Assembly: GCA_049860595.1 (NCBI GenBank)
Contig: CP187551.1
Length of the DNA: 64,000 nt
Source of the DNA: Methanocaldococcus sp. 16A
GTDB lineage: Archaea > AGJL01 > Methanococci > Methanococcales > Methanocaldococcaceae
Reading direction: 5' to 3' (one strand)
Shown one piece after another: positions 1-64,000 of this stretch; the stretch's first letter is position 1, and each line of letters opens with the position of its first letter. Below the pieces are notes generated by a model. That model was not told the DNA's origin. It ran no database searches and saw only the letters and a list, made by a program, of their open reading frames with translations. The position numbers were made by a program, and so were the translations under genes.

Positions 1-76
1 TGAAAAGTTAATAAATTATTTAAAGGATAAAATAGAGGTAGAGTTTTTAAAATAACTTTAGGCAAGGTTTATATAT

Positions 77-98
77 TAAGACTTTTGCAGTTTATATA
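77..98. repeat. partial family A palindromic element (single end)
   Basis: TAAGACTTTTGCAGTTTATATA matches the end of family A elements; no clear partner TIR. Confidence 0.55.
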
Positions 99-181
99 AT
101 TACTTTGAAGCTTAGAGGCCTTTAATATATAATCAATAAAATTATTTAATTATTTGAATAAAAATATTTTACGTGATGATT

Positions 182-1606
182 ATGATAACCGTAATAGGTT
201 TTGGTTCTTTTGGTAGAAAAGTTGTAAATTTTATTAAAAATAAAGAACCCATCACAATTATTGACAAAAATATTGATGATGCTGATGATTTAGTAAAAGA
301 GGGAGTTAAGGTGGTTATTGGCGATGCTACTGAAGATGAGATATTAAAAAAAGCAGAAATTGATAAGGCAGATATTGTATTGATATTAACAAACTCTTCA
401 GAGATAAATAGAACAATAGCTGAAAAGGTTTGCAAACTAAGCCCTAACTCATATAAAATAGCAAGAGCTATTCCAGGATATCCTGAGCTATATAGTGGAT
501 TAAATATAGATAAGATAATAAATATCTTAGAAAGTGGAGCTAAAGATATTGCAAAAGAGGTTGAGGATGCAAAATTAAAAAGAAAGTTGATGCAATTAAA
601 GTCTATATTGGTAGAAGGTAAGAAAAAATGCATTGAATTGGAAAAAACTGAGGAAAAGAAATCTCCACTTTTAATAATAACTCATATAAATCCAGACCCG
701 GATGCTATAGCAAGTGCTATGGCTTTGAAAACAATAGCTGAAAAATGGGGAGTTGATGCAGATATAGCTTATGGAGGAAGTATTGGATATGATGAAAACA
801 AAGCAATGGTTAATTTATTAGGAGTTAATCTTCTAAACGTTGAAAAGATAAATCTAAATAATTACTGCGTTATTGCTGTTGTTGATACATCTACATTAAA
901 ACAACTGCCTTTAGAGATACAAAACATTGATATAATTATAGACCACCACAATAACGCTGATTTAACTGCCAAATATATGGATATTAGGCCAGAAGTTGGA
1001 GCTACTGCTTCTATTTTAACACAATATTTAATGGAATTGGAAATAGAGCCGTCAAGAAACTTAGCAACAGCTTTATTCTATGGAATACAATCAGATACTG
1101 ATTACTTTAAAAGAGAAACATCAAAATTAGATTTTGAAGCAGCTGCTTATCTTCAGGGCTATATTGATGCTACTCTCTTAAATATGATAGAAAATCCTGA
1201 AATTTCTACAGAGGTTATGGAAGTTTTAGCAAGGGCAATAATGAACAGAAGAGTAGTTAAAGGAAATATAGCTTTAGCTTATGTTGGAGAAATAAGCAAT
1301 AGAGATGCATTACCAAAAGCAGCTGATTTCTTATTAAAGATGGAAGGAATTTCAACAACATTCGTATTTGGTATTGTTGGAGATGAAATCCACATATCTG
1401 CAAGAACTAAAGATTTAAGACTTAACTTAGGAGAGATATTAAATAAGGCATTTGGTGGAGGAGGGCATCAAACTGCTGCAGCTGCTAAAATTCCTTTAGG
1501 AATATTTAAGGCAGTATCTGATAAGGAGGCTTTGAGAAAATTGGTTGAAGAAGCTATTAGAGCTAAGATATTGGAAGTTATTGGAATAAAAGAAGAAGAA
1601 AAATAA
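182..1606 (+). CDS. TrkA-N (RCK) domain / DHH-DHHA1 phosphoesterase fusion
   Basis: N-terminal GFGSFG Rossmann motif; THINPDPDA, IDHH, SDTD and GGGGH DHH-family motifs; start chosen after GTGAT RBS. Confidence 0.88.
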   Translation: MITVIGFGSFGRKVVNFIKNKEPITIIDKNIDDADDLVKEGVKVVIGDATEDEILKKAEIDKADIVLILTNSSEINRTIAEKVCKLSPNSYKIARAIPGYPELYSGLNIDKIINILESGAKDIAKEVEDAKLKRKLMQLKSILVEGKKKCIELEKTEEKKSPLLIITHINPDPDAIASAMALKTIAEKWGVDADIAYGGSIGYDENKAMVNLLGVNLLNVEKINLNNYCVIAVVDTSTLKQLPLEIQNIDIIIDHHNNADLTAKYMDIRPEVGATASILTQYLMELEIEPSRNLATALFYGIQSDTDYFKRETSKLDFEAAAYLQGYIDATLLNMIENPEISTEVMEVLARAIMNRRVVKGNIALAYVGEISNRDALPKAADFLLKMEGISTTFVFGIVGDEIHISARTKDLRLNLGEILNKAFGGGGHQTAAAAKIPLGIFKAVSDKEALRKLVEEAIRAKILEVIGIKEEEK

Positions 1607-1845
1607 ATATAATTAAATAATAACTTTCTTAAATTTTTATCTCTTCTAAAATCTAAGATACATTAGAGATATATTTTAAAGCAATATCTTCTGCTTATCA
1701 TATACCATCATTATGTGGATTTTTAGAATTTAAATTATGTTTATATTTTACATAAGCAATATTGTTTAGAATTACTCCTATCAGTTAGGAAAATTATTTT
1801 ATCATTATATAAAGTATATAGGCGTTTATCTCAGAATTCATCAAC

Positions 1846-3405
1846 TTATTTATAGAGCTTTTCAGCATACTCCTTAGCCATTCTCTCAGCATCAAAGTAT
1901 TCAACAATATGATTAACGCAGTTACAAGCTTTCATCCACCATCTTTCAGAATCATACATATCAGCAACTTCTTCCAATAAATTGTATATGCAGTTTGCAA
2001 CATAAGTATCATCATCTCTAACCCCATCACCAATTGTAAAGCTATCATCTGGATACATCTTAGCCCATTCTACGTGCCATCCATCTAAAGTACTCATATG
2101 TATGGAAGCGTTCATAGATGCTGTCATTCCAGATGTTCCAGAAGCTTCATGATTTAGTTTTGGAGTGTTAAGCCAAATATCTGAACCCATCTTTAGTAAT
2201 TTACTTAGCTTTAGTTCATAGCCAGTTAGTATAGTAGCTCCTTTCATATCCCGTGTTTTTGATACAATCCAGTTGAATGTTGCTATCATATTGCTATCAT
2301 TAGGATGTGGTTTTCCAGCCCAGATAATTTGTATTTTTTTCTTTTTTAATAACTCAAGTAATCTCATTTCATCATGAAGCAATATATGGGGTCTTTTATA
2401 GGCAGTAAATCTTCTTGCCCAAACAACAGTTAATCTATCTTTTTTAAATATCTTTCCAGTTTGGTCTGCAACCTCTTCAAATAAAATCTCCTTTAACTCC
2501 ATCTTTCTCTCTCTTAGCATATCAATGTCATATTTTTTTGCAGCTTCTCTAATAATAGGGTCTTGCCAATAATATTTATCCTGAGCATTTGTTATTGCTA
2601 CAATCTCACATCTATCTTTAACCCAACTCCACATTCTATCGCAAACTTCTTTATGCTTCTTAGATACAGCATTAGCTCTCTTACAAGTTCTTAAAGCACA
2701 TACAGTATAATTAAATGGATTTCCCCCTAATTTTTCAGCTAATTTTATATCAACATTTCCAAAGAATCCCATAGATTTTAATAAATTAATGTCTTGAGTT
2801 TCATTTCCTTCTGGTAATGGTGTGTGGGTAGTGAAAACAGTATGTTCCCTTGTATATTCAAGCCCATACTCTTCTATTAATTTAAAAACTAATGGAAGAG
2901 GATGAGGCTCGTTCATGTGGAAGAGTTTTACATTTTCACATTCTTTTATGACTTTATATCCTCCAACACCCAAAACAATCTGTTGAGCTATATGAAGTAT
3001 GTTGTTGGCATCATATAGTTTATGAGTTATAGTTCTTGAGAAACCGTCATTTTCTGGAATATCAGTTGTTAAGAAATAGATTGGACATGTTCCAAAAACA
3101 TCCTCTTCTAATTTATAAGCTTTAACCCAAACAGTGTTGTTGTTTATTGTAACTGGAACTTTTAAATTAATGTCTTCCAAAAAATCATAATATTTTCTTA
3201 TATATTCAACTTTCATCTTTCCCTCACAATCTCTAACTTGGTCATAATACCCATAACTCCATAATATTGATACTCCTACAAGTGGTTGATTCAATCTCTT
3301 AGCCGCTCTAAAATGTGAGCCAGCTAAAAATCCCAATCCTCCAGCATAGGTTTTTAGAGGTTGGTGAATTGCAAATTCCATACAAAAATAAGCTGTTGGT
3401 TTCAT
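1846..3405 (-). CDS. glgP: alpha-glucan (glycogen) phosphorylase
   Basis: YAGGLGFLAG, HMNEPH, ARRFTAYKR and EASGTSGM motifs. Confidence 0.93.
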   Translation of the reverse strand: MKPTAYFCMEFAIHQPLKTYAGGLGFLAGSHFRAAKRLNQPLVGVSILWSYGYYDQVRDCEGKMKVEYIRKYYDFLEDINLKVPVTINNNTVWVKAYKLEEDVFGTCPIYFLTTDIPENDGFSRTITHKLYDANNILHIAQQIVLGVGGYKVIKECENVKLFHMNEPHPLPLVFKLIEEYGLEYTREHTVFTTHTPLPEGNETQDINLLKSMGFFGNVDIKLAEKLGGNPFNYTVCALRTCKRANAVSKKHKEVCDRMWSWVKDRCEIVAITNAQDKYYWQDPIIREAAKKYDIDMLRERKMELKEILFEEVADQTGKIFKKDRLTVVWARRFTAYKRPHILLHDEMRLLELLKKKKIQIIWAGKPHPNDSNMIATFNWIVSKTRDMKGATILTGYELKLSKLLKMGSDIWLNTPKLNHEASGTSGMTASMNASIHMSTLDGWHVEWAKMYPDDSFTIGDGVRDDDTYVANCIYNLLEEVADMYDSERWWMKACNCVNHIVEYFDAERMAKEYAEKLYK

Positions 3406-3458
3406 AACTATCCCATTTTTATATTTCCTTCATCTTGTTTATTGTTTCATCTTAAATT

Positions 3459-3567
3459 TATAGTTTTGTGCAAAATAAAAATTTACTTCTCTGAAAATAA
3501 CCATCTATTTATTTTTAATGAATTTAATATTAAAAATATTTAAATCATTTTTAGCAAATATCTTATA
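3459..3567. repeat. family B palindromic element, degenerate right end
   Basis: TATAGTTTTGTGCAAAATAAAA identical to the start of the 7060 element; right end decayed. Confidence 0.6.
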
Positions 3568-3638
3568 CCTAAAAAGATGTTATAGATAATTGAGATGATG
3601 ATTATCAATTTTTAAAAATATTTAATTACGTGATTATT

Positions 3639-6600
3639 ATGGTTCATGTTGCATGCTCTGAAAACATGAAAAAATATTTTGAAAACATTGTTAGTGAAGT
3701 CCAAAAACTTTATAAAATAGCTGAAGAGTGTAGAAAAAAGGGATTTGACCCTGTAGATGAAGTTGAAATTCCTTTAGCTGCTGATATGGCTGATAGGGTT
3801 GAGGGATTGGTAGGACCTAAAGGTGTGGCTGAGAGAATTAGGGAGTTGGTTAAAGAGTTAGGTAAAGAGCCAGCAGCCTTGGAGATAGCTAAAGAAATTG
3901 TAGAAGGAAAATTTGGAGATTTTGATAAAGAAAAGAAAGCTGAACAGGCAGTTAGAACTGCATTGGCCGTATTAACTGAAGGGATTGTTGCTGCACCATT
4001 AGAAGGAATTGCAGATGTTAAAATAAAGAAAAACCCTGATGGGACTGAATATTTAGCTATTTATTATGCAGGACCTATAAGAAGTGCTGGTGGAACAGCT
4101 CAAGCATTATCTGTTTTAGTTGGAGATTTTGTTAGAAAGGCTATGGGATTGGATAGATATAAGCCAACAGAGGATGAGATTGAGAGATATGTTGAAGAAG
4201 TTGAGTTATATCAATCAGAAGTTGGGAGCTTCCAATACAACCCAACAGCTGATGAGATTAGAACAGCCATAAGAAATATACCAATTGAGATTACTGGAGA
4301 AGCTACTGATGATGTTGAAGTTTCTGGACATAGAGATTTGCCAAGAGTAGAGACAAACCAACTAAGGGGAGGGGCATTATTAGTTTTGGTTGAGGGGGTT
4401 TTGTTAAAGGCTCCAAAAATATTGAGGCACGTTGATAAGTTAGGCATTGAAGGATGGGATTGGCTTAAAGATTTAATGAGTAAAAAAGAAGAAAAAGAAG
4501 AAGAAAAGGAAGATGAAGAAGAAAATATAGAGGAAGATAGTGAGGAAGAGGAGATATGTGGATACTGGAGAGATGTTAAAATAGAAGCAAACAAAAAGTT
4601 TATAAGTGAAGTTATTGCTGGAAGACCAGTATTTGCCCATCCATCAAAGGTTGGAGGGTTTAGATTAAGATATGGAAGAAGCAGAAACACAGGTTTTGCA
4701 ACTCAAGGATTTCATCCAGCTTTGATGTATTTGGTAGATGAATTCATGGCGGTTGGAACTCAGTTAAAGACAGAAAGACCTGGAAAGGCAACATGTGTAG
4801 TTCCAGTTGATAGCATTGAGCCACCAATTGTTAAGCTAAAAAATGGAGACGTTATTAGGGTTGATACAATAGAGAAAGCTATAGAGGTTAGAGATAGAGT
4901 TGAGGAAATTTTATTCTTAGGAGATGTTTTAGTTAATTATGGGGATTTCTTAGAGAATAACCATCCTTTATTGCCAAGCTGTTGGTGTGAAGAGTGGTAT
5001 GAGAAAATATTGATAGCTAATAATATAGAGTATGATAAAGATTTTATAAAAAATCCAAAGCCAGAAGAGGCTGTTAAATTTGCTTTAAAAACAAAAACTC
5101 CTCTACATCCAAGATTTACATACCATTGGCATGATGTTGGCAAGGAAGATATAATCTTATTAAGAAATTGGCTGTTAAAAGGGAAAGAAGATAATTTTGA
5201 AGGAAAGAATGTTTGGATTGTTGATTTGGAGACAGAAGAAGATAAAAAAGCAAAGAGAATTTTAGAGTTAATTGGATGCTGTCATTTGGTTAGGGGCAAA
5301 AATGTTATAATTGAGGAGTATTATCCTTTACTTTACTCATTAGGCTTTGATGTTGAAAATAAAAAGGATTTAATTGAGAATATAGATGAATTTTTAAAAT
5401 CAGCCAAGAATAGCATGCATCTCATTAACTTATTAGCTCCATTTGAAGTTAGAAGAAACACCTATGTATATGTTGGAGCAAGGATGGGAAGACCTGAGAA
5501 AGCTGCTCCAAGAAAGATGAAACCTCCAGTTAATGGTCTCTTTCCTATAGGAAATGCAGGAGGGCAAGTTAGATTGATAAATAAGGCTGTTGAAGAAAAC
5601 AATACAGATGATATTGAAGTTTCTTACACAAAATGTCCAAATTGTGGAAGAATCTCTTTATATAGAGTTTGTCCATTCTGTGGAAATAAAGTTGAATTAG
5701 ATGAATTTGGAAAAATTAAGGCTCCATTAAAAGATTATTGGTATTCTGCTCTAAAAAGATTGGGAATAAATAAGCCAGGAGATGTTAAGTGCATTAAAGG
5801 GATGACATCAAAGCAGAAAATTGTTGAACCTTTAGAAAAAGCCATATTAAGGGCTATGAATGAAGTTTATGTCTTTAAAGATGGAACATCAAGGTTTGAC
5901 TGTACAGATGTTCCAATAACCCATTTTAAGCCAAACGAGATAAATGTCAGTGTTGAAAAATTGAGAGAGCTTGGTTATGATAAAGACATTTATGGTAATG
6001 AGTTAGTTGATGGAGAGCAGGTCGTTGAGTTGAAACCTCAAGATGTAATTATTCCAGAGAGTTGTGTAGAGTATTTTGTCAGAGTAGCTAATTTTATAGA
6101 TGACTTGTTAGAGAAGTTTTACAATATGGAGAGATTTTACAATGTAAAAAAGAAAGAAGATTTAATTGGACACTTAGTTATTGGTATGGCTCCACATACA
6201 TCAGCAGGAATGGTTGGGAGAATTATTGGCTATACTAAAGCAAATGTAGGTTATGCACATCCATATTTCCACGCTGCTAAGAGAAGAAATTGTGACGGCG
6301 ACGAAGATGCCTTCTTTTTGCTTTTAGACGCATTTTTGAACTTTTCTAAGAAATTCCTGCCAGATAAAAGAGGAGGGCAAATGGACGCTCCATTAGTATT
6401 AACAACCATATTGGACCCAAAGGAAGTGGATGGAGAAGTTCATAATATGGATGTTGTTTGGAGTTATCCAATAGAGTTTTATGAAAAAACATTGGAGATG
6501 CCTTCACCTAAGGAGGTTAAAGAATTAATAGAAACAGTAGAGGATAGATTAGGAAAAGTTGAGCAGTATGAAGGATTAGGCTATACTCATGAAACAAGTA

Positions 6601-7052
6601 GAATTGATTTAGGACCAAAAGTTTGTGCTTATAAAACCTTAGGTTCAATGCTTGAAAAAACAAACTCTCAACTTTCAGTAGCTAAAAAGATTAGAGCTAC
6701 AGACGAGAGGGATGTTGCTGAGAAAGTTATACAATCTCACTTCATCCCAGATTTGATTGGAAATTTAAGAGCTTTCTCAAGACAAGCTGTGAGATGTAAA
6801 TGTGGAGCTAAGTATAGAAGAATCCCATTAAAAGGTGTTTGTCCAAAGTGTGGCTCTAAGTTGATATTAACTGTCTCAAAGGGAGCTGTTGAAAAGTATA
6901 TGGACGTTGCAGAGAGGATGGCTGAGGAATACAATGTAAATAATTATATAAAACAAAGATTAAAAATTATTAGAGAGGGAATAAATTCAATATTTGAAAA
7001 TGATAAAAGTAAGCAAGTTAAATTAAGTGATTTCTTTAAAATGACTTCTTAA
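3639..7052 (+). CDS. polC: DNA polymerase D (Pol II) large subunit DP2, intein-free
   Basis: [22 protein letters not shown], catalytic [12 protein letters not shown], Zn-finger Cys clusters. Confidence 0.97.
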
Positions 7053-7059
7053 AAAATTT

Positions 7060-7172
7060 TATAGTTTTGTGCAAAATAAAATAAACTTTAAAAAGGAAAA
7101 TTTGGATGTCTTCCTTTTGGAAAACATTTATTAATGTCTTATTCATTATAAATCCTTTTGCACAAAACTGTA
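7060..7172. mobile_element. family B MITE-like palindromic element
   Basis: 17-bp TIRs TATAGTTTTGTGCAAAA / TTTTGCACAAAACTGTA (1 mismatch); internal AAAAGGAA...TTCCTTTT inverted repeat. Confidence 0.75.
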
Positions 7173-7186
7173 TTTTGGGGATTATT

Positions 7187-8065
7187 ATGGAAGTTATTCC
7201 ATTAGCATCTGAAAGCTTAGGAGTTAGGTCATTGGCAACCTATGTTAAAACAAAGGATGTTGGGGTTTTGATAGACCCTGGTGTAGCCTTAGCTCCAGAT
7301 AGATATGGTTTAAAACCAAATGATGTAGAATTTGAGAAATTGAAAGAACTGAGAAATAAAATCAACGAATATGCAAAAAAGTGTGATATTATAACTATCT
7401 CTCATTATCATTACGACCATTATACACCATTTTTTGATGACATATACTTAGAGTCAAAGGATTATGCTAAAGAACTATACAAGGACAAAATATTACTAAT
7501 AAAGCACCCAACTGAATTTATAAATAAAAGTCAGATGGAGAGAGCAAAAAAATTTTTGGAAAGTGCTAAAGATATTGCAAAAAAGATAGAATTTGCAGAC
7601 AACAAAACATTTAAATTTGGAAAGACAGAGATAAAATTTTCCCCACCATTCCCACATGGGAGAGATGACAAGTTAGGATATGTTTTAATAACAACAATTA
7701 AAGAGGGCAATTTTAAGTTTATGCACACTTCAGACACTCAAGGAGTATTATTTGATGATATTAGGGATTATATAATTAAAGAAAAGCCAAACCTAATACT
7801 TATAGGAGGGCCTCCTACATATTTAATGCATAGATACGGAAAAAAGAACTTAGAAAAAACCAATGAAAATTTAAAATGTATAGTAGAAAATACTGGAGCT
7901 GAGATTATAATTGACCATCACTTATTAAGAGATAAAAAGTTTAGAGAAAAAATAAATGTTGATTTCAAAACAGTTGCTGAATTTTTAGGAGAAAAGAATA
8001 TGTTATTGGAAGCTTATAGAAAAGATATTAAACAGGGTAAATGTTTAGAGGAATTATTTAAATAA
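7187..8065 (+). CDS. UPF0282 family MBL-fold metallo-hydrolase
   Basis: ESLGVRS, DPGVALAP, SHYHYDH, DHHLLRD; start placed after GGGGAT RBS, downstream of the repeat. Confidence 0.88.
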   Translation: MEVIPLASESLGVRSLATYVKTKDVGVLIDPGVALAPDRYGLKPNDVEFEKLKELRNKINEYAKKCDIITISHYHYDHYTPFFDDIYLESKDYAKELYKDKILLIKHPTEFINKSQMERAKKFLESAKDIAKKIEFADNKTFKFGKTEIKFSPPFPHGRDDKLGYVLITTIKEGNFKFMHTSDTQGVLFDDIRDYIIKEKPNLILIGGPPTYLMHRYGKKNLEKTNENLKCIVENTGAEIIIDHHLLRDKKFREKINVDFKTVAEFLGEKNMLLEAYRKDIKQGKCLEELFK

Positions 8066-8098
8066 TTCATAAAATATATAAAATTTTGAAGAAATAAA

Positions 8099-8165
8099 GC
8101 CTCAATGATGAAAGTTACCCCCACCGACCTTTTTGGGATGAAGAAATCGGCACTGGCTGAGAGGC
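8099..8165 (+). ncRNA. C/D-box 2'-O-methylation guide sRNA
   Basis: Terminal stem GCCTC/GAGGC; C box ATGATGA 8105-8111; D' CCGA 8124-8127; C' GGGATGA 8135-8141; D CTGA 8157-8160; guides complementary to conserved 23S rRNA motifs. Confidence 0.93.
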
Positions 8166-8202
8166 ATTATTTAGTCTATATTAATTCTATTAAGTGATTT
8201 TT

Positions 8203-9546
8203 ATGTTTGTAGATGAGATTATAAACAATTTAAAAGAAAATGAATTCCTAAATACGTCTCTTTTAACTAAAAGTAATAAAAATAGATTATACTATGCTGT
8301 AAAACAGCCAGATGGAAATATAAAGGTTGTTTTGCCTTTTATTTTTGAAAATAAAAATTTTTTAAAACTTTCTGAATATGGAGATGGAATAGAAGGAGCT
8401 ACACAGAGGGTTATTGAAGAAATAAAAAAAGAAATAATTAATAAAAAGAGATTTTTGCCATTGGCAGGATATTTTGGTAGGATATATAAAGCTTTGTATG
8501 AACCATTAACTGTTGTGAATTGTGATTTAAATTTAGGGTATGATTTGTGGAGAGCTGACAAATACAACTATATTAAAGGAGATAAGATATATCTAATGCT
8601 CAGAATGATTTTTAAAGAAAAAGATGCTAAAGAAATTGCTAAACAAATCAATGAGCTTTGTAATAACTTAGATAAATTTATTAAAAACATTTCAATTGAT
8701 TTATTAATTGATGAAGCTAAAAATATAATAAATCAAAAATATCTTAGGGATAAATTGGATGAACTTGGTTTAGTTTGCTTTATTGCAAATAATTCAAAGC
8801 CAGCAAGAAAATATACTGATGTTAGAAGGCATTACAGAATAGCAGGACCTAAGGAAGTGAATATTCCATTTGAATGCCCAGAAGAACTTGAGCCAATGGA
8901 GATAGAGCTTAAATATGGTAAGAAAGTTAAAGGATTGGGTATAAAAAAGAAAGAAATATTTATAATCACTGGAAGAAATGCTCAAGGAAAAACAACTCTT
9001 TTGCAGGCAATAGATAGTGGTAGGGATGACCACTTAATTGGAGATGGGAGAGAGTTTATTATAACTACTAAAAGCTTATCTAAAGCATCAACAGGGAGTA
9101 TGGAAATGAGTGGGCAAGATATAAGCATATTTTTCCAAAAACTACCTCCTGGGATTAAAGGAACACCAAAAGCTGTTTATGGAACTGCCTCAGGCTCAAT
9201 GTATATGGCTTATCAAATACAAAGGTCTATAAAAAATAAAACTAAGCTTATTTTAATAGATGAAGACAACTCAGCTGTAAATTTGTTAGTTAGTGGAGTT
9301 TTAAGTAAGTGGTTTGAAGGTGTTAAGTCATTGTCTGAAATAATTATAGAAAATAGGGAAAAACTAGGAGATAGCTCATTTATTATAGTAACAAGTTCTT
9401 TGGATTTATTAACTGCTTTGGGGGATAGAGCCATTTACTTAGAAAACCACAAAGCCAAATATCTTGATTTAAATTATTTTAGAGAAGAACTTGGAAAGTA
9501 TTATTTAGAGTTAGCATCTAAGTTCTATAGAAAATTTTCTAAATAG
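8203..9546 (+). CDS. ABC-class-like P-loop ATPase (ABC_ATPase family), function unknown
   Basis: Walker A GRNAQGKTT, HLIGDGRE, ASGS, Walker B LILIDED. Confidence 0.8.
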   Translation: MFVDEIINNLKENEFLNTSLLTKSNKNRLYYAVKQPDGNIKVVLPFIFENKNFLKLSEYGDGIEGATQRVIEEIKKEIINKKRFLPLAGYFGRIYKALYEPLTVVNCDLNLGYDLWRADKYNYIKGDKIYLMLRMIFKEKDAKEIAKQINELCNNLDKFIKNISIDLLIDEAKNIINQKYLRDKLDELGLVCFIANNSKPARKYTDVRRHYRIAGPKEVNIPFECPEELEPMEIELKYGKKVKGLGIKKKEIFIITGRNAQGKTTLLQAIDSGRDDHLIGDGREFIITTKSLSKASTGSMEMSGQDISIFFQKLPPGIKGTPKAVYGTASGSMYMAYQIQRSIKNKTKLILIDEDNSAVNLLVSGVLSKWFEGVKSLSEIIIENREKLGDSSFIIVTSSLDLLTALGDRAIYLENHKAKYLDLNYFREELGKYYLELASKFYRKFSK

Positions 9547-9629
9547 TAATATTTATTTTATTGACAGAAACACATTTATTTTAGGACTGGATATTAAAGA
9601 TTGTCATATTAATTATAATTGGGATAATC

Positions 9630-10085
9630 ATGAGTAAAGAGAGTAAAATAACCTTAATTGGTAGCAAATTAGCAAAGACTGGAGGAGAATTTATGTACTT
9701 AGGCGAGATTGAAGAATGTAACAACTGCAAGTTTAAAAGATTATGCCATGGAAATTTGGAAGCTGGGAGGAAATACAAAATAATTTCAGTTAGGTCAGCA
9801 AACCATCCTTGTATGGTTCATGAGGGAGGAGTTAAAGTAGTTGAGGTAGTTTTAGCTGATTTAACAATTATGATTGAGTCAAAAAAGGCTCTTGAAGGAG
9901 TTGTTTTAAACCACGAACCAATAACCTGTGAGAATTTTGATTGTGAATATTACAACTTTTGCAATCCTGAGGGCATAAAAGAAGGAGAAAAATTCAAAAT
10001 AAAACAGATTTTAAATGAAAAAATAAACTGTCCAAATGGAAAATCATTAAAAAAGGCCGTAGTTGAGCTTGTTGAAGATAAATAA
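9630..10085 (+). CDS. UPF0179 family Cys-rich protein
   Basis: ITLIG start, [20 protein letters not shown]. Confidence 0.85.
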
Positions 10086-10250
10086 TTATTTTATATACTT
10101 TTTATATTCAGATATTTATTTTTTAGTATGAAACTTATGACAGAGAATAATCTATTTTAATTATGACAACATAATTCTAAAGTACAAAAATGGCTAAATA
10201 ATGCATTTTAAAATATAAAGAATTAAATAATACTATATTGGTGATAAAAT

Positions 10251-11327
10251 ATGGTAAAAAAACTGCTTTTACTAATACTCGCTTTATTGGTTCCAGCAGT
10301 ATCAGCAACAAATGTTATATTAGTTAGTGACAACCAAGCAGATTACCTAACTGCTATGAATATCGCTTCATTATTTAACGATACAGAGGTTGTTGTAACT
10401 CCTTGGGGAATCTACAATGAGAGCGTAGTTGATGAGATATTGAAATTAAATCCTGAGCAAGTTATAATAATTGGAGGTCCTATGGCTGTTCCTGAAAAAT
10501 ATGTTGAAAAGTTAGAAAATCTTAGTATTGAAGTTGAAAGAGTTGCTGGTAAGGACAGATATGAGACCAATAAGGAAGTTATAGAAAAATTCAAAGAAAA
10601 ATTAAAAGAAAAGAAGAAAGTAGTTATTATCCATGGAAATTCTGGAGTTTTAGTGAATATTAGTGAAGATGCAATAGTTATATTAACAAATGGTGTAAAC
10701 TTAACAGTTAATGTAGATGAATTGGAGCCTGAAGAGGTTGAAGTTGTTGAAACTCCGGTAGTGAATTTAACAGGCATTGCAAAGAAATTAGAAAAGCATG
10801 GAGTTAAAGTAAAAGTAAATGTTGTTTCTGAACATGCATTAGAAAAAGTCTTGGAAAATAAAATAAAACAATTAAAATCAAAAATTGACGTCTTGAAAAA
10901 GCAAGGTGTAGATACTGAAGATTTAGAAGAAGAAATAAAAGAGCTTGAGGAAATGTTTAAAGAGAAAGATTATGATGACGCATATAAGTTAATGCTAAAG
11001 ATTGAAAATAAAGAAATGGTAAAAATAAAACTTAAATTACATGTAAAAGATGAGAATGAAAAATTAAAATTAGAAGTAAAGGTAAAGCACAAGAAGAAAG
11101 ATGAAGAAGATGGAAAAGAAATAGAAAATGAGACTGAAGTGGAGCATGAATACGAAAATGAAAGTAAATATGAATACGAATACAAGTATGAATATGAGTA
11201 TGGAAATGGAACTAATATTTATGAATCTGAAAGTGGAGAAGAACAAAATGTTGAGACAACAATTAGTAACACATTGGTAAATGAATCCATATTAAATAAT
11301 ACATTAAATACTACATTAGATAAATAA
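10251..11327 (+). CDS. secreted cell-wall-binding repeat 2 (CWB2)-like protein
   Basis: Signal peptide; IIGGPMAV and RVAGKDRYET motifs; acidic C-terminal tail. Confidence 0.8.
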   Translation: MVKKLLLLILALLVPAVSATNVILVSDNQADYLTAMNIASLFNDTEVVVTPWGIYNESVVDEILKLNPEQVIIIGGPMAVPEKYVEKLENLSIEVERVAGKDRYETNKEVIEKFKEKLKEKKKVVIIHGNSGVLVNISEDAIVILTNGVNLTVNVDELEPEEVEVVETPVVNLTGIAKKLEKHGVKVKVNVVSEHALEKVLENKIKQLKSKIDVLKKQGVDTEDLEEEIKELEEMFKEKDYDDAYKLMLKIENKEMVKIKLKLHVKDENEKLKLEVKVKHKKKDEEDGKEIENETEVEHEYENESKYEYEYKYEYEYGNGTNIYESESGEEQNVETTISNTLVNESILNNTLNTTLDK

Positions 11328-11385
11328 TTTACAAGAATTAGAAGAATATAGCGAGATAGAAATAAGTTAATAAATATAACATTAT

Positions 11386-12231
11386 TTAAATCAGAGGCTT
11401 TGGTTGATTATTATTTAACACAGGTAAATCTTCAATAGTTATTAGTACATTATCTAAATCTTTAGCTCTTTCCAATAAAATCTCTTTTCCAAAATCAGAT
11501 AGAGCAAATATTGGAATAGTTTTTCCTATTTGTGCTTTTATTTTGCCTTTCAATTTTTCTCTTAAAACCTTTGATGCACAGGCAGTTATTAAATCAAAGT
11601 ATTTGGCTATTTCTTCATTCTCTTCAATTCCTGTTGTATGAACTCCAAAGGTTAATATTTTTATTTCATCATTTTCTAATGACTTGCATCTCTTAGCATC
11701 TTCTAAGTTTGTTACAGTAACCGCTATCTTTTTATATCCCAGCTCAATAGCTTTTTTAACACCTTTAAATTGATTGATTTCAGCAGTTTTTTTATCTAAA
11801 ACAATACCTTCAGATTTTTCAATTCTCTCTATAACCTCTGGAATTGGTGATGTCTCTATTATTCCAGAAATTCTCCCACAAAGACCTTGAACTAATTTTG
11901 GATTTGCAGTTATAACAGTTCCAGCACAATCTGCTACTATAACAGCAACATCTATAGCTTTTCTTTTTAAAGCACTCATTAAAATCTCAGAAGCTCCAAA
12001 CGGAACTATATATTTGCTTTCTTCAACAATTCTATCCTTTGTGAATAATCCAAAGTCCTTTATCCTAAATTCTATATTTTCTTTTATGCTTTCTTTTGTT
12101 ATCTCCTTTATTCCCCTATGTTTAGCAAACAATGGGCAGTATTTTATTTCTGGTTCTGTAATTTCAACAACTTTTCCGTTTTCAACAATAACCTTCGCTT
12201 TTCCTAAAGCCTCCATTACATGCCTACTCAT
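11386..12231 (-). CDS. methanogenesis marker protein 8 (DUF2099)
   Basis: HVMEALG, YCPLF, FGASE, DCAGTV, GRISG, GVHTTG, TACASK. Confidence 0.85.
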   Translation of the reverse strand: MSRHVMEALGKAKVIVENGKVVEITEPEIKYCPLFAKHRGIKEITKESIKENIEFRIKDFGLFTKDRIVEESKYIVPFGASEILMSALKRKAIDVAVIVADCAGTVITANPKLVQGLCGRISGIIETSPIPEVIERIEKSEGIVLDKKTAEINQFKGVKKAIELGYKKIAVTVTNLEDAKRCKSLENDEIKILTFGVHTTGIEENEEIAKYFDLITACASKVLREKLKGKIKAQIGKTIPIFALSDFGKEILLERAKDLDNVLITIEDLPVLNNNQPKPLI

Positions 12232-12297
12232 CTATATCCCTCTTACTAAAGATTTAAATCTAAGGATAAAACTTAAGAAAAAATAAAAATAAATGTT

Positions 12298-12981
12298 TTA
12301 TTCTTTTAGATATTTTTCTAAGTAGTAATTAATTATCTCCTCTCCACTTAGATAAACTAAGTTATGTTTCTCAGCATATCTTTTTGTTTCATTTTTACTC
12401 ATAGCTTCTCCATCATCACCCATCATTTCACATATTGTAGTAATAGGCACTAAATTAGCCATCTCTGCCAAAGCTACTGTCATCTCAGTATGTCCCTGCC
12501 TATTTTTAACTAAACCTTCAGCAGCTCTTAATAAAGTTACATGCCCCGGACTTCTAAATTCCTTTCCAAAATCATTAAATCTTCCTTCTTTAACCAATTC
12601 AGCTAATTTTTTTATAGTAAATGCTCTATCATTGTCTGTAATTCCCGTAAATGTCTTTCTGTGGTTTATTGTTATTGAAAATGATGATTTCTCATCGTAA
12701 GGGATGTCGTTTGGATAAAGTTCTTTTAGAACTTTAAACTTTTGAGACGCAAATTCTAATATATCAACCATAAATGGAATGCCTAATTTATTGCATATAT
12801 CTGGATGAATAGCTGTGCAAATCAATCCTCCAGCATCTTTTCTCATTGTCCTTATATGTTGTGGTGTAATAAATTGAGAAGCAACAACCATATCTGTCTC
12901 TCCCTCTCTGTCATCTGAGTCATAAACTAAAATAATTTCCCCTCTTTTTAATGCTTCTATAGCTTTTTCTATATTATTCAT
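12298..12981 (-). CDS. ribB: 3,4-dihydroxy-2-butanone 4-phosphate synthase
   Basis: [33 protein letters not shown]. Confidence 0.96.
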
Positions 12982-13384
12982 CTTTATCTCCCTTAATTAG
13001 TATTTTTATAACATCTCCATCTTTTAAATTATATTGCTCCCTAAGTTTTATTGGAGCAACTATCTCTATAATGTCACTACTATGATATGTTTTTTTTGGC
13101 AATACAATAGCCCCATCTATTTCTTTATTATTTATTAATATTTTTATTGGTAAAATTCTGACTCCAAAATATTTTTTGCCATTAAATTCAAAATCCTCTG
13201 TTTCAATATATTTAAATTTATTTATATCAAATTCTTTATTTAGCTTTAAATTTAACGTCCCTTCATAAGGTTCAAAGCCAAGAATATTTTTAAATGCCTC
13301 TTTATAAGGTGGAAGAGATAAGAAATATCTTCCTTCTCCACGTCCAGAAACTATACTACCTTCAATAATCATTAATTTCACCAA
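12974..13384 (-). CDS. ribK: CTP-dependent riboflavin kinase
   Basis: [23 protein letters not shown]; overlaps ribB start. Confidence 0.94.
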
Positions 13385-13392
13385 AAAAATAA

Positions 13393-14682
13393 TTAATGAT
13401 GATACATCTCTTCTTTGTATTTTGGTTTATACTCTCCTAACAGTTTTAATGCTAAAATTCTAGCCCATGAAGCTTCCAATATAACACTCAACAATATAGT
13501 TATAAATGTTCCAATAATTATTGTTCCTGCAATGTCTGATGGTGAAATATACTTTGTTATTGATGATGGAATCTTATCAGCATTCTTTAGAATCTCTATA
13601 CCAACAGTAACTGCTAAAGCAGCTGGAACTACTCCTCTTGGTCCTTCTAAAGCGAAATATAACTTTTCTTTAAATGAGTGTTTTGATTTTGCCAATCCAA
13701 TAAAGACTCCGAGAGGTCTTGCTAAGAATATAGAACCAAGAGCTACTAACAAGCCTGGAACAAAATAGCTTTGTAACATGCTCAACTTTATACATGCTCC
13801 TAAAAACACGAATATAAAGATTCTTGCTAATAAGGATAAATCGTCACAGAATCTAACGACATACTCATAATTCTCATGTTTCTCAGCCATTTTAAATAGT
13901 GCGTCTCCCAAACATAAAGCCATTATTGCAATAGCCATATAGCCGCTAAATCCATAGCCAAAAATACTTGGTAATAGGTCATCTCCAACATACAAAGTAA
14001 GCATAGCTCCTCCAAGAACTAATGGAGCTACATATTCATGAAATTCACAATGCACAATTATTTTTTCATATATTTTAGCCAATAATACTCCAACAAAAAC
14101 AGCACCTCCAGCAAGTGCTATTAAATCAATTGCAGGATTTGTTGAGGATGACAAACCAATTAATCCCAAAACAACACTTGTCGAGACAATACCTAATGGG
14201 TCGTTAAAAATACTTTCAGCTTCTAACGTTATAGCAACTTCTGGGTTGGTTTTAACCCTCGAAAACACTGGGATTAAGGTAGCAGGGTCTGTTGCTGAAG
14301 TTATTGCTCCGAATAAATACCCAATCGGACAAGTGTATGGTAGATTTAAAACTATATTAAAAACAAGTCCTGAAACAAATAAAGCAACTAAGAATGTTAT
14401 TGTATCTAATCTTATAACCGTCTTTATAACTCTTCTAAGTAATGAAATTCTCATTGTAAATGCTCCGCCTAATAAAATAAATATTAGCCCTATAGGCCCA
14501 GCATATTCAAAAATCTTCATCGCTGATTCTGATGGAATTATCTGTAAAAAAGGACCTATGATTAAACCCAACAACAATAATAATGGGATGTCTGGGATTT
14601 TTAACTTTTCTGCGATTTTTGCTACTAAAGAACCGAGAACTAAAGCTAACCCAAGATAACCAATAGCTATCATAAGCTCCAT
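13393..14682 (-). CDS. nhaP: Na+/H+ antiporter, CPA1 (NhaP1-like)
   Basis: ATDPAT, ESIFNDP, GPRGVV; polytopic membrane protein. Confidence 0.93.
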
Positions 14683-14857
14683 GTTCTCACAAATATAAAG
14701 TATTGTGTTTAAATTTGTTAATTTGTTATTTTGACCTGAATATCTAAAATCTAAAAATCATATAAATATTTTATTGAAGGAAATCGGTTAGCAATTAAAA
14801 AAATTAATAAGTAAATAAAATAATTTTAAGAAATAATTAATAATAATATTAGAGAAT

Positions 14858-16009
14858 TTATTCTTCAGAATATGCAGTAGTTTGCAATATCGCAGTATCC
14901 AAACCTGTTTTTTCCTCTTCTTTACTAACTCTTAAACCAATTGTTAAATCTAATCCTTTATAAATAATTAACCCTCCAATAATTGCAATTAATGATATAA
15001 CAACAGCACCAATTAATTGCCCAACAAATGAGACTTCAGCACCTTTCTTTAATAAGAATGGAATTCCAGCACATATTACTCCAATTAAACCACTCATAGC
15101 ATGAACTGGACCTATAGCACAAACATCATCAATCTTTAACTTCTCTTCAATAAACTTATATGTGAATGGTTGCTGAATTCCAGCCAACAAACCTACTATA
15201 AATGCTCCAATTGGTGTAAATAAATCTACTCCACTACAAACAGCTACTAAACCAGCACACATACCGTTAGCTGTGTAAAGAGGATCGTTTCTTGAACTTA
15301 AAGCCCCTCCTATAATACCTCCAGCTAAAGCCATTGTTGTTGCTAAAGCCACACTCGCCAACTCAACACCATTTGCTATGCCTGAAGCACTACCAATGTT
15401 AAATCCATACCATCCAAATGCCAAAATAAATGCCCCTAAAACAGCTATTGGTATATTGTGACCAGGAATTGCCTGTGGTTTTCCATTAACATATTTATCT
15501 AATCTTGGACCTAAAACATAAGCAGCCATTAAACCAACTAAACCTCCAAATAAATGAACTGCTCCACTTCCAGCATAGTCGTGGAAGTTTATTCCTAAAT
15601 TAGCAAAACCTCCGCCCCAAACCAAATGCTCAACAATTGGATACAAAATACCTCCTACAATTAAAGCCCCTACGAAGTATGGAAGGATTCTTATTCTCTC
15701 AGCAACTCCTCCTGTTATAATTGTTACAGCTGCAGCTGCGAACATAACCATTTTCATAAACCATGCTCCCAAATCAGCATCAAAGTTTCCAGTTATCAAA
15801 GGCATTATATTTTCCAAACCATAAGCAATACCGTAACCAATAAAGAGATAAGCGATAAACACAGCTGCCAAATCTAACAACTTTAAAACACAATGATAAG
15901 CAACATTTTTAGCTCTAAACTGTCCAATCTCTAACGCAATAAACCCTGCTTTCATAAAGAATATTAACGATGCTGCCCACAAGAAGAAAAACACATCAAC
16001 GCCTTCCAT
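14858..16009 (-). CDS. amt: ammonium transporter Amt
   Basis: DYAGSGAVH, FGWYGFN, IDDVCAIGPVH; divergent from glnK. Confidence 0.96.
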   Translation of the reverse strand: MEGVDVFFFLWAASLIFFMKAGFIALEIGQFRAKNVAYHCVLKLLDLAAVFIAYLFIGYGIAYGLENIMPLITGNFDADLGAWFMKMVMFAAAAVTIITGGVAERIRILPYFVGALIVGGILYPIVEHLVWGGGFANLGINFHDYAGSGAVHLFGGLVGLMAAYVLGPRLDKYVNGKPQAIPGHNIPIAVLGAFILAFGWYGFNIGSASGIANGVELASVALATTMALAGGIIGGALSSRNDPLYTANGMCAGLVAVCSGVDLFTPIGAFIVGLLAGIQQPFTYKFIEEKLKIDDVCAIGPVHAMSGLIGVICAGIPFLLKKGAEVSFVGQLIGAVVISLIAIIGGLIIYKGLDLTIGLRVSKEEEKTGLDTAILQTTAYSEE

Positions 16010-16129
16010 TATACCACCTCAAAGATTTATAGGAATTGTTCTACCGACTACCCCTTTTCCTAATTCCTCTTAATGAAAAGAATTAGTTAAATATTTTACT
16101 AAGGAAGGAAATTTCTTTCTTCTTTTTTA

Positions 16130-16143
16130 GGAATTAGGTTTCC
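16130..16143. promoter_or_regulatory. NrpR nitrogen operator
   Basis: Perfect GGAA-N6-TTCC between amt and glnK; near matches at 16032-16045 and 16103-16116. Confidence 0.8.
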
Positions 16144-16183
16144 TAATTCCTTTTAGATAAAAATAAAAATAATTAATAGCTAA

Positions 16184-16564
<381 letters not shown>

Positions 16565-16569
16565 ATATT

Positions 16570-16661
16570 TAGGACTTTTGCAGGAATAAATGTTCTAATT
16601 GGATATAGATGCCTTTGACATCTAAGTTCCTTGTTAAATATATTAAATTGCGAAAGTTCTA
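16570..16661. mobile_element. family A MITE-like palindromic element
   Basis: TIRs TAGGACTTTTGCAG / TTGCGAAAGTTCTA; central AGATGCC-TTT-GACATCT. Confidence 0.8.
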
Positions 16662-16750
16662 GATATAAAACCTACAATTTCTTTTTTAAAATTTTTTAAA
16701 CATAGAAAACTATTTTAAGTTATCAACATTTAATTTTATTTATTTTTAAA

Positions 16751-16845
16751 TAAGACTTTTGCAAGAATAAATGTAATAATGAATTTTAATATCTTTTAGG
16801 CTTCATAATCCCAAATAGTAAATATATAAAACTGCAAAAGTTCTA
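16751..16845. mobile_element. family A MITE-like palindromic element
   Basis: TIRs TAAGACTTTTGCAA / CTGCAAAAGTTCTA; subterminal ATATATAAA. Confidence 0.75.
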
Positions 16846-16884
16846 TATTATTTTAAGCATAATCTACGGTATTTTGGTGATAAT

Positions 16885-17643
16885 GTGATTGGCATAATAG
16901 GCGGGACAGGAATTGCAGGCATATTAAAAGGAGATAAAGAGGAAGTTATTGATACAAAATATGGAAAGGCAAAGGTTATGATTGATAAAGAAAATGACGT
17001 AGTTTTATTATTTAGGCATGGAGTAAGGCATAACATTCCTCCACATAAAATAAATTATAGAGCCAATATTTATGCATTAAAAAAATTAGGTGTTGAGAGA
17101 ATATTGGCAATAAATTCAGTTGGTTCATTAAAAGAAAATTTAAAGCCAGGAATGTTTTTCATTCCAAACGATTTTATTGAATTTACAAAAAAGAGAGAAG
17201 AAACTTTTTACGATGAAGGAAAGGTAGTCCATATAGATATGACAGAGCCATATTGTCCAGATTTGAGAAATGTCCTAAAATCTATATTAGATAAGAATAA
17301 CTTTACTTATGGAGAAGGCGTTTATGTTTGCACGGAGGGGCCGAGATTTGAAACAAAAAAAGAGATTGAGATATATAAATACTGGGGAGATGTTGTAGGG
17401 ATGACAGGTTATCCAGAAGTTGTCTTAGCGAGAGAATTAGAAATGTGTTATGTATCTTTATGTAATATAACAAACTATGCATGTGGAATATCAAAGAATA
17501 TTTTAACTGTTGATGAAGTTTTAGAGGCAATAAAAGAAATGGAAGATAAAATTTTAAAGGTTGTTGAAGAGTTCATAAATTATGATTTTGGAGAAAGAAA
17601 GTGTATTTGTAAAGATGCTTTAAAACATGCAGTCATAGGATAA
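16885..17643 (+). CDS. mtnP: methylthioinosine/methylthioadenosine phosphorylase (MTAP family)
   Basis: IGIIGGTG, RHG..HNIPPH, NYRANI, EGPRFET, VGMT..PE. Confidence 0.92.
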   Translation: MIGIIGGTGIAGILKGDKEEVIDTKYGKAKVMIDKENDVVLLFRHGVRHNIPPHKINYRANIYALKKLGVERILAINSVGSLKENLKPGMFFIPNDFIEFTKKREETFYDEGKVVHIDMTEPYCPDLRNVLKSILDKNNFTYGEGVYVCTEGPRFETKKEIEIYKYWGDVVGMTGYPEVVLARELEMCYVSLCNITNYACGISKNILTVDEVLEAIKEMEDKILKVVEEFINYDFGERKCICKDALKHAVIG

Positions 17644-17660
17644 TAATTTTTGGTGATAAT

Positions 17661-17921
17661 TTGCTATCTAAAATTTTAAGTATTTTTAAAAGAAGGAATA
17701 ATAAAAAAGATGCTAAAAAATCTATAGGTAGTAAGTCTTATAAAATCATTGAAATTGATTATATTAAATGTAAAAATTGTTTATCATGTTATAGAGCATG
17801 TAAGAATAATGTCTTTGACATTGAAAATAGTAGAATTGTTGTAAAAAATGAAAAGAATTGTACAAAGTGTGGGGATTGTGTAAAGTCTTGTAGATATGGA
17901 GCTATAATACTTTATGAATAA
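17661..17921 (+). CDS. 2[4Fe-4S] ferredoxin-like protein
   Basis: Two CxxCxxCxxxC motifs; TTG start after GGTGAT. Confidence 0.88.
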   Translation: MLSKILSIFKRRNNKKDAKKSIGSKSYKIIEIDYIKCKNCLSCYRACKNNVFDIENSRIVVKNEKNCTKCGDCVKSCRYGAIILYE

Positions 17922-17946
17922 AGTTTATGTTAAAAAGGGAGATACA

Positions 17947-18573
17947 ATGAAATTAAAAAATAAAATAATAAGAATTTATGAACTTGATGAGAAGGAAAGG
18001 GAAAATATATTAAATTTTTTAAAAGAAGAGTTATTAAATGGAAAAATTATTATCTGTGGGACTGATACATTATATGGTATTTCAGCAAATGCTTTAGATG
18101 AAAATGCCGTAAAAAAAGTTTATGAAATAAAGAAAAGAGATTTCAATAAGCCTTTATCAATATGTGTTAAAGATAAGAAAGAGATTGAAAAATACGCTTA
18201 TGTAAATGAGTTAGCTAAAAAAATTATTGATAAATTTCTTCCAGGTCCTTTAACGATAATTTTAAAGAAAAAACCATTAATTCCAGACATTGTAGCTAAA
18301 GATTACATTGGCTTGAGAATTCCAGATGAGCCGATTATTAGAGAGCTATCTATAGTGCCATTAACAACAACATCAGCAAATATATCTGGAAAAGAAAGCC
18401 CTACCTCTGTAGATGAGATAGATGGGGAAGTATTAAAAAAAGTAGATTATATAGTAGATACAGGTAAATGCAAATATTCAAAACCATCTACAATTATTAA
18501 AATAGAAGATAATAAAATAATACCAATTAGGGAGGGGGTTATCCCTATTTCAAAAATTAGTGAAGAATTATAA
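17947..18573 (+). CDS. tsaC: L-threonylcarbamoyladenylate synthase (TsaC/Sua5/YrdC)
   Basis: TDTLYG, KKR...KPL, PGPLT, TSANISG, PSTII. Confidence 0.93.
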   Translation: MKLKNKIIRIYELDEKERENILNFLKEELLNGKIIICGTDTLYGISANALDENAVKKVYEIKKRDFNKPLSICVKDKKEIEKYAYVNELAKKIIDKFLPGPLTIILKKKPLIPDIVAKDYIGLRIPDEPIIRELSIVPLTTTSANISGKESPTSVDEIDGEVLKKVDYIVDTGKCKYSKPSTIIKIEDNKIIPIREGVIPISKISEEL

Positions 18574-18590
18574 CTTTGATGGAAATCTGA

Positions 18591-18613
18591 TAGAACTTTG
18601 CAGTTTTATATAT
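18591..18613. repeat. partial family A element (single end)
   Basis: TAGAACTTTGCAGTTTTATATAT. Confidence 0.5.
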
Positions 18614-18732
18614 CATACACTTCTTAATTTAATATTTAATTATGTACTACATATAGAAAAATAAAATTAAAATTATAATCTTAAAATCTATTGGTGTGGG
18701 GTTTTTGTTTGGTCAGTTTTTGGGTGATTAAA

Positions 18733-19296
18733 ATGAAAAACGATAAACAGACAGATTGGATAAACAAACTAATAGAAGAACTTGATAAAAGCTCTTCAAA
18801 CGTTTTAAAAACTGAAATTATATTAGATGAAATTATAACAAAACTTAATAATTTAATTTCTGAAATTAACAACTATATTGCTGAAATTCATTACGGACTA
18901 AAAATAACAAATGAAAAAATCAATGTATCTATCTCAGAATTAGAGGAATTAGAAAAGAAACTGGAAGAATATTTGGATTTTACCGAAAGTATGAAAGAAT
19001 CTTTTGAAAATACATACAATGCAATAATTACTGCTAAAAATGAAATGAAGGATATAAAACAGTCTTTAGAAGAATATTCACTTAAAATGAATAGCAAACA
19101 TAGTATTATTGAAGATGCCATAAGAAATCATAGTAAAAAGATTGAAAGTTTAAATAATAGTATTAAATCACTATCAAAAACTCAAGAATCCATTATTAGC
19201 TCATTAAATTCTACTAAAACTCTACTCTATATAACAATCGCATTAACTGTTGTAAACTTTATAATCTCACTAAAAGCTTCTGGAATTATTGGCTAA
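18733..19296 (+). CDS. coiled-coil protein with C-terminal membrane anchor
   Basis: Heptad-rich helical sequence, single hydrophobic C-terminal helix; ATG after GGTGAT. Confidence 0.8.
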
Positions 19297-19305
19297 ATTT
19301 AAATT

Positions 19306-20397
19306 TTAATAAACAAATTCTTCATAATGAATATTATTATTGTTAAATATTTTCTTAACCTCTTCTAAAAGCTCTTTATAACAATATTTTTTGTTAAGAT
19401 TTAGATTTTTCTTTAAGATTTCCCCAGCGTCATCATCTCTCATGTTTTTAATTAAAAATATCACAGAACCTTTTAATATAACAGGATTCTTTAATATATT
19501 GTCTCTATCACCATCTGTTATGCCCAAAATTTTTATACCAAATCTTGCTAAAATATCTCCACAAATTGTTGTAGTGTCATCTCCAATTGTTATTACTGCT
19601 AAAACATCCTTATTTTTAACCATTTCAATAACATCCTCTCCAGCATGATTAACAATCAATACATAGCCTTTATCAATCTCTTTATTCTTAATTTTTGGAT
19701 TTGTTGGATGCCGTCTCAAAATTCCTGTTTTTATTACAGCTTTTTTTAAATCAATATTCGTTAATTTTTCAACTCCTCCTTTTTTTAACTCTCCTCCAAT
19801 AATATCAACTATCTTCCCATTCTCAGCAACTAAAATAACCTCACTACTTTTAGCTTTTCCAACAACAATACCGTTAACCAATATTGCCTCACCAACATCA
19901 ACACCATGAACTTTCCTAAATATTTTTCCATTTTCTTCCCAAACCTCTAAGCCATTACTTATACATCTCTCAATCTTTAAATTTAATTCTTTTGATAAAT
20001 AGTTAGCAATATCTTCAACAACTTTTGAACCATCATAATTCCAAATAATTATAGTTCCATCCTTTTCTCCAGGCCTCTCAATCTGAATTATTGGTTTATT
20101 TAAATTAGCCCTTTCAACAACAATCTTTCCAAATGTATGCCCTGTAATCTTTGATTTTCCATAGTTAGCTAAAATTAATATATCATTATCTGCCAATTTT
20201 TTTAATGATTGGGAAGGCATCAATTTTTCTGAGATGTCAATAATATCTTGTAAGTTGTTGTCTATAACCGCCACTCTCCCCATAGTGCCTCCTAATTTAG
20301 CTTTAACTTCTCCAAATTTTTTTAATAAATTTATTATTTTTAATGCATATCCACTATCCACAATTTCAGGACCGTGAATGACAACACCAATCTTCAT
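19306..20397 (-). CDS. DUF2117 family protein
   Basis: HGPEIVDSG, GGTMGR, IQIERP, IGDDTT, GITDGD. Confidence 0.85.
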   Translation of the reverse strand: MKIGVVIHGPEIVDSGYALKIINLLKKFGEVKAKLGGTMGRVAVIDNNLQDIIDISEKLMPSQSLKKLADNDILILANYGKSKITGHTFGKIVVERANLNKPIIQIERPGEKDGTIIIWNYDGSKVVEDIANYLSKELNLKIERCISNGLEVWEENGKIFRKVHGVDVGEAILVNGIVVGKAKSSEVILVAENGKIVDIIGGELKKGGVEKLTNIDLKKAVIKTGILRRHPTNPKIKNKEIDKGYVLIVNHAGEDVIEMVKNKDVLAVITIGDDTTTICGDILARFGIKILGITDGDRDNILKNPVILKGSVIFLIKNMRDDDAGEILKKNLNLNKKYCYKELLEEVKKIFNNNNIHYEEFVY

Positions 20398-20422
20398 CTA
20401 CTCCACCAATTTCTTTCTATAG

Positions 20423-20490
20423 TAGGACTTTCACAGGAATAAATGTTTTAAGGCCATCTAATTTCCATGAAAGATATATAAACTGCCCTA
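20423..20490. mobile_element. internally deleted family A element
   Basis: TAGGACTTTCACAGGAATAAAT...ATATATAAACTGCCCTA. Confidence 0.65.
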
Positions 20491-21909
20491 TCTATTTTTC
20501 CATCTCCATAGTCCCTTATTTATCCAATCTTCTCCTAAGTTATGTTTCTCAGCATATTCTCTCAAAATTTTTTCCCATTTTTTCCACAATTCTGGAAACT
20601 CCCTCTTTATTTTATCCATTTCTCCCATTTCCATTGCTGGACACATGAAACAACCAATTCTATCAAAACCTTTCTCATACAATTTATTATATGGTGCTTT
20701 TTCTCTTAATAAATATATCCAGACATGTAAAGTACTCCAATGGAATATTGGGAGTGCGTTTATTTGTTTTTTAATGTATGTATTTCTATGAACTCTTTTT
20801 TTAGTGGCTCTATTAAAGCTCTCATATTTCCTAACTCCAACAAATGCTAAAACATTATCTTCATAATTCTTCTCAATAAATTTTTTCAATGGCTCTAATT
20901 TACAAACTTCAGAGCACCACCTATAATCTCTTGCTGGAATGCCATATTCTTTAACTTTCTCCCAGAAATCTTCTCCTTTTAATTTTATTATTTTAATGCC
21001 ATAATGCTTTTCAACCTCTTCAACATTTTTTAATGTCTCTTCAAATTCTAATCCAGTATCAACAAATATAACATCAATGTTCTTCCCTAAAGCTTTTAAT
21101 GTTAAAATTAATGTGGTTAAGCTATCTTTTCCGCCAGAAAATGCCACCATAACTGGCTTTTTTATTCTTTCATAAGTGTTTTTTATAAATCCAAGAGCAT
21201 TTCTTTCAAATGCATCTATAACTCCTTTATTAGCTCTAACCATTAAATCAAATGCCTTCTCTAAGCTATCATAACTCTTTCCAGCTTCATAATTTTCTTC
21301 ATCATCTTTAATAAAAGATCTAACCTTAACAACTTTACCTTTTTCCATGTTTTTTATATCTTCAGAAGAAACAACAGCCAATCCTACACCAACAGCCCTA
21401 TAATTCTCATCAACTATTATTACATCATCTCTCTCTTCAATGTCATCTGTAAATTCAATTATTCCTGGTCTTAAAACAGAACCTTTTTTATTTTTCAAAA
21501 CCTCCACAACATCATTCTTTATTTTAATTATTCTTTTATAAGCTCCTTTTTTTATCAAATCCCTAGCACCATTTAATTTTAACTTAATTTTCCATCTTTC
21601 TTTATTTTCATCAAAGTAAATTAAATATTTGACTTCACCATCAACTATAACTTCATAAGCTTCCTCATTTCCAGGAAGTTTATTTAGCAAAATAATTTTT
21701 CCATTTAATACATTTTTTGCTCCAAATTCTTCCTCTATAACTTTATTTATGAAGTCGATATCATATTGAAATCCCAATCTTGGGTCTCCAGGGGGTGTTA
21801 ATTTCACTTCTTCAGCTTTTGAGCCACAAACTTCACAAGCTCTTCCTAATAATGGAATATTACAGTTTTTACACCATTTTAAGTGAATCTTCCCAATGTA
21901 TGTTTTCAT
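20488..21909 (-). CDS. PAPS/APS reductase family protein with Zn-ribbon and PUA domain
   Basis: N-terminal CxxC pairs, PUA-like GSVLRPG, FSGGKDS, RWCSEVCK, RIGCFMCP. Confidence 0.88.
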   Translation of the reverse strand: MKTYIGKIHLKWCKNCNIPLLGRACEVCGSKAEEVKLTPPGDPRLGFQYDIDFINKVIEEEFGAKNVLNGKIILLNKLPGNEEAYEVIVDGEVKYLIYFDENKERWKIKLKLNGARDLIKKGAYKRIIKIKNDVVEVLKNKKGSVLRPGIIEFTDDIEERDDVIIVDENYRAVGVGLAVVSSEDIKNMEKGKVVKVRSFIKDDEENYEAGKSYDSLEKAFDLMVRANKGVIDAFERNALGFIKNTYERIKKPVMVAFSGGKDSLTTLILTLKALGKNIDVIFVDTGLEFEETLKNVEEVEKHYGIKIIKLKGEDFWEKVKEYGIPARDYRWCSEVCKLEPLKKFIEKNYEDNVLAFVGVRKYESFNRATKKRVHRNTYIKKQINALPIFHWSTLHVWIYLLREKAPYNKLYEKGFDRIGCFMCPAMEMGEMDKIKREFPELWKKWEKILREYAEKHNLGEDWINKGLWRWKNR

Positions 21910-21993
21910 AGCCATCACTCTTAGAAGAAACTTTTTTATATGTTAATAAATTAAAGAGATTTTTTAGTTGATGCATTAGTAAGGTGATTATTT

Positions 21994-22296
21994 ATGGACA
22001 TTACTCAATTCTTTCCAGATATAGGTAGTGGATTTGTTATTGGATTTGTAGTTGGATGGGCCGCAAAAAAGGCAATAAAGGTGGTAGCATTCTTAATAGG
22101 GGTTTATATATTAAGCTTACTTTACTTGGCTAAAATAGGGGTTATAAGTATTAATAAAGAGGCATTTTCAGCATTGCTTGGAAATCTTGAAAACTCAATA
22201 TTGGTTTTTGGGGATAAGCTTATAGGTTTAATTCATTCATTTTCATTTGGGACATCATTCCTTGTAGGTTTTGGATTAGGATTTAAAAAAGGATAA
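21994..22296 (+). CDS. FUN14 family membrane protein
   Basis: [14 protein letters not shown]...GFGLGF pattern. Confidence 0.85.
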
Positions 22297-22311
22297 AGAA
22301 TTTTAAATTTT

Positions 22312-22659
22312 TTATTTTTCTAATTCTACGACATCAACAGGCTCTAATGGAATATTCTTTAAAACTTTTCCAATTGTTGCTTTAGCTATTCTTATAGCAT
22401 GCTCTGGGCTTTCAGCATTAAAGACTTTCATAGATAGCAAAACACCAACTAATGCTGTTCTTGCTACAACCAATACACAATCTACAAGCTCTCCACATTT
22501 TGGACATATGGTTAATCCAATATCTATATCCACATAGTTTAATCCTTCTTTATTCAACATTTTACCAATTTGGGATATTGTTACACTAATAGCATCTTCT
22601 ACATCATCTACATTTCTCACAATATATGCAGCTTGTAAAGTTACATGATAATTCGGCAT
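22312..22659 (-). CDS. UPF0212 (DUF555) family protein
   Basis: [28 protein letters not shown]. Confidence 0.88.
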
Positions 22660-22824
22660 TGTCTCTCACCAACCACCAAAAATCTCATTTTATTTAAAAC
22701 ATTAGCTCTTTGTTAATTACCTTACTTAGGGCTTTACTATTATTTAAAGTTATTGTTTGATAAGTTTTAAATAACATTACCTTCTGTTTAAACTTAATAG
22801 GACTTTTATAGCACAACATTTCAA

Positions 22825-22916
22825 TAGGACTTTCGCAGATTATATATTTATTAAGGAAAAAATTGATGCCTTTGACATCAAATTTACCTTTCATATTTAT
22901 CCCTGCGAAAGTCCTA
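22825..22916. mobile_element. family A MITE-like element with 5-bp TSD
   Basis: Perfect 14-bp TIRs TAGGACTTTCGCAG / CTGCGAAAGTCCTA; flanking TTCAA direct repeats (22820-22824, 22917-22921); central TGATGCC-TTT-GACATCA. Confidence 0.88.
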
Positions 22917-22939
22917 TTCAATAAGGTATTTTATTAGGG

Positions 22940-23827
22940 ATGAATATGATAGAAAAGGCAGAGATTTTAATGGAAGCTCTACCATATATACAGAAATTTT
23001 ATGGAAAGACTTTTGTTATAAAGTATGGTGGCCATGCGATGATTGATGAAAAGGCAAAAAACTGGACTGCTCAAGATGTAGTTTTGTTGAAGTATGTTGG
23101 AATAAATCCAGTCGTTGTTCATGGAGGTGGGCCAGAGATTAATAAAGCTATGGAAAAGATGGGAAAGAAGCCAGAGTTTATTCATGGTTTAAGAGTTACT
23201 GATGAGGAAACTTTAGATATTGTTGAAATGGTCTTAGCTGGAAAAATTAATGGTGATATTGTCTCTAAATTATCAAAATTTGGTGGAAAGGCTGTTGGAT
23301 TATCTGGAAAATCTGGAAGGATTATAATAGCAAAGAAAAAAATAAAATATATTAAAAATGAGAAAGGGGAAGAAATAGCTGTAGATTTAGGTAGAGTGGG
23401 AGAGACCGTTGAGGTTAATACAGAATTATTGGAAATTTTAATAAACAATGGATACATCCCTGTTATATCACCAATTGGTTTGGATGAGAAAGGAGAGGCA
23501 TATAATTTAAATGCCGATACAGTTGCTGGAGATATAGCAGGAGCTTTAAAGGCTGAAAAGCTTATTTTAATAACAGATGTTGATGGAATAATGGATGATA
23601 TAAATAATCCAGAAACATTACATAGAAAATTAACAGCTTCAGAGTTAAAAGAGATGATAGAAGATGGCAGAATAAAAGGAGGTATGATACCTAAGGCTGA
23701 AAGTGCCTTATATGCATTGGAACATGGAGTTAAGAGTGTTCATATAATAAATGGAAAGATTCCTCATGCTCTATTGTTGGAAATATTTACAGAAGATGGT
23801 ATTGGAACTATGATAACAAGGGACTAA
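22940..23827 (+). CDS. argB: acetylglutamate kinase
   Basis: [33 protein letters not shown]. Confidence 0.97.
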
Positions 23828-23918
23828 AGTCTTTAGCTATTAAAAATTCTATTAGCTAATTTTTTATATATCTTTTTTTAAACTTAGAAAAAAATAAAAT
23901 TTTGTTTGTAGTGATAGT

Positions 23919-24368
23919 ATGATTATTCTTTTGGATTTAAATGGAACAATAGCTACTGATGGGAAGATAAAAGAAGGAGTTAAAGAGAGATTGGCTATTT
24001 TAAAAGAAATATCAGAGATATACATTTTATCAGCTGATACTTTTGGAACTTTAAACGATATTGCAAATGATTTGAATGTTAAAGGAATAAAAATAGATAG
24101 AGAAAAATATGGTAGCGAAAAAATAGCTAAACTAAAAATTTTAGAAGAATTAAAAAAAGAAAATCCAAATAAAAAAATTATTGCTATAGGTAATGGAAAT
24201 AATGATGAATTGTTATTAAAAAATGCTGATTTAGGAATTTGTGTTATTGGTGATGAGGGAGCTTGGAGCAAAACAATATTAAGCTCAGATATTGTCGTTA
24301 AAGACATAATTGATGCCCTTGATTTGGTATTAAAGGAAAATAGGATGAAAGCAACAATTAGGGATTAA
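23919..24368 (+). CDS. HAD-family hydrolase, soluble P-type-ATPase-like
   Basis: DLNGT, LSADTFGT, IGNGNND motifs. Confidence 0.85.
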   Translation: MIILLDLNGTIATDGKIKEGVKERLAILKEISEIYILSADTFGTLNDIANDLNVKGIKIDREKYGSEKIAKLKILEELKKENPNKKIIAIGNGNNDELLLKNADLGICVIGDEGAWSKTILSSDIVVKDIIDALDLVLKENRMKATIRD

Positions 24369-25513
24369 ATTAATATATCAAAAACCTTCTCAGCTGTCTT
24401 AGAAGTTAATTCATAGATTGTTATAGCTACATCAGATATCTGTTTTAAGCTAACTGTTGGTTTTGTGTTTATGCATATAGAGTAAATTTTTATCTTTCTT
24501 TTCATCTTTTCTTCCCTAATTTTTTCTAAAAACTCTAAAGATATTTCGCACTCTCCATCTGTAATAAAAACAATATCACCATTAAATTTTAATGCCTCTC
24601 TCAATGGTTTTTCAAAATTAGTTCCACCACCATAAAATACAGAGGCAAATTCTAAAATTTCTTCAAAAGATACCTTTTTTTCATAAATCTTTATATCCCT
24701 AACACCATCGTCAAATAATATTGCTATATATCTCTTGTTTCTTTTTAAAGATATATCCATTAAGCAGAGAGCAATAGTCTTTGCCCAAATTTCTTTGTTC
24801 CCTCTCATAGAGCCACTTAAATCTAAACAAACTATGAAATCTCCACAGTTTTCATTATTTTCTAATATCTTATAATTTAAAAGTCTATTTTCATTGTATC
24901 TCCTTAACAAATCAATAAAAAGGGTTTCTTCAGCAAAGTTTCTATACTCTGAAGGGAGCAGATTTACCAAATTATTTCCAAAGTTTATTGAGTATTTTTC
25001 TCCTGAGAAGTGTTTAATTTTTGTTTTATACTTCTTTATGGTAATTCTTCTAAACTTCCCTAAAACTTTTACAAATTCTTTGAGTTTGTTGTTTTTTAAA
25101 AGCTTTTCAGTCAATTCTAATTTTTTCTTTGGGTCAGAATGGCTTTTATATCCTTTTCCTTGACCACAAGAGCTGAAAGATGATGTTATACTTTCCATAT
25201 AGCTTTCAAGCTCATCTAACAACTCATCTATATCTTCCTCTTTACATTTATCTTTAAATTCTTTAAATTTCTCACAAAAAAATTCAGTGGCAATTAATGA
25301 ATAATTTTCATCTAATGTAGTTATGGATTTTATATTTTTAAATCTTCTATCTCTTACAATTTTTTTAATTAAATCATTTTCTTCTAAAATTTCAATTTCA
25401 TATTTAAAGAATAGATAAAATATCATCTCTGTTTCTTTTTCACTTAGATGAAAAGTTATTTTATCTTTACACCTTTCCCAAACCATCTTGTCATACTTAT
25501 CATATCTAATCAT
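24365..25513 (-). CDS. VWA domain protein (ViaA/CoxE-like)
   Basis: LLPSE, MIDAS DLSGSM, GGGTNF, FITDGE. Confidence 0.88.
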   Translation of the reverse strand: MIRYDKYDKMVWERCKDKITFHLSEKETEMIFYLFFKYEIEILEENDLIKKIVRDRRFKNIKSITTLDENYSLIATEFFCEKFKEFKDKCKEEDIDELLDELESYMESITSSFSSCGQGKGYKSHSDPKKKLELTEKLLKNNKLKEFVKVLGKFRRITIKKYKTKIKHFSGEKYSINFGNNLVNLLPSEYRNFAEETLFIDLLRRYNENRLLNYKILENNENCGDFIVCLDLSGSMRGNKEIWAKTIALCLMDISLKRNKRYIAILFDDGVRDIKIYEKKVSFEEILEFASVFYGGGTNFEKPLREALKFNGDIVFITDGECEISLEFLEKIREEKMKRKIKIYSICINTKPTVSLKQISDVAITIYELTSKTAEKVFDILI

Positions 25514-25593
25514 TTTTTCACCATAATACTAAATTTAAAATAAATCATAAAATATATATACTATTTTATATAAAAGTATTACACGGTGAGATT

Positions 25594-25935
25594 GTGGAAG
25601 TAAATCTTCTAAATATATCTATAAAGCCTCCTGTAAAAATCCCTAAGAATAGAACTGTAGAGCTAAATGTTGATTGGGACATTGAGTATAAAAAAATGGA
25701 CGCAAAAAAATTTAATTTTGTGTGTAATATTAAAGCCTATGGGGAGTTTTCTTTTGAAGCTTATATTGAAGGGGAAATAAATACTGAAAAAGATTATGAT
25801 ATCATTCCCGAATCTGTATCAGTAAGTATCATTGAGAATTTAATGAAATCTATTCCTAAGCTAATTGGCTATGCTCAACAATTTAGAATTGAAGAAAATG
25901 TTTTTGTTAATCAGCCCGTATCTTTTGCATCATAA
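25594..25935 (+). CDS. hypothetical protein, possible SecB-like fold
   Basis: GGTGAG RBS and GTG start; alternating beta-strand pattern then amphipathic helix. Confidence 0.7.
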   Translation: MEVNLLNISIKPPVKIPKNRTVELNVDWDIEYKKMDAKKFNFVCNIKAYGEFSFEAYIEGEINTEKDYDIIPESVSVSIIENLMKSIPKLIGYAQQFRIEENVFVNQPVSFAS

Positions 25936-26539
25936 ATACAGCTTTATCTCCAAAGTCTCTTAAAATTAGTGGGATGAACTCATAAATTAATTCTTTGTCA
26001 TATCTATAAAGCTCTTTTATTATATAAAGAGAATATTCATTAAAGTTCTCAAAAAGCTTTAATAGAATAGCCTCTTTATTGTCTGATTTCATTATTAACT
26101 TAACCAATACTTTGGCATAAACTTTGTTGTCTAATTTCTTTATAAGTTTTGGATATGCATAGATTGTTAATTTCGAAGGAATATTTGCTAAAGCTTCAGC
26201 ACTTGCAAATCTAATGCACTCAAACTCACTATCTAAGAGCTTTATTAAGTAAGGAATATAAACATAAACCAAATTTGGATATTTAATGCCAACCTTTTCT
26301 ATAATTTTTATGCAATAATAAATAATTTCTCTATTTTTTGAATCAGAAGTGTATTGAGTTGAGATTATATCCTCAAACCCCCTCTCTTTTGTTGATGTTA
26401 ATAATTCAAATACGTCATCAAGAATATTTAATTCAACCAACTCATCAACATCCATTTTGTATAATTCTTTTAAAACCTTTAATTTCTCCCTGTTTCCATA
26501 GTTTAATTTTAATTTCTTTCTATATTCTTCAGAGTTCAT
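25907..26539 (-). CDS. HEAT-repeat protein
   Basis: IPYLIKLLDSEFECIRFASAEALANI HEAT-like repeat; start overlaps the AAA gene end. Confidence 0.8.
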   Translation of the reverse strand: MNSEEYRKKLKLNYGNREKLKVLKELYKMDVDELVELNILDDVFELLTSTKERGFEDIISTQYTSDSKNREIIYYCIKIIEKVGIKYPNLVYVYIPYLIKLLDSEFECIRFASAEALANIPSKLTIYAYPKLIKKLDNKVYAKVLVKLIMKSDNKEAILLKLFENFNEYSLYIIKELYRYDKELIYEFIPLILRDFGDKAVFMMQKIRAD

Positions 26540-27659
26540 TTAAAATCCCTTCAATATATGTGTTAAAATCATCCGTCTCTTTAATAACTTCATCAATAAA
26601 ATCAGTTTTTCTTTTGTTTATAATAGCTTCATTTCTAATTTTTTTCAACTCCAATCTTATATATGCCATTTTACAAAGGATTTCAATTAATTTGTTGTAA
26701 TCTTTTTTACATTCACCAATTTTCTTAATGTCGATGTATTTAAGTTCATTTTTAAGATTTTTAATTATCTCTGCCTTATCCAACACTTGTTCAGCATATT
26801 TGTTGGTTATATCAAATACTACTCTTGAAACAACCAATATATCATCTACATCCTCCCAAAATATATGCCTCAATATTTCTAAATCTTCAATTTCAGCCTC
26901 TTTTCTTCCATTTAGATAGGCAAAGCATTTAACTGCCTTAACTGATTTTTTAAATCTTCTATCTGAAATATAGATATGATTTTGAGATAACTTCTTCTTT
27001 ATATCAACTAAATATCCAATAATATTTTCTATATCAACCTCATTAGCTTTTTCTTGCATTTTTTTAAGTTCTTTTATAGTTATTGTGGTTTTTGGTTTAT
27101 ACTCTTCATCCAATTTAATGAGTTTTACCAAATTTTCACAGCTTCTAATACCTCTAACCACTTTTCTAAACAAAAATCTATCATAAAAAGCTAAGAGCTC
27201 ATTTTCTTCAGGGAGTTCATTTGAAGCTCCGAACAAGCTAATTAAAGGCACTCTCTCTATTCTATCCCCATTGTGATAAATCCTCTCATTAATTATTGAA
27301 AGCAAAGCGTTTAATATAGAGCTATTAGCTTTAAAAACTTCATCTAAGAATGCAATCTCTGCTGTTGGTAAATAACCAGATGTTTTTCTAACAAACCTAT
27401 CATTGTCTTTTAACTCTTTGATACTTAAAGGGCCAAATAACTCATCTTCGGTTGTAAATCTTGTTATAAGTTTTTCGAAATAATTGGCATTAATATGTGA
27501 GGCTATAGCCCTAATTAATTGTGATTTTGCAACTCCTGGATTTCCTAAAAAGACTGTATGTTCATTAGCTAAAATTGATGTCAATGCAATATCTATTTCT
27601 TCCCTCCTCTCTAAAAAATAAGAATTTAACTCTTCTCTTATTTTTTCAAGTTTATGCAT
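26529..27659 (-). CDS. MoxR-family AAA+ ATPase, RavA-like
   Basis: Walker A GNPGVAKS, ELFGP, Walker B AFLDEVFKA, ASNELP, AFYDRF, ISDRR. Confidence 0.92.
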   Translation of the reverse strand: MHKLEKIREELNSYFLERREEIDIALTSILANEHTVFLGNPGVAKSQLIRAIASHINANYFEKLITRFTTEDELFGPLSIKELKDNDRFVRKTSGYLPTAEIAFLDEVFKANSSILNALLSIINERIYHNGDRIERVPLISLFGASNELPEENELLAFYDRFLFRKVVRGIRSCENLVKLIKLDEEYKPKTTITIKELKKMQEKANEVDIENIIGYLVDIKKKLSQNHIYISDRRFKKSVKAVKCFAYLNGRKEAEIEDLEILRHIFWEDVDDILVVSRVVFDITNKYAEQVLDKAEIIKNLKNELKYIDIKKIGECKKDYNKLIEILCKMAYIRLELKKIRNEAIINKRKTDFIDEVIKETDDFNTYIEGILNEL

Positions 27660-27668
27660 GATTTCACT

Positions 27669-28049
27669 CTAAATGCTAATTGTAGTTAGTTGAGCTAGTT
27701 CAACATTACTAATTCCTTTTAGTTTATTTACTAATTCTATTATTCTATTTCTTTGCCCTTTAATTGCTATTTTCCTAATAATTTTTCCTTCAAATGGAAT
27801 TTCGAGGGATACTATTACAATATCTCTATAATAGCTCTCTAACTCAATAATATCCTCAACAGCCTTTGAATTATATATAACAGTTATTTCTCCAATTTTT
27901 GATTCAATCCTACTAAGCCAGTCATATTTTTTTACATAATACTCTAAAGCTCTTCTTATAAATTCTGAACGAGATATTTTTTCCTTATTTATAATTTCAT
28001 CAACTTCTTTCAGTAGATTTTTTTCAATGGTTAATGAAATTCGTTCCAT
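27669..28049 (-). CDS. NikR/CopG-family ribbon-helix-helix regulator with ACT-like C-domain
   Basis: MERISLTI...SRSEFIRRAL RHH motif; G.ITVIY and KG..I..L..KL pattern of the NikR C-domain. Confidence 0.88.
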   Translation of the reverse strand: MERISLTIEKNLLKEVDEIINKEKISRSEFIRRALEYYVKKYDWLSRIESKIGEITVIYNSKAVEDIIELESYYRDIVIVSLEIPFEGKIIRKIAIKGQRNRIIELVNKLKGISNVELAQLTTISI

Positions 28050-28229
28050 AATATCACTTTTGTAATACTTATTTACAGGATAGTATTAAAAGATGTATAA
28101 TATAAAAATATTACTATTAAAAATTAAGAATTAAAATATATAAAAATTAATATATATTCAAGTATTTGTTTTTAATAGTGTTTTTATGAATATTTTAATT
28201 TAAGATATAACTTCATATTAAAAACCAAA

Positions 28230-28245
28230 CCGAAAATATTATATA
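28230..28245 (+). promoter_or_regulatory. BRE-TATA promoter of candidate sRNA
   Basis: CCGAAAATATTATATA, same form as the tRNA and histone promoters in this window. Confidence 0.75.
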
Positions 28246-28266
28246 TGATGAATTTTGTCATATAAC

Positions 28267-28357
28267 GTATGCCATAGGAATCACTCCCACACAAATTTAG
28301 CAGGTTCAAGGAGGCAAAAGTTCTATGTATATATCGGGCTCACCTCTGTGAGGATTT
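28267..28357 (+). ncRNA. candidate structured small RNA
   Basis: Relatively GC-rich island in an AT-rich spacer directly after a strong promoter; two predicted hairpins; no long ORF. Confidence 0.5.
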
Positions 28358-28361
28358 ATAA

Positions 28362-28440
28362 TGGGGCTTTCACAAGAATTAGTTAAAGAATTTAATGTAC
28401 TTTAGGCTTCTCAATCCTTTGAATAATCTATGAAATCTTT
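28362..28440. repeat. degenerate family A element
   Basis: TGGGGCTTTCACAAGAAT...GAATTTAATGTACTTTAGGCTTCTCAATCC resembles 16751-16845. Confidence 0.5.
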
Positions 28441-28509
28441 TTAATTTTTTAATTTATTTATTTTAATATTATTATTTATATATTTTTTAGTAATTTTTAG
28501 GAAAAAAAT

Positions 28510-28524
28510 AGAAAATTTTATATA
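28510..28524 (+). promoter_or_regulatory. BRE-TATA promoter of MCR II operon
   Basis: AGAAAATTTTATATA about 60 nt upstream of the beta subunit start. Confidence 0.65.
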
Positions 28525-28585
28525 CTCATTACTATTATTTTTTGTAGTCGTAGTATAATATTAACAAAAATGGCTGGTGTTGATA

Positions 28586-29929
28586 ATGCTACATTATGAA
28601 GATAAAATAGATTTATATGATGAAAGAGGGAAGTTATTAGAGGAAAATGTTCCATTAGAAGCGATAAGTCCGTTAAAAAACCCAACAATTGAGAAGATAG
28701 TTAATGACATTAAGAGGAGTGTTGCTATAAACTTGGCAGGAATAGAAAATGCTTTAAGAACTGGAGCTATTGGGGGTAAGGCATGTTTCTGTCCTGGTAG
28801 AGAGTTGGATTTACCAATTGTAGAAAATGCAGAAATTATTGCTGAAAAAATAAAAAGAATAGTTCAAATTGATGAAGATGATGATACTGTTGTTAAGTTA
28901 ATCAACGGAGGTAAGCAGATACTCTTACAGTTGCCATCAAAAAGATTGAGAGTAGCTGCTGACTATACCGTTTCAGCACTAATTGGAGGAGGAGCAACAG
29001 TCCAAGCAATTGTTGATACTTTTGAAGTAGATATGTTCGATGCTCCAGTAGTTAAAACAGCAGTTATGGGAAGATATCCACAAACAGTTGATTTTCATGG
29101 GGCTAATATTGCTACTTTATTAGGGCCACCAGTTTTATTAGAAGGATTAGGTTATGGATTGAGAAATATTATGGCAAACCACATTGTAGCAGTTACAAGG
29201 AAAAAGACATTAAATGCTGTTGCTTTAGCGTCAATATTAGAGCAGACAGCAATGTTTGAAACTGGAGATGCTTTAGGGGCATTTGAGAGATTGCACTTAT
29301 TAGGATTAGCTTTCCAGGGATTAAATGCCAACAATTTAACTTATGAACTTGTAAAACAGAATGGGAAAAATGGAACTGTTGGAACTGTGGTAGCTTCAGT
29401 AGTTGAGAGAGCTTTAGAGGATGGAGTTATAAGACCTTTAAAAACTATGCCTTCTGGATACACAGTTTATGAACCAGTTGATTGGGCTTTATGGAATGCC
29501 TATGCTGCATCAGGTTTAGTTGCTGCGGTTATCGTTAATGTAGGTGCAGCAAGAGCTGCTCAAGGTGTAGCATCAACTGTCCTTTACTACAACGATATCT
29601 TAGAATATGAAACTGGTTTGCCAAGCGTTGATTTTGGAAGAGCAGAGGGAACAGCTGTTGGATTCTCATTCTTTAGTCACTCAATCTATGGTGGAGGAGG
29701 ACCTGGAACATTCCACGGAAACCACGTTGTTACAAGACACTCAAAAGGATTTGCTATCCCATGTGCTGCAGCTGCAATGTGTTTAGATGCTGGAACTCAA
29801 ATGTTCTCAGTTGAGAGAACTTCAGCGTTAGTAGGAACTGTCTATAGTGCTATTGACCACTTAAGAGAGCCGTTAAAATATGTTGCTGAGGGAGCTATGG
29901 AGATAAAAGAAAAAGAAAAAGTTATCTAA
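28586..29929 (+). CDS. mcrB: methyl-coenzyme M reductase II beta subunit (mrtB)
   Basis: [30 protein letters not shown]. Confidence 0.97.
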
Positions 29930-29940
29930 ATGGTGATTAG

Positions 29941-30741
29941 ATGGCATACAAACCACAATTTTATCCTGGAAATACAATAATTGCTGAAAATAGAAGAAAG
30001 CATATGAATCCTGATGTTGAGTTAAAGAAATTGAGAGATATTCCAGATGATGGAATAGTTAAGATATTAGGGCATAGAAACCCCGGTGAAAGCTATAAGA
30101 CAGTTCATCCACCATTAGAAGAGATGGACTTTGAAGAGGACCCAATTAAAGAGATTGTTGAACCAATTCAAGGAGCTAAGGAGGGAGTTAGAGTTAGATA
30201 CATTCAGTTTGCTGATTCTATGTATAACGCCCCGGCTCAACCTTATGATAGAGCAAGAACATATATGTGGAGATTTAGAGGGATTGATACAGGGACATTA
30301 TCTGGTAGGCAAGTCATTGAGATGAGAGAGCTTGACTTAGAAAAAATCTCAAAAAACTTTTTAATTGATACAGAATTCTTTGACCCAGCGACCTGTGGAA
30401 TTAGAGGAGCAACTGTCCATGGACACTCATTGAGGTTAGATGAGAATGGTTTAATGTTTGATGGTTTGCAGAGATACATCTATGATGAAAAGACTGGACA
30501 TGTTTTGTATGTTAAAGACCAGGTTGGAAGACCATTAGATGAGCCAGTAGATGTTGGAGAACCGTTACCACAAGATTATTTGGCAAAAATAACAACAATT
30601 TACAGAAAAGACAACATTGGAATGAGAGAAGATAAAGAGGCATTAGAAGTTGTTCAAATAATCCATGAGGCAAGAACAAAAGGAGGATTTGGTTTGGAAG
30701 TATTTAAAAAAGATTTGAAAAAGAGATTAGGTGAAGAATAA
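29941..30741 (+). CDS. mcrG: methyl-coenzyme M reductase II gamma subunit (mrtG)
   Basis: [30 protein letters not shown]. Confidence 0.97.
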
Positions 30742-32399
30742 TGGATGTTGAGAAAAAACTCTTTCTAAAGGCATTAAAGGAGAAGTTTGAAGAAGACCCA
30801 AAAGAAAAATACACTAAATTTTATATATTTGGAGGATGGAGACAATCAGCAAGGAAAAGAGAGTTTGTTGAATTTGCTCAAAAGTTAATTGAGAAAAGAG
30901 GAGGAATTCCATTCTACAACCCAGATATTGGGGTTCCATTAGGGCAGAGAAAGTTGATGACATACAAGATATCAGGAACTGATGCTTTTGTTGAAGGGGA
31001 TGACTTACATTTCTGTAACAACGCAGCAATACAACAGTTAGTTGATGATATTAAAAGAACAGTTATTGTTGGTATGGACACAGCCCACGCTGTTCTCGAA
31101 AAAAGATTAGGTGTAGAGGTTACCCCAGAGACAATTAACGAATACATGGAGACTATTAACCACGCTTTACCAGGAGGGGCTGTTGTCCAAGAGCACATGG
31201 TTGAGGTCCATCCTGGTTTAGTTTGGGATTGTTATGCCAAGATATTTACAGGAAATGATGAATTGGCTGATGAGATTGATAAAAGGTTTTTAATTGACAT
31301 AAATAAAGAATTCCCTGAAGAACAGGCAGAGATGTTAAAGAAATACATTGGAAATAGAACATATCAAGTAAGTAGAGTTCCTACAATAGTTGTTAGATGC
31401 TGTGATGGAGGGACTGTTGCAAGATGGAGTGCTATGCAGATAGGTATGAGTTTCATTACTGCCTATAAATTATGTGCTGGAGAGGCTGCTATCGCTGATT
31501 TCTCTTATGCAGCTAAGCACGCTGATGTTATCCAAATGGGAACAATATTGCCAGCAAGAAGAGCAAGAGGGCCAAATGAGCCGGGAGGAGTTCCATTTGG
31601 AATATTCGCTGATATAATACAAACATCAAGGGTTAGTGATGACCCAGCTCAAGTGACATTAGAGGTTATTGGTGCAGCAGCAACATTCTATGACCAAGTT
31701 TGGTTAGGAAGCTACATGTCTGGAGGAGTAGGATTCACTCAATATGCATCAGCAACATACACAGATGATATCTTAGACGATTTCGTTTATTATGGATTAG
31801 ACTATGTTGAAAAGAAGTATGGATTGTGTGGGGTAAAGCCAAGTATGGATGTTGTTAAGGATATAGCGACAGAAGTAACTTTATACGGTTTAGAACAGTA
31901 TGATGAGTATCCTGCCTTATTAGAAGACCACTTTGGTGGCTCTCAAAGAGCAGGAGTTACAGCAGCTGCAGCTGGATGTTCAGTAGCTTTTGCTACAGGA
32001 AACTCAAACGCTGGAATTAACGGATGGTACTTAAGCCAAATAATGCATAAAGAATACCACAGCAGATTAGGATTCTATGGTTATGATTTACAAGACCAGT
32101 GTGGAGCTGCTAATTCCCTATCAATTAGAAGCGATGAAGGTCTATTGCACGAATGTAGAGGACCTAACTATCCAAACTACGCAATGAACGTTGGGCATCA
32201 GCCAGAGTATGCAGGAATTGCTCAAGCTCCTCATGCGGCAAGAGGAGATGCGTTCTGTCTAAACCCAATAATTAAAGTAGCATTTGCAGATGACAACTTA
32301 ATATTTGACTTCAAATGGCCGAGAAAATGTATAGCTAAGGGAGCATTAAGAGAATTTGAGCCAGCTGGAGAGAGAGACTTAATTATTCCAGCGGCATAA
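30741..32399 (+). CDS. mcrA: methyl-coenzyme M reductase II alpha subunit (mrtA)
   Basis: [40 protein letters not shown]; operon lacks C and D genes. Confidence 0.98.
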
Positions 32400-32407
32400 T
32401 CTCAATT

Positions 32408-32452
32408 ATTTTTAATTTTATTTTTGGAATTTTTTTTATTTTTTAGATTTTA
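32408..32452 (+). terminator. T-tract terminator region after the MCR alpha gene
   Basis: Several runs of 5-8 T directly after the stop codon. Confidence 0.5.
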
Positions 32453-32473
32453 AATTTTAATTAGAGAGGTAGT

Positions 32474-32692
32474 ATGAATTTTGGAGTTGTTGAATTTAAA
32501 GGGCATATAATAGATTCAAACATTTTATCAAAAGTTTTATATAAAATAATATCTATGATAGGGAATTTTAAGATAGAGAAACTTGAAGTAGGAAAAACAA
32601 ATGAAAATAAAAGCTATGCAAGAATCTTAGTTAAAGGAAAGGATGATTTGCCACTATGGATATTGAATATGCTATTAGAAAAATATAAATAA
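32474..32692 (+). CDS. stand-alone N-terminal domain of TIGR00300 (LOR/SDH-like) family; possible gene fragment
   Basis: EFKGHIIDSNILSKV...GNFKIEKLEVGK...SYARILV matches the family N-terminus; GAGGT RBS. Confidence 0.7.
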   Translation: MNFGVVEFKGHIIDSNILSKVLYKIISMIGNFKIEKLEVGKTNENKSYARILVKGKDDLPLWILNMLLEKYK

Positions 32693-32738
32693 GATATAGG
32701 TTTTTAAATTAAATCTTAAATTAAATTGAGGGAGAAAT

Positions 32739-33482
32739 ATGAAAATCTCTATATGTGGAAAGGGAGGTTGTGGAAAAAGCTCAATAACAACTTTAATTGC
32801 TAAGGAATTTGCTAAAAATGGTTATAGAGTTTTGGTTATTGATGGAGATGAATCAAACTTAAGTTTGCATAAATTATTAGGAATGGATTTACCAAAGGAC
32901 TTTATAAATTATCTTGGAGGAAGAAAGGAGTTTATGCAAAAGTTAAAATCACAACCTAAAAAGAACGTTAAGTTATTTGAAGAACTGTCAATAGATTCCT
33001 TACCAAAAGATTATATTGTGGAAAAAGATAATATCAAGCTCTTAGCAATTGGAAAAATCCATGATTTTGGAGAAGGTTGTGCATGTCCAATGGGTGTTTT
33101 ATTGAGAGAGTTTTTAAAATCTTTAAAATTAAAAGATAAAGAGGTTGTTATTGTAGATACTGAGGCTGGAATTGAGCATTTTGGTAGGGGTGTTGAAGGA
33201 GGATGTGATGTTATTATTGCTATAGTTGACCCAACATATGAATCTATAAGATTATCTCAAAAGATTGAAGAAATTGGAGAAAAATTAGGCAAAAAGGTTT
33301 ATTTTATAGTTAATAAGGTAGATGATGATACAAAGGAATTGGTTCTTGAAAATATTAACAAAGATAAAATTATTGCAGTAATTCCAAATAATAAAGAGAT
33401 TATGAAATATGGATTAAAAGGAGAAGAATTAAATGTTAAAATACCTGAAATTAAAGAAGTCGTGAAATTTTTAACTAAATAA
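32739..33482 (+). CDS. cooC: CooC-family nickel-insertion ATPase
   Basis: GKGGCGKS, EGCACP (CxC), DTEAGIEHFGRG. Confidence 0.9.
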   Translation: MKISICGKGGCGKSSITTLIAKEFAKNGYRVLVIDGDESNLSLHKLLGMDLPKDFINYLGGRKEFMQKLKSQPKKNVKLFEELSIDSLPKDYIVEKDNIKLLAIGKIHDFGEGCACPMGVLLREFLKSLKLKDKEVVIVDTEAGIEHFGRGVEGGCDVIIAIVDPTYESIRLSQKIEEIGEKLGKKVYFIVNKVDDDTKELVLENINKDKIIAVIPNNKEIMKYGLKGEELNVKIPEIKEVVKFLTK

Positions 33483-33550
33483 CTTTTTTTATTTTTTATA
33501 TCTTTTTTATGTAGTATATTTTAATTTTTAAGATTATTTTTTGATAAATT

Positions 33551-33597
33551 ACCGAAAAATATATATTTGATATTAAAAATTTTCGTTCATATCATAT
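33551..33597 (+). promoter_or_regulatory. BRE-TATA promoter with downstream palindromic operator
   Basis: ACCGAAAAATATATA then TGATAT-N15-ATATCA (33568-33594), overlapping ATATTA-N16-TCATAT (33570-33597). Confidence 0.6.
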
Positions 33598-33616
33598 AAT
33601 CTAAAATGGTGATAAT

Positions 33617-34747
33617 ATGCTAAAAAAACTAATAGGTTTATTAACAATTCTAATTGTAGCTGTAGGGTTTTGTGGATGTATGGAGCAAAATACTGGAGAA
33701 AAGCAAACTCCAGCTGTAAATGAAGATACTGGAAAGATAAAGATAGTTGATGCTATTGGTAGGGAGGTTAAGATTCCAAAGGAAGTTAATAGAATAATCT
33801 GCTCTGGCCCAGGATGCTTAAGATTAATTGTTTATCTAAATGCAACAGACAAAGTTGTGGGAATTGAGGGCTTTGAAAAGAAAAAAAGCACAGGAAGGCC
33901 TTATATAATAGCACATCCAGAACTTTTAAATCTTCCAGTAATTGGAAATGGAGGACCTGGAGATATAGGTAAAGGGCCTAATTTAGAGCAAACTTTGAAA
34001 GTTCAGCCAGATGTAATATTTGTAACATATATAACTAAAGAAAAAGCAGATGAAATTCAACAAAAAACAGGAATTCCAGTAGTCGTTTTAAGCTACGGAA
34101 AGTTAGCAACATTCAATAATGAAGATATCTTTAATTCTTTAAGGATTGCTGGAAAGATTTTAGGAAAAGAAGAAAGAGCTGAAGAAGTTATTAAATTTAT
34201 AAAAGATTGTGAAAATGATTTAAAAAATAGAACAAAAGATATTCCAGACGATAAAAAACCAACTGTATATGTTGGGGGAATTGGATTTAAAGGAATGCAT
34301 GGAATTGATAGTACTCAATGCAAATACCCACCATTTGAAGCAGTTAATGCAAAAAACGTTGCTGATGAGTTAAATAAAGAGGGGCATGTATTTGTTAATA
34401 AAGAACAAATCCTAAAATGGAATCCAGATGTTATATTCATTGATGAAGGTGGCTTAAAGTTAGTTATTGAAGATTATAAAAAGAATCCAGAGTTTTACAA
34501 CTCGTTAAAAGCATTTAAAAATGGAAATGTTTATGGATTGTTGCCTTACAACTTCTATACAACAAACATTGGAACAGCCCTTGCTGATGCTTACTATATA
34601 GGAAAAGTTCTTTATCCAGAGCAGTTTATGGATATAAACCCAGAAAAAAAGGCAGATGAAATTTACACTTTCTTAGTTGGTAAGCCAGTTTATGAAGAAA
34701 TGAAGAAGCAATTTGGTGGATTTAAGAAGTTAGAGTTCAGCAGTTAA
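33617..34747 (+). CDS. ABC transporter substrate-binding lipoprotein (FecB/BtuF family)
   Basis: Signal peptide with GC lipobox; [28 protein letters not shown]. Confidence 0.9.
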
Positions 34748-34842
34748 ATAATACCCTTTTTAATTTTAATTTTTAACTAATAACAACCATCTATTTTTAA
34801 ATTTTAGAGTATATTGTTATGAAAATTTAAAGATGTGATATT

Positions 34843-35889
34843 ATGGACATTCCGCAAAAATATAGACAATATACAAAAAAGAAGATAACTTTTGGGATTA
34901 TATTATTAATAATTTTATTTATAAGTGCAATCTATGCTTTATGTGTAGGGGATTACAAATTAACTGTTAATCAGGTTGTAAATGCTCTGATAGGTTATGA
35001 AAATAGTAATATAAATTTAGTTATTTGGAATATACGATTACCAAGAATTTTTGCCGCAATAATTGCTGGAGCATCTTTGGCTGTTGCTGGTGCAGTTATG
35101 CAGTGCATTTTAAGAAATCCATTAGCAAGTCCATTTACTATGGGAATTTCTCATGGAGCAATGTTTGGTGCATCTCTTGCTATAATTTTATTTGGATTAG
35201 GGGGAGCTGAGAGCTCTGGAAAGATATTTATAAACAATCCATACATGATAACAGTTTTTGCATTCTTGGGAGCTTTAATAGGAGTTGTTGTAATATTATT
35301 ACTTGCAAAGTTAAGGGGATTAACGCCTGAAGCAATGATTTTGGCAGGAGTGGCAATGAGTTCATTATTTACAGCTGGAACTATGCTTATACAGTACTTT
35401 GCAGATGACTTGCAGTTAGCAGCAATGGTTTATTGGACTTTTGGTGATTTAGGCAGACCTCTATGGACAGAGATTTATATTATGTTTGCGGTTATGGTTC
35501 CTTCTTTGATTTATTTCATCCATAAGAGATGGGATTATAATGCATTAGAATGCGGGGAAGAGACGGCAAAATCCTTAGGAGTTAATACAGAAAGAACAAG
35601 ATTAATTGGGATGCTTGTTGCTTCACTTTTAACCTCTGTAGATGTTGCATTTTTGGGAATAATAGGATTTGTTGGTTTGATTTGCCCACATATAGTTAGA
35701 ATTTTTATAGGTGGGGATTACAGGTTTTTAATTCCAATCTCTGCACTATTTGGAGCAGTTTTGTTGTTAATTGCAGATACATTTGCGAGGACAATAATTG
35801 CTCCTATTATCTTACCTGTTGGAATATTAACTTCATTCTTGGGAGCTCCGATGTTTCTCTATTTGTTGCTGAGAATGTATAAGAAATAA
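34843..35889 (+). CDS. FecCD/BtuC family ABC permease
   Basis: [28 protein letters not shown]. Confidence 0.93.
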
Positions 35890-35903
35890 AGATTGGTGAT
35901 TTA

Positions 35904-36659
35904 ATGATTCTCTCTGTTGATGGAGTAGAATTTGCATATAAAAGCAGAAAAATCCTAAACAATATAAAATTTGAGGTTAAAAGAGGAGAGGTAGTCTCTA
36001 TCTTAGGAGTCAATGGAGCTGGAAAATCAACGCTCTTAAAATGCATAAATAAAATTTTAAAACCAAAAAGAGGGACAATATTAATTGATAATTTTGATAT
36101 TAATAAATTAGATAACTATGAATTGGCAAAAAAGGTTGGTTATGTTCCGCAGAGAGCTGAAGGAAACTATATGACGGTATTTGATGCAGTTTTGTTAGGA
36201 AGGAAACCACATATAAAATGGGAAGTATCTGATAGAGATATTGAGATAACTCATAAAGTTTTAAAGCTTTTAAATTTAGAAGATTATGCTTTAAGATACA
36301 CAAATGAGTTGAGTGGTGGAGAACTGCAAAAAGTGATTATAGCGAGAGCTTTAGTACAAGAACCACAAATTTTATTGGTGGATGAGCCAACAAACAATTT
36401 AGATTTAAAAAATCAATTGGAAGTTATGAGAATTATTAGAGATATATCAAAATCTCAAAATATTGCCTCAATTGTAGTTATGCATGATTTAAACTTAGCT
36501 TTAAGATACTCTGATAAGTTTATAATGCTTAAAGATGGAGTTATTTACGCTGAAGGAGATAAAAGCATAATAACTCCTGAAAATATTAAAGCAGTATATG
36601 GAGTTGAAGTTTATATTGAAAATATTAAGGGAATTCCTGTTGTTGTTCCAATAGGATAA
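35904..36659 (+). CDS. ABC transporter ATP-binding protein (FecE/BtuD-like)
   Basis: [24 protein letters not shown]. Confidence 0.94.
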
Positions 36660-36752
36660 TCTTTTTTATAGCATGAATTTATAATATATTCAATGCTATT
36701 TTGATGTTTATAATGCAATTTAAAAAATTTTAAAAATTTTTAAGTGATGATT

Positions 36753-37967
36753 ATGGTTGAGTTATTAGCTCCGGCAAATGATTTAACTTGCCTAAAAACA
36801 GCTATTGATTATGGTGCTGATGCAGTTTATTGTGGATTGAAAGAGTTAAACATGAGGGCAAATGCAAAAAATTTTACAAGGGAAGAGTTAATTGAAGGAA
36901 TTAAATATGCTCACAACAATAATAAAAAGGTTTATCTCTGCACAAATACAGTTGTTTATGAATCTGACTTAAAGAAAGTTGAGGAAATTTTAGATTTTGC
37001 AAATTCTGCTGAGGTTGATGCTGTAATAGTTAGTGACTTAGGAACTATGCAGTTGGCAAATGAGTTGGGATTGAGGGTTCATGCAAGTGTCCAGTGCAAT
37101 ATAACAAACTCTTTAACTGCCAAATTTTATTCAAAATTTGTTAAGAGGGTTATATTATCAAGAGAATTAACTTTAAATCAAATAAAAAATATTAGAGAAA
37201 ATTTAAAAAAAGAAAAAATTAACTTAGAGTTAGAGGGCTTTATTCATGGTGCTTTGTGTGTAGCTATAAGTGGAAGGTGTTTTTTAAGCTCTTATCTATT
37301 TAATAGAAATGCAAATTGCGGAGATTGCTTACAACCTTGTAGAAGAAAATGGAAGTTGATTAATGAGCATCATGATGGTACTTATGAAGTAGTTTGCGAA
37401 GGGAAATATTTATTATCTCCAAAAGATTTATGTATGATTGAATATATTCCTCAATTAATGGAGGTTTTTGATTCATTTAAAATTGAAGGGAGAGCCAAAA
37501 ATGCCGATTATGTTATGAGAACAACAAAAGTTTATAGAGAGGCAATAGATAGCGTTTTAGATGGAACTTATTATGATAAGCTTGAATATTTCAAAAAAGA
37601 GCTACAAAAAATATATAATAGAGAGTATGATACAGGATTTTACTTTAGAGATATCAATAAAAATCATGATTTTCAATATGAAATAGAGGGGAATGCATCA
37701 AAATTTAGAAAGGTTGAGATAGGGAGAGTCGTTAATTTCTATAAAAAGGTTAGCGTTGCTGAAATTGAATTATGGAATGACTTAAAAATTGGAGATACAA
37801 TATTAATAATTGGAAAAACTACTGGATGTGTTGAAGAAGTAGTTACATCAATGCAGATAAACCATAAAGATATTAAAATAGCAAAAAAAGGAGATAGGGT
37901 AGGAGTTAAGTTAAATCATTTAGTTAGAGAGGGAGATAGAGTTTATCTATTAAAAGAACTCAAATAA
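36753..37967 (+). CDS. U32 peptidase family protein (TrhP/RlhA-like)
   Basis: ELLAPA, GADAVY, HGALCVAISGRC, GDCLQPCR, FKIEGR. Confidence 0.92.
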   Translation: MVELLAPANDLTCLKTAIDYGADAVYCGLKELNMRANAKNFTREELIEGIKYAHNNNKKVYLCTNTVVYESDLKKVEEILDFANSAEVDAVIVSDLGTMQLANELGLRVHASVQCNITNSLTAKFYSKFVKRVILSRELTLNQIKNIRENLKKEKINLELEGFIHGALCVAISGRCFLSSYLFNRNANCGDCLQPCRRKWKLINEHHDGTYEVVCEGKYLLSPKDLCMIEYIPQLMEVFDSFKIEGRAKNADYVMRTTKVYREAIDSVLDGTYYDKLEYFKKELQKIYNREYDTGFYFRDINKNHDFQYEIEGNASKFRKVEIGRVVNFYKKVSVAEIELWNDLKIGDTILIIGKTTGCVEEVVTSMQINHKDIKIAKKGDRVGVKLNHLVREGDRVYLLKELK

Positions 37968-37977
37968 TTAGGGAGAT

Positions 37978-38895
37978 ATGATGCTGATTTTAGGAGTAGC
38001 TTATTTTCTATTGGGGCTTGTTTTATTATATTTTGGAAGTGACTGGTTTGTTTTGGGGAGTGAAAGGATAGCGAGACATTTTAATGTATCAAACTTTGTC
38101 ATTGGAGCTACCGTCATGGCTATTGGGACTTCTTTACCAGAGATATTAACCTCTGCCTACGCATCATATATGCATGCTCCTGGAATCTCTATAGGAAATG
38201 CCATTGGCTCATGTATTTGTAATATTGGCTTAGTTCTTGGGCTTAGTGCAATTATAAGCCCAATAATAGTTGATAAAAATTTGAAGAAAAATGTTTTTGT
38301 CTATCTTTTGTTTGTGATATTTACTGCAATAATTGGCTTTGATGGATTTTCATGGATTGATGGAATAATCTTATTAATTCTTTTTGCCTTTTATTTAAGA
38401 TGGACTATAAATAATGGAAATGTAGAGGAAATAAATGAAGAAGATGAAAAGAAATACAATCCTTCATTAGCATTTTCCTTAGTTTTGTTAATTATAGGCT
38501 TAGTAGGAGTTTTAGTTGGGGCTGAGTTATTTGTCGATGGAGCAAAAAAGATAGCTTCTGCTTTAAATGTGTCTGATAAAGTTATTGGATTTACATTAGT
38601 TGCTTTTGGAACCTCTGTTCCTGAATTAATGGTTTCTTTAGCAGCAGCAAAAAGAAATCTTGGAGGAATGGTTTTAGGAAATGTTGTTGGAAGTAATATA
38701 GCCGATATTGGTGGAGCTTTAGCTATTGGAAGCTTATTTATGTATCTTCCACCAGAAAACTTTCAAATGAGTATTTTATTAATTATGAGCTTTCTGCTCT
38801 ATTTATTTGCAAGATATTCAAAAATTGGTAGATGGCAAGGAATTTTATTCTTAATTATCTATATAATTGCAATAGCTTCTTTGGGGTTGGGATAA
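37978..38895 (+). CDS. Na+/Ca2+ exchanger (NCX_Mj-like)
   Basis: Alpha repeats GTSLPE and GTSVPE; GNAIGS and GNVVGSN. Confidence 0.93.
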   Translation: MMLILGVAYFLLGLVLLYFGSDWFVLGSERIARHFNVSNFVIGATVMAIGTSLPEILTSAYASYMHAPGISIGNAIGSCICNIGLVLGLSAIISPIIVDKNLKKNVFVYLLFVIFTAIIGFDGFSWIDGIILLILFAFYLRWTINNGNVEEINEEDEKKYNPSLAFSLVLLIIGLVGVLVGAELFVDGAKKIASALNVSDKVIGFTLVAFGTSVPELMVSLAAAKRNLGGMVLGNVVGSNIADIGGALAIGSLFMYLPPENFQMSILLIMSFLLYLFARYSKIGRWQGILFLIIYIIAIASLGLG

Positions 38896-40364
38896 TGGTA
38901 AAAATAAAGATTAAGAGGTTTAATGGAAAGAAAGAGTATTTTGAAAGCTATAATGTTCCAGAAAATATAACTGTACTGGAAGCTTTAGAGTATATAAATA
39001 AAAATTATAGGGCCAACATTTTATTTAGAGCTTCGTGTAGAAATGGGCAATGTGGTTCATGTGCTTTAACAATAAATGGAGAACCAAAATTAGCCTGTGA
39101 GACAAAGGTAAAGGATGGAATGATAATTGAGCCATTAAAAGGGTTTAAAGTAATTAGAGATTTGATTGTTGATAGAGAATCATATTATAAAAAGTTATTA
39201 GGCATAAAAAACTATATTGTAAGGAAAAACTATCCTGAAGAGCTTGAAATTATTCTTCCAAAATATGTTGAAGAGAGTAGGGAGCTTAGAGGATGTATTG
39301 ATTGCTTATCTTGCTTATCTACATGTCCAGCGAGGGAAATCAGTGATTATCCTGGCCCAACATTTATGAGGCAGTTGGCAAGATTTGCATTTGATAAGAG
39401 AGATGAAGATAACAGAGAGATTACTGCATATTTTGAAAATATTTACAACTGCACAACATGTGCAAAGTGTATAGAAGTTTGTCCAAAAGAGATTGATATT
39501 GTCCATAAAGCCATAGAAAGATTGAGAGCTTTAGCATTTAGTAAGGGTTATTATATAGAGAATCACTTAAAAGTTAGAGAAAATGTTTTAAAATACAACA
39601 GAAGTGTTGTTGAAGAAGAAACTCCATTATTAAAGCAAGTTGATGCTCTTTATGAAGCTGAAAATGAAAAGTTAAGAGTAGCTTTCTTTACTGGATGTTT
39701 AGTTGATTTTAGATTACAAAATGTAGGGAAAGATGCAATAAAGGTTTTAAACGCTCATGGTGTATCGGTTGTTATTCCTAAAAATCAGGTTTGTTGTGGC
39801 TCTCCATTCTTTAGAACTGGGCAGAGAGATGTTGCTGAAATGCTAAAAAAGAAAAATTTAGAGATATTTAATAAGTTGGATGTTGATAGTGTTGTAACAA
39901 TATGTGCTGGATGTGGAAGTACATTAAAAAATGATTATAAGGAGAGAGAATTTGAAGTTAAAGATATAACAGAGGTCTTAACTGAAGTTGGGCTTTTAAA
40001 ATATAAACCATTAAAGATGAGAGTTACTTATCACGACCCATGTCATCTAAGAAGAGGACAGAAAATATATGAGCAACCAAGAGAGATTTTAAAATCTATC
40101 CCTAAACTTGAATTTGTTGATATGGAGGCAAGATGTTGTGGAGCTGGAGGAGGAGTGAGAAGTGGAAAACCAGAGATTGCCAATTTAATAGGAAAGAGAA
40201 GAGCGAAGATGATATACAATGCAAATGTAGATGCTGTAATTACAGTTTGTCCATTCTGTGAATACCACATAAAAGATAGTTTAAAAAGGTTTAAAGAAAA
40301 AAATAAATTAGAAAAAGATATAGAAGTCATGAATATTGTCTCTTTATTAAGCAAAGTAATTTAA
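38895..40364 (+). CDS. tfrB: thiol:fumarate reductase Fe-S subunit B
   Basis: 2Fe-2S CRNGQCGSC, two 4Fe-4S motifs, two CCG domains; TAATG coupling to the upstream gene. Confidence 0.9.
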   Translation: MVKIKIKRFNGKKEYFESYNVPENITVLEALEYINKNYRANILFRASCRNGQCGSCALTINGEPKLACETKVKDGMIIEPLKGFKVIRDLIVDRESYYKKLLGIKNYIVRKNYPEELEIILPKYVEESRELRGCIDCLSCLSTCPAREISDYPGPTFMRQLARFAFDKRDEDNREITAYFENIYNCTTCAKCIEVCPKEIDIVHKAIERLRALAFSKGYYIENHLKVRENVLKYNRSVVEEETPLLKQVDALYEAENEKLRVAFFTGCLVDFRLQNVGKDAIKVLNAHGVSVVIPKNQVCCGSPFFRTGQRDVAEMLKKKNLEIFNKLDVDSVVTICAGCGSTLKNDYKEREFEVKDITEVLTEVGLLKYKPLKMRVTYHDPCHLRRGQKIYEQPREILKSIPKLEFVDMEARCCGAGGGVRSGKPEIANLIGKRRAKMIYNANVDAVITVCPFCEYHIKDSLKRFKEKNKLEKDIEVMNIVSLLSKVI

Positions 40365-40374
40365 TTTTTAAAAT

Positions 40375-40803
40375 TTATATTCCAACGTATATTTTTTTAT
40401 CTAAAATTTCAATAATTTCTTTATCTCCTTCCGGCATTTCTTCAACAACCTCTATATAATCTCTGTTAGCAATATCATTGCTTAAAACATCCAAGATATA
40501 TTTTAAATCTTCATCATCGGTATAAATCTTAGCTTTTACTTTAAATTTCTTTGCTAATCTTGCAATATCTCTTAAAGCTAATTTTGCTTCTGTAATTAGC
40601 TCTAAATATTTTTTAGCTTTCTTTAAATCTTCATCTTTTCCTATTAATACAGGATATTTCACATTATATAACTCATCTTCTCTAACATCAAACTTTACAT
40701 TGCAAATCTCTATTAATCTGGCGATTATTGACTGCGGCAATCCTGGAGGAATTGGAATTTCTTTTTCATCAATATCATAGCATTTAAAATTAAAGTTCTC
40801 CAT
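40375..40803 (-). CDS. hypothetical protein
   Basis: GAGG RBS, IPPGLP motif; co-oriented downstream of marker 7. Confidence 0.8.
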   Translation of the reverse strand: MENFNFKCYDIDEKEIPIPPGLPQSIIARLIEICNVKFDVREDELYNVKYPVLIGKDEDLKKAKKYLELITEAKLALRDIARLAKKFKVKAKIYTDDEDLKYILDVLSNDIANRDYIEVVEEMPEGDKEIIEILDKKIYVGI

Positions 40804-40843
40804 ATTTTTCCCTCATAATGTTTTAATATATAAAAACTAAAAT

Positions 40844-41764
40844 TTAAGCTTTATTTTTATGCATTTCAAACTCTACTTCTGATTTAGGTTTTATTTTTAT
40901 TAATATATAGTTTTTCATTACACTTCTTTTAATATCTGCTATATCCTCTAACTTATAGTTTTTGACTTTAACTTCTCTAATTTTATCAGCATATTTATCA
41001 TAATCCAATTTAACTCTCAACCCATCTAACTGTGTAACAATAGGCATTGGTGATAATATAGAGAAAACTTCTTCAACCTGCTTTTCAATTTCATCTTTAA
41101 CTACTACTGGTGGAACAATTGGAGGGTCGTAAGATAACTCTCTCCTTCTCTCATTTATAAGTTCTGTTATTACATCAACCATCTTTCTTAAAGCCCTAAT
41201 CTCTTCTCCATGTCTTAACCTATGGCTCCTCCTTCCAAGATTTCCTACATAAGGATAAGGAATATCTATTTTTTCAGGACCTCCAGTAACCACAACTGGA
41301 ATATCTACATCAAATAAATGAGTTTTGTCTTTAATACATGCCTCAAAATTACCCATTACATAAACTGCTAAATCATGCTCCTCTATCAATCTTTTTTCTT
41401 TCTCTCTTAATTGAGATATATCTTTCCCAACACCTCTTGCCAATCCAATCATGTTTGGTTTAGCACCAAATCTCCTTAAATATTCTGAAATATCACACGC
41501 TGTGTGTGGAAGATGATGCCTTGACAAACTTGGGGCTACAACAGCAATCTCTGTCCCCGCTAATGGAGTCTCTATAATCTTACCTTTGTATTTTTTAGCT
41601 TCCTCTTTAATATTTTCAAGTTCATTTTGTGGAATTGCTAAAGTCATATAAACATCCAACTGCATAACGTGCTCTTGTATAACAAACCCCCCAATATCCT
41701 CAATCCATTCTTTGAAGATATTGTTTTTATAAACTCCTCCTTCATATCTAACTATCTCATACAT
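40844..41764 (-). CDS. methanogenesis marker protein 7 (Mmp7)
   Basis: YEGGVYK, PLAGTEIAVV, HHLPHTACDISE, GLARG; ATG after GGTGAT. Confidence 0.9.
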   Translation of the reverse strand: MYEIVRYEGGVYKNNIFKEWIEDIGGFVIQEHVMQLDVYMTLAIPQNELENIKEEAKKYKGKIIETPLAGTEIAVVAPSLSRHHLPHTACDISEYLRRFGAKPNMIGLARGVGKDISQLREKEKRLIEEHDLAVYVMGNFEACIKDKTHLFDVDIPVVVTGGPEKIDIPYPYVGNLGRRSHRLRHGEEIRALRKMVDVITELINERRRELSYDPPIVPPVVVKDEIEKQVEEVFSILSPMPIVTQLDGLRVKLDYDKYADKIREVKVKNYKLEDIADIKRSVMKNYILIKIKPKSEVEFEMHKNKA

Positions 41765-41869
41765 TAAAATCACCAAACTTTCAGGTTTATTAAAAACTTC
41801 ATTAAAAACTATTTTATTATATTCCAACTTTTTATTTTTTACCAACCAAATTTTAAGGAAAACTAACAC

Positions 41870-42262
41870 CTAATCTTTTTTCCTTTCTTCCATAAGAAAC
41901 TTTCTAACTGAATAAGAAACATGGTGAGCTATGTTTATAGCCTCCAACTCTCCTCTTGTCTTTGGAAATATCACATCTTTCTTTAAAATTGCAGATACTA
42001 TATCCTTGGACAAGTTAAAAAACTCCCCTCTTTCACATAAAATGTAATCAAAATCTTCTCCAATCTTTTCAATCAGCTCTTTAACCTCTTTAACAATATC
42101 TCTCAATTTCTGAGTTTTTTCTTCTTTAACCATAATATCTATTTTTTCTACATGTACAATCCTATCCGCATTAATTTCAACTAAAACCCCAGCATAAACC
42201 CTAAAAAACATATCATTTTCATGATGCCTTCCAGATATATCTATTGCCAATACTTTAATCAT
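41870..42262 (-). CDS. DUF2209 family protein
   Basis: IDISGRH, ERGEFFN, IAHHVS. Confidence 0.8.
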   Translation of the reverse strand: MIKVLAIDISGRHHENDMFFRVYAGVLVEINADRIVHVEKIDIMVKEEKTQKLRDIVKEVKELIEKIGEDFDYILCERGEFFNLSKDIVSAILKKDVIFPKTRGELEAINIAHHVSYSVRKFLMEERKKD

Positions 42263-42268
42263 ATCACC

Positions 42269-43048
42269 TCAAATCTTAGATAACAAATATAAAAATAAAT
42301 TTTTGTATCCCATTATAAATGCTGATAATAGAGGAATTCCATAAGCTTTTGCATAACTATAAATATACCAGTCTATTGGTTCTAATAATCCTGCTATAGA
42401 GATAAAGATAAAAGAACAAATCATTAAAAATACTATTTTTTTGTAAGAAATTTTTCTTTTAATTATTGGAAAGATTTTGTTTGATATCTCTACTCCAGCA
42501 ACAACTGCAGTAGCAAATCCAAAAAACTCAAAAAATCCATGAGGAATAACAGCGATTAAGTCAGAATAATCTAGATTAACTCCAACTAATCCAGTCAAGG
42601 GATTCATAATAGTTAAAATAAACAATATTAACAAATATTTTTGATAATTTTTGAAAATTTCTTCTTTTTCTTTTAACGATTTGGCTTTTTTTAAGTCTTT
42701 TTTGTATAAATAACCAAGAGTTCCAAGAGCAAAAGCTATTATTAAACAACCAATATAATTAGAAATAATATATGAGAGTGCATAATCTAAGTATAAACTT
42801 TTCATCCCAACAGTTTTTGAAACTGTGGAAGAAACAGCTTTAAACTTTACAGTTCCAATATGTTGAGCTATCTTTGCAGGTTGCTCAATAATCTTTGATT
42901 TTAAAATAGATGAAAGATATAAAAGAAACTTTCCTACTGAGAAAGAAAATAAAAACCCTATCCAGCATAAAAAATAGGTTATTAAAACCTTTTTTAGAAT
43001 ATTTAAAGAGAGATATTTTTTAAAAATCTCAATTGCTTTTACTTCCAT
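42269..43048 (-). CDS. SpoIIM (DUF95) family membrane protein
   Basis: IPHGFFE and AGLLE motifs; multiple TM helices. Confidence 0.82.
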   Translation of the reverse strand: MEVKAIEIFKKYLSLNILKKVLITYFLCWIGFLFSFSVGKFLLYLSSILKSKIIEQPAKIAQHIGTVKFKAVSSTVSKTVGMKSLYLDYALSYIISNYIGCLIIAFALGTLGYLYKKDLKKAKSLKEKEEIFKNYQKYLLILFILTIMNPLTGLVGVNLDYSDLIAVIPHGFFEFFGFATAVVAGVEISNKIFPIIKRKISYKKIVFLMICSFIFISIAGLLEPIDWYIYSYAKAYGIPLLSAFIMGYKNLFLYLLSKI

Positions 43049-43070
43049 GATTTCCCTTAAGAATTTTTAA

Positions 43071-43502
43071 TTAAATCATTCTTATAGGTCTTATAGCACC
43101 ACAAGCCATACATTTGAGTAAATGGACTCTTCCCTCTTTAATAATCTTGGTATCTGGCTTACCGCACTCTCTACAGATAACATACTCCCTCAAGAAATCA
43201 TTGATTCTTGACTTTAACAATTCAGGGCTGATTCTTCTTTGTAATATCAATCTACCTCCCTCTAAGTTACCAGCACTACCAGTCTCTTTTAAGAGATATT
43301 TAGCAAAGAATTCTTCATCTCTATTAACTGCTTTAGCTAATTCTCTAAAGTTTCTTATTATTGTTCTATTTCCTTCAATTAAAATCTCAATTTCTGGTAA
43401 CTCAAATCTATCTTTTTGGAAAACGTAGTCAGGAATTTGGCTTCTTGCTCTCTTTAATAATGCTTTGTAATCATAATAGTCAATACTCTCAAGGTCACTC
43501 AT
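43071..43502 (-). CDS. eif2b: translation initiation factor aIF2 beta
   Basis: GNRTIIRNF, YVICRECGKPDT, CMACGA. Confidence 0.96.
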   Translation of the reverse strand: MSDLESIDYYDYKALLKRARSQIPDYVFQKDRFELPEIEILIEGNRTIIRNFRELAKAVNRDEEFFAKYLLKETGSAGNLEGGRLILQRRISPELLKSRINDFLREYVICRECGKPDTKIIKEGRVHLLKCMACGAIRPIRMI

Positions 43503-43593
43503 TTTATCACCAAAATAAGATTATTAAAAAATTTATATATTAACTCTATATAAAAAACTATCAGTGTAGAATAAAAAAGAAAATAATCATAAT

Positions 43594-43779
43594 TTATCTT
43601 ATTCTTCTACCATTAACTTTTTTGTTTTGCCATGAGTATTTTCTCATTCTTTTATTTGGAAATCCACATGCAGCGCATCTCTTTTTTCTTACGTGGTATG
43701 CTCTTCTTCCGCATCTTCTACATCTTATATGATATGAACCTTTGTTTCTTTTACCCATTGATGGAGTACCTTTTGACAT
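43594..43779 (-). CDS. rpl37e: 50S ribosomal protein L37e
   Basis: [26 protein letters not shown]. Confidence 0.97.
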
Positions 43780-43899
43780 AATTTATCACCTTAAAATCCT
43801 TGATTTGTGTTTTACTCTCTTTTTATTATACATTAGATAAAAATATTAATCGAGTAATAATAGCAGATTATTCTATTTAAACTTTACCTATATTATATT

Positions 43900-45804
43900 T
43901 TATTTAACTCTTATTGCATCTAAGTTTATTGGTACATAGGTTTGTTTTTTAAACAATCTTCTTACTGTATCAGCGAAATCTAAGCACTTACTTTCCTCTC
44001 CATGGACCATAATAACCTTTTCTGGTGATGGCTTCAATCTTCTAATGTATTTAATTAACTGCTTTCTATCACAATGTCCTGAAAATCCTTCAATTGTATA
44101 AACCTGTAAATTGATTGGAATTGATTTTGTCTTTCCATTTCTTGTTGTTATTGGAATTTCTTTCCAACCTCTTTGAACTTTTCTTCCTAAAGTCCCCTCT
44201 GCCTGATAACCAACAAATATTATTGCATTTTTCTCATCAGGGGCTAAGTGTTTTAGATATTCAACACTCGGTCCTCCAGTAAGCATTCCAGATGTTGCTA
44301 AAATTATACATGGTTCATCGCTATCGATAACTCTCCTTCTTTCATTAGTACTCCCTACTCTTTTAAACACTTCAGATAAGAATGGATTATCTCCTTCATG
44401 GAATATCTTCTGCCTCATTTCTTTTGATAAATACTCTGGATATGCAGTGTGTATAGCAGTAGCTTCCCAAATCATCCCATCTAAATAGACTGGGGCATTG
44501 AATATACCCTGATTATATCCTTCTTCTAAAACAAGCATCAATTCTTGAGCTCTACCAACACCAAATACTGGGATTAAAACTTTTCCTCCTCTATCTGTTG
44601 TTTCACTAACAACTCTTAAAAGTTCTCTTTCTGCCTCTTCCCTCTCTGGCAGAACATCATCATAAGCCCCATAAGTAGATTCAATTATTAATGTTTCTAA
44701 TCTTGGGAATTGGCAAACTGCTGGCTCTAACAACCTTGATGTCTCAAACTTAATGTCTCCAGTGTATGCTAAATTATACAACCCATCCCCTATGTGTAAA
44801 TGGGCAATAGCAGAACCTAAAACATGCCCTGCATTGTGTAGAGTTAGTTTTATTGTTGGGCTTATATCAGTTGTAACTCCATAATCAATTGGTATTGTAT
44901 GCTTAACGCAAGTTTTTATATCTTTTGATGTATAAGGAACTTCCTTACCCTCTTTTTTAGCAATTTCTAAATAATCTTTTTGTAATAAAGTCATTAAATC
45001 CCGTGTAGGTCTTGTGCAATAAACAGGGCCGTCATAACCATATCTAAATAAACCAGGAACAAAACCGCAGTGGTCTAAATGGGCATGAGTAACTATAACT
45101 GCATCTAAATCCTCAATTGAAAACTCTGGGGCTTCAAAATGGGGAAATGCCTTATCTTCACACGCTACATTAATTCCACAATCAATTAAAACTCTTGTGT
45201 CTGGGGTTTGGACGTATAAGCAAGACCTTCCAACCTCTCTCGCTCCTCCTAAGAAAGATACTCTTATCCAATAATCTCCTTTAACAATAACATCCCTATG
45301 TATTCTCCTTCCAATTCTTCTTAAAATTTCTTTAACTTCATGTCTTTCTCTATAAAGTGTAGCTCTAATTGCTTTAATTGTCTCTGATTGTATTGGTGGA
45401 GCCCTTACTGGTTTAGGTGCCCATCTTATTGCTTTTTTTATTAGCTCTAATGTCTTTCCTTCTTTACCTATAACTAATCCAGGTTTCTTTGATTCTATTA
45501 TAACCTCTCCAGTGTTTGCATCAAAAACAAAGTTGGTAATCTCTGCCTCTTCAGGAACAATTTCTAAAATTTTCTTTTTAGCGATTTCTGGCTCAACTAA
45601 AACAGATGGGTCTGGTCTTATTGAAATTCTTTTTCTCAAATCCTTAGCAAGGTTTTTAATAATCTCATTTGTAAAAACTTCTGGATTTTTTACATAAACT
45701 ACAACTTCGGGCCCTTCAAACTGAACATCAACTATTTTCGCCTCTTTTGGTGATTTTTTTATTATTTCTTTCGTTATATTTTCTAAAATTTCCTCTGCTG
45801 ACAA
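43900..45804 (-). CDS. fttA: beta-CASP ribonuclease aCPSF1 / transcription termination factor FttA
   Basis: Two KH domains, EVGRSC, HAHLDH, AGHVLGS, GFSGH, VHGE; TTG start after GGAGG. Confidence 0.95.
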   Translation of the reverse strand: MSAEEILENITKEIIKKSPKEAKIVDVQFEGPEVVVYVKNPEVFTNEIIKNLAKDLRKRISIRPDPSVLVEPEIAKKKILEIVPEEAEITNFVFDANTGEVIIESKKPGLVIGKEGKTLELIKKAIRWAPKPVRAPPIQSETIKAIRATLYRERHEVKEILRRIGRRIHRDVIVKGDYWIRVSFLGGAREVGRSCLYVQTPDTRVLIDCGINVACEDKAFPHFEAPEFSIEDLDAVIVTHAHLDHCGFVPGLFRYGYDGPVYCTRPTRDLMTLLQKDYLEIAKKEGKEVPYTSKDIKTCVKHTIPIDYGVTTDISPTIKLTLHNAGHVLGSAIAHLHIGDGLYNLAYTGDIKFETSRLLEPAVCQFPRLETLIIESTYGAYDDVLPEREEAERELLRVVSETTDRGGKVLIPVFGVGRAQELMLVLEEGYNQGIFNAPVYLDGMIWEATAIHTAYPEYLSKEMRQKIFHEGDNPFLSEVFKRVGSTNERRRVIDSDEPCIILATSGMLTGGPSVEYLKHLAPDEKNAIIFVGYQAEGTLGRKVQRGWKEIPITTRNGKTKSIPINLQVYTIEGFSGHCDRKQLIKYIRRLKPSPEKVIMVHGEESKCLDFADTVRRLFKKQTYVPINLDAIRVK

Positions 45805-45864
45805 AATAATCCTCCTCCTTAACTTTTAAAAATCTACGGTGTTTTTAAATTGAAAATTTTAATA

Positions 45865-45961
45865 TAGGACTCCCGCAAGAATAAATATATTATTTAGTAG
45901 GAATATAGACTCTTAAAGGTGTCAAAGGTCTTTATTTAATATATAAACTGCGAAAGTCCTA
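45865..45961. mobile_element. family A MITE-like element
   Basis: TAGGACTCCCGCAA / CTGCGAAAGTCCTA; flanks TAATA/TAGTA (4 of 5 match); an extra solo end GAAAGTCCTA at 46045-46054. Confidence 0.78.
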
Positions 45962-46128
45962 TAGTAATCATTATAGCTCAATGAAAAAAATTTTAAAATT
46001 TAAAAAATCAGTAAAATAGATTTAATATGACTTTAAGGCAGTATGAAAGTCCTATTTAATTAAACTAAATATAGAAAGTTGGTTGTCATCTATTTTTTTA
46101 ATTTATCAGTTTTTAATTTTAATTTGAT

Positions 46129-46803
46129 TTATTTACTTTTTCTTCTACTTCTTTTTGTAGTTTTTTTCTTAGATTTTGATTTCATACTATCTAAAATTTT
46201 TTCAATCTCCTCATCTTCGAATATCTTAACACCTTCTTTTGTAATGACGGCTAATGATATCCCATTTCCTGAAAATGTATCTCTTTCCATAGCTGATTTT
46301 AATGCTTTTATAGCTAATTTTATTCCTTCATCAACAGACATATCTCTATCATATCCAGCTTCTAAAACCCCATAGGCTATTGGGGAGCCTGAACCAGTAG
46401 CTGTAAAGGTTTTTTCTTCATTCATTCCTCCTAATGGGTCTAATGAAAATAATTTAGCTCCTTCTAATAAATCATATCCACCAATAATTAGCTGAGTTAA
46501 AAAAGGGAAGAACCTGCTTGAGTGTAGAATATTACTTAATAGGGTTGCACATGCCAATGGAGAAATATTTTTTCCGGTTCTCATTTTATATAGTTTTGCT
46601 TCAGCAGTTAATAATCTAACTATTGCTTGTGCATCGCCAACACTTCCAGCTATTGTTAATGCTATGTAATCGTCAATTTTATACAATTTTTTCGCATTTT
46701 TATCAGCTATTAAATTACCCATTGATGCTCTTTTATCAGTTGCTAAAATTACTGCATCGTCACAAATTAAACCAACGGTAGTTGTTCCTTTCATAGCATC
46801 CAT
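46129..46803 (-). CDS. psmB: proteasome beta subunit
   Basis: Propeptide MDAMKG then TTT; [18 protein letters not shown]. Confidence 0.97.
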
Positions 46804-46921
46804 TTTTTCACCTTTACAAAAGCATAAATGATTTGATTAGTGGTTTATTCTTTTATAGCATATACAATAAAAAATAAAAATAAAGGAGATTAATAAAAGA
46901 TATATTAAAAGATTATAATTA

Positions 46922-48289
46922 TTAGTAGGTTTTAGCTATTGCTATATATTTGTTACCTTTATATTCTGTCTCCCCTAAAATAGTTGCTTCTACCTTTTCT
47001 TCAAGTTCTTCATTATATATTTCCTCCTTAAATGGAATTAAAATTACCCCTCTTTTTTCAGATAATATTTTTTTAATTTCCTCAGGATTTATATCTTCAA
47101 GGATGGTTATAAAGTTTTCGAATTTTTCCCATGCTCTATTCTTAATGTTTTCCATAATATTATTTAAAGTTTTTTCTATAACATCTTCCAACTGAGTTTC
47201 ATCAACTTGGAGCTTTTCCATGGTATCTCTTCTAAATATGGTTATCTTTTTATTCTCAATATCTTTCGGTCCTATTTCAATTCTCAGTGGTACTCCTTTT
47301 ATCTCCCAATCATTAAACTTCCTTCCTGGTCTTATATCTCTATCATCAATATGGACTCTAAACTTACCTTTTAATTTTTTATAAATCTCTTCTGCTTTGT
47401 CCATAACAATATCTTCCTTTCCTTTAAAAATTAATGGAACAATAACTATTTGAATTGGTGCTACTATTGGTGGTAAAATTAATCCTTTCTCATCTCCATG
47501 TATTGCTATAATTGAAGCTATAACCCTATCTGAAATTCCATAACATGTCTGATAAGCATAATCTTTATCTCCAGTAGGTGTTTCAAATATAATTTCAAAT
47601 GTTTTTGAGAAGTTTTGCCCTAAATTATGAACTGTTGCTATCTGCATTGCTCTACCATCAGGAAATATTGTATCAAATGCCATTGTATATTCTGCTCCTG
47701 GAAACTTATCCCATTCTGGTCTCTTTGAAATTAAGTAAGGAATGCCTAAAGTATCAAAGAATTTTTTGTAGATAGATATTGCTTCTTTAACCTGCTCTTC
47801 TGCTTCTTCTTTTGTTGAATGTGCTGTATGAGCCTCTTTAAATGTCATTATCTCTCTTAATCTAATTAAAGGTCTTGTGTGCTTTGTTTCATATCTAAAG
47901 GTATTGACTATCTGATATATTTTTATTGGTAAATCTGTATGAACCTTAACCCAAAGCTTCATCATATAATAAATAGGAGTTTCTGAAGTAGGTCTTAAAG
48001 CTAATTTAACATCTAAAGGAGTTTTTCCTCCATGAGTTACCCAATAAACCTCATCCTCAAACCCTTTTATATGCTCTCCCTCTTTAGCTAATAAATCCTC
48101 TGGAATTAACATTGGGAATAAAGCTTCATCATGCCCACTCTCATCCAACAAATCTCTTATTATTTCAAAAGTATATCTCCTAATTTTAAATCCGTAAGGT
48201 AGATAAACACCACAACCCTTTATTGGGTATCTAACATCATAAATTTCAGCTTTTTCTAATATATCTGAATACCATTCTGAAAATTCCAA
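46922..48289 (-). CDS. proS: proline--tRNA ligase
   Basis: [31 protein letters not shown], terminal KTY. Confidence 0.97.
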
Positions 48290-48376
48290 GATATCACCTT
48301 CATCATTAAATATTATATTTTTATTAATAATGAGAGTAGATATTGCTAATTATTTAAAGTTTTTTGTGGTGACCTT

Positions 48377-49051
48377 ATGATAGCAATTTCTATTAAGCCA
48401 AGTAAAATGAATGAAGATATCGTAGAGTTTGGGAAGTTTGTTAGAAGATATTTTGATTATTACATTATAGACGCTGAGAATAATCCAATAACTGATAAAG
48501 ATATTTTAGAAAGACTAGAAAATATATCAAATGTTGTTTTGACAGTTCAAGCAAAGAAAGAAAATGTATTTCAATTATTAAATCTTTATTCATCCTACAA
48601 TTTTGATTTATGTATCGTCTTAGGAAATAAATTTTATTTATCTGAGAAAGAGAGAAAATTTAATAATAATAGAATTTTGGATGTTATTACAGAGGCTATG
48701 AAATACAATAACAATATTTGGGTGGGAACAGAAGGAGTTGAGAGTATTGTTAAAGATATTATTGAAGAAAACAATCTTATCGCTTATTATCTATATGGGC
48801 AAACATGTAATATAAACTCAAAGAGAGCTATATACATTCCATTTACTTCAAAAATTGATGAAAATATATTGAAATCTATGGAAGGTTATTTAAATAGAAG
48901 GAAAAAATATAATGGGAATTGGAAGGACTTTATATTATTTTTAGAAGATAAAGAAATTTTAAAGAGAATTAAAGATAATAATGATATAGTTGTTGGCTAT
49001 CCTATTATTCCTAACAAAAATGAGATATTAAAGTTTAGAGAGAAATTGTAA
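48377..49051 (+). CDS. uncharacterised protein, possible degenerate luciferase-like TIM barrel
   Basis: YLSEKER, WVGTEGVE, AIYIP, YLNRR, VVGYP recall an archaeal uncharacterised family. Confidence 0.7.
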   Translation: MIAISIKPSKMNEDIVEFGKFVRRYFDYYIIDAENNPITDKDILERLENISNVVLTVQAKKENVFQLLNLYSSYNFDLCIVLGNKFYLSEKERKFNNNRILDVITEAMKYNNNIWVGTEGVESIVKDIIEENNLIAYYLYGQTCNINSKRAIYIPFTSKIDENILKSMEGYLNRRKKYNGNWKDFILFLEDKEILKRIKDNNDIVVGYPIIPNKNEILKFREKL

Positions 49052-49101
49052 ATTTAATATTTATAGATTTAATAAAGTATTTAATTAATATAATTAATAA
49101 A

Positions 49102-50706
49102 TTATTTTTGTCCAAACATTTCTTGTTTCTCCTCCTCAGTTAATAAAGCAACAATCTCTTCTGGCTTACCAACTTTAATTAATTTACCATTTCTCATTAA
49201 ACCTGCTCTATCACAAACATTTAATACAAAATCCATATCGTGTGAAACTATAATATATGTCTGTTCTAATTCTACCCTTGATTTGTGAATTGATTCAGCA
49301 ACTGTATTTCTTGTTATTGGGTCCATTGTTCCAGTTGGCTCATCTAAGATAACAACTCTTGGCTCTTTTATTAAAACTTGTGCTAAAGCACATCTATGCC
49401 TTTCCCCAACACTCAATTCATGAGGATATTTATCCAAAATCTCCTCTGCTTCTTCTTCACTAAAACCTACTGAGGTTAAAGTATAAACTGCCTTCATCCT
49501 TGCAAATTCATCTGGAAGCTCTAAACCTATAGCTTCTGTTAAGTTTTGCAATATGGTTCTATGTGGATAGAGTGCATATTCCTGGAATAATATACCTATA
49601 TATCTCTTAGCTCTACCCCTCCCATTTATTCCAGGTTGTGTCATATCAACCCATTCATCTCCAACTCTAAACCAATACTTCCCCTTAGATGGAGGAAGTA
49701 CTCCTGCTATTATTTTTGATAAAGTGGTTTTTCCAGCTCCACTTACTCCAACCAAACCAAAGATTTCTTTCTCTCTTATATTTAAAGTAACTCCATCAAC
49801 TGCCTTAACAACCCCCCTCTCTACAGAACAATAATGTTTTGAGATATTTTCTAATCTTATTATATCTTCTTTAATTTCAACTTCTGTTTCTGGTTTTTTA
49901 AACTCTTTAACTGTTTCCATGAATTTATTAACAATTTCTTCTGAACTACCTTCCATTATAATTTCTCCTTTCTCTAACCAAATAGCTTTTTCTGTTAGTT
50001 CAGCAATAACCTCCGGCCAGTGAGAGGTTAAGATTAAGCTTATCTTATTTTTAATAACAAGTTCTTTCAAAGCTGAATGCACTAATTTAGCAGTTTGAGG
50101 GTCTAAGGTTCCAGTTGGTTCATCAGCTAAGAATATAAATGGCTCTTTAGCTATTTGTCTTGCTAAAACTACTCTCTGCTTTTCTCCCCCACTTAAATCT
50201 CTTGCTATATGTGTTACTCTATGCTCTAACTTGACCATCTTAATTAGCTCTAATGCCTTATCAATAGCTTCTTTTCCTTCATATCCTGCCTGATGTAAAG
50301 CCTCTAAGATGTTTTCGAGAACTGATTTCTCCCCATATAAAGCGAAGGTTCTCTGAAGCATTATGGCAATTTTTCTTTTTAAATTATAGGTGTATTTTTT
50401 GTCATTCCAAAAATCAACTTCTATTTTTTTAAGCTCTTCTCCACACTTTTTACAAGGAGTTCCTGCCTTTGAAGGAACATCTACATAACCACACTTTTCA
50501 CAATAAGAGACATGATAAATTATTTGCCCCTCAGTAGGTTCATAACCATCCATTCCTCTTAACATGTGTAATAGAACTGATTTCCCAGCTCCACTTTTAC
50601 CCAAAATACCTAATGATTCTCCTTCTTCCAATGTAAATGATATATTCTTCAAAACTACCTTATCTCCAAATTTTTTTGTAACGTTTTTAACTTCCAATAG
50701 TATCAT
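49102..50706 (-). CDS. atwA: methyl-coenzyme M reductase system component A2
   Basis: Two ABC cassettes ([16 protein letters not shown]), CxxC..CxxC insert, [18 protein letters not shown]. Confidence 0.95.
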
Positions 50707-51077
50707 AGTTCCTCACCATCTAAAGTTCTACAGTGCTTTTTTATGCCAAACCTATGTCTCATACAGAAGCCGCATTCTCTAATTTTGTATTCTCCTCCTT
50801 CAATAACTATTGCTTTTCCATTTATTAATGCATCAGCAATCTTTTTCCTGCCTTCTGTTAATAAGCTCCATAAAACCCTTCTTGAAATACCCATCAATTT
50901 AGCGGCTTCTTCTTGAGTATAGTCAAGATAATCAACCAATCTAATAGCCTCTAATTCATCTACAGTTAATACAACTTTATCTAAATCTCCAATAGGCCTT
51001 CCTTGTGGCTTAAATATCCTAAATTTTGGTTCTTCAGATATAAATCTTGGTATTTTTGGTCTTCCTCTTCTTCTCAT
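50703..51077 (-). CDS. DUF134 (UPF0251) predicted DNA-binding protein
   Basis: [36 protein letters not shown]. Confidence 0.9.
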
Positions 51078-51092
51078 ATAATCTCCTCATTT

Positions 51093-51419
51093 TTAAGGCA
51101 TATTCACTATTATCCCTTCAATAGGGACTTCAATTATTGTATATTTGCAATCAGCTAATTTTTCATCAATTAGTTTTTCAATCTCCATTAGTTTATATTC
51201 ATCTACAACAGTTCCAATCAATATTGCATTTTGTGCTAAATCGCTAATTGCTTTTATAGCCATTTCTGGGTCTTCATCTAACAAAAATCCCTGCCAATCT
51301 TGAGGAGACATACCCTTATAGTCATATAAGAAAAATCCTGTTATTCCTCCCTCTGATAAAGCATTTATTGCCTTTCCAACATTTTCACTTTCAACAAACA
51401 GATATAGAAGAACTTTCAT
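51093..51419 (-). CDS. MJ1244-family protein, PII-like
   Basis: LFVESENVGKAINAL, GITGFFL..YKGMSP. Confidence 0.85.
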   Translation of the reverse strand: MKVLLYLFVESENVGKAINALSEGGITGFFLYDYKGMSPQDWQGFLLDEDPEMAIKAISDLAQNAILIGTVVDEYKLMEIEKLIDEKLADCKYTIIEVPIEGIIVNMP

Positions 51420-51431
51420 TCGTACTCACCT

Positions 51432-51770
51432 TTAAACTCTATGAACCTTAACTTTTAATATTGGAATCTTCATTACAGTCCATCTCTCACTATCTAATTT
51501 TTCTTTTAATAGCTCTTCTATTTTTTTAGCTTTTTCCTTTCTAACTACTGTTCCAATAACAACTGCTTTATCAGACTCTTTCTCTATAATTTCATATACC
51601 TTCTCAATATTTTCTAATTCCTCTTTACTTAAATTTTTAATCTTATCTGGCGATAATCCCCTATACTTATGCAAGAAAAATCCAGTAATTCCAGATAATG
51701 TCATAATATTTATCGCTTTGCCTACATTTTTTTCTTCAACAAACAATTTAAATAAAACTCTATCTGTCAT
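51432..51770 (-). CDS. MJ1244-family paralogue, PII-like
   Basis: LFVEEKNVGKAINIM, GITGFFL..YRGLSP. Confidence 0.85.
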   Translation of the reverse strand: MTDRVLFKLFVEEKNVGKAINIMTLSGITGFFLHKYRGLSPDKIKNLSKEELENIEKVYEIIEKESDKAVVIGTVVRKEKAKKIEELLKEKLDSERWTVMKIPILKVKVHRV

Positions 51771-51946
51771 AATATCCCTCTTATGTGTAAAAGTTATAGT
51801 TTAACTGTTAAAATTGTAGAATATAAAGTTTTTCATTTGAAGCCCCAATACTATTAAGTATGTAATGTATGTTATTTTTTACGTTAAAATTATATAATAT
51901 AGTAACAAAATAATTTATTGAAATATTGTATTGGGGTGATTAAATT

Positions 51947-52564
51947 TTGGGCTTGAAATCTCTAATAATATTGGGGGTATCACTAATTATATTAGTATTT
52001 GTGGGGGCAAATGTTTCAAATTTTTTATATAAGACCTTTTATGGAAAAGATATAGATAATATGACAATCTATATAGATGAAGATTCTATAAAAGAGATAA
52101 ATCTAAAAGTTGGCGAGTCTATAATGTCAAACACTTCTAAAATAAAAATGACAATAAAAGAAATATACAGAACTCAAAAACTTAAAGGAAATATGGGATA
52201 TAGAAAAATAAAGGATAATGAAACTTTTATTATTGTAAAAGTTAGGGTAGATAATTTGAAAGATGACAAGTCATATTATATCTCAAATATGGATTTTTAT
52301 TTAGTTGATGAAAAGGGAAGAAAATATGATTGTGAAATGAATGTACTTGATATTAAGGATGTACTTACAATCACTACAGTACCTCCACACAAATATATTG
52401 AAGGATATATAATCTACAAAGTCCCAAAGGATATAAAAACAGTAAAAATAACTTATAATTTTAGAAATATTCAAAATATTTTTGATTCATACAAAGCCGT
52501 TTGGGAAATAAATATGTCGGATATACCATATATTGAAGAGTTTCCTCAAAATATTAGAGATTAG
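51947..52564 (+). CDS. membrane-anchored DUF4352-like beta-sandwich protein
   Basis: N-terminal TM helix; FIIVKVRVDN, DFYLVDEKGRKY, EGYIIYKVP. Confidence 0.8.
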   Translation: MGLKSLIILGVSLIILVFVGANVSNFLYKTFYGKDIDNMTIYIDEDSIKEINLKVGESIMSNTSKIKMTIKEIYRTQKLKGNMGYRKIKDNETFIIVKVRVDNLKDDKSYYISNMDFYLVDEKGRKYDCEMNVLDIKDVLTITTVPPHKYIEGYIIYKVPKDIKTVKITYNFRNIQNIFDSYKAVWEINMSDIPYIEEFPQNIRD

Positions 52565-52585
52565 ACTTATTTTTAACTATTTTTA

Positions 52586-53452
52586 TTACTCTTTTAAAAT
52601 CTCTGTTAATAACTTTGGAATATCGGATATATTTCTTGCTACATAAGCCCCAGCTTCTTCTAAAGCTTTCATCTTACTTTCAGCAGTACCTTTTCCTTTT
52701 TCAACTATAGCCCCAGCATGTCCCATTCTCTTTCCTTCTGGAGCTGACTGACCAGCAATATAACCAACTACTGGCTTTTTCATCTTTTCTATAAATTTAG
52801 CAGCCTCTTCTTCAGCCCCTCCACCAATCTCTCCAATCATAACAATAGCTTCTGTCTCATCATCCTTTTCAAATAAATCTAAAACTTCTTTGTATCTAAG
52901 TCCAGTTATTGGGTCTCCTCCAATTCCTACACAAGTTGAGACACCAAATCCAGCATTTTTTATTTGGTGAGCTATCTCATAAGTTAATGTCCCACTTCTT
53001 GAAACCATACCTATACTTCCTTCCTTTAAAACTTCCATTGGTATGATTCCCAATTTACCTACTTTTGGTGAAGCAATTCCTGGTGTATTAGGACCAATAA
53101 TTTTAACTCCCACATCTTCAGCATAGTTTATAAATTCCATTGTATCATGAACTGGAATATGTTCAGTAATAACAACAATTAAATCAATTCCTGCATCTAT
53201 TGCCTCAAAAACAGCATCCTTAGCAAATGGGGCTGGAACAAAAATTACTGACGCGTTTGCATCTGTTTCTTCAACAGCTTCTTTAACTGTATCAAAAACA
53301 GGCACTCCATAAACCTCTTGCCCACCTTTTCCTGGTGTAACTCCTCCAACAATTTTTGTTCCACATTCTAACATCTTCTTTGTGTGAAAACTACCCTGTT
53401 TTCCAGTAATTCCTTGAACTATCGCTCTTGTATTTTCATCTAATAAAATCAT
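52586..53452 (-). CDS. sucD: succinyl-CoA ligase alpha subunit
   Basis: [32 protein letters not shown]. Confidence 0.96.
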
Positions 53453-53569
53453 CCTATCCCTCACCAAATTTGCATTAAATTTTCAATTTTACAGTTTTTA
53501 AAGCATTTGTTATTATCTGAAAATATTGGTTTGAACTCATATAAAAGTATCTTAGATATCTCATATCGA

Positions 53570-53585
53570 CCGTAAAATTTATATA
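53570..53585 (+). promoter_or_regulatory. tRNA promoter (BRE-TATA)
   Basis: CCGTAAAATTTATATA upstream of the tRNA. Confidence 0.75.
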
Positions 53586-53618
53586 TCCCCTTTTACTTTT
53601 TATATGTGTCGTTAATGC

Positions 53619-53729
53619 GGGGGTGTGGTGTAGCCAGGTCTATCATCGGGGACTCCAGTTGCCTATAGGGCGCTGGACCATGGCAGGAGAAATCCCTGGA
53701 CCTGGGTTCAAATCCCAGCACCCCCACCA
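53619..53729 (+). tRNA. trnW: tRNA-Trp (CCA) with 33-nt intron (53659-53691)
   Basis: Acceptor GGGGGTG/CACCCCC plus ACCA; anticodon CCA 53655-53657; T-loop TTCAAAT; BHB motif at 37/38; T-tract downstream. Confidence 0.96.
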
Positions 53730-53820
53730 TTTTTTGCTAAATAACAATTATTATCGTATGTTTTATTTTTCAGTAATTAATCTGTAGATTTGGATATATT
53801 TGTGAAGATAACTTCGATAG

Positions 53821-54363
53821 GTGTCGAAATTGGATGAACTAGAAATCATAGCCCACAACTTATCAATATTAAAAAGATTCTATACTGACGATGAATGGAA
53901 ATATAAGATGGATACTTTAATAAATAAAATTTTAAAAGCTAAAAAAATCTTTGTTTTTGGTGTTGGAAGGAGTGGATATATTGGAAGATGTTTTACTATG
54001 AGATTAATGCATCTTGGCTTTAACTCCTATTTTGTTGGAGAGACAACAACTTCATCATATGAAAAAGATGATTTGCTAATTTTAATATCTGGTAGTGGAA
54101 AGACAGAGACTGTTTTAACAGTTGCTAAAAGGGCAAAGGAAATAAATAATAATATTGTTGCAATTGTATGCGAATGTGGAACTATAGTGGAATTTGCTGA
54201 GCTGATAATTCCATTAGAGGTTAAAAAATCAAAATATTTACCAATGGGAACTACTTTTGAAGAAACAACTTTAATATTCTTAGATTTAGTTATAGCTGAG
54301 ATTATGAAGAGGTTAAATTTAGATGAAAGTGAAATTATAAAAAGACATTGTAACTTGTTATGA
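53821..54363 (+). CDS. hxlB: 6-phospho-3-hexuloisomerase (SIS domain)
   Basis: GVGRSG, MRLMHLG, ISGSGKT, PMGTTFE, RHCNLL. Confidence 0.92.
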   Translation: MSKLDELEIIAHNLSILKRFYTDDEWKYKMDTLINKILKAKKIFVFGVGRSGYIGRCFTMRLMHLGFNSYFVGETTTSSYEKDDLLILISGSGKTETVLTVAKRAKEINNNIVAIVCECGTIVEFAELIIPLEVKKSKYLPMGTTFEETTLIFLDLVIAEIMKRLNLDESEIIKRHCNLL

Positions 54364-54418
54364 TTGACTCCCATAATAAATCTTTATAAATAAGGAGTGG
54401 TAACTTAATTTAGTTGAA

Positions 54419-54454
54419 TAAGACTTTCGCATATCCTATAAGAGAAATGTCCTA
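54419..54454. mobile_element. collapsed family A element with 5-bp TSD
   Basis: TAAGACTTTCGCA...GAAATGTCCTA flanked by TTGAA repeats (54414-54418, 54455-54459). Confidence 0.65.
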
Positions 54455-54478
54455 TTGAAATAACAAAAAGGTGGAATT

Positions 54479-55564
54479 ATGAAATTTGGATGGGTTAATG
54501 TTACTGGAGATAACTGGGAAGATAAAAAGGAGATTGTAAAGATGGCTTTGGAATCATCAATTCCTGTGGTTGTTGCTGAACCAGAAGATATTGAAAAAAT
54601 TAAAGAGCTTGGAAATATTAAAGTAGCTTCACATAGCTTAGATGCAGATATTGTTTTAGTAAATAAAGATGACAACATAGAGTTTTTAAAAGAAGCTAAA
54701 AACTTGGGCAAAGAAACAGCTATTTATATACCAATAGAATCAAAAGAAGATGAAGAATTAGCTTCTGAAGTAGCAAGGTTTGGTTTTGTTGATAACATTA
54801 TCTTAGAGGGTAGAGATTGGACAATCATCCCATTAGAGAATTTAATAGCCGATTTATTTAATAGAGATGTAAAAATTATTGCAAGTGTTGATTCAGTTGA
54901 TGAGGCGAAGGTTGCTTATGAAATTTTAGAGAAAGGAACTGATGGAGTTCTTTTAAACCCAAAAAACTTAGAGGATATAAAAGAGTTGTCAAAATTAATT
55001 GAGGAAATGAATAAAGAAAAAATAGCCTTAGATGTAGCAACAATAACAAGAGTTGAGCCAATAGGTAGTGGAGATAGGGTTTGTATAGATACCTGCTCAT
55101 TAATGGAGATAGGAGAAGGAATGTTAATTGGTTCCTACTCAAGAGGTTTATTTTTAGTTCATTCTGAGACTGTAGAAAACCCTTACGTAGCTACAAGACC
55201 TTTCAGAGTTAATGCAGGGCCTGTTCATGCCTATATATTATGCCCAGGGAATAAAACAAAATATTTAAGTGAGTTAAAGGCAGGAGATAAGGTTTTAATT
55301 GTTGATAAGGATGGAAATGCAAGGGAAGCTATAGTTGGCAGGGTAAAGATTGAAAGAAGGCCATTGATATTAATTGAAGCAGAATATAAAGGAGATATTA
55401 TAAGGACTATATTACAAAATGCTGAAACAATAAGGTTAGTTAATGAAAAAGGAGAGCCAGTTTCTGTTGTTGATTTAAAACCTGGAGACAAAGTTTTAAT
55501 AAAACCAGAGGAATATGCAAGACATTTTGGGATGGCAATAAAAGAGACAATCATTGAAAAATGA
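54479..55564 (+). CDS. aroB': 3-dehydroquinate synthase II (oxidative deaminating)
   Basis: DWTIIPLENL, GDRVCIDTCS, RPFRVNAGPVH, GRVKIERRP, LQNAET. Confidence 0.95.
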   Translation: MKFGWVNVTGDNWEDKKEIVKMALESSIPVVVAEPEDIEKIKELGNIKVASHSLDADIVLVNKDDNIEFLKEAKNLGKETAIYIPIESKEDEELASEVARFGFVDNIILEGRDWTIIPLENLIADLFNRDVKIIASVDSVDEAKVAYEILEKGTDGVLLNPKNLEDIKELSKLIEEMNKEKIALDVATITRVEPIGSGDRVCIDTCSLMEIGEGMLIGSYSRGLFLVHSETVENPYVATRPFRVNAGPVHAYILCPGNKTKYLSELKAGDKVLIVDKDGNAREAIVGRVKIERRPLILIEAEYKGDIIRTILQNAETIRLVNEKGEPVSVVDLKPGDKVLIKPEEYARHFGMAIKETIIEK

Positions 55565-55586
55565 CCATTAAAAATTCTGTGAGATT

Positions 55587-56345
55587 ATGGAAATAAAAAT
55601 AGGTAAAGTTGAAAAAAAATTGAATCAAATTATTGAAGAGGAGGGAGCTGTTTATCTAACTCTATTAGACCCAGAGGAAGAAAATATTGAAGAGATAGCT
55701 GAAAAAGTTAAAGATTATGCAGATGTAATAATGGTTGGAGGGAGTATTGGAGTTGTTAATTTAGATGAAGCAGTGAAAAAAATAAAAAAAATAACTAAGC
55801 TTCCAATAATCCTATTCCCTGGAAATGTTGATGGACTTTCAAAATACGCTGATGCTGTATTTTATATGAGCTTAATGAACTCATCCAATACATATTGGGC
55901 AATAACTGCTCCAACTTTAGGAGCTATAACTATATTAAAATATAACTTAGAGCCAATACCTATGGCTTATCTCTGCATAGAGCCAGCTAAAAAAACTGCT
56001 GTAGGTTATGTTGGTGAAATTAGGGAAATACCTCAAAACAAACCAAAAATAACAGCTATGTATTGTTTATCAGCAAAGTTCTTTGGTATGAGATGGGCAT
56101 ACTTAGAAGCTGGAAGTGGAGCTCCTTACCCTATAAATAATGAAACAATAGCTTTATCAAAAAAGCTCTCTGGGATTAATATAATTGTTGGTGGAGGGAT
56201 TAGAAAGCCAGAAATTGCCTATGAAAAGGTTTTAGCAGGAGCTGATGCAATAGTTACAGGTAATTTGTTGGAAGAGAATCCAAATGCTGTTGAGATGATG
56301 TATGATGCAATTAAAAAAGCTGGAAAAGAGAAGCTTAAAAAATAA
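55587..56345 (+). CDS. geranylgeranylglyceryl phosphate synthase
   Basis: LLDP, MVGGS, LFPG, YLEAGSGA, VGGGIR, VTGN. Confidence 0.94.
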   Translation: MEIKIGKVEKKLNQIIEEEGAVYLTLLDPEEENIEEIAEKVKDYADVIMVGGSIGVVNLDEAVKKIKKITKLPIILFPGNVDGLSKYADAVFYMSLMNSSNTYWAITAPTLGAITILKYNLEPIPMAYLCIEPAKKTAVGYVGEIREIPQNKPKITAMYCLSAKFFGMRWAYLEAGSGAPYPINNETIALSKKLSGINIIVGGGIRKPEIAYEKVLAGADAIVTGNLLEENPNAVEMMYDAIKKAGKEKLKK

Positions 56346-56353
56346 ATTATTTT

Positions 56354-57049
56354 TTATTTACTTTTTTTAGCAACAAATCCTATATAAGATGAAAAATGCT
56401 TTAAAAAGCTTTTATAAATAAACTTATCCAATGGAGAGTTTGTAATATTTGCTCCAAAGGTATAAACTACCTCAAAGCCATTATCTTCTAAGATATTTTT
56501 AACCTCTTTAATATTATAAAATCTTGTTTTTACTTTTATTTTTTCTCCATCAACAACCTTTATTATTGTTCCTTTTCTTTTCTTTAAAGCACTTCTTACC
56601 TTTTTGAAGTTTCCTTTTAAAATATTCTTTAAAATCCATTTTATATCATAGACATTTGCTACTGTAAATATAAAAATTCCATCCTTTTTTAAAACTCTAT
56701 TAACTTCTTTTAAAGCTCTTTTTAAATTGCAATGATTTAAAGCTCCAAAAAATGATATTACTTTATCAAAACTCCTATTTTTGAATGGGAGAAACTCAGC
56801 GTTAGCAACTACTACAGGTTTGTTGGTTTTTTTATTTGCTATTTTAGCCATTTCTATTGATATATCTAAACCAATTGCTTTATTTAAAATTTTTAATTGC
56901 TCCCCTGTCCCACAACCAATATCTAAGACAAAGTCATCATCTTTAATCTCTTTTTTTAAAATTTCTCTTTCCACAAACCTCATATACTTGTTTTTATACA
57001 ATTTATCATAGCTTTTAGCTAATTTGTCGTAATATTCTTTAACACCCAT
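56354..57049 (-). CDS. class I SAM-dependent methyltransferase
   Basis: VLDIGCGTG, LDIS, AEFLPF, RVLKKDG. Confidence 0.9.
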   Translation of the reverse strand: MGVKEYYDKLAKSYDKLYKNKYMRFVEREILKKEIKDDDFVLDIGCGTGEQLKILNKAIGLDISIEMAKIANKKTNKPVVVANAEFLPFKNRSFDKVISFFGALNHCNLKRALKEVNRVLKKDGIFIFTVANVYDIKWILKNILKGNFKKVRSALKKRKGTIIKVVDGEKIKVKTRFYNIKEVKNILEDNGFEVVYTFGANITNSPLDKFIYKSFLKHFSSYIGFVAKKSK

Positions 57050-57068
57050 ACATATCACGGTGAGTAAA

Positions 57069-57572
57069 ATGATTACAGTAGCTACTGCTGAATGTTTTAC
57101 ACATGCAAATATTGGCTTAACATTACATAAGGCAGCTGCTGGCTATGAAGATTTTGAATTTAAATATTTATTTTCTGATGAAGATTTAAAATTAATTAAA
57201 AATATTAAAATTATAGCAGCTATGTTTATTCCTTCAATTGTAGGGGCTGAAAAGCTCTTAGATATAAAACTTCCAGAGCCTGATTATAGCTATAGATATG
57301 CAAAGGCATATAGTGAAGAGAAGGATTTAGAGGTTGCTAAGCTAATGGCAATGGGATTAAAGAAAAAGCTAAATGCTAATATAGCTATTGGAACTACCGC
57401 AGGCATTGGTATGGGAGCTATTTGTATATTAACAGATAATAATTGTTATTTATTTACTTCAGATGTTTATGCCAACCTAATTACTTTTGAGAATGTTAAA
57501 GAGAGGCAAAGAAATGGCATTGAAAAAGGAATAAAAAAGTTCTTAGAGATTTTAAAAAAGGAATATTTTTAG
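57069..57572 (+). CDS. hcgF: FeGP cofactor biosynthesis protein HcgF (UPF0254)
   Basis: ATAECFTH, AKAYSEEKD, GTTAGIG, VKERQ. Confidence 0.88.
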   Translation: MITVATAECFTHANIGLTLHKAAAGYEDFEFKYLFSDEDLKLIKNIKIIAAMFIPSIVGAEKLLDIKLPEPDYSYRYAKAYSEEKDLEVAKLMAMGLKKKLNANIAIGTTAGIGMGAICILTDNNCYLFTSDVYANLITFENVKERQRNGIEKGIKKFLEILKKEYF

Positions 57573-57577
57573 ATATT

Positions 57578-58423
57578 TTATACTCTCTTTTTGTATATTG
57601 TTAAATAATATCTCAATATTCCAGCATTTAACAACCATGTGTTTATAATATCGGCAATTAAAGCCAAGATTAAGACAGTAGCTATATTAGCCAATATATC
57701 TGCAACTGGGATAAATAGCTTTACAACAATTAATAATACTAACATAGCACTAATTGTAGTTAAAGTCATTGTTATACCAGTTTTCATTGCTTCTTTAACA
57801 GTTTCATCAAAGCTTTTTGTTAATCTCTTTAAAACTCTTGTTGTTAATAAAATGTTTGAATCTACGCTATAACCAATAACCATTAATAAAGCAGCTATAG
57901 TAGCTGAGGACAGCTCAATATTAAATAAGCTCATCGCCCCTAAGGCAACTATCAAATCTGATAATGCGCATAGTATAATTGTTCCACTTGGCACGGGATT
58001 TCTAAAGTAGAGGTAGACAGCTATTGCCATAAATAAAAATGCAAATCCAACAGCTTTTAATCCCTCTTCAAAGAATTTAGCACTTAACATCGCTCCAATA
58101 GTCTTTTCAGAATAATTTAACTTATCTAAACTATCAACATGGAAAAATTCTTTAATTTTTTGCTTTACAATGTCAGAGTTTTCACTTTTACATCTAACAA
58201 CTATGTAATATCCATCAGCTGATTTTAATTTCTTTATTTCTGCTATTCCATCAAGTGATTCTTTTAGAGGGGTTATGTCTATATCTTTATCCACTTTAAT
58301 TGTTATCTCCGTTCCCCCAGTTATATCTATACTTTTAGGAATTCCTTTAAAACCTATTAATAAAATTGATAATATAAGAAGGGCTATTGGTATGGCAATT
58401 GATAGCCTATAATCTTTTAGCAT
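57578..58423 (-). CDS. secF: protein translocase subunit SecF
   Basis: IDITGGT, IAALLMVIGYSVDSNILL. Confidence 0.94.
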   Translation of the reverse strand: MLKDYRLSIAIPIALLILSILLIGFKGIPKSIDITGGTEITIKVDKDIDITPLKESLDGIAEIKKLKSADGYYIVVRCKSENSDIVKQKIKEFFHVDSLDKLNYSEKTIGAMLSAKFFEEGLKAVGFAFLFMAIAVYLYFRNPVPSGTIILCALSDLIVALGAMSLFNIELSSATIAALLMVIGYSVDSNILLTTRVLKRLTKSFDETVKEAMKTGITMTLTTISAMLVLLIVVKLFIPVADILANIATVLILALIADIINTWLLNAGILRYYLTIYKKRV

Positions 58424-58495
58424 CTTTCCAACCCCTTTGTATTTTGGTCTATGCGAAACAAATTTTTATATATATTAAAGGGATATAAATAATAG

Positions 58496-58687
58496 TAGGA
58501 CTTTCGCATGAATAAATATAGAATGGCATAACACTTTGAATGCAGAATATAACATTTCTTTTATTGACTTAATTGAAGCCAAAAGCTTCAAAGTACCCTA
58601 ATACATATAAAAAATGCATTCAGACTGTTATTTGATGCCAAAGGCATCATTATTTCCTTATTAAATATATAAACTGCGAAAGTTCTA
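58496..58687. mobile_element. family A element interrupted by a family C element
   Basis: Outer TIRs TAGGACTTTCGCA / TGCGAAAGTTCTA; central TGATGCC-AAA-GGCATCA. Confidence 0.8.
58528..58631. mobile_element. family C palindromic element (nested)
   Basis: 17-bp inverted ends ATAACACTTTGAATGCA / TGCATTCAGACTGTTAT (15 of 17); central TGAAGC-CAAAA-GCTTCA. Confidence 0.72.
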
Positions 58688-58710
58688 TAATAATATCACA
58701 CCAATTAAAG

Positions 58711-60018
58711 GTGATATACATTAAACCTAAGAAATTTTTAATATTTTTGTTTTTCTTTCTATTGTTGGGAAATATATCTTTGGCATACAGCATTGAAAAG
58801 ATAGATATCAAATGCATAGTTAATCCTGACGATACCATAAATGAGACAATAACTATGGTAATTTACAATAACGATAATAAAAATTTGAGTAGTATTACAT
58901 ATACAATCCCTCAAAATGTTGAAAATCTTACAATAAACTCTTCTGTAAATATTAAAGGATATAGTGCCCTATACAATGATGGAATTACAGAAATTGCCGT
59001 AGAATTTGAAAAACCTATCCCTCCAAATGAGTATGTAAATGTAACATTTAATTGTTTAGTAACTGATGCAATCTGGACGAGAGATGATATTAAGCAACTT
59101 ATTATGAACTTTCCAATCCCTGCAAAAAATGCTACTATAAAAGTAATTCTTCCACCAGGGGCAGTTATATCTTCCCCTCAAGGTACTTTGCTTGTAACTC
59201 CTTCTGGATACAAAATAACTACCGATGGAAAACATCAAATCATTATATGGGATTTGTCCTTAAATAAAGAAATAACTTTCACAATTACTGTAAAATATAC
59301 CTTTATAACATATCCCTCAAATAATATTGTAGAATATCCATCTATTAATAATAATTTGAAATATCTCTTAATAATTACAATATTTGGGGCTACAATATTT
59401 GGGGGTCTATTTATTAGAGAGAGAATTTCTAAAAAGAAGACCATAAAAGATACTGAAAGCATAAAAAATGAATTAAATGAACTAAAAGATAAATTAAAAG
59501 AAAAAGAAGATGAGGTTAAAAATTTAACTGCAAAAATAAAAGATTTAGAAGTTGAATTGAGTAAAGCTAATAAAAATTTACTAAGTAAGAATGAGATTAT
59601 TGGAGTGTTAAATGAAAGGATTTCCGAATATGAAAGTAGAATACAAAAACTTGTAGATGAAAATCTCTCATATAAAGAAAATATTGAATCACTAAACAAA
59701 TATATTGAAAAATTAAAGAAAGAGAATGAAGAGCTAAAAGACAAAGTTAGAAACTTAGAAGAGATTGCGAAGAAATATATGGAAGAAAAAAAAGGAGTAT
59801 TGTGGAGATTTTTAACAGAAGAAGAGAAAATCATAATTGATTTGATAAAAAAACATGGACATATAACTCAAAAAGAAATTGTTGAAATTACTGGAATGAG
59901 TAAGCCAAAGGTTTCACGAATTATATCTGAATTAGAAGCTAGGAAAATAATAAGAAAGGAAAAAATTGGAAGAATCAATAAATTGGCTCTTACAGAAGAA
60001 AGTAAAAAGCTATTATAG
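58711..60018 (+). CDS. membrane-tethered winged-HTH regulator (extracellular beta domain, TM, coiled coil, wHTH)
   Basis: Signal peptide, beta-rich domain, TM helix, long heptad region, LTEEE...ITQKEI...MSKPKVSRIISELE...GRIN. Confidence 0.85.
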   Translation: MIYIKPKKFLIFLFFFLLLGNISLAYSIEKIDIKCIVNPDDTINETITMVIYNNDNKNLSSITYTIPQNVENLTINSSVNIKGYSALYNDGITEIAVEFEKPIPPNEYVNVTFNCLVTDAIWTRDDIKQLIMNFPIPAKNATIKVILPPGAVISSPQGTLLVTPSGYKITTDGKHQIIIWDLSLNKEITFTITVKYTFITYPSNNIVEYPSINNNLKYLLIITIFGATIFGGLFIRERISKKKTIKDTESIKNELNELKDKLKEKEDEVKNLTAKIKDLEVELSKANKNLLSKNEIIGVLNERISEYESRIQKLVDENLSYKENIESLNKYIEKLKKENEELKDKVRNLEEIAKKYMEEKKGVLWRFLTEEEKIIIDLIKKHGHITQKEIVEITGMSKPKVSRIISELEARKIIRKEKIGRINKLALTEESKKLL

Positions 60019-60027
60019 AGGGGTAGT

Positions 60028-61209
60028 ATGAAAATTCTTATTTCAGTTTGTGGGGAGGGTTTTGGACATACAACAAGATGTATAGCAATTGGTGAAGCTT
60101 TAAAAGATGATTATGAAATCTCATACATTGCCTATGGAAAAAGTAAAGATTTCATTGAGAAATATAACTTTAAAGTTTTTGAAACATTCCCAGAGATAAA
60201 ACTTAAAGGAAGAGATGGAAAATTTGATATAACTTCAAGTATATTTAATAAAGAATACAGCCCAAAAAAAGCTATTAGGAGAGAAATGGAAATCATTAAA
60301 GAATATAATCCTGATTTAATAATCTCTGACTGCAAATATAGTACAATTGTAGCAGCAAAACTTTTAAAAAAGCCGGTTATCTGTATAAGCAATCAAAACT
60401 ATACAAAATATAAATTAAAAACAGATTTAATTGTCTATCCTACAATGAAAGCTCTAAACATAATAAATGAAAGATGTGAAAGATTTATAGTACCTGATTT
60501 TCCTCCACCATATACTATATGTGAATACAACCTAAAAATTATAAAAAATATGGAGTTTATAGGCCCTTTAATTAGATATGACATTGAAGATGATGACAAT
60601 GAAGAAAATTACATATTGAGCGTTATTGGAGGTTTTGAGTATAGATATAAAATTCTTGAAGAGCTTGGAAAAATTGCTTTAAAAAATAACTTGAATGTAA
60701 AACTTGTATGTGGAAGTTATGAAGTAGCTAAAATGCTAAAAAATGATTTAAAATTACACACTTATAAGGATAAAAACATTGAAATAATCCCAATAACAAC
60801 AAATATGAAAGAACTTATAAAAAATGCAGAACTTATTATATCTCATGGTGGGCATTCAACAATAATGGAAGCTCTATCATTTGGAAAACCGTTAATTGTT
60901 ATCCCAGATTTAGACCATCCTGAGCAAGGAAATAATGCTAAAAAAGTCCATAATTTAGGTTGTGGAATAGCTTTATCTTATAAAGAGCTATATAGATTAG
61001 AGGAAACTATATTTGACATAACAAATATGAAATTTTATAAAAGAAATGCTTTAAAAATGAGAGAACTTGCAAAAAAATACAATGGAAAGAAGAATATTAA
61101 AAAAATAATAGATAATTTCTTCGAAACAAGAAGCAATAGAAAAAAATACTACTTAACAGACAGGATAACTAATAAGTTAATCAATAAGCTTAAGTTGAAG
61201 ATTAGGTGA
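60028..61209 (+). CDS. MJ1255/VC2487 family glycosyltransferase (GT-B)
   Basis: [33 protein letters not shown]. Confidence 0.9.
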
Positions 61210-61213
61210 GAAT

Positions 61214-62137
61214 GTGATTACAGTATTATCTGGAGGAACAGGAACTCCAAAGCTATTGCAAGGCTTAAAAAGAGTTGTTGATAATGAAAAATTGGCTGTT
61301 ATTGTTAATACTGGTGAAGATACTTGGATAGGAGATTTATATTTATCACCTGATGTTGATACCGTTCTCTATACCTTAGCAGATTTAATTAATGAGGAAA
61401 CATGGTATGGGGTTAAAGGAGATACATTTTATACTCATGAGCAATTAAAAAATCTTGGATTTGATGAAGTTTTGAGGATAGGAGATAAAGATAGAGCCTT
61501 AAAAATGCATAAGACATATTATTTAAAGAGAGGTTATAAACTCTCAGAAATTGTGGATATGGAAAGAGAAGCATTAGGAATTAAAGCAAAAGTAATTCCA
61601 ATGAGCGATGATAGAGTTGAGACAAAAATTTTGGCAGAGGTTGATGGAAAAATAGATTTATTAAAATTCCATGACTTTTGGGTTAAGAGAAGAGGGAATG
61701 TTGAGGTTTTAGATGTTATTTATGAAAATAGTTTATATGCCAAACCTTGTGAGAAGGCGGTTGAAGCTATAGAGAATAGCGACCTTGTTATCATTGGTCC
61801 TTCAAATCCAATAACTTCTATAGGGCCAATTTTAAGTTTAAATGGAATTAGAGAGTTATTAAAAGATAAAAAAGTAGTGGCTGTTTCTCCAATAGTTGGA
61901 AATTCTGCTGTCTCAGGTCCTGCAGGTAAATTAATGAAAGCTAAGGGTTATGAAGTATCAGTTAAAGGAGTTTATGAATTTTATAAAGATATAGTTGATA
62001 TCTTAGTTATAGATAATGTTGATAAAGAAATAGCTAAAGAAATACCTTGTGAAGTTTTTATAACCAACACAATTATGAAAACATTGGATGACAAAGTTAG
62101 ATTAGCAAAAAATATTATTGAGTTCTGTGGTGGCTAA
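61214..62137 (+). CDS. cofD: 2-phospho-L-lactate transferase (F420 biosynthesis)
   Basis: LSGGTGTPK, NTGED, SPDVDT, IGDKDRA, GPSNPITSIGP, SGPA. Confidence 0.96.
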   Translation: MITVLSGGTGTPKLLQGLKRVVDNEKLAVIVNTGEDTWIGDLYLSPDVDTVLYTLADLINEETWYGVKGDTFYTHEQLKNLGFDEVLRIGDKDRALKMHKTYYLKRGYKLSEIVDMEREALGIKAKVIPMSDDRVETKILAEVDGKIDLLKFHDFWVKRRGNVEVLDVIYENSLYAKPCEKAVEAIENSDLVIIGPSNPITSIGPILSLNGIRELLKDKKVVAVSPIVGNSAVSGPAGKLMKAKGYEVSVKGVYEFYKDIVDILVIDNVDKEIAKEIPCEVFITNTIMKTLDDKVRLAKNIIEFCGG

Positions 62138-62141
62138 ATTT

Positions 62142-63191
62142 ATGAAACCAGTAGCTTTAGTAACAACAAAACCTGGATTCGAGCCTCAATTGAGGGATGA
62201 GCTAAATAAATTACCAATAAAAAAGAAAATCCTATGGACTCCATTTAGGGGAATTTTAATAGTTTTTTCTCAAAATTCTCATGAATTTTTAAATATTATT
62301 AAAGAAAATAAGGCTAATCTAAAATTTTTGTTGAGATTGATTCCGTTAGAGATAGAATGTAAAACAGATATTAATGAGATAAAAAGAACTGTATCTTTTT
62401 TAATCAATAAAAATAAAGAAAAATTAAGAAATAAATCTTTTGTAGTTAGGTGTAACAGGAGAGGTAATCATGAATTTACAAGTGAAGAACTTGAAAGAAT
62501 AATTGGAATGTATATATTAGATACCTTTAAAGATTTAAATTTAAAAGTAAATCTAAAAAATTGGGATTTCAAAATAAATATTGAAATTTTACAAGATAAA
62601 AGCTATATCTCAATATATTATGATGATTTTAATGAACTTGTTATTCAGGAGAATATAAACAATTTAAAAAACTTAAAGAGATATGCTGAAAGACCATTAA
62701 ACCGCTCAGAGAGAAAAATGAGTGAATTAATAAAAAAATTTCCGTTTATATTTGAAAACTTAAATTGCGTTGTAGATATTGGCTCATCCCCAGGAGGATG
62801 GGCGAAGATATTATCAAAAAAAGCTAAAAAGGTTTATGCTATAGATACTGGAGAGTTAAAGATAAAAGCTAACAACATAATCCATATAAAAAAGAGAGCT
62901 GAACATGTGGATTTTGAAAAAGATATTAATGAGGAAATTGATTTGATAACTAATGACACTAACCTATATCCTGATGAATCTATCTTTTTAACATTAAAAT
63001 TTGCGAAATATTTAAAAAGTGATAGATATATAATTCATACATTAAAAGCAAGAAATTCAAAGACCAAAAAGGAAGATTTAGAGCAAGTATTAAAAATTTT
63101 AGACCAATATAAAAATATTGAACTATTTAAAATAGTTAATTTAAAGGCCAATACCAAAAATGAACTCACAATAATACTCAAAAGAGCATAG
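62142..63191 (+). CDS. THUMP + FtsJ-like RNA methyltransferase (RlmM-like architecture)
   Basis: THUMP SFVVRCNRRG; RSERK, DIGSSPGGW, TND, TLK, NE. Confidence 0.85.
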   Translation: MKPVALVTTKPGFEPQLRDELNKLPIKKKILWTPFRGILIVFSQNSHEFLNIIKENKANLKFLLRLIPLEIECKTDINEIKRTVSFLINKNKEKLRNKSFVVRCNRRGNHEFTSEELERIIGMYILDTFKDLNLKVNLKNWDFKINIEILQDKSYISIYYDDFNELVIQENINNLKNLKRYAERPLNRSERKMSELIKKFPFIFENLNCVVDIGSSPGGWAKILSKKAKKVYAIDTGELKIKANNIIHIKKRAEHVDFEKDINEEIDLITNDTNLYPDESIFLTLKFAKYLKSDRYIIHTLKARNSKTKKEDLEQVLKILDQYKNIELFKIVNLKANTKNELTIILKRA

Positions 63192-63213
63192 GAGAAAATA
63201 TTTGAGAATATCC

Positions 63214-63229
63214 CCGAAAAATATATATA
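63214..63229 (+). promoter_or_regulatory. histone gene promoter (BRE-TATA)
   Basis: CCGAAAAATATATATA. Confidence 0.7.
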
Positions 63230-63274
63230 CTTCCATTATAAAAAACTAAAAATGTAAAGTTCTGAGGTGGTATT

Positions 63275-63478
63275 ATGGCTGAGCTTCCAGTTGCACCATG
63301 TGTAAGAATCTTAAAGAAGGCAGGTGCTCAGAGAGTTAGTGAAGCAGCAGGGAAATACTTTGCCGAAGCTTTAGAGGAAATTGCTTTGGAAATAGCGAAG
63401 AAATCAGTTGATTTAGCTAAGCACGCAAAGAGAAAGACCGTAAAAGTTGAAGATGTAAAGGCTGCATTGAGAGGTTAA
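63275..63478 (+). CDS. archaeal histone (HMf family)
   Basis: [26 protein letters not shown]. Confidence 0.97.
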
Positions 63479-63604
63479 GCCCAACTTACAATATATCTAT
63501 AATAACAATACACCTTTTTATTTTTTGTGCATATTGATAGAAATATTCAAATATTTGGAATTACATGGAATTAAAATTAAATACTCCCTATTTTGATATT
63601 TTGA

Positions 63605-63772
63605 CAGGACTTTCGCAGGATATAAATACTATAGGACTTTCGCAGTTTATATATTAAGTAATGAAAATATGATGCCAAGGGCATCAAATCTACCTTTTAA
63701 TATCTATTCCTGCGAAAGTCCTATACTATAAGGCGTCAAAGTACTTAAGTCATATATATGCCAAAAGTCCTG
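63605..63772. mobile_element. family A element (outer, older) containing a nested copy
   Basis: CAGGACTTTCGCAG ... GCCAAAAGTCCTG ends. Confidence 0.7.
63632..63723. mobile_element. family A element (inner) with 5-bp TSD
   Basis: Perfect 14-bp TIRs; TACTA duplicated at 63627-63631 and 63724-63728; central TGATGCC-AAG-GGCATCA. Confidence 0.88.
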
Positions 63773-63805
63773 ATAACTCTTTTATTAGGAAGTTCTGGTG
63801 AGAAG

Positions 63806-64000
63806 ATGAAGATTGTTTTTGATTTGGGAGGCTCGGTTGTGATGCCAAAAGAGGGAGCCAATGCTGAAAAAATTAAAGAATATGCCAATGCCTTTAAAAA
63901 GATTAAGGATGAGGGACATGAGGTAGCTATAGTTGTTGGAGGAGGAAAAACAGCGAGAGAATATATACAGATAGGAAGAAAACTTGGAGCTAATGAGAGT
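63806..64000 (+). CDS. pyrH: UMP kinase (5' part, truncated by window end)
   Basis: MKIVFDLGGSV...IVVGGGKTAREYI read directly; GGTGAG RBS. Confidence 0.92.
   Translation, partial: MKIVFDLGGSVVMPKEGANAEKIKEYANAFKKIKDEGHEVAIVVGGGKTAREYIQIGRKLGANES

Follow-up and report, generated by a model that had tools for sequence, protein, structure and literature searches.

The operon for methyl-coenzyme M reductase (MCR) isoenzyme II in the thermophilic methanogen Methanocaldococcus sp. 16A is faced, on the other strand, by a block of genes that displays the parts of a chaperone. Which machine does this block encode, and is MCR II the enzyme upon which it acts? The stretch of DNA analyzed here (the window) is 64,000 nt of contig CP187551.1 (assembly GCA_049860595.1). 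A reading made from the letters alone (the sequence-only reading) had proposed a machine for MCR II composed of a NikR-like regulator, a RavA-type AAA+ protein, a HEAT protein and a VWA adaptor. By its domains and motifs, the region 24365–28049 (minus strand) is predicted to encode a three-protein MoxR-VWA remodelling machine of the RavA/ViaA type, in a variant specific to the Methanococcales.

Organization of the module

The four genes had been placed correctly and all are on the minus strand within positions 24365–28049. The 9-nt gap between the regulator gene and the AAA+ gene, and the 11-nt overlap of the AAA+ and HEAT genes, are both exactly as first reported. The list of parts and the analogy with MoxR/VWA pairs have also proved right. 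Purifying selection acts on the regulator, AAA+ and HEAT genes (dN/dS 0.01–0.12 in the six species pairs tested), which thus are real genes. No composition anomaly is seen at the module. In one genome of the survey (G010) the whole length of the module is covered by RNA-library contigs from three studies, which indicates presence only, not strand or level, and may include DNA carry-over.

The AAA+ ATPase

AAA_A (positions 26529–27659, minus strand) encodes a 376 aa type A MoxR ATPase of the RavA subfamily. Its best Pfam model is bpMoxR (E = 8.3e-55, 185.5 bits), and AAA_5 and AAA_lid_8 are also matched. When the family profile is compared with PDB, the best match is E. coli RavA (E = 4.4e-80, positions 4–304), in its AAA+ core and lid. 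The match stops at RavA residue 319; the LARA and triple-helix C-terminal part of RavA is absent (376 vs. ~498 aa). The term RavA-type thus holds for the subfamily but not for the LARA part. Residues G39, P41, G42, K45 and S46 of Walker A, D106 and E107 of Walker B, and R234/R235 show no variation in 25 sequences.

AAA_A belongs to a large wider family of ATPases, with 5499 matches at E ≤ 1e-10 that are mostly from non-methanogens. The nearest outgroup pairs (45–50% identical) are on ORFan-rich contigs that have RNase H genes and no mcr genes, and remoter relatives (32–35% identical) are found in viral contigs. These surroundings, together with the bpMoxR match, would fit a conflict or defence system or a mobile-element remnant, with the ribbon-helix-helix protein as an antitoxin-like regulator. 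The MoxR-vWA-beta-propeller ternary systems, from which the bpMoxR model derives, likewise have three components; however the third part of the module is a HEAT solenoid, there is no beta-propeller or effector domain nearby, and a PADLOC search of seven proteins gave no family match. The stable position, the strong purifying selection and the even composition also argue against this origin, which we regard as highly improbable.

The VWA adaptor and the intervening gene

VWA_A (positions 24365–25513, minus strand) encodes a 382 aa ViaA-like adaptor of type A, with an N-terminal helical domain and a C-terminal VWA domain that has a complete MIDAS. The match to Pfam VWA_2 is below the cut-off (24.8 vs. 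27), and the VWA fold was recognized by Foldseek from an AF2 model (pLDDT 79.4); chain 9qhe_G of the NorQD complex is among the matches, at rank 42. The ViaA model NF008230 is also matched below its cut-off, and the match takes in some of the sequence ahead of the VWA domain. The MIDAS residues D231, S233, S235, T298 and D319 are shared by all 18 aligned proteins of types A and B (type B is the paralogue described below).

The spacer between the HEAT and VWA genes is 393 nt and is occupied by a conserved plus-strand gene of 113 aa (positions 25594–25935). Because this gene is on the opposite strand, the VWA gene is a separate unit, not co-transcribed with the AAA-HEAT pair in this genome. Thus the co-orientation and intact MIDAS that had been noted for the VWA gene stand, but its continuity with the AAA-HEAT operon does not. 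The small gene points away from the VWA gene and towards the HEAT gene, and therefore interrupts what was ancestrally an AAA-HEAT-VWA operon; in G019 the three genes form a single overlapping operon. VWA_A is beside AAA_A-HEAT in 11 loci, and the 113 aa gene was found between them in 8 of these; it also adjoins a VWA_A remnant in G024. Its dN/dS is 0.08–0.20 and a paralogue is located at G000:C1:232951–233247. Searches of Pfam, NCBIfam and PADLOC assign it to no family.

The HEAT subunit

The HEAT gene (positions 25907–26539, minus strand) encodes a 210 aa alpha-solenoid of the HEAT/ARM class. Its only Pfam match, HEAT_2, is sub-threshold (18.9 bits vs. a cut-off of 27.7), and its family profile matches numerous multi-repeat HEAT proteins. 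AF2 models it as an all-alpha solenoid (pLDDT 86.7), for which Foldseek ranks designed armadillo repeats highest. The gene adjoins AAA_A in all 13 type A loci, no HEAT paralogue was found in the same genome, and all 19 named homologues are from Methanocaldococcus, Methanotorris or Methanothermococcus.

Complex prediction of AAA_A, VWA_A and HEAT, with HEAT as the partner, gave a median of 0.41 (runs of 0.52, 0.41 and 0.09; best control 0.01). The mark on this scale separates solved complexes (116 of 157 reach it) from mismatches (2 of 215), but scores that pass it at 0.60 or below come from only 18 of the 157 solved complexes and from both passing mismatches. Contact agreement between the runs is at least 0% and the HEAT pLDDT is at least 74. 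The control in which VWA_A was replaced, with HEAT and AAA_A kept, scored 0.01, an indication that HEAT is seated on VWA_A. Binding of HEAT to the VWA protein is therefore weakly predicted.

Comparison with known systems

As in E. coli RavA-ViaA, the module has a two-gene unit of motor and then MIDAS adaptor. In contrast, it misses both NCBIfam equivalog cut-offs (209.5 vs. 681 and 65.1 vs. 500), has the extra HEAT subunit and an archaeal host, and is duplicated with a gene-converted motor. The E. coli context is lysine decarboxylase or respiratory, whereas the neighbours of the module are mrt and cbiH. The AAA+/HEAT/VWA trio would thus be a new three-part variant of RavA/ViaA-type systems.

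NorQ/NorD, CbbQ/CbbO and CoxD/CoxE are MoxR-VWA pairs that act in the maturation or reactivation of an enzyme encoded nearby. The module resembles them in having a MoxR motor and a VWA/MIDAS adaptor beside the operon of a metalloenzyme or cofactor enzyme. They differ in that they belong to other MoxR subfamilies, show no match at the sequence level, and that the client of the module is only a candidate; none of them is known to have a HEAT third subunit.

The regulator and the divergent control region

The regulator gene (positions 27669–28049, minus strand) encodes a 126 aa ribbon-helix-helix protein of NikR fold, with matches to RHH_1 (E = 6.3e-11) and NikR_C (E = 5.2e-10). Every NCBIfam NikR model falls below its cut-off. 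The protein has no histidine and no cysteine, as is the case in 6 of 8 orthologues, and therefore does not have the NikR nickel site; the canonical NikR found elsewhere in the same genome has HLHLDHDHC at the aligned position. The designation NikR-like is thus correct for the fold and overstated for nickel, since the ligands are absent. The regulator is upstream of mrt in nine genomes of two genera. Its orthologues precede mrtBDGA even in G028, which has no ATPase module, and in G019, which has the module elsewhere.

The control region (positions 28050–28576) separates the regulator gene from mrtB. A seven-genome alignment shows a conserved non-coding block at about 28230–28290, a conserved hairpin at about 28336–28355 and the mrtB TATA region at about 28510–28560. 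In G011 the non-coding block is retained despite a deletion of mrt. No Rfam match and no covariation were found in the region, and a candidate operator word occurs no more often than expected (49 matches vs. 56). Members of this genus would transcribe the AAA+ and HEAT genes behind a regulator that is blind to nickel. Since the regulator is the conserved upstream neighbour of mrt, a single divergent region would control the motor and the enzyme together.

Linkage with MCR II

mrtB (positions 28577–29929), mrtG (29941–30741) and mrtA (30741–32399), on the plus strand, encode MCR isoenzyme II and match the NCBIfam equivalogs TIGR03257, TIGR03259 and TIGR03256, all above cut-off. The operon (28577–32399) is divergent from the module and has no C or D gene, as the sequence-only reading had stated; an orphan mrtD-like gene is ~230 kb away. 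A second MCR operon, mcrBDCGA, is at G000:C1:911042–916075, with McrA 85% identical.

Forty Methanococcales genomes were surveyed, ten of which have an intact mrtA on adequate contigs. The full module is present in nine of these ten (G000, G001, G010, G014, G015, G019, G023, G032 and G034), and in eight of the nine, from two families, it is divergent from mrtB at a distance of 0.9–2.0 kb. Among 17 flank genes tested, a paralogue of ornithine cyclodeaminase is the only other gene that accompanies mrt and the module in both families. As the remaining flank genes differ, the linkage exceeds simple synteny. In G006 frameshifts break mrtB, mrtG, mrtA, VWA_A and the cyclodeaminase gene, while 11 neighbour genes are whole and the genes between mrtBGA and the VWA gene are free of frameshifts. 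In G004 the module and mrtA are both present as fragments, and MCR II and the module are both missing from 24 genomes. Since the two are neighbours, one deletion can remove them together, and because the genomes are kin the co-occurrence counts overstate independence.

On this pattern MCR II is the leading, if tentative, candidate for the client (probability roughly 0.4). The AAA+ protein would be the motor, presumably a hexamer as in RavA, and the MIDAS of the adaptor may grip an acidic group on the client, with the HEAT solenoid perhaps seated on the adaptor as the third subunit. ATP hydrolysis would then loosen or reshape the client, i.e. MCR and chiefly isoenzyme II, encoded by the operon opposite the module, and in this way let a cofactor or subunit in or out. 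The module would be an accessory, non-essential factor in assembly or repair of MCR rather than a universal requirement. It would thus have its proposed client in common with McrC, McrD, Mmp7, Mmp17, Mmp3 and component A2, which are of unrelated protein families; Mmp7 (positions 40844–41869) and A2 (49102–50706) are also encoded in the window. The available part of the report on the purified MCR activation complex of Methanococcus maripaludis names McrC, Mmp7, Mmp17, Mmp3, A2 and a DUF2098 protein and lists no AAA+, VWA or HEAT protein (PMC12176620).

Several genomes depart from the pattern. G028 has mrtBDGA with an intact mrtA and no type A genes. In G019 the module and mrt are on separate contigs, and the 6 kb upstream of AAA_A is without mrt. 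G009 and G013 (99% complete) have one McrA each, of the MCR I kind, and MCR II was not found in them; their AAA_A-HEAT and VWA_A are intact with all motifs conserved, although the two parts are more than 200 kb apart. The AAA_A-HEAT pair of G009 ends 14 nt from a gene for the MCR glutamine C-methyltransferase (TIGR04014, 649.8 bits). In G011 mrtBGA is cleanly deleted and the module is untouched, which carries little weight because the divergence is too recent. Among 211 other archaeal genomes there are seven with two McrA copies, one of which is 84–86% identical to the MrtA of the window, and no ATPase homologue was found in these seven at E ≤ 1e-25. The expected co-occurrence and linkage with mrt therefore hold within the two families, but not in G028, G019 or outside the Methanococcales, and in part the module occurs where MCR II is absent (G009, G013 and G011).

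These departures would suit a RavA/ViaA-like chaperone for a client other than MCR, in which case adjacency to mrt would reflect an inherited neighbourhood or shared regulation with no physical tie between enzyme and chaperone. The spread of the ATPase family among non-methanogens, the outgroup pairs on contigs that are without mcr genes, and the quite different neighbour of the sister paralogue are in keeping with such a client, which we consider a serious possibility. It leaves unexplained why mrt is retained as the neighbour in two families and why VWA_A decays selectively together with mrtBGA in G006, and no conserved neighbour indicates an alternative client. The case for MCR II therefore rests on the linkage in two families and the joint decay in G006, set against G009, G013, G011, G028 and the seven two-MCR genomes.

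The paralogous module and tetrapyrrole genes

A second AAA+/VWA pair (type B), with no HEAT gene, follows cbiH (TIGR01466, 320.9 bits vs. a cut-off of 246.35). Fifteen loci extend far enough upstream to show this neighbour, and in 14 of them cbiH immediately precedes AAA_B. VWA_A and VWA_B are 39% identical. Codons 1–190 of AAA_A are homogenized with the paralogue B gene and codons 191–376 are paralogue-specific, i.e. the ATPase cores have been homogenized by gene conversion and the C-terminal halves are distinct.

The motors of class I chelatases, CobS/CobT and BchI/BchD, also combine an AAA+ protein with a VWA/MIDAS protein and act on tetrapyrroles, genes for which recur beside both paralogues of the module. 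By the same logic both machines might handle metal-tetrapyrrole cofactors and not finished enzymes, type B in the cobamide line and type A in F430 or nickel delivery with HEAT as a cofactor holder. Besides cbiH, this would account for cbiE, which in G019 precedes the type A operon by ~1 kb, for cobA, which in G028 lies behind the regulator gene and beside mrt (as it does in G019, where a TnpB insertion separates them), and for the CooC-type and nickel-pincer-dependent genes described below. However no large subunit like CobN or BchH is nearby, chelatase matches are negligible (BchD-ChlD, E = 0.0019, 16.9 bits), the adaptor is without an AAA+ half, and the regulator has no nickel site. Genomes that have neither module still need F430 and cobamide. 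Each adjacency is also of a single neighbour, and there are several tetrapyrrole methylase genes per genome. A cofactor role for the two machines is thus unlikely.

Other neighbours of the operon

E. coli RavA-ViaA is described, in the part of the report available, as associating with fumarate reductase (PMC10585395). By analogy with ViaA-FrdA, thiol:fumarate reductase (TfrAB) had been put forward as another client; tfrB is 10.8 kb away in the window and 7 kb from AAA_A in G009. The survey gives this proposal no support: all 40 Methanococcales genomes have TfrB and 13 have AAA_A-HEAT, and tfrB is 62 kb from the module in G014, 69 kb in G032, ~330 kb in G023 and ~450 kb in G011, and is absent from the other type A loci. 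TfrAB would be a most improbable client.

Downstream of mrtA is a 72 aa remnant (positions 32474–32692, plus strand, Saccharop_dh_N) of the ornithine cyclodeaminase paralogue, an enzyme dependent on the nickel-pincer nucleotide. The full-length protein is 404 aa (TIGR00300, 503 bits vs. a cut-off of 410.8); its gene is co-oriented with AAA_A and 43–46 nt upstream of it in G032 and G034, and is downstream of mrtA in G001. This enzyme travels with the cluster and might itself be the client, but the gene is reduced to the remnant in the window and in G011, is frameshifted in G006, and was not detected at the loci of G010, G014, G015 and G023, where the module is intact. Intact modules under selection are found in several genomes that have no copy of the paralogue, which makes it a very unlikely client.

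The remnant is followed by a gene for a 247 aa CooC-type P-loop ATPase (positions 32739–33482, plus strand). Its best PDB match is CooC (3KJE, E = 1.4e-26, residues 1–231), and it displays the motifs GKGGCGKS and GEGCACP, the latter with a CXC motif. The gene belongs to the context of the module and is only a putative member of the machine. It adjoins the module in six genomes of the genus, and a 57% identical orthologue is beside the type B module in G002.

The module, its ATPase and its VWA protein

In the source genome (GC about 30%), the block at positions 24365–28049 is probably a new three-part variant of the RavA/ViaA-type MoxR-VWA remodellers and a member of a pair of sister systems that share their motor (estimated probability about 0.8). 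The window itself corresponds to G000:C1:1440001-1504000. It contains four genes on the (-) strand, encoding a NikR-fold regulator, an ATPase (AAA_A), a HEAT protein and a VWA protein (VWA_A). The sequence-only reading placed these genes correctly, down to the 9-nt gap and 11-nt overlap, and the methyl-coenzyme M reductase (MCR) operon mrtBGA, which encodes isoenzyme II (MCR II), is divergent from the block as described there. The VWA gene was presented as following in the same orientation. The orientation is right, but the gene is not simply the next one of the operon: a 393-nt spacer carries a conserved 113-aa gene on the opposite strand. The orthologous locus in the compared genome G010 is covered by contigs of RNA libraries from three studies, which show presence only, with no strand, ends or level, so the operon structure, with three predicted transcription units, is read from gene spacing alone. 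Of the four RNA runs, X13 alone is of raw reads, and it gives only 21 partial ones; three are contigs.

AAA_A (26529–27659, (-) strand) encodes a predicted 376 amino acid MoxR AAA+ ATPase (bpMoxR, AAA_5, AAA_lid_8). The Pfam E-values are 3.5e-28 for AAA_5 and 9.7e-19 for AAA_lid_8, and the Walker A, Walker B and arginine residues are invariant across 25 sequences. The top PDB match of the family profile is E. coli RavA (E-value = 4.4e-80), with both core and lid covered. With its AAA_5-type core, motifs and RavA-type lid, AAA_A belongs to the RavA subfamily of MoxR proteins. It is not RavA proper, as its NF010054 score is 209.5 bits where 681 are required, and the match is confined to RavA positions 10–308 of 498. 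Unlike RavA, AAA_A has no C-terminal triple-helix/LARA region and ends at residue 376, where the LARA part of RavA would start.

VWA_A (24365–25513, (-) strand) is predicted to encode a 382 amino acid protein whose N-terminal domain is helical and whose C-terminal part has a VWA fold. Its MIDAS (DxSxS, T and D, i.e. D231, S233, S235, T298 and D319) is intact, as had been claimed, and shows no variation in 18 of 18 aligned sequences. VWA_A and AAA_A share a locus in 11 of 13 genomes, and VWA_A is a pseudogene in G006 (probably M. fervens). The protein is thus a VWA partner encoded with the ATPase. It is not ViaA proper; the NF008230 score is 65.1 bits and the cut-off is 500. A 147-aa open reading frame at 23864–24307 (-) overlaps a HAD-like gene at 23919–24368 (+); this reading frame is probably spurious, judging from its low-complexity translation and the lack of a family.

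MoxR-VWA systems are widespread and poorly understood. The present module differs from the MoxR-vWA-beta-propeller systems in that no beta-propeller, effector or VMAP domain is found in any protein between 17 and 54 kb of the window. A defence system was considered and rejected, there being no PADLOC match. Unlike the class I CobNST/BchHID chelatases, neither the window nor the paralogous type B locus has a CobN/BchH gene, and membership in the chelatases was rejected because the BchD and cobaltochelatase models score only 14–17 bits.

The closest outgroup ATPase-VWA pairs are on two metagenome contigs (L073 and L077). They are 45–50% identical and are located among unidirectional ORFans and an RNase H gene; L073 also carries a second AAA_5 and CobT-like VWA pair. 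These contigs may represent a mobile element or virus. With respect to a viral origin, the IMG/VR relatives are only 32–35% identical.

The HEAT protein and orf113

The HEAT gene (25907–26539, (-) strand) has a translated sequence of 210 aa with a sub-threshold Pfam HEAT_2 match. A profile of 13 orthologues gives 358 matches at E ≤ 0.001, mostly long proteins with many matched stretches. The AF2 model is an all-helical alpha-solenoid (pLDDT 86.7), and Foldseek relates it to armadillo repeat proteins (E-value = 3e-4). The protein is thus assigned to the HEAT/ARM type by its tandem helix-turn-helix repeats, which form an alpha-solenoid, with Pfam HEAT_2 by itself below the cut-off. Relatives sought beyond Methanococcales are generic repeat matches only. 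The gene is found directly after AAA_A in 13 of 13 loci, including those where VWA_A has moved off.

A complex prediction for AAA_A, VWA_A and HEAT, scored on HEAT, gives a median of 0.41 (runs of 0.52, 0.41 and 0.09; best control 0.01), where scores of 0.60 or less that pass the mark come from only 18 of 157 solved complexes plus both of the mismatches that pass. Overall, 116 of the 157 solved complexes pass the mark, as do 2 of 215 mismatches. Agreement in contacts between runs is at least 0%, and the partner pLDDT is at least 74. Replacement of VWA_A alone lowers the score to 0.01, so the model puts HEAT on VWA_A. Binding of HEAT to VWA_A is weakly suggested by this model and is a lead rather than a demonstration.

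The small conserved gene orf113 (25594–25935, (+) strand, 113 aa) separates the HEAT gene from the VWA gene and is divergent from the latter. Its dN/dS is 0.08–0.20, a paralogue is present at G000:C1:232951-233247 of the source genome, and it remains beside a VWA_A remnant in G024. No family match was found in Pfam or NCBIfam; Atlas matches are to unnamed clusters at 0.88–0.90 and serve only as a lead. A 108-aa open reading frame adjoining VWA_A in G009 (probably M. indicus) was rejected as a homologue (E-value = 0.082). In G014 (probably M. vulcanius) and G019 (possibly Methanotorris formicicus) orf113 is missing and the AAA, HEAT and VWA genes are contiguous, overlapping in G019; this gene order indicates that the ancestral unit is AAA-HEAT-VWA.

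The paralogous type B system and gene conversion

A second system, type B, is found outside the window at G000:C1:879670-882905 (= L062:8168-11406). It consists of cbiH, AAA_B and VWA_B and has no HEAT gene. AAA_B is 69% identical to AAA_A, and VWA_B, which follows it, is 39% identical to VWA_A. Of the 15 loci that extend upstream of AAA_B, 14 have the single-copy cbiH (TIGR01466, above the cut-off) immediately before it; G009 is the exception.

AAA_A and AAA_B form sister clades in one branch of the ATPase tree that contains only Methanococcales. Comparison of the two genes (window 26529–27659 with G000:C1:881019-882134) shows that codons 1–190 display 89%–98% DNA identity within each of nine genomes that hold both, with up to 100% in 30-codon windows. 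Orthologues of this same segment are only 74%–78% identical across species, and codons 191–376 of AAA_A and AAA_B are 58%–64% identical. The tree of the N-terminal half pairs A and B of the same genome, and that of the C-terminal half splits A from B. The identity pattern and the conflict between trees indicate that the ATPase core is kept uniform within each genome by recurrent gene conversion. The A/B differences are carried by the lid/C-terminal half together with the VWA and HEAT proteins. With near-identical motor halves, it is in the diverged lid/C-terminal half, adaptor and HEAT protein that partner or client specificity should reside.

Association with MCR II

The mrtBGA genes are a second B, G and A set without mcrC, distinct from mcrBDCGA of MCR I, and 3 of 3 products score above the cut-off of the MCR II equivalogs. 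The listed GTG start of mrtB at 28577 is probably too early; the ATG at 28586 yields the usual protein start. The second operon of the genome (C1:911042-916075) has D and a 209-aa open reading frame between B and G, and an orphan mrtD is present elsewhere. In G028 (probably Methanotorris igneus) and G032 the orthologous mrt operons have an MCR_D gene between B and G.

The module and mrtA were compared in all 39 other Methanococcales species genomes; a phylum-level search covers the same 40 genomes. An intact mrtA and a complete module are found in G000, G001, G010, G014, G015, G019, G023, G032 and G034. G004 has fragments of both. G028 has an intact mrtA, with no module found. In G006 mrtA is present as pseudogenes, VWA_A is a pseudogene and the other module genes are intact. 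G009, G011 (probably Methanocaldococcus sp. 28A) and G013 (probably M. infernus) have a complete module, with no mrtA found. G024 has only a VWA_A remnant and no mrtA, and neither was found in 24 genomes, 9 of them less than 90% complete.

The proposed co-occurrence with MCR II is therefore partly borne out: 9 of 10 intact-mrtA genomes with adequate contigs have the module, but G028 lacks it and three mrtA-less genomes keep it. Its retention in G009, G011 and G013 and its absence from G028 speak against a role dedicated to MCR II. Linkage to mrt likewise stands in part. The module is divergent from mrtB at 0.9–2.0 kb in 8 of 9 genomes, but in G019 the two are on different contigs. The eight linked genomes span two families, and tested flank genes outside mrtB/G/A, AAA_A, HEAT, orf113 and VWA_A are not shared between these families, except for an ornithine cyclodeaminase paralogue.

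In G006 (L035, G006:C1:387200-407199) mrtB is in four pieces, mrtG in two and VWA_A in three, and mrtA is without residues 92–272; the cyclodeaminase paralogue is broken too, and eleven neighbouring genes are whole. G011 shows a clean loss of mrtBGA with the module retained. G009 and G013 each have one MCR I-type McrA, and the three module genes are intact with every motif and dispersed. AAA_A-HEAT of G009 ends 14 nt from the gene for the MCR glutamine C-methyltransferase (L037:7505-8824 (+), TIGR04014, 649.8 bits), which is convergent with HEAT. Pairwise dN/dS, a measure blind to recent relaxation, is not raised in G006/G011 (0.06–0.12). As neighbours can be lost in one deletion and the genomes are kin, the co-occurrence of module and MCR II is suggestive and is not statistical proof.

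Among specific clients, the best support is for MCR, and chiefly for isoenzyme II, with the module as an accessory and dispensable factor; this is put forward tentatively, at somewhat under even odds. A client unrelated to MCR is nearly as likely. The ATPase family is large and mostly non-methanogen, an ATPase homologue (E ≤ 1e-25) is found in 9 of 211 further archaeal genomes, and 0 of 7 non-Methanococcales genomes with two McrA copies (one of them 84%–86% identical to this MrtA) have one at that threshold. The published MCR activation complex, as described in PMC12176620, has no AAA+, VWA or HEAT proteins. Thiol:fumarate reductase, which the sequence-only reading had offered as an alternative client, is rejected on its phyletic pattern and distances, as TfrB is universal in Methanococcales and variably distant from the module. 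A literature search, excluding subscription papers and bioRxiv supplements, gave nothing that joins MoxR with methyl-coenzyme M reductase and nothing on MJ0077 to MJ0080. The supplement of PMC6495749 has no rows for MJ_0076 to MJ_0083, and mrt is unmentioned in its main text.

The NikR-fold regulator and the control region

The regulator (27669–28049, (-) strand, 126 aa) displays a ribbon-helix-helix and a NikR C-terminal domain. RHH_1 (42.3 bits) and NikR_C (39.9 bits) are both above the Pfam cut-offs, so that the NikR domains are present; the protein is below the cut-off in all NCBIfam NikR models. The high-affinity nickel site of NikR is formed by His and Cys ligands. The regulator and 5 of 7 orthologues contain no His and no Cys, and the canonical NikR paralogue (G000:C1:33880-34317) has HLHLDHDHC at the aligned place. 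The earlier NikR-like reading is thus not upheld as to nickel: lacking His and Cys, the regulator does not belong to the nickel-sensing NikR type.

In G028 and G019, orthologues of the regulator precede mrtBDGA; the module is absent from G028 and located elsewhere in G019. Behind the NikR-fold gene in these two genomes is cobA, encoding uroporphyrinogen-III C-methyltransferase (L165:10485-12050 in G028, L058:4469-7170 in G019), with an IS200/IS605-type TnpB insertion between the two genes in G019. Within the genus of the source genome, AAA_A and HEAT are placed directly behind the regulator. Paralogues 52%–68% identical are present in the mrt-less G002 (probably M. villosus), G005 and G012. 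As a NikR-fold protein that is blind to nickel and lies upstream of mrt, the regulator is a candidate for control of the switch between MCR I and MCR II.

The control region between the regulator and mrtB (about 28230–28360) has a highly conserved non-coding block of about 60 nt, in which ATGATGA and GTATGCCATAGGAATCACTCCCACA occur, together with a conserved hairpin (GGCTCACCTCTGTGAGG). Both are retained in G011 despite the loss of mrtBGA. They may represent a small RNA or leader; for the intergenic block Rfam gives no match at E ≤ 1, 0 of 22 predicted pairs are compensatory and no D box follows ATGATGA. Inverted repeats in 28050–28590 are mostly AT-rich. The candidate operator word ATAGTATTA, with one mismatch allowed, has 49 matches in the window where 56.3 are expected; it is not enriched, and no operator is claimed.

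Cofactor-related genes and the surrounding region

Just downstream of mrtA is a gene for a CooC-type ATPase (32739–33482, (+) strand; top PDB match 3KJE), whose Walker A has the deviant form GKGGCGKS and which carries a CXC motif, GEGCACP. Next comes a binding-protein/FecCD/ATPase ABC importer (33617–36659, (+) strand). In G002 a 57% identical orthologue of the CooC-type ATPase adjoins the type B module. A 72-aa remnant at 32474–32692 (+) belongs to the nickel-pincer-nucleotide-dependent ornithine cyclodeaminase paralogue (TIGR00300). G001, G032 and G034 have the latter at full length, and in G006 it is frameshifted; a 51% identical paralogue is at G000:C1:516380-517576.

Around both paralogues, cbiH, cbiE, cobA, the CooC-type ATPase with CXC, a nickel-pincer enzyme and MCR recur, and this recurrence of tetrapyrrole and nickel genes suggests that the module acts in cofactor handling, a reading that is on balance unlikely. 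In a specific form, equally doubtful, the sister machines would share one gene-converted core, would differ in nothing but their specificity parts and would use ATP to load the two metal-tetrapyrrole cofactors that methanogenesis needs, type B serving cobamide and type A loading or exchanging F430 in MCR II. The cofactor or the open apo-enzyme would be held by HEAT, in the way that bilins are held by HEAT-repeat lyases. If true, the module would be the first machinery dedicated to F430 insertion, and the two systems would map, by a domain swap made in nature, what determines the choice of client in MoxR systems. MCR is the source of nearly all biological methane. The three-gene candidate bears on the delivery of F430 to apo-MCR, the assembly of isoenzyme II and the poor heterologous expression of MCR; it is found in a tractable hyperthermophile, where a negative outcome would tell as much as a positive one.

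Further along the window are genes for methanogenesis marker 7 (40844–41869, (-) strand, TIGR03274), an adjoining DUF2209 protein (41870–42262, (-) strand) and MCR component A2 (49102–50706, (-) strand, TIGR03269). These are 13–22 kb from mrt, and the window is thus rich in MCR-related genes.

Follow-up and report, generated by a model that had tools for sequence, protein, structure and literature searches.

In E. coli, the small RNA MicF is encoded beside ompC and represses ompF. The candidate sRNA that we describe here resembles MicF in being about 90 nt long, in appearing to have its own promoter, in lying beside one of two paralogues and in being able to pair with the SD and AUG of the mRNA of the other paralogue. 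MicF, however, is bacterial and Hfq-dependent, pairs imperfectly and has a single monocistronic target, whereas our candidate, which has no sequence relation to it, belongs to a hyperthermophilic archaeon and would use two near-perfect 24-bp modules against two cistrons of one polycistronic mRNA. The nearest archaeal precedent, by analogy, would be sRNA41 of Methanosarcina mazei, which reportedly masks several ribosome binding sites in the polycistronic ACDS mRNA. Both would be trans-encoded sRNAs of a methanogen that occlude ribosome binding sites in more than one cistron of a polycistronic message belonging to central energy metabolism, but sRNA41 reportedly acts through one short anti-SD-like stretch on several similar sites, whereas the candidate carries two long modules with a single target each; the organism, the targets and the sequence also differ, and we found no homology between the two in Rfam or otherwise. 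Long, perfect complementarity to a start region is likewise a property of cis-encoded antisense RNAs, such as those of plasmid copy control and type I toxin-antitoxin systems, and the likeness extends to complementary hairpins of the "kissing" kind (CUCAC-CUCU-GUGAG in the candidate, CUCAC-AGAG-GUGAG in the leader of its mcrA target). Unlike those RNAs, the candidate is encoded 557 kb from its targets.

The genes concerned are those of MCR, the enzyme of the step that forms methane and one of the most abundant methanogen proteins. An H2-dependent switch between the isoenzymes MCR I and MCR II has been known since about 1990, and to our knowledge descriptions of its control deal only with the amounts of transcript and enzyme. 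According to one review, in Methanothermobacter MCR II is made under non-gas-limiting and MCR I under gas-limiting conditions (PMC9081873). Our literature searches yielded no description of the candidate, nor of an sRNA that targets mcr or mrt genes; the lists of Klein et al. 2002, Schattner 2002 and Smollett et al. 2017 may include a transcript at this position.

The DNA that we analysed (the window) is a stretch of 64,000 nucleotides from the 1.62-Mb genome of Methanocaldococcus sp. 16A. An intergenic region of 527 nt within it, between a NikR-family gene on the minus strand and mrtB on the plus strand, holds the candidate sRNA gene, and the features of this locus are as follows.

27669..28049, minus strand: divergent NikR-family gene (Pfam RHH_1 and NikR_C)
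28230..28246, plus strand: BRE/TATA promoter of the candidate sRNA, CCGAAAA-TA-TTATATAT, read in the sequence
28242..28264, no strand assigned: palindrome TATATGA-N9-TCATATA, overlapping the TATA element and the initially melted region
28267, plus strand: predicted transcription start, a G lying 25 nt after the start of TATATGA, from promoter geometry
28267..28357, plus strand: predicted minimal sRNA body, about 90 nt
28270..28293, plus strand: block A, lying antisense to the mcrB SD and AUG (MCR I beta; G000:C1:911024-911047)
28294..28331, plus strand: variable spacer (32% mean pairwise identity)
28332..28355, plus strand: block B, lying antisense to the mcrA SD and AUG (MCR I alpha; G000:C1:914399-914422)
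28438..28450, plus strand: first strong T-tracts past block B (T5, T6), a possible 3' end should UUUAU at 28355-28359 fail to terminate
28508..28525, plus strand: separate proximal promoter of mrtBGA, a second BRE/TATA (AGAAAATTTTATATAC) near 28510, read in the sequence
28586..32399, plus strand: MCR II operon, comprising mrtB (28586-29929), mrtG (29941-30741) and mrtA (30741-32399), with Pfam matches to MCR_beta, MCR_gamma and MCR_alpha
29932..29949, plus strand: mrtG start region, a weak secondary site and the target first proposed for the sRNA

The initial annotation of this DNA had pointed to the BRE-TATA element, the palindrome, the start near G28267, a hairpin at 28339-28352 and the second promoter near 28510, and all of these are present where it placed them. 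Its broader proposal, that of a promoter-driven, RBS-masking, trans-acting sRNA tied to the choice between MCR I and MCR II, is also the reading that we favour on the strength of sequence comparisons, but with other principal targets than mrtG. The MCR I operon, which we identified by tblastn and Pfam as mcrB-D-C-G-A, escaped the initial annotation because it lies outside the window. We note that the NikR-like gene has a TATA-like stretch of its own near 28095-28106.

The evidence for the targets comes from a comparison of positions 28230-28400 with the genome from which they derive. Using blastn-short we found exactly two long non-self matches, both of them perfect 22-mers lying antisense to an SD and ATG: that of block A (28272-28293) is the reverse complement of C1:911024-911045 (E 1.3e-5) at the start of mcrB, and that of block B (28333-28354) is the reverse complement of C1:914400-914421 at the start of mcrA. 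With terminal extensions, which for block A are a G.U and an A-U pair, each duplex comes to 24 bp. The spacer between the blocks (28294-28331) has no significant match elsewhere in the genome by the same method. When the 91-nt RNA was subjected to 2000 dinucleotide shuffles, the longest genome match was at least 18 nt in 12 of them and 20 nt in one, and a match of 22 nt never arose. The complementarity of this element to the SD and start codon of an unlinked mRNA exceeds chance. What the initial annotation had called a second anti-SD-like motif, within the hairpin CTCAC-CTCT-GTGAG (28339-28352), does exist, but it is in fact the core of the block directed against mcrA, inside which the whole hairpin lies.

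The predicted energies single out the same two sites. The duplex of block A with mcrB is predicted at -46.1 kcal/mol at 37 C and -18.0 at 80 C, and that of block B with mcrA at -49.7 and -21.35. The optimal growth temperature of M. jannaschii is given as 85 C in PMC9081873, and stability at 80 C is therefore the relevant figure. In a scan of both strands of the genome with RNAduplex at 80 C, in which only sites with a perfect 7-mer seed were scored, mcrB and mcrA came first by a wide margin, the next best sites reaching -9.3 (block A) and -13.3 (block B). The start regions of mrtB and mrtA show no complementarity to the sRNA (-0.7 to -3.2 at 80 C). One block A look-alike, at C1:1144498-1144520, proved to be the start region of an unrelated 235-aa ORF, with an energy of only -9.2 kcal/mol, and was set aside. 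In Zhang et al. 2009 (PMC2699501, Table S2), the start of MJ0842 (mcrB) is mapped 25 nt upstream of its ATG, and the string printed there matches the mcrB leader of genome G010 letter for letter; on a leader of this length the sRNA would thus cover all but the first 6-7 nt. Neither the main text nor the readable supplements of that paper cover MJ0080, MJ0081 or MJ0083.

Several observations bear on whether and how the element is transcribed. All 12 genomes that bear the element keep the promoter core GAAARTATTATATAT ahead of the antisense block, and the promoter shares the form of strong M. jannaschii promoters, such as ACGAAAAATTTTAAATA, listed in Table S2 of Zhang et al. (PMC2699501). A G stands at the predicted start position in six of seven genus relatives, and across relatives block B ends 48 to 146 nt from the predicted start. 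Tracts of T7-T8 lie some 0-15 nt past block B in G010, G001, G015, G006, G028 and G019. Only TTTAT directly follows block B in the present genome, as also in G011, and the 3' end is therefore uncertain here. Transcription of the plus strand is supported by the orientation of the BRE, the oligo-T past block B in six genomes and the order of the blocks. Indeed, read on the minus strand, the element would give start mimics of mcrA and then mcrB, the reverse of their order in the operon, and it is therefore no mere remnant of an operon copy that became inverted. Together with the missing ATG of the mcrA mimic, this order speaks against a relic or a decoy.

The RNA itself appears to offer little besides its two blocks. 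Its predicted fold in this genome at 80 C has an energy of 0.0 kcal/mol, that is, it would be unfolded, and no internal structure common to the element was seen among the genus genomes that we compared. An Rfam scan over the element, which extended to the Hgc RNAs of AT-rich hyperthermophiles, gave no match at E<=10, none of the homologous loci L004, L003, L100 and L139 has a match at the Rfam gathering score, and ARAGORN detects no tRNA at the element. Of the small ORFs here (8 codons at 28326-28352; 14 codons with an SD at 28361-28405; 43 aa from a TTG at 28255-28386), none is conserved in relatives. We rejected the idea of a C/D box sRNA: the C-box-like ATGATGA (28245-28251) sits between the TATA element and the predicted start, no CTGA box follows downstream, the only sub-threshold snoRNA matches are at 28613-28694 within mrtB, and no Rfam C/D family matches the element. 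A cis-acting leader or riboswitch of mrtBGA was rejected likewise, as the centre of the element is unconserved (0 to about 100 nt), the RNA is predicted to be unfolded at 80 C, and the element is kept in G011, which lacks mrtB. The palindrome overlapping the promoter resembles the half-site of E. coli NikR. It is perfect only in the present genome, one of seven, and has at most one mismatch in three of the seven, its right arm diverging in G010, G001, G006 and G014; since it is perfect in this genome only, it is probably not a selected operator, and we rejected a NikR-type operator because the inverted repeat is not conserved across the seven genomes and is probably incidental.

The promoter and both blocks are conserved in relatives. 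A DNA search of 41 related genomes recovered the syntenic intergenic region in six relatives within the genus (G011, G015, G010, G001, G006 and G014). Over the seven genus genomes, mean pairwise identity is 84% in the promoter (28230-28266), 87% in block A (28267-28293) and 86% in block B (28333-28356), and falls to 32% in the spacer and 27% in the DNA past block B, with 27-46% in the flanking and intervening intergenic DNA. The spacer has 0 nt in G006 and carries an insert of about 100 nt with a 16-17 bp stem in G015, G010 and G001. As the blocks are conserved and no internal fold is common to the relatives, selection acts on these blocks as sequences and not on structure. The proximal promoter of mrtBGA is conserved in its own right (86% identity among the six genomes that keep mrtB), with its BRE/TATA about 60-75 nt ahead of the mrtB ATG. 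An orthologue of the NikR-family gene adjoins the element in all seven genus genomes that have it and in two genomes of genus g3.

Across the order, an MCR II-type second operon is found in 11 of 40 genomes, six of them in the genus and five in three other genera, and every one of the 11 has the element on the mrtB strand, upstream of that gene. One of these, G006, has broken mrt genes and a degraded block A. Outside the genus, the antisense match to the start of the genome's own mcrB spans 24 nt in G028, 20 nt in G019 and 14 nt in G034, G023 and G032; the latter three have block A only, without block B, about 640 nt from mrtB. Block B of G028 matches its own mcrA start perfectly over 19 nt, in G019 two of the pairs of this block are G.U, and T7 tracts follow in both. 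A 13-mer of the mcrB leader, CCATAGGAAYCAC, is shared by many genomes of the order (at least one match in 25 of 40), and a second copy of it, on the sRNA strand, occurs only in genomes that bear MCR II. Five extra matches to the 13-mer (in G010, G001, G007, G013 and G020) fall in the start regions of other genes in the four genomes other than G001, and a 13-mer close to the NikR orthologue of G012, in what looks like coding sequence, was judged a chance occurrence. With the sequence queries used here the element was not found in genus genomes lacking MCR II other than G011, and in the incomplete assemblies G004 and G007 (86%) only the mcrA leader itself matches. A search at the level of the phylum drew on the same genomes as that of the order, and no MCR was found in the class of G040.

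G011 lacks MCR II and keeps the promoter and both blocks, with perfect stretches of 15 and 17 nt, beside the NikR-like gene. The retention of the element where there is no mrtB argues that it does not act only in cis on mrtB and, together with its decay in G006, that a strict role as a switch is not required for it to be kept.

The blocks co-vary with the mcrB and mcrA leaders of the genomes in which they occur. We extracted the mcrB and mcrA start regions of each genome and compared them with that genome's own blocks. For block A and mcrB, genus g1 has GGAAUCACUCCCAC with GUGGGAGUGAUUCC and genus g3 (G028 and G019) has GGAACCACUCCUAC with GUAGGAGUGGUUCC, which amounts to two exact two-sided changes. 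For block B and mcrA, G014 has CUGCGAGG with CCUCGCAG, and ACUC with GAGU; its mcrA leader reads CCTCGCAGAGGTGAGT and its sRNA ACTCACCTCTGCGAGG, two two-sided changes relative to the present genome. G010 and G001 have GAGGAAUU paired with AAUUCCUC, the target reading AATTCCTC and the sRNA GAGGAATT, and the differences in G019, G011 and G006 are accommodated as G.U wobbles. There are thus at least five two-sided compensatory changes; because the relatives are not independent, independent compensatory events are few, about five. Pairing energies tell the same story, in that the mcrB leader of the sRNA's own clade is bound better than that of the other clade by 12 of 12 sRNAs and the own-clade mcrA leader is bound better in all nine genomes with block B. 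The sRNA of G014, for example, reaches -15.2 kcal/mol on its own mcrA leader and -9.1 to -10.4 on other leaders of the genus. A perfect match to targets 557 kb away implies selection on both loci, and the compensatory changes show it.

A weaker and mixed signal of a similar kind in Methanobacterium is suggestive only. All ten Methanobacterium genomes with both isoenzymes have a C-rich stretch on the same strand 65-330 nt upstream of mrtB whose complementarity with the SD region of their own mcrB runs to 8-13 nt, for example UUUUCCCUCC against GGAGGGAAAA. In G049, G052/G053 and G050/G058 the match reaches past the SD and follows the leader of the same genome, and in G051 and G057 it spans only 10 nt; when we predicted the mcrB leaders of G054, G055 and G056 from their upstream blocks, all three predictions were wrong beyond the SD core. 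With the SD held fixed and its flanks shuffled, the real energy was reached by 5 to 43 of 500 shuffles. Of the loci titled Methanobacterium, Methanobacteriaceae or Methanobacteriota, 26 have enough DNA upstream, and 20 of these carry such a block; none of the 20 loci L165-L184, most of which are titled Methanobrevibacter, does.

We think it probable, from these comparisons, that the element encodes a trans-acting, RBS-masking antisense sRNA that lies beside MCR II and represses the translation of MCR I. Transcription would run rightward from the BRE/TATA at 28230-28246, start near G28267 and end shortly past block B; in most relatives strong oligo-T would mark that end, in this genome either the weak UUUAU or the T-tracts at 28438-28450. 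Block A, presumably unstructured, would form 24 bp with the 25-nt mcrB leader, its SD and its AUG, and block B, likewise unstructured, would form 24 bp with the SD and AUG of mcrA. With SD and start codon covered, ribosome loading on the beta and alpha cistrons would be blocked, and the mRNA might be laid open to decay, such that synthesis of the sRNA would lower that of MCR I. Since the gene is tied to MCR II across the order, the sRNA most likely aids the reciprocal expression of the isoenzymes. We infer the transcript, its ends and the conditions of its expression, and repression as the direction of its effect solely from the position of the pairing. We also note that MCR mRNA is very abundant, so that the sRNA would need to be made in large amounts to matter.

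Four other readings deserve consideration. The blocks might belong to a long mrtBGA leader made from the distal promoter, through which the MCR II messenger would pair with the MCR I messenger in a form of mRNA-mRNA cross-talk. They do lie on the same strand as mrtB, 230-320 nt upstream, with no strong T-tract past block B before 28438-28450 in the present genome, and the C-rich block of Methanobacterium is 65-180 nt from mrtB in five of ten genomes (G049, G050, G052, G053 and G058), although it is up to about 330 nt away in G054. We nevertheless regard such a leader as unlikely, given the T7-T8 tracts directly past block B in six relatives (G010, G001, G015, G006, G028 and G019), the separate conserved BRE/TATA ahead of mrtB, the poor conservation (27%) of the DNA between block B and that promoter, and the survival of promoter and blocks in G011 with no mrtB downstream. 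The sRNA might also pair as we describe and stabilise or activate the mcr mRNA, for example by protecting its very short 5' leader from a 5'-3' exonuclease or by guiding processing between cistrons. Archaeal sRNAs that stabilise their targets are known, and the retention of the element in G011, which has MCR I only, would be easier to understand if its role were positive or one of tuning. If the mcrB start mapped in Zhang et al. 2009 applies, pairing would begin 6-7 nt from the 5' end of the message, as would suit protection. Both duplexes, however, bury an SD and AUG, the classic geometry of a translational block, and the tie to the other isoenzyme, present in 11 of 11 genomes, suits antagonism better; a stabilising role therefore seems to us improbable.

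The initial annotation took the main job of the sRNA to be the masking of the RBS and start of mrtG, and perhaps of mcrG. The pairing that it described, of 9+7 bp between GUAUGCCAU/AAUCACU and GGUGAUU-AG-AUGGCAUAC at 29932-29949, exists and outdoes shuffled versions of the sRNA block, of which none in 1000 equals it at 37 C and two in 1000 do so at 80 C, and a 10+7 bp pairing with mcrG, at -23.9 kcal/mol at 37 C and -6.2 at 80 C, is reached by 0 of 1000 shuffles at either temperature. GTGATT-NN-ATGGCATAC occurs in the whole genome only at the mcrG and mrtG starts, and a third, weak site is therefore possible; the 5' GUAUG is also kept in five of seven genus relatives. The mrtG pairing is nonetheless worth only -22.0 kcal/mol at 37 C and -4.7 at 80 C, far below the pairings with mcrB and mcrA (-18 and -21 at 80 C), and among the 2707 windows that contain a seed it comes 80th at 37 C and 438th at 80 C, with mcrG 38th and 91st. 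In genus g3 the 5' sequence (AUAUACCAU) does not match AUGGCAUAC, and the mrtG-type match is lost. The pairing with mrtG is largely a by-product of the resemblance among the mcrB, mcrG and mrtG starts, which share an SD-spacer-ATGG arrangement, and it is very unlikely that mrtG or mcrG is the main target. Equally far from what we would expect is that there is no functional RNA, the element being instead a DNA relic, a site to which protein binds, or a minus-strand transcript that leads into the NikR-like gene and mimics the mcrA and mcrB starts. The reverse complement of block A does read as an SD followed by ATG GCA TAC, and the NikR-family gene is on the minus strand 220 nt away; but the mcrA start mimic has no ATG (GAT ATA), the order of the blocks on that strand is opposite to that of the operon, the orientation of the BRE and the oligo-T tracts suit the plus strand, and the NikR-like gene has its own TATA-like stretch. 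Two distinct 22-mers would, moreover, require two distinct binding proteins, and two-sided compensation with unlinked targets is not expected of a relic. We thus give this last reading hardly any weight.

An sRNA encoded beside MCR II and antisense to the mcrB and mcrA starts would provide a concrete mechanism for the isoenzyme switch and, because M. jannaschii has a genetic system (reported in PMC9081873), one that is directly testable. If our interpretation is correct, this would be a rare archaeal sRNA with clear targets and intermolecular co-variation, from a hyperthermophile, in which a duplex must be long to be stable, and an archaeal parallel to the MicF/ompF mode of control between paralogues. 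It is possible, and we suggest this more tentatively, that the element is part of an ancient MCR II-linked RNA switch in which an antisense RNA silences the structural cistrons of MCR I, having co-evolved with them across four genera of the Methanococcales, possibly with a simpler counterpart in Methanobacterium and maybe with the help of an unusual Hfq-family protein in Methanocaldococcus and genus g3. Such a switch, if it exists, would be the missing post-transcriptional layer of the H2-dependent control of MCR I and MCR II.

The mcrA leader on the MCR I side (contig C1, 914399-914422, outside the window) can fold as CUCAC-AGAG-GUGAG, leaving its own Shine-Dalgarno (SD) sequence half-buried, and this hairpin is the exact complement of the hairpin at 28339-28352 in the candidate sRNA. 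Judged from this sequence match, the candidate sRNA and the mcrA leader could therefore meet as complementary hairpins. The genome also encodes an Hfq-family protein:

C1, 1416050-1416193 (outside the window): Hfq-family gene (PF17209)

This gene is found in 17/17 genomes of Methanocaldococcus and in both genomes of genus g3 (G028 and G019), and in none of 21 genomes from other genera of the order. The candidate sRNA with both antisense blocks, the 3' hairpin and the U tail is confined to the same two genera, a correlation that spans just two lineages; the Hfq-family gene is found too in Methanocaldococcus genomes that do not carry the candidate sRNA. In M. jannaschii the promoter of mcrB (MJ0842) has a relative TBP/TFB binding affinity of 0.025, the lowest among the compared rows of Table S4 of PMC2699501. 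Set against the abundance of MCR, this low affinity, as ranked within those rows, hints that MCR I expression is under additional control.

Two relatives have lost MCR II or carry it with interrupted genes. MCR I is the only MCR operon of G011 (L002, L064), where the NikR-like gene, the candidate sRNA promoter, block A (antisense to the mcrB start) and block B (antisense to the mcrA start) are all kept. Similarity ends completely about 20 nt past block B, and for this reason it looks as if mrtBGA was recently deleted or replaced in this genome. In G006 (L006, L024, L030, L052, L053), frame changes and stop codons interrupt both mrtB and mrtG. The spacer of the candidate sRNA is gone in this genome, and block A differs by one mismatch and a deletion of 1 nt, with block B left intact; MCR II and its candidate sRNA may be decaying jointly in G006, or the changes may be assembly errors. 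Downstream of block B in the window lies a short reading frame with GAGG 7 nt upstream of it:

28361-28405: 14-codon ORF, MGLSQELVKEFNVL

It is probably not a gene, since it is shortened to 3 codons in G011 and missing in other relatives. On the 13-kb contig C3 of this assembly, the same short matches occur twice about 6560 nt apart (at about 5459-6366 and 12021-12927), which suggests either an extensive duplication within the contig or a small circular element that the assembly has run through twice.

At a locus from a record titled Methanothermococcus sp. (L139, 1843-2500), a 14-nt block A is separated from mrtB by about 640 nt that include GC-richer stretches and lack a convincing ORF, and in this genus the candidate RNA may be much longer. 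On the upstream side, the neighboring gene encodes a MoxR-like ATPase, not NikR. In Methanobacterium (L135-L164, G049-G058), 10/10 genomes examined have a C-rich anti-SD stretch on the same strand as mrtB, 65-330 nt upstream of that gene, with 8-13 nt of complementarity to the SD region of mcrB in the same genome. Co-variation past the SD is seen in some Methanobacterium lineages and fails in others.

Divergent from the candidate sRNA and the MCR II operon is a regulator gene:

27669-28049 (-): NikR-family gene (RHH_1 and NikR_C domains)

It adjoins the candidate sRNA divergently in all seven Methanocaldococcus genomes with the element, and a NikR-family gene with 51-52% identity adjoins the element, again divergently, in 2/2 genomes of genus g3 (L100, L101). 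Because MCR requires the nickel cofactor F430, it is conceivable that the candidate sRNA or mrt is under nickel-dependent control.
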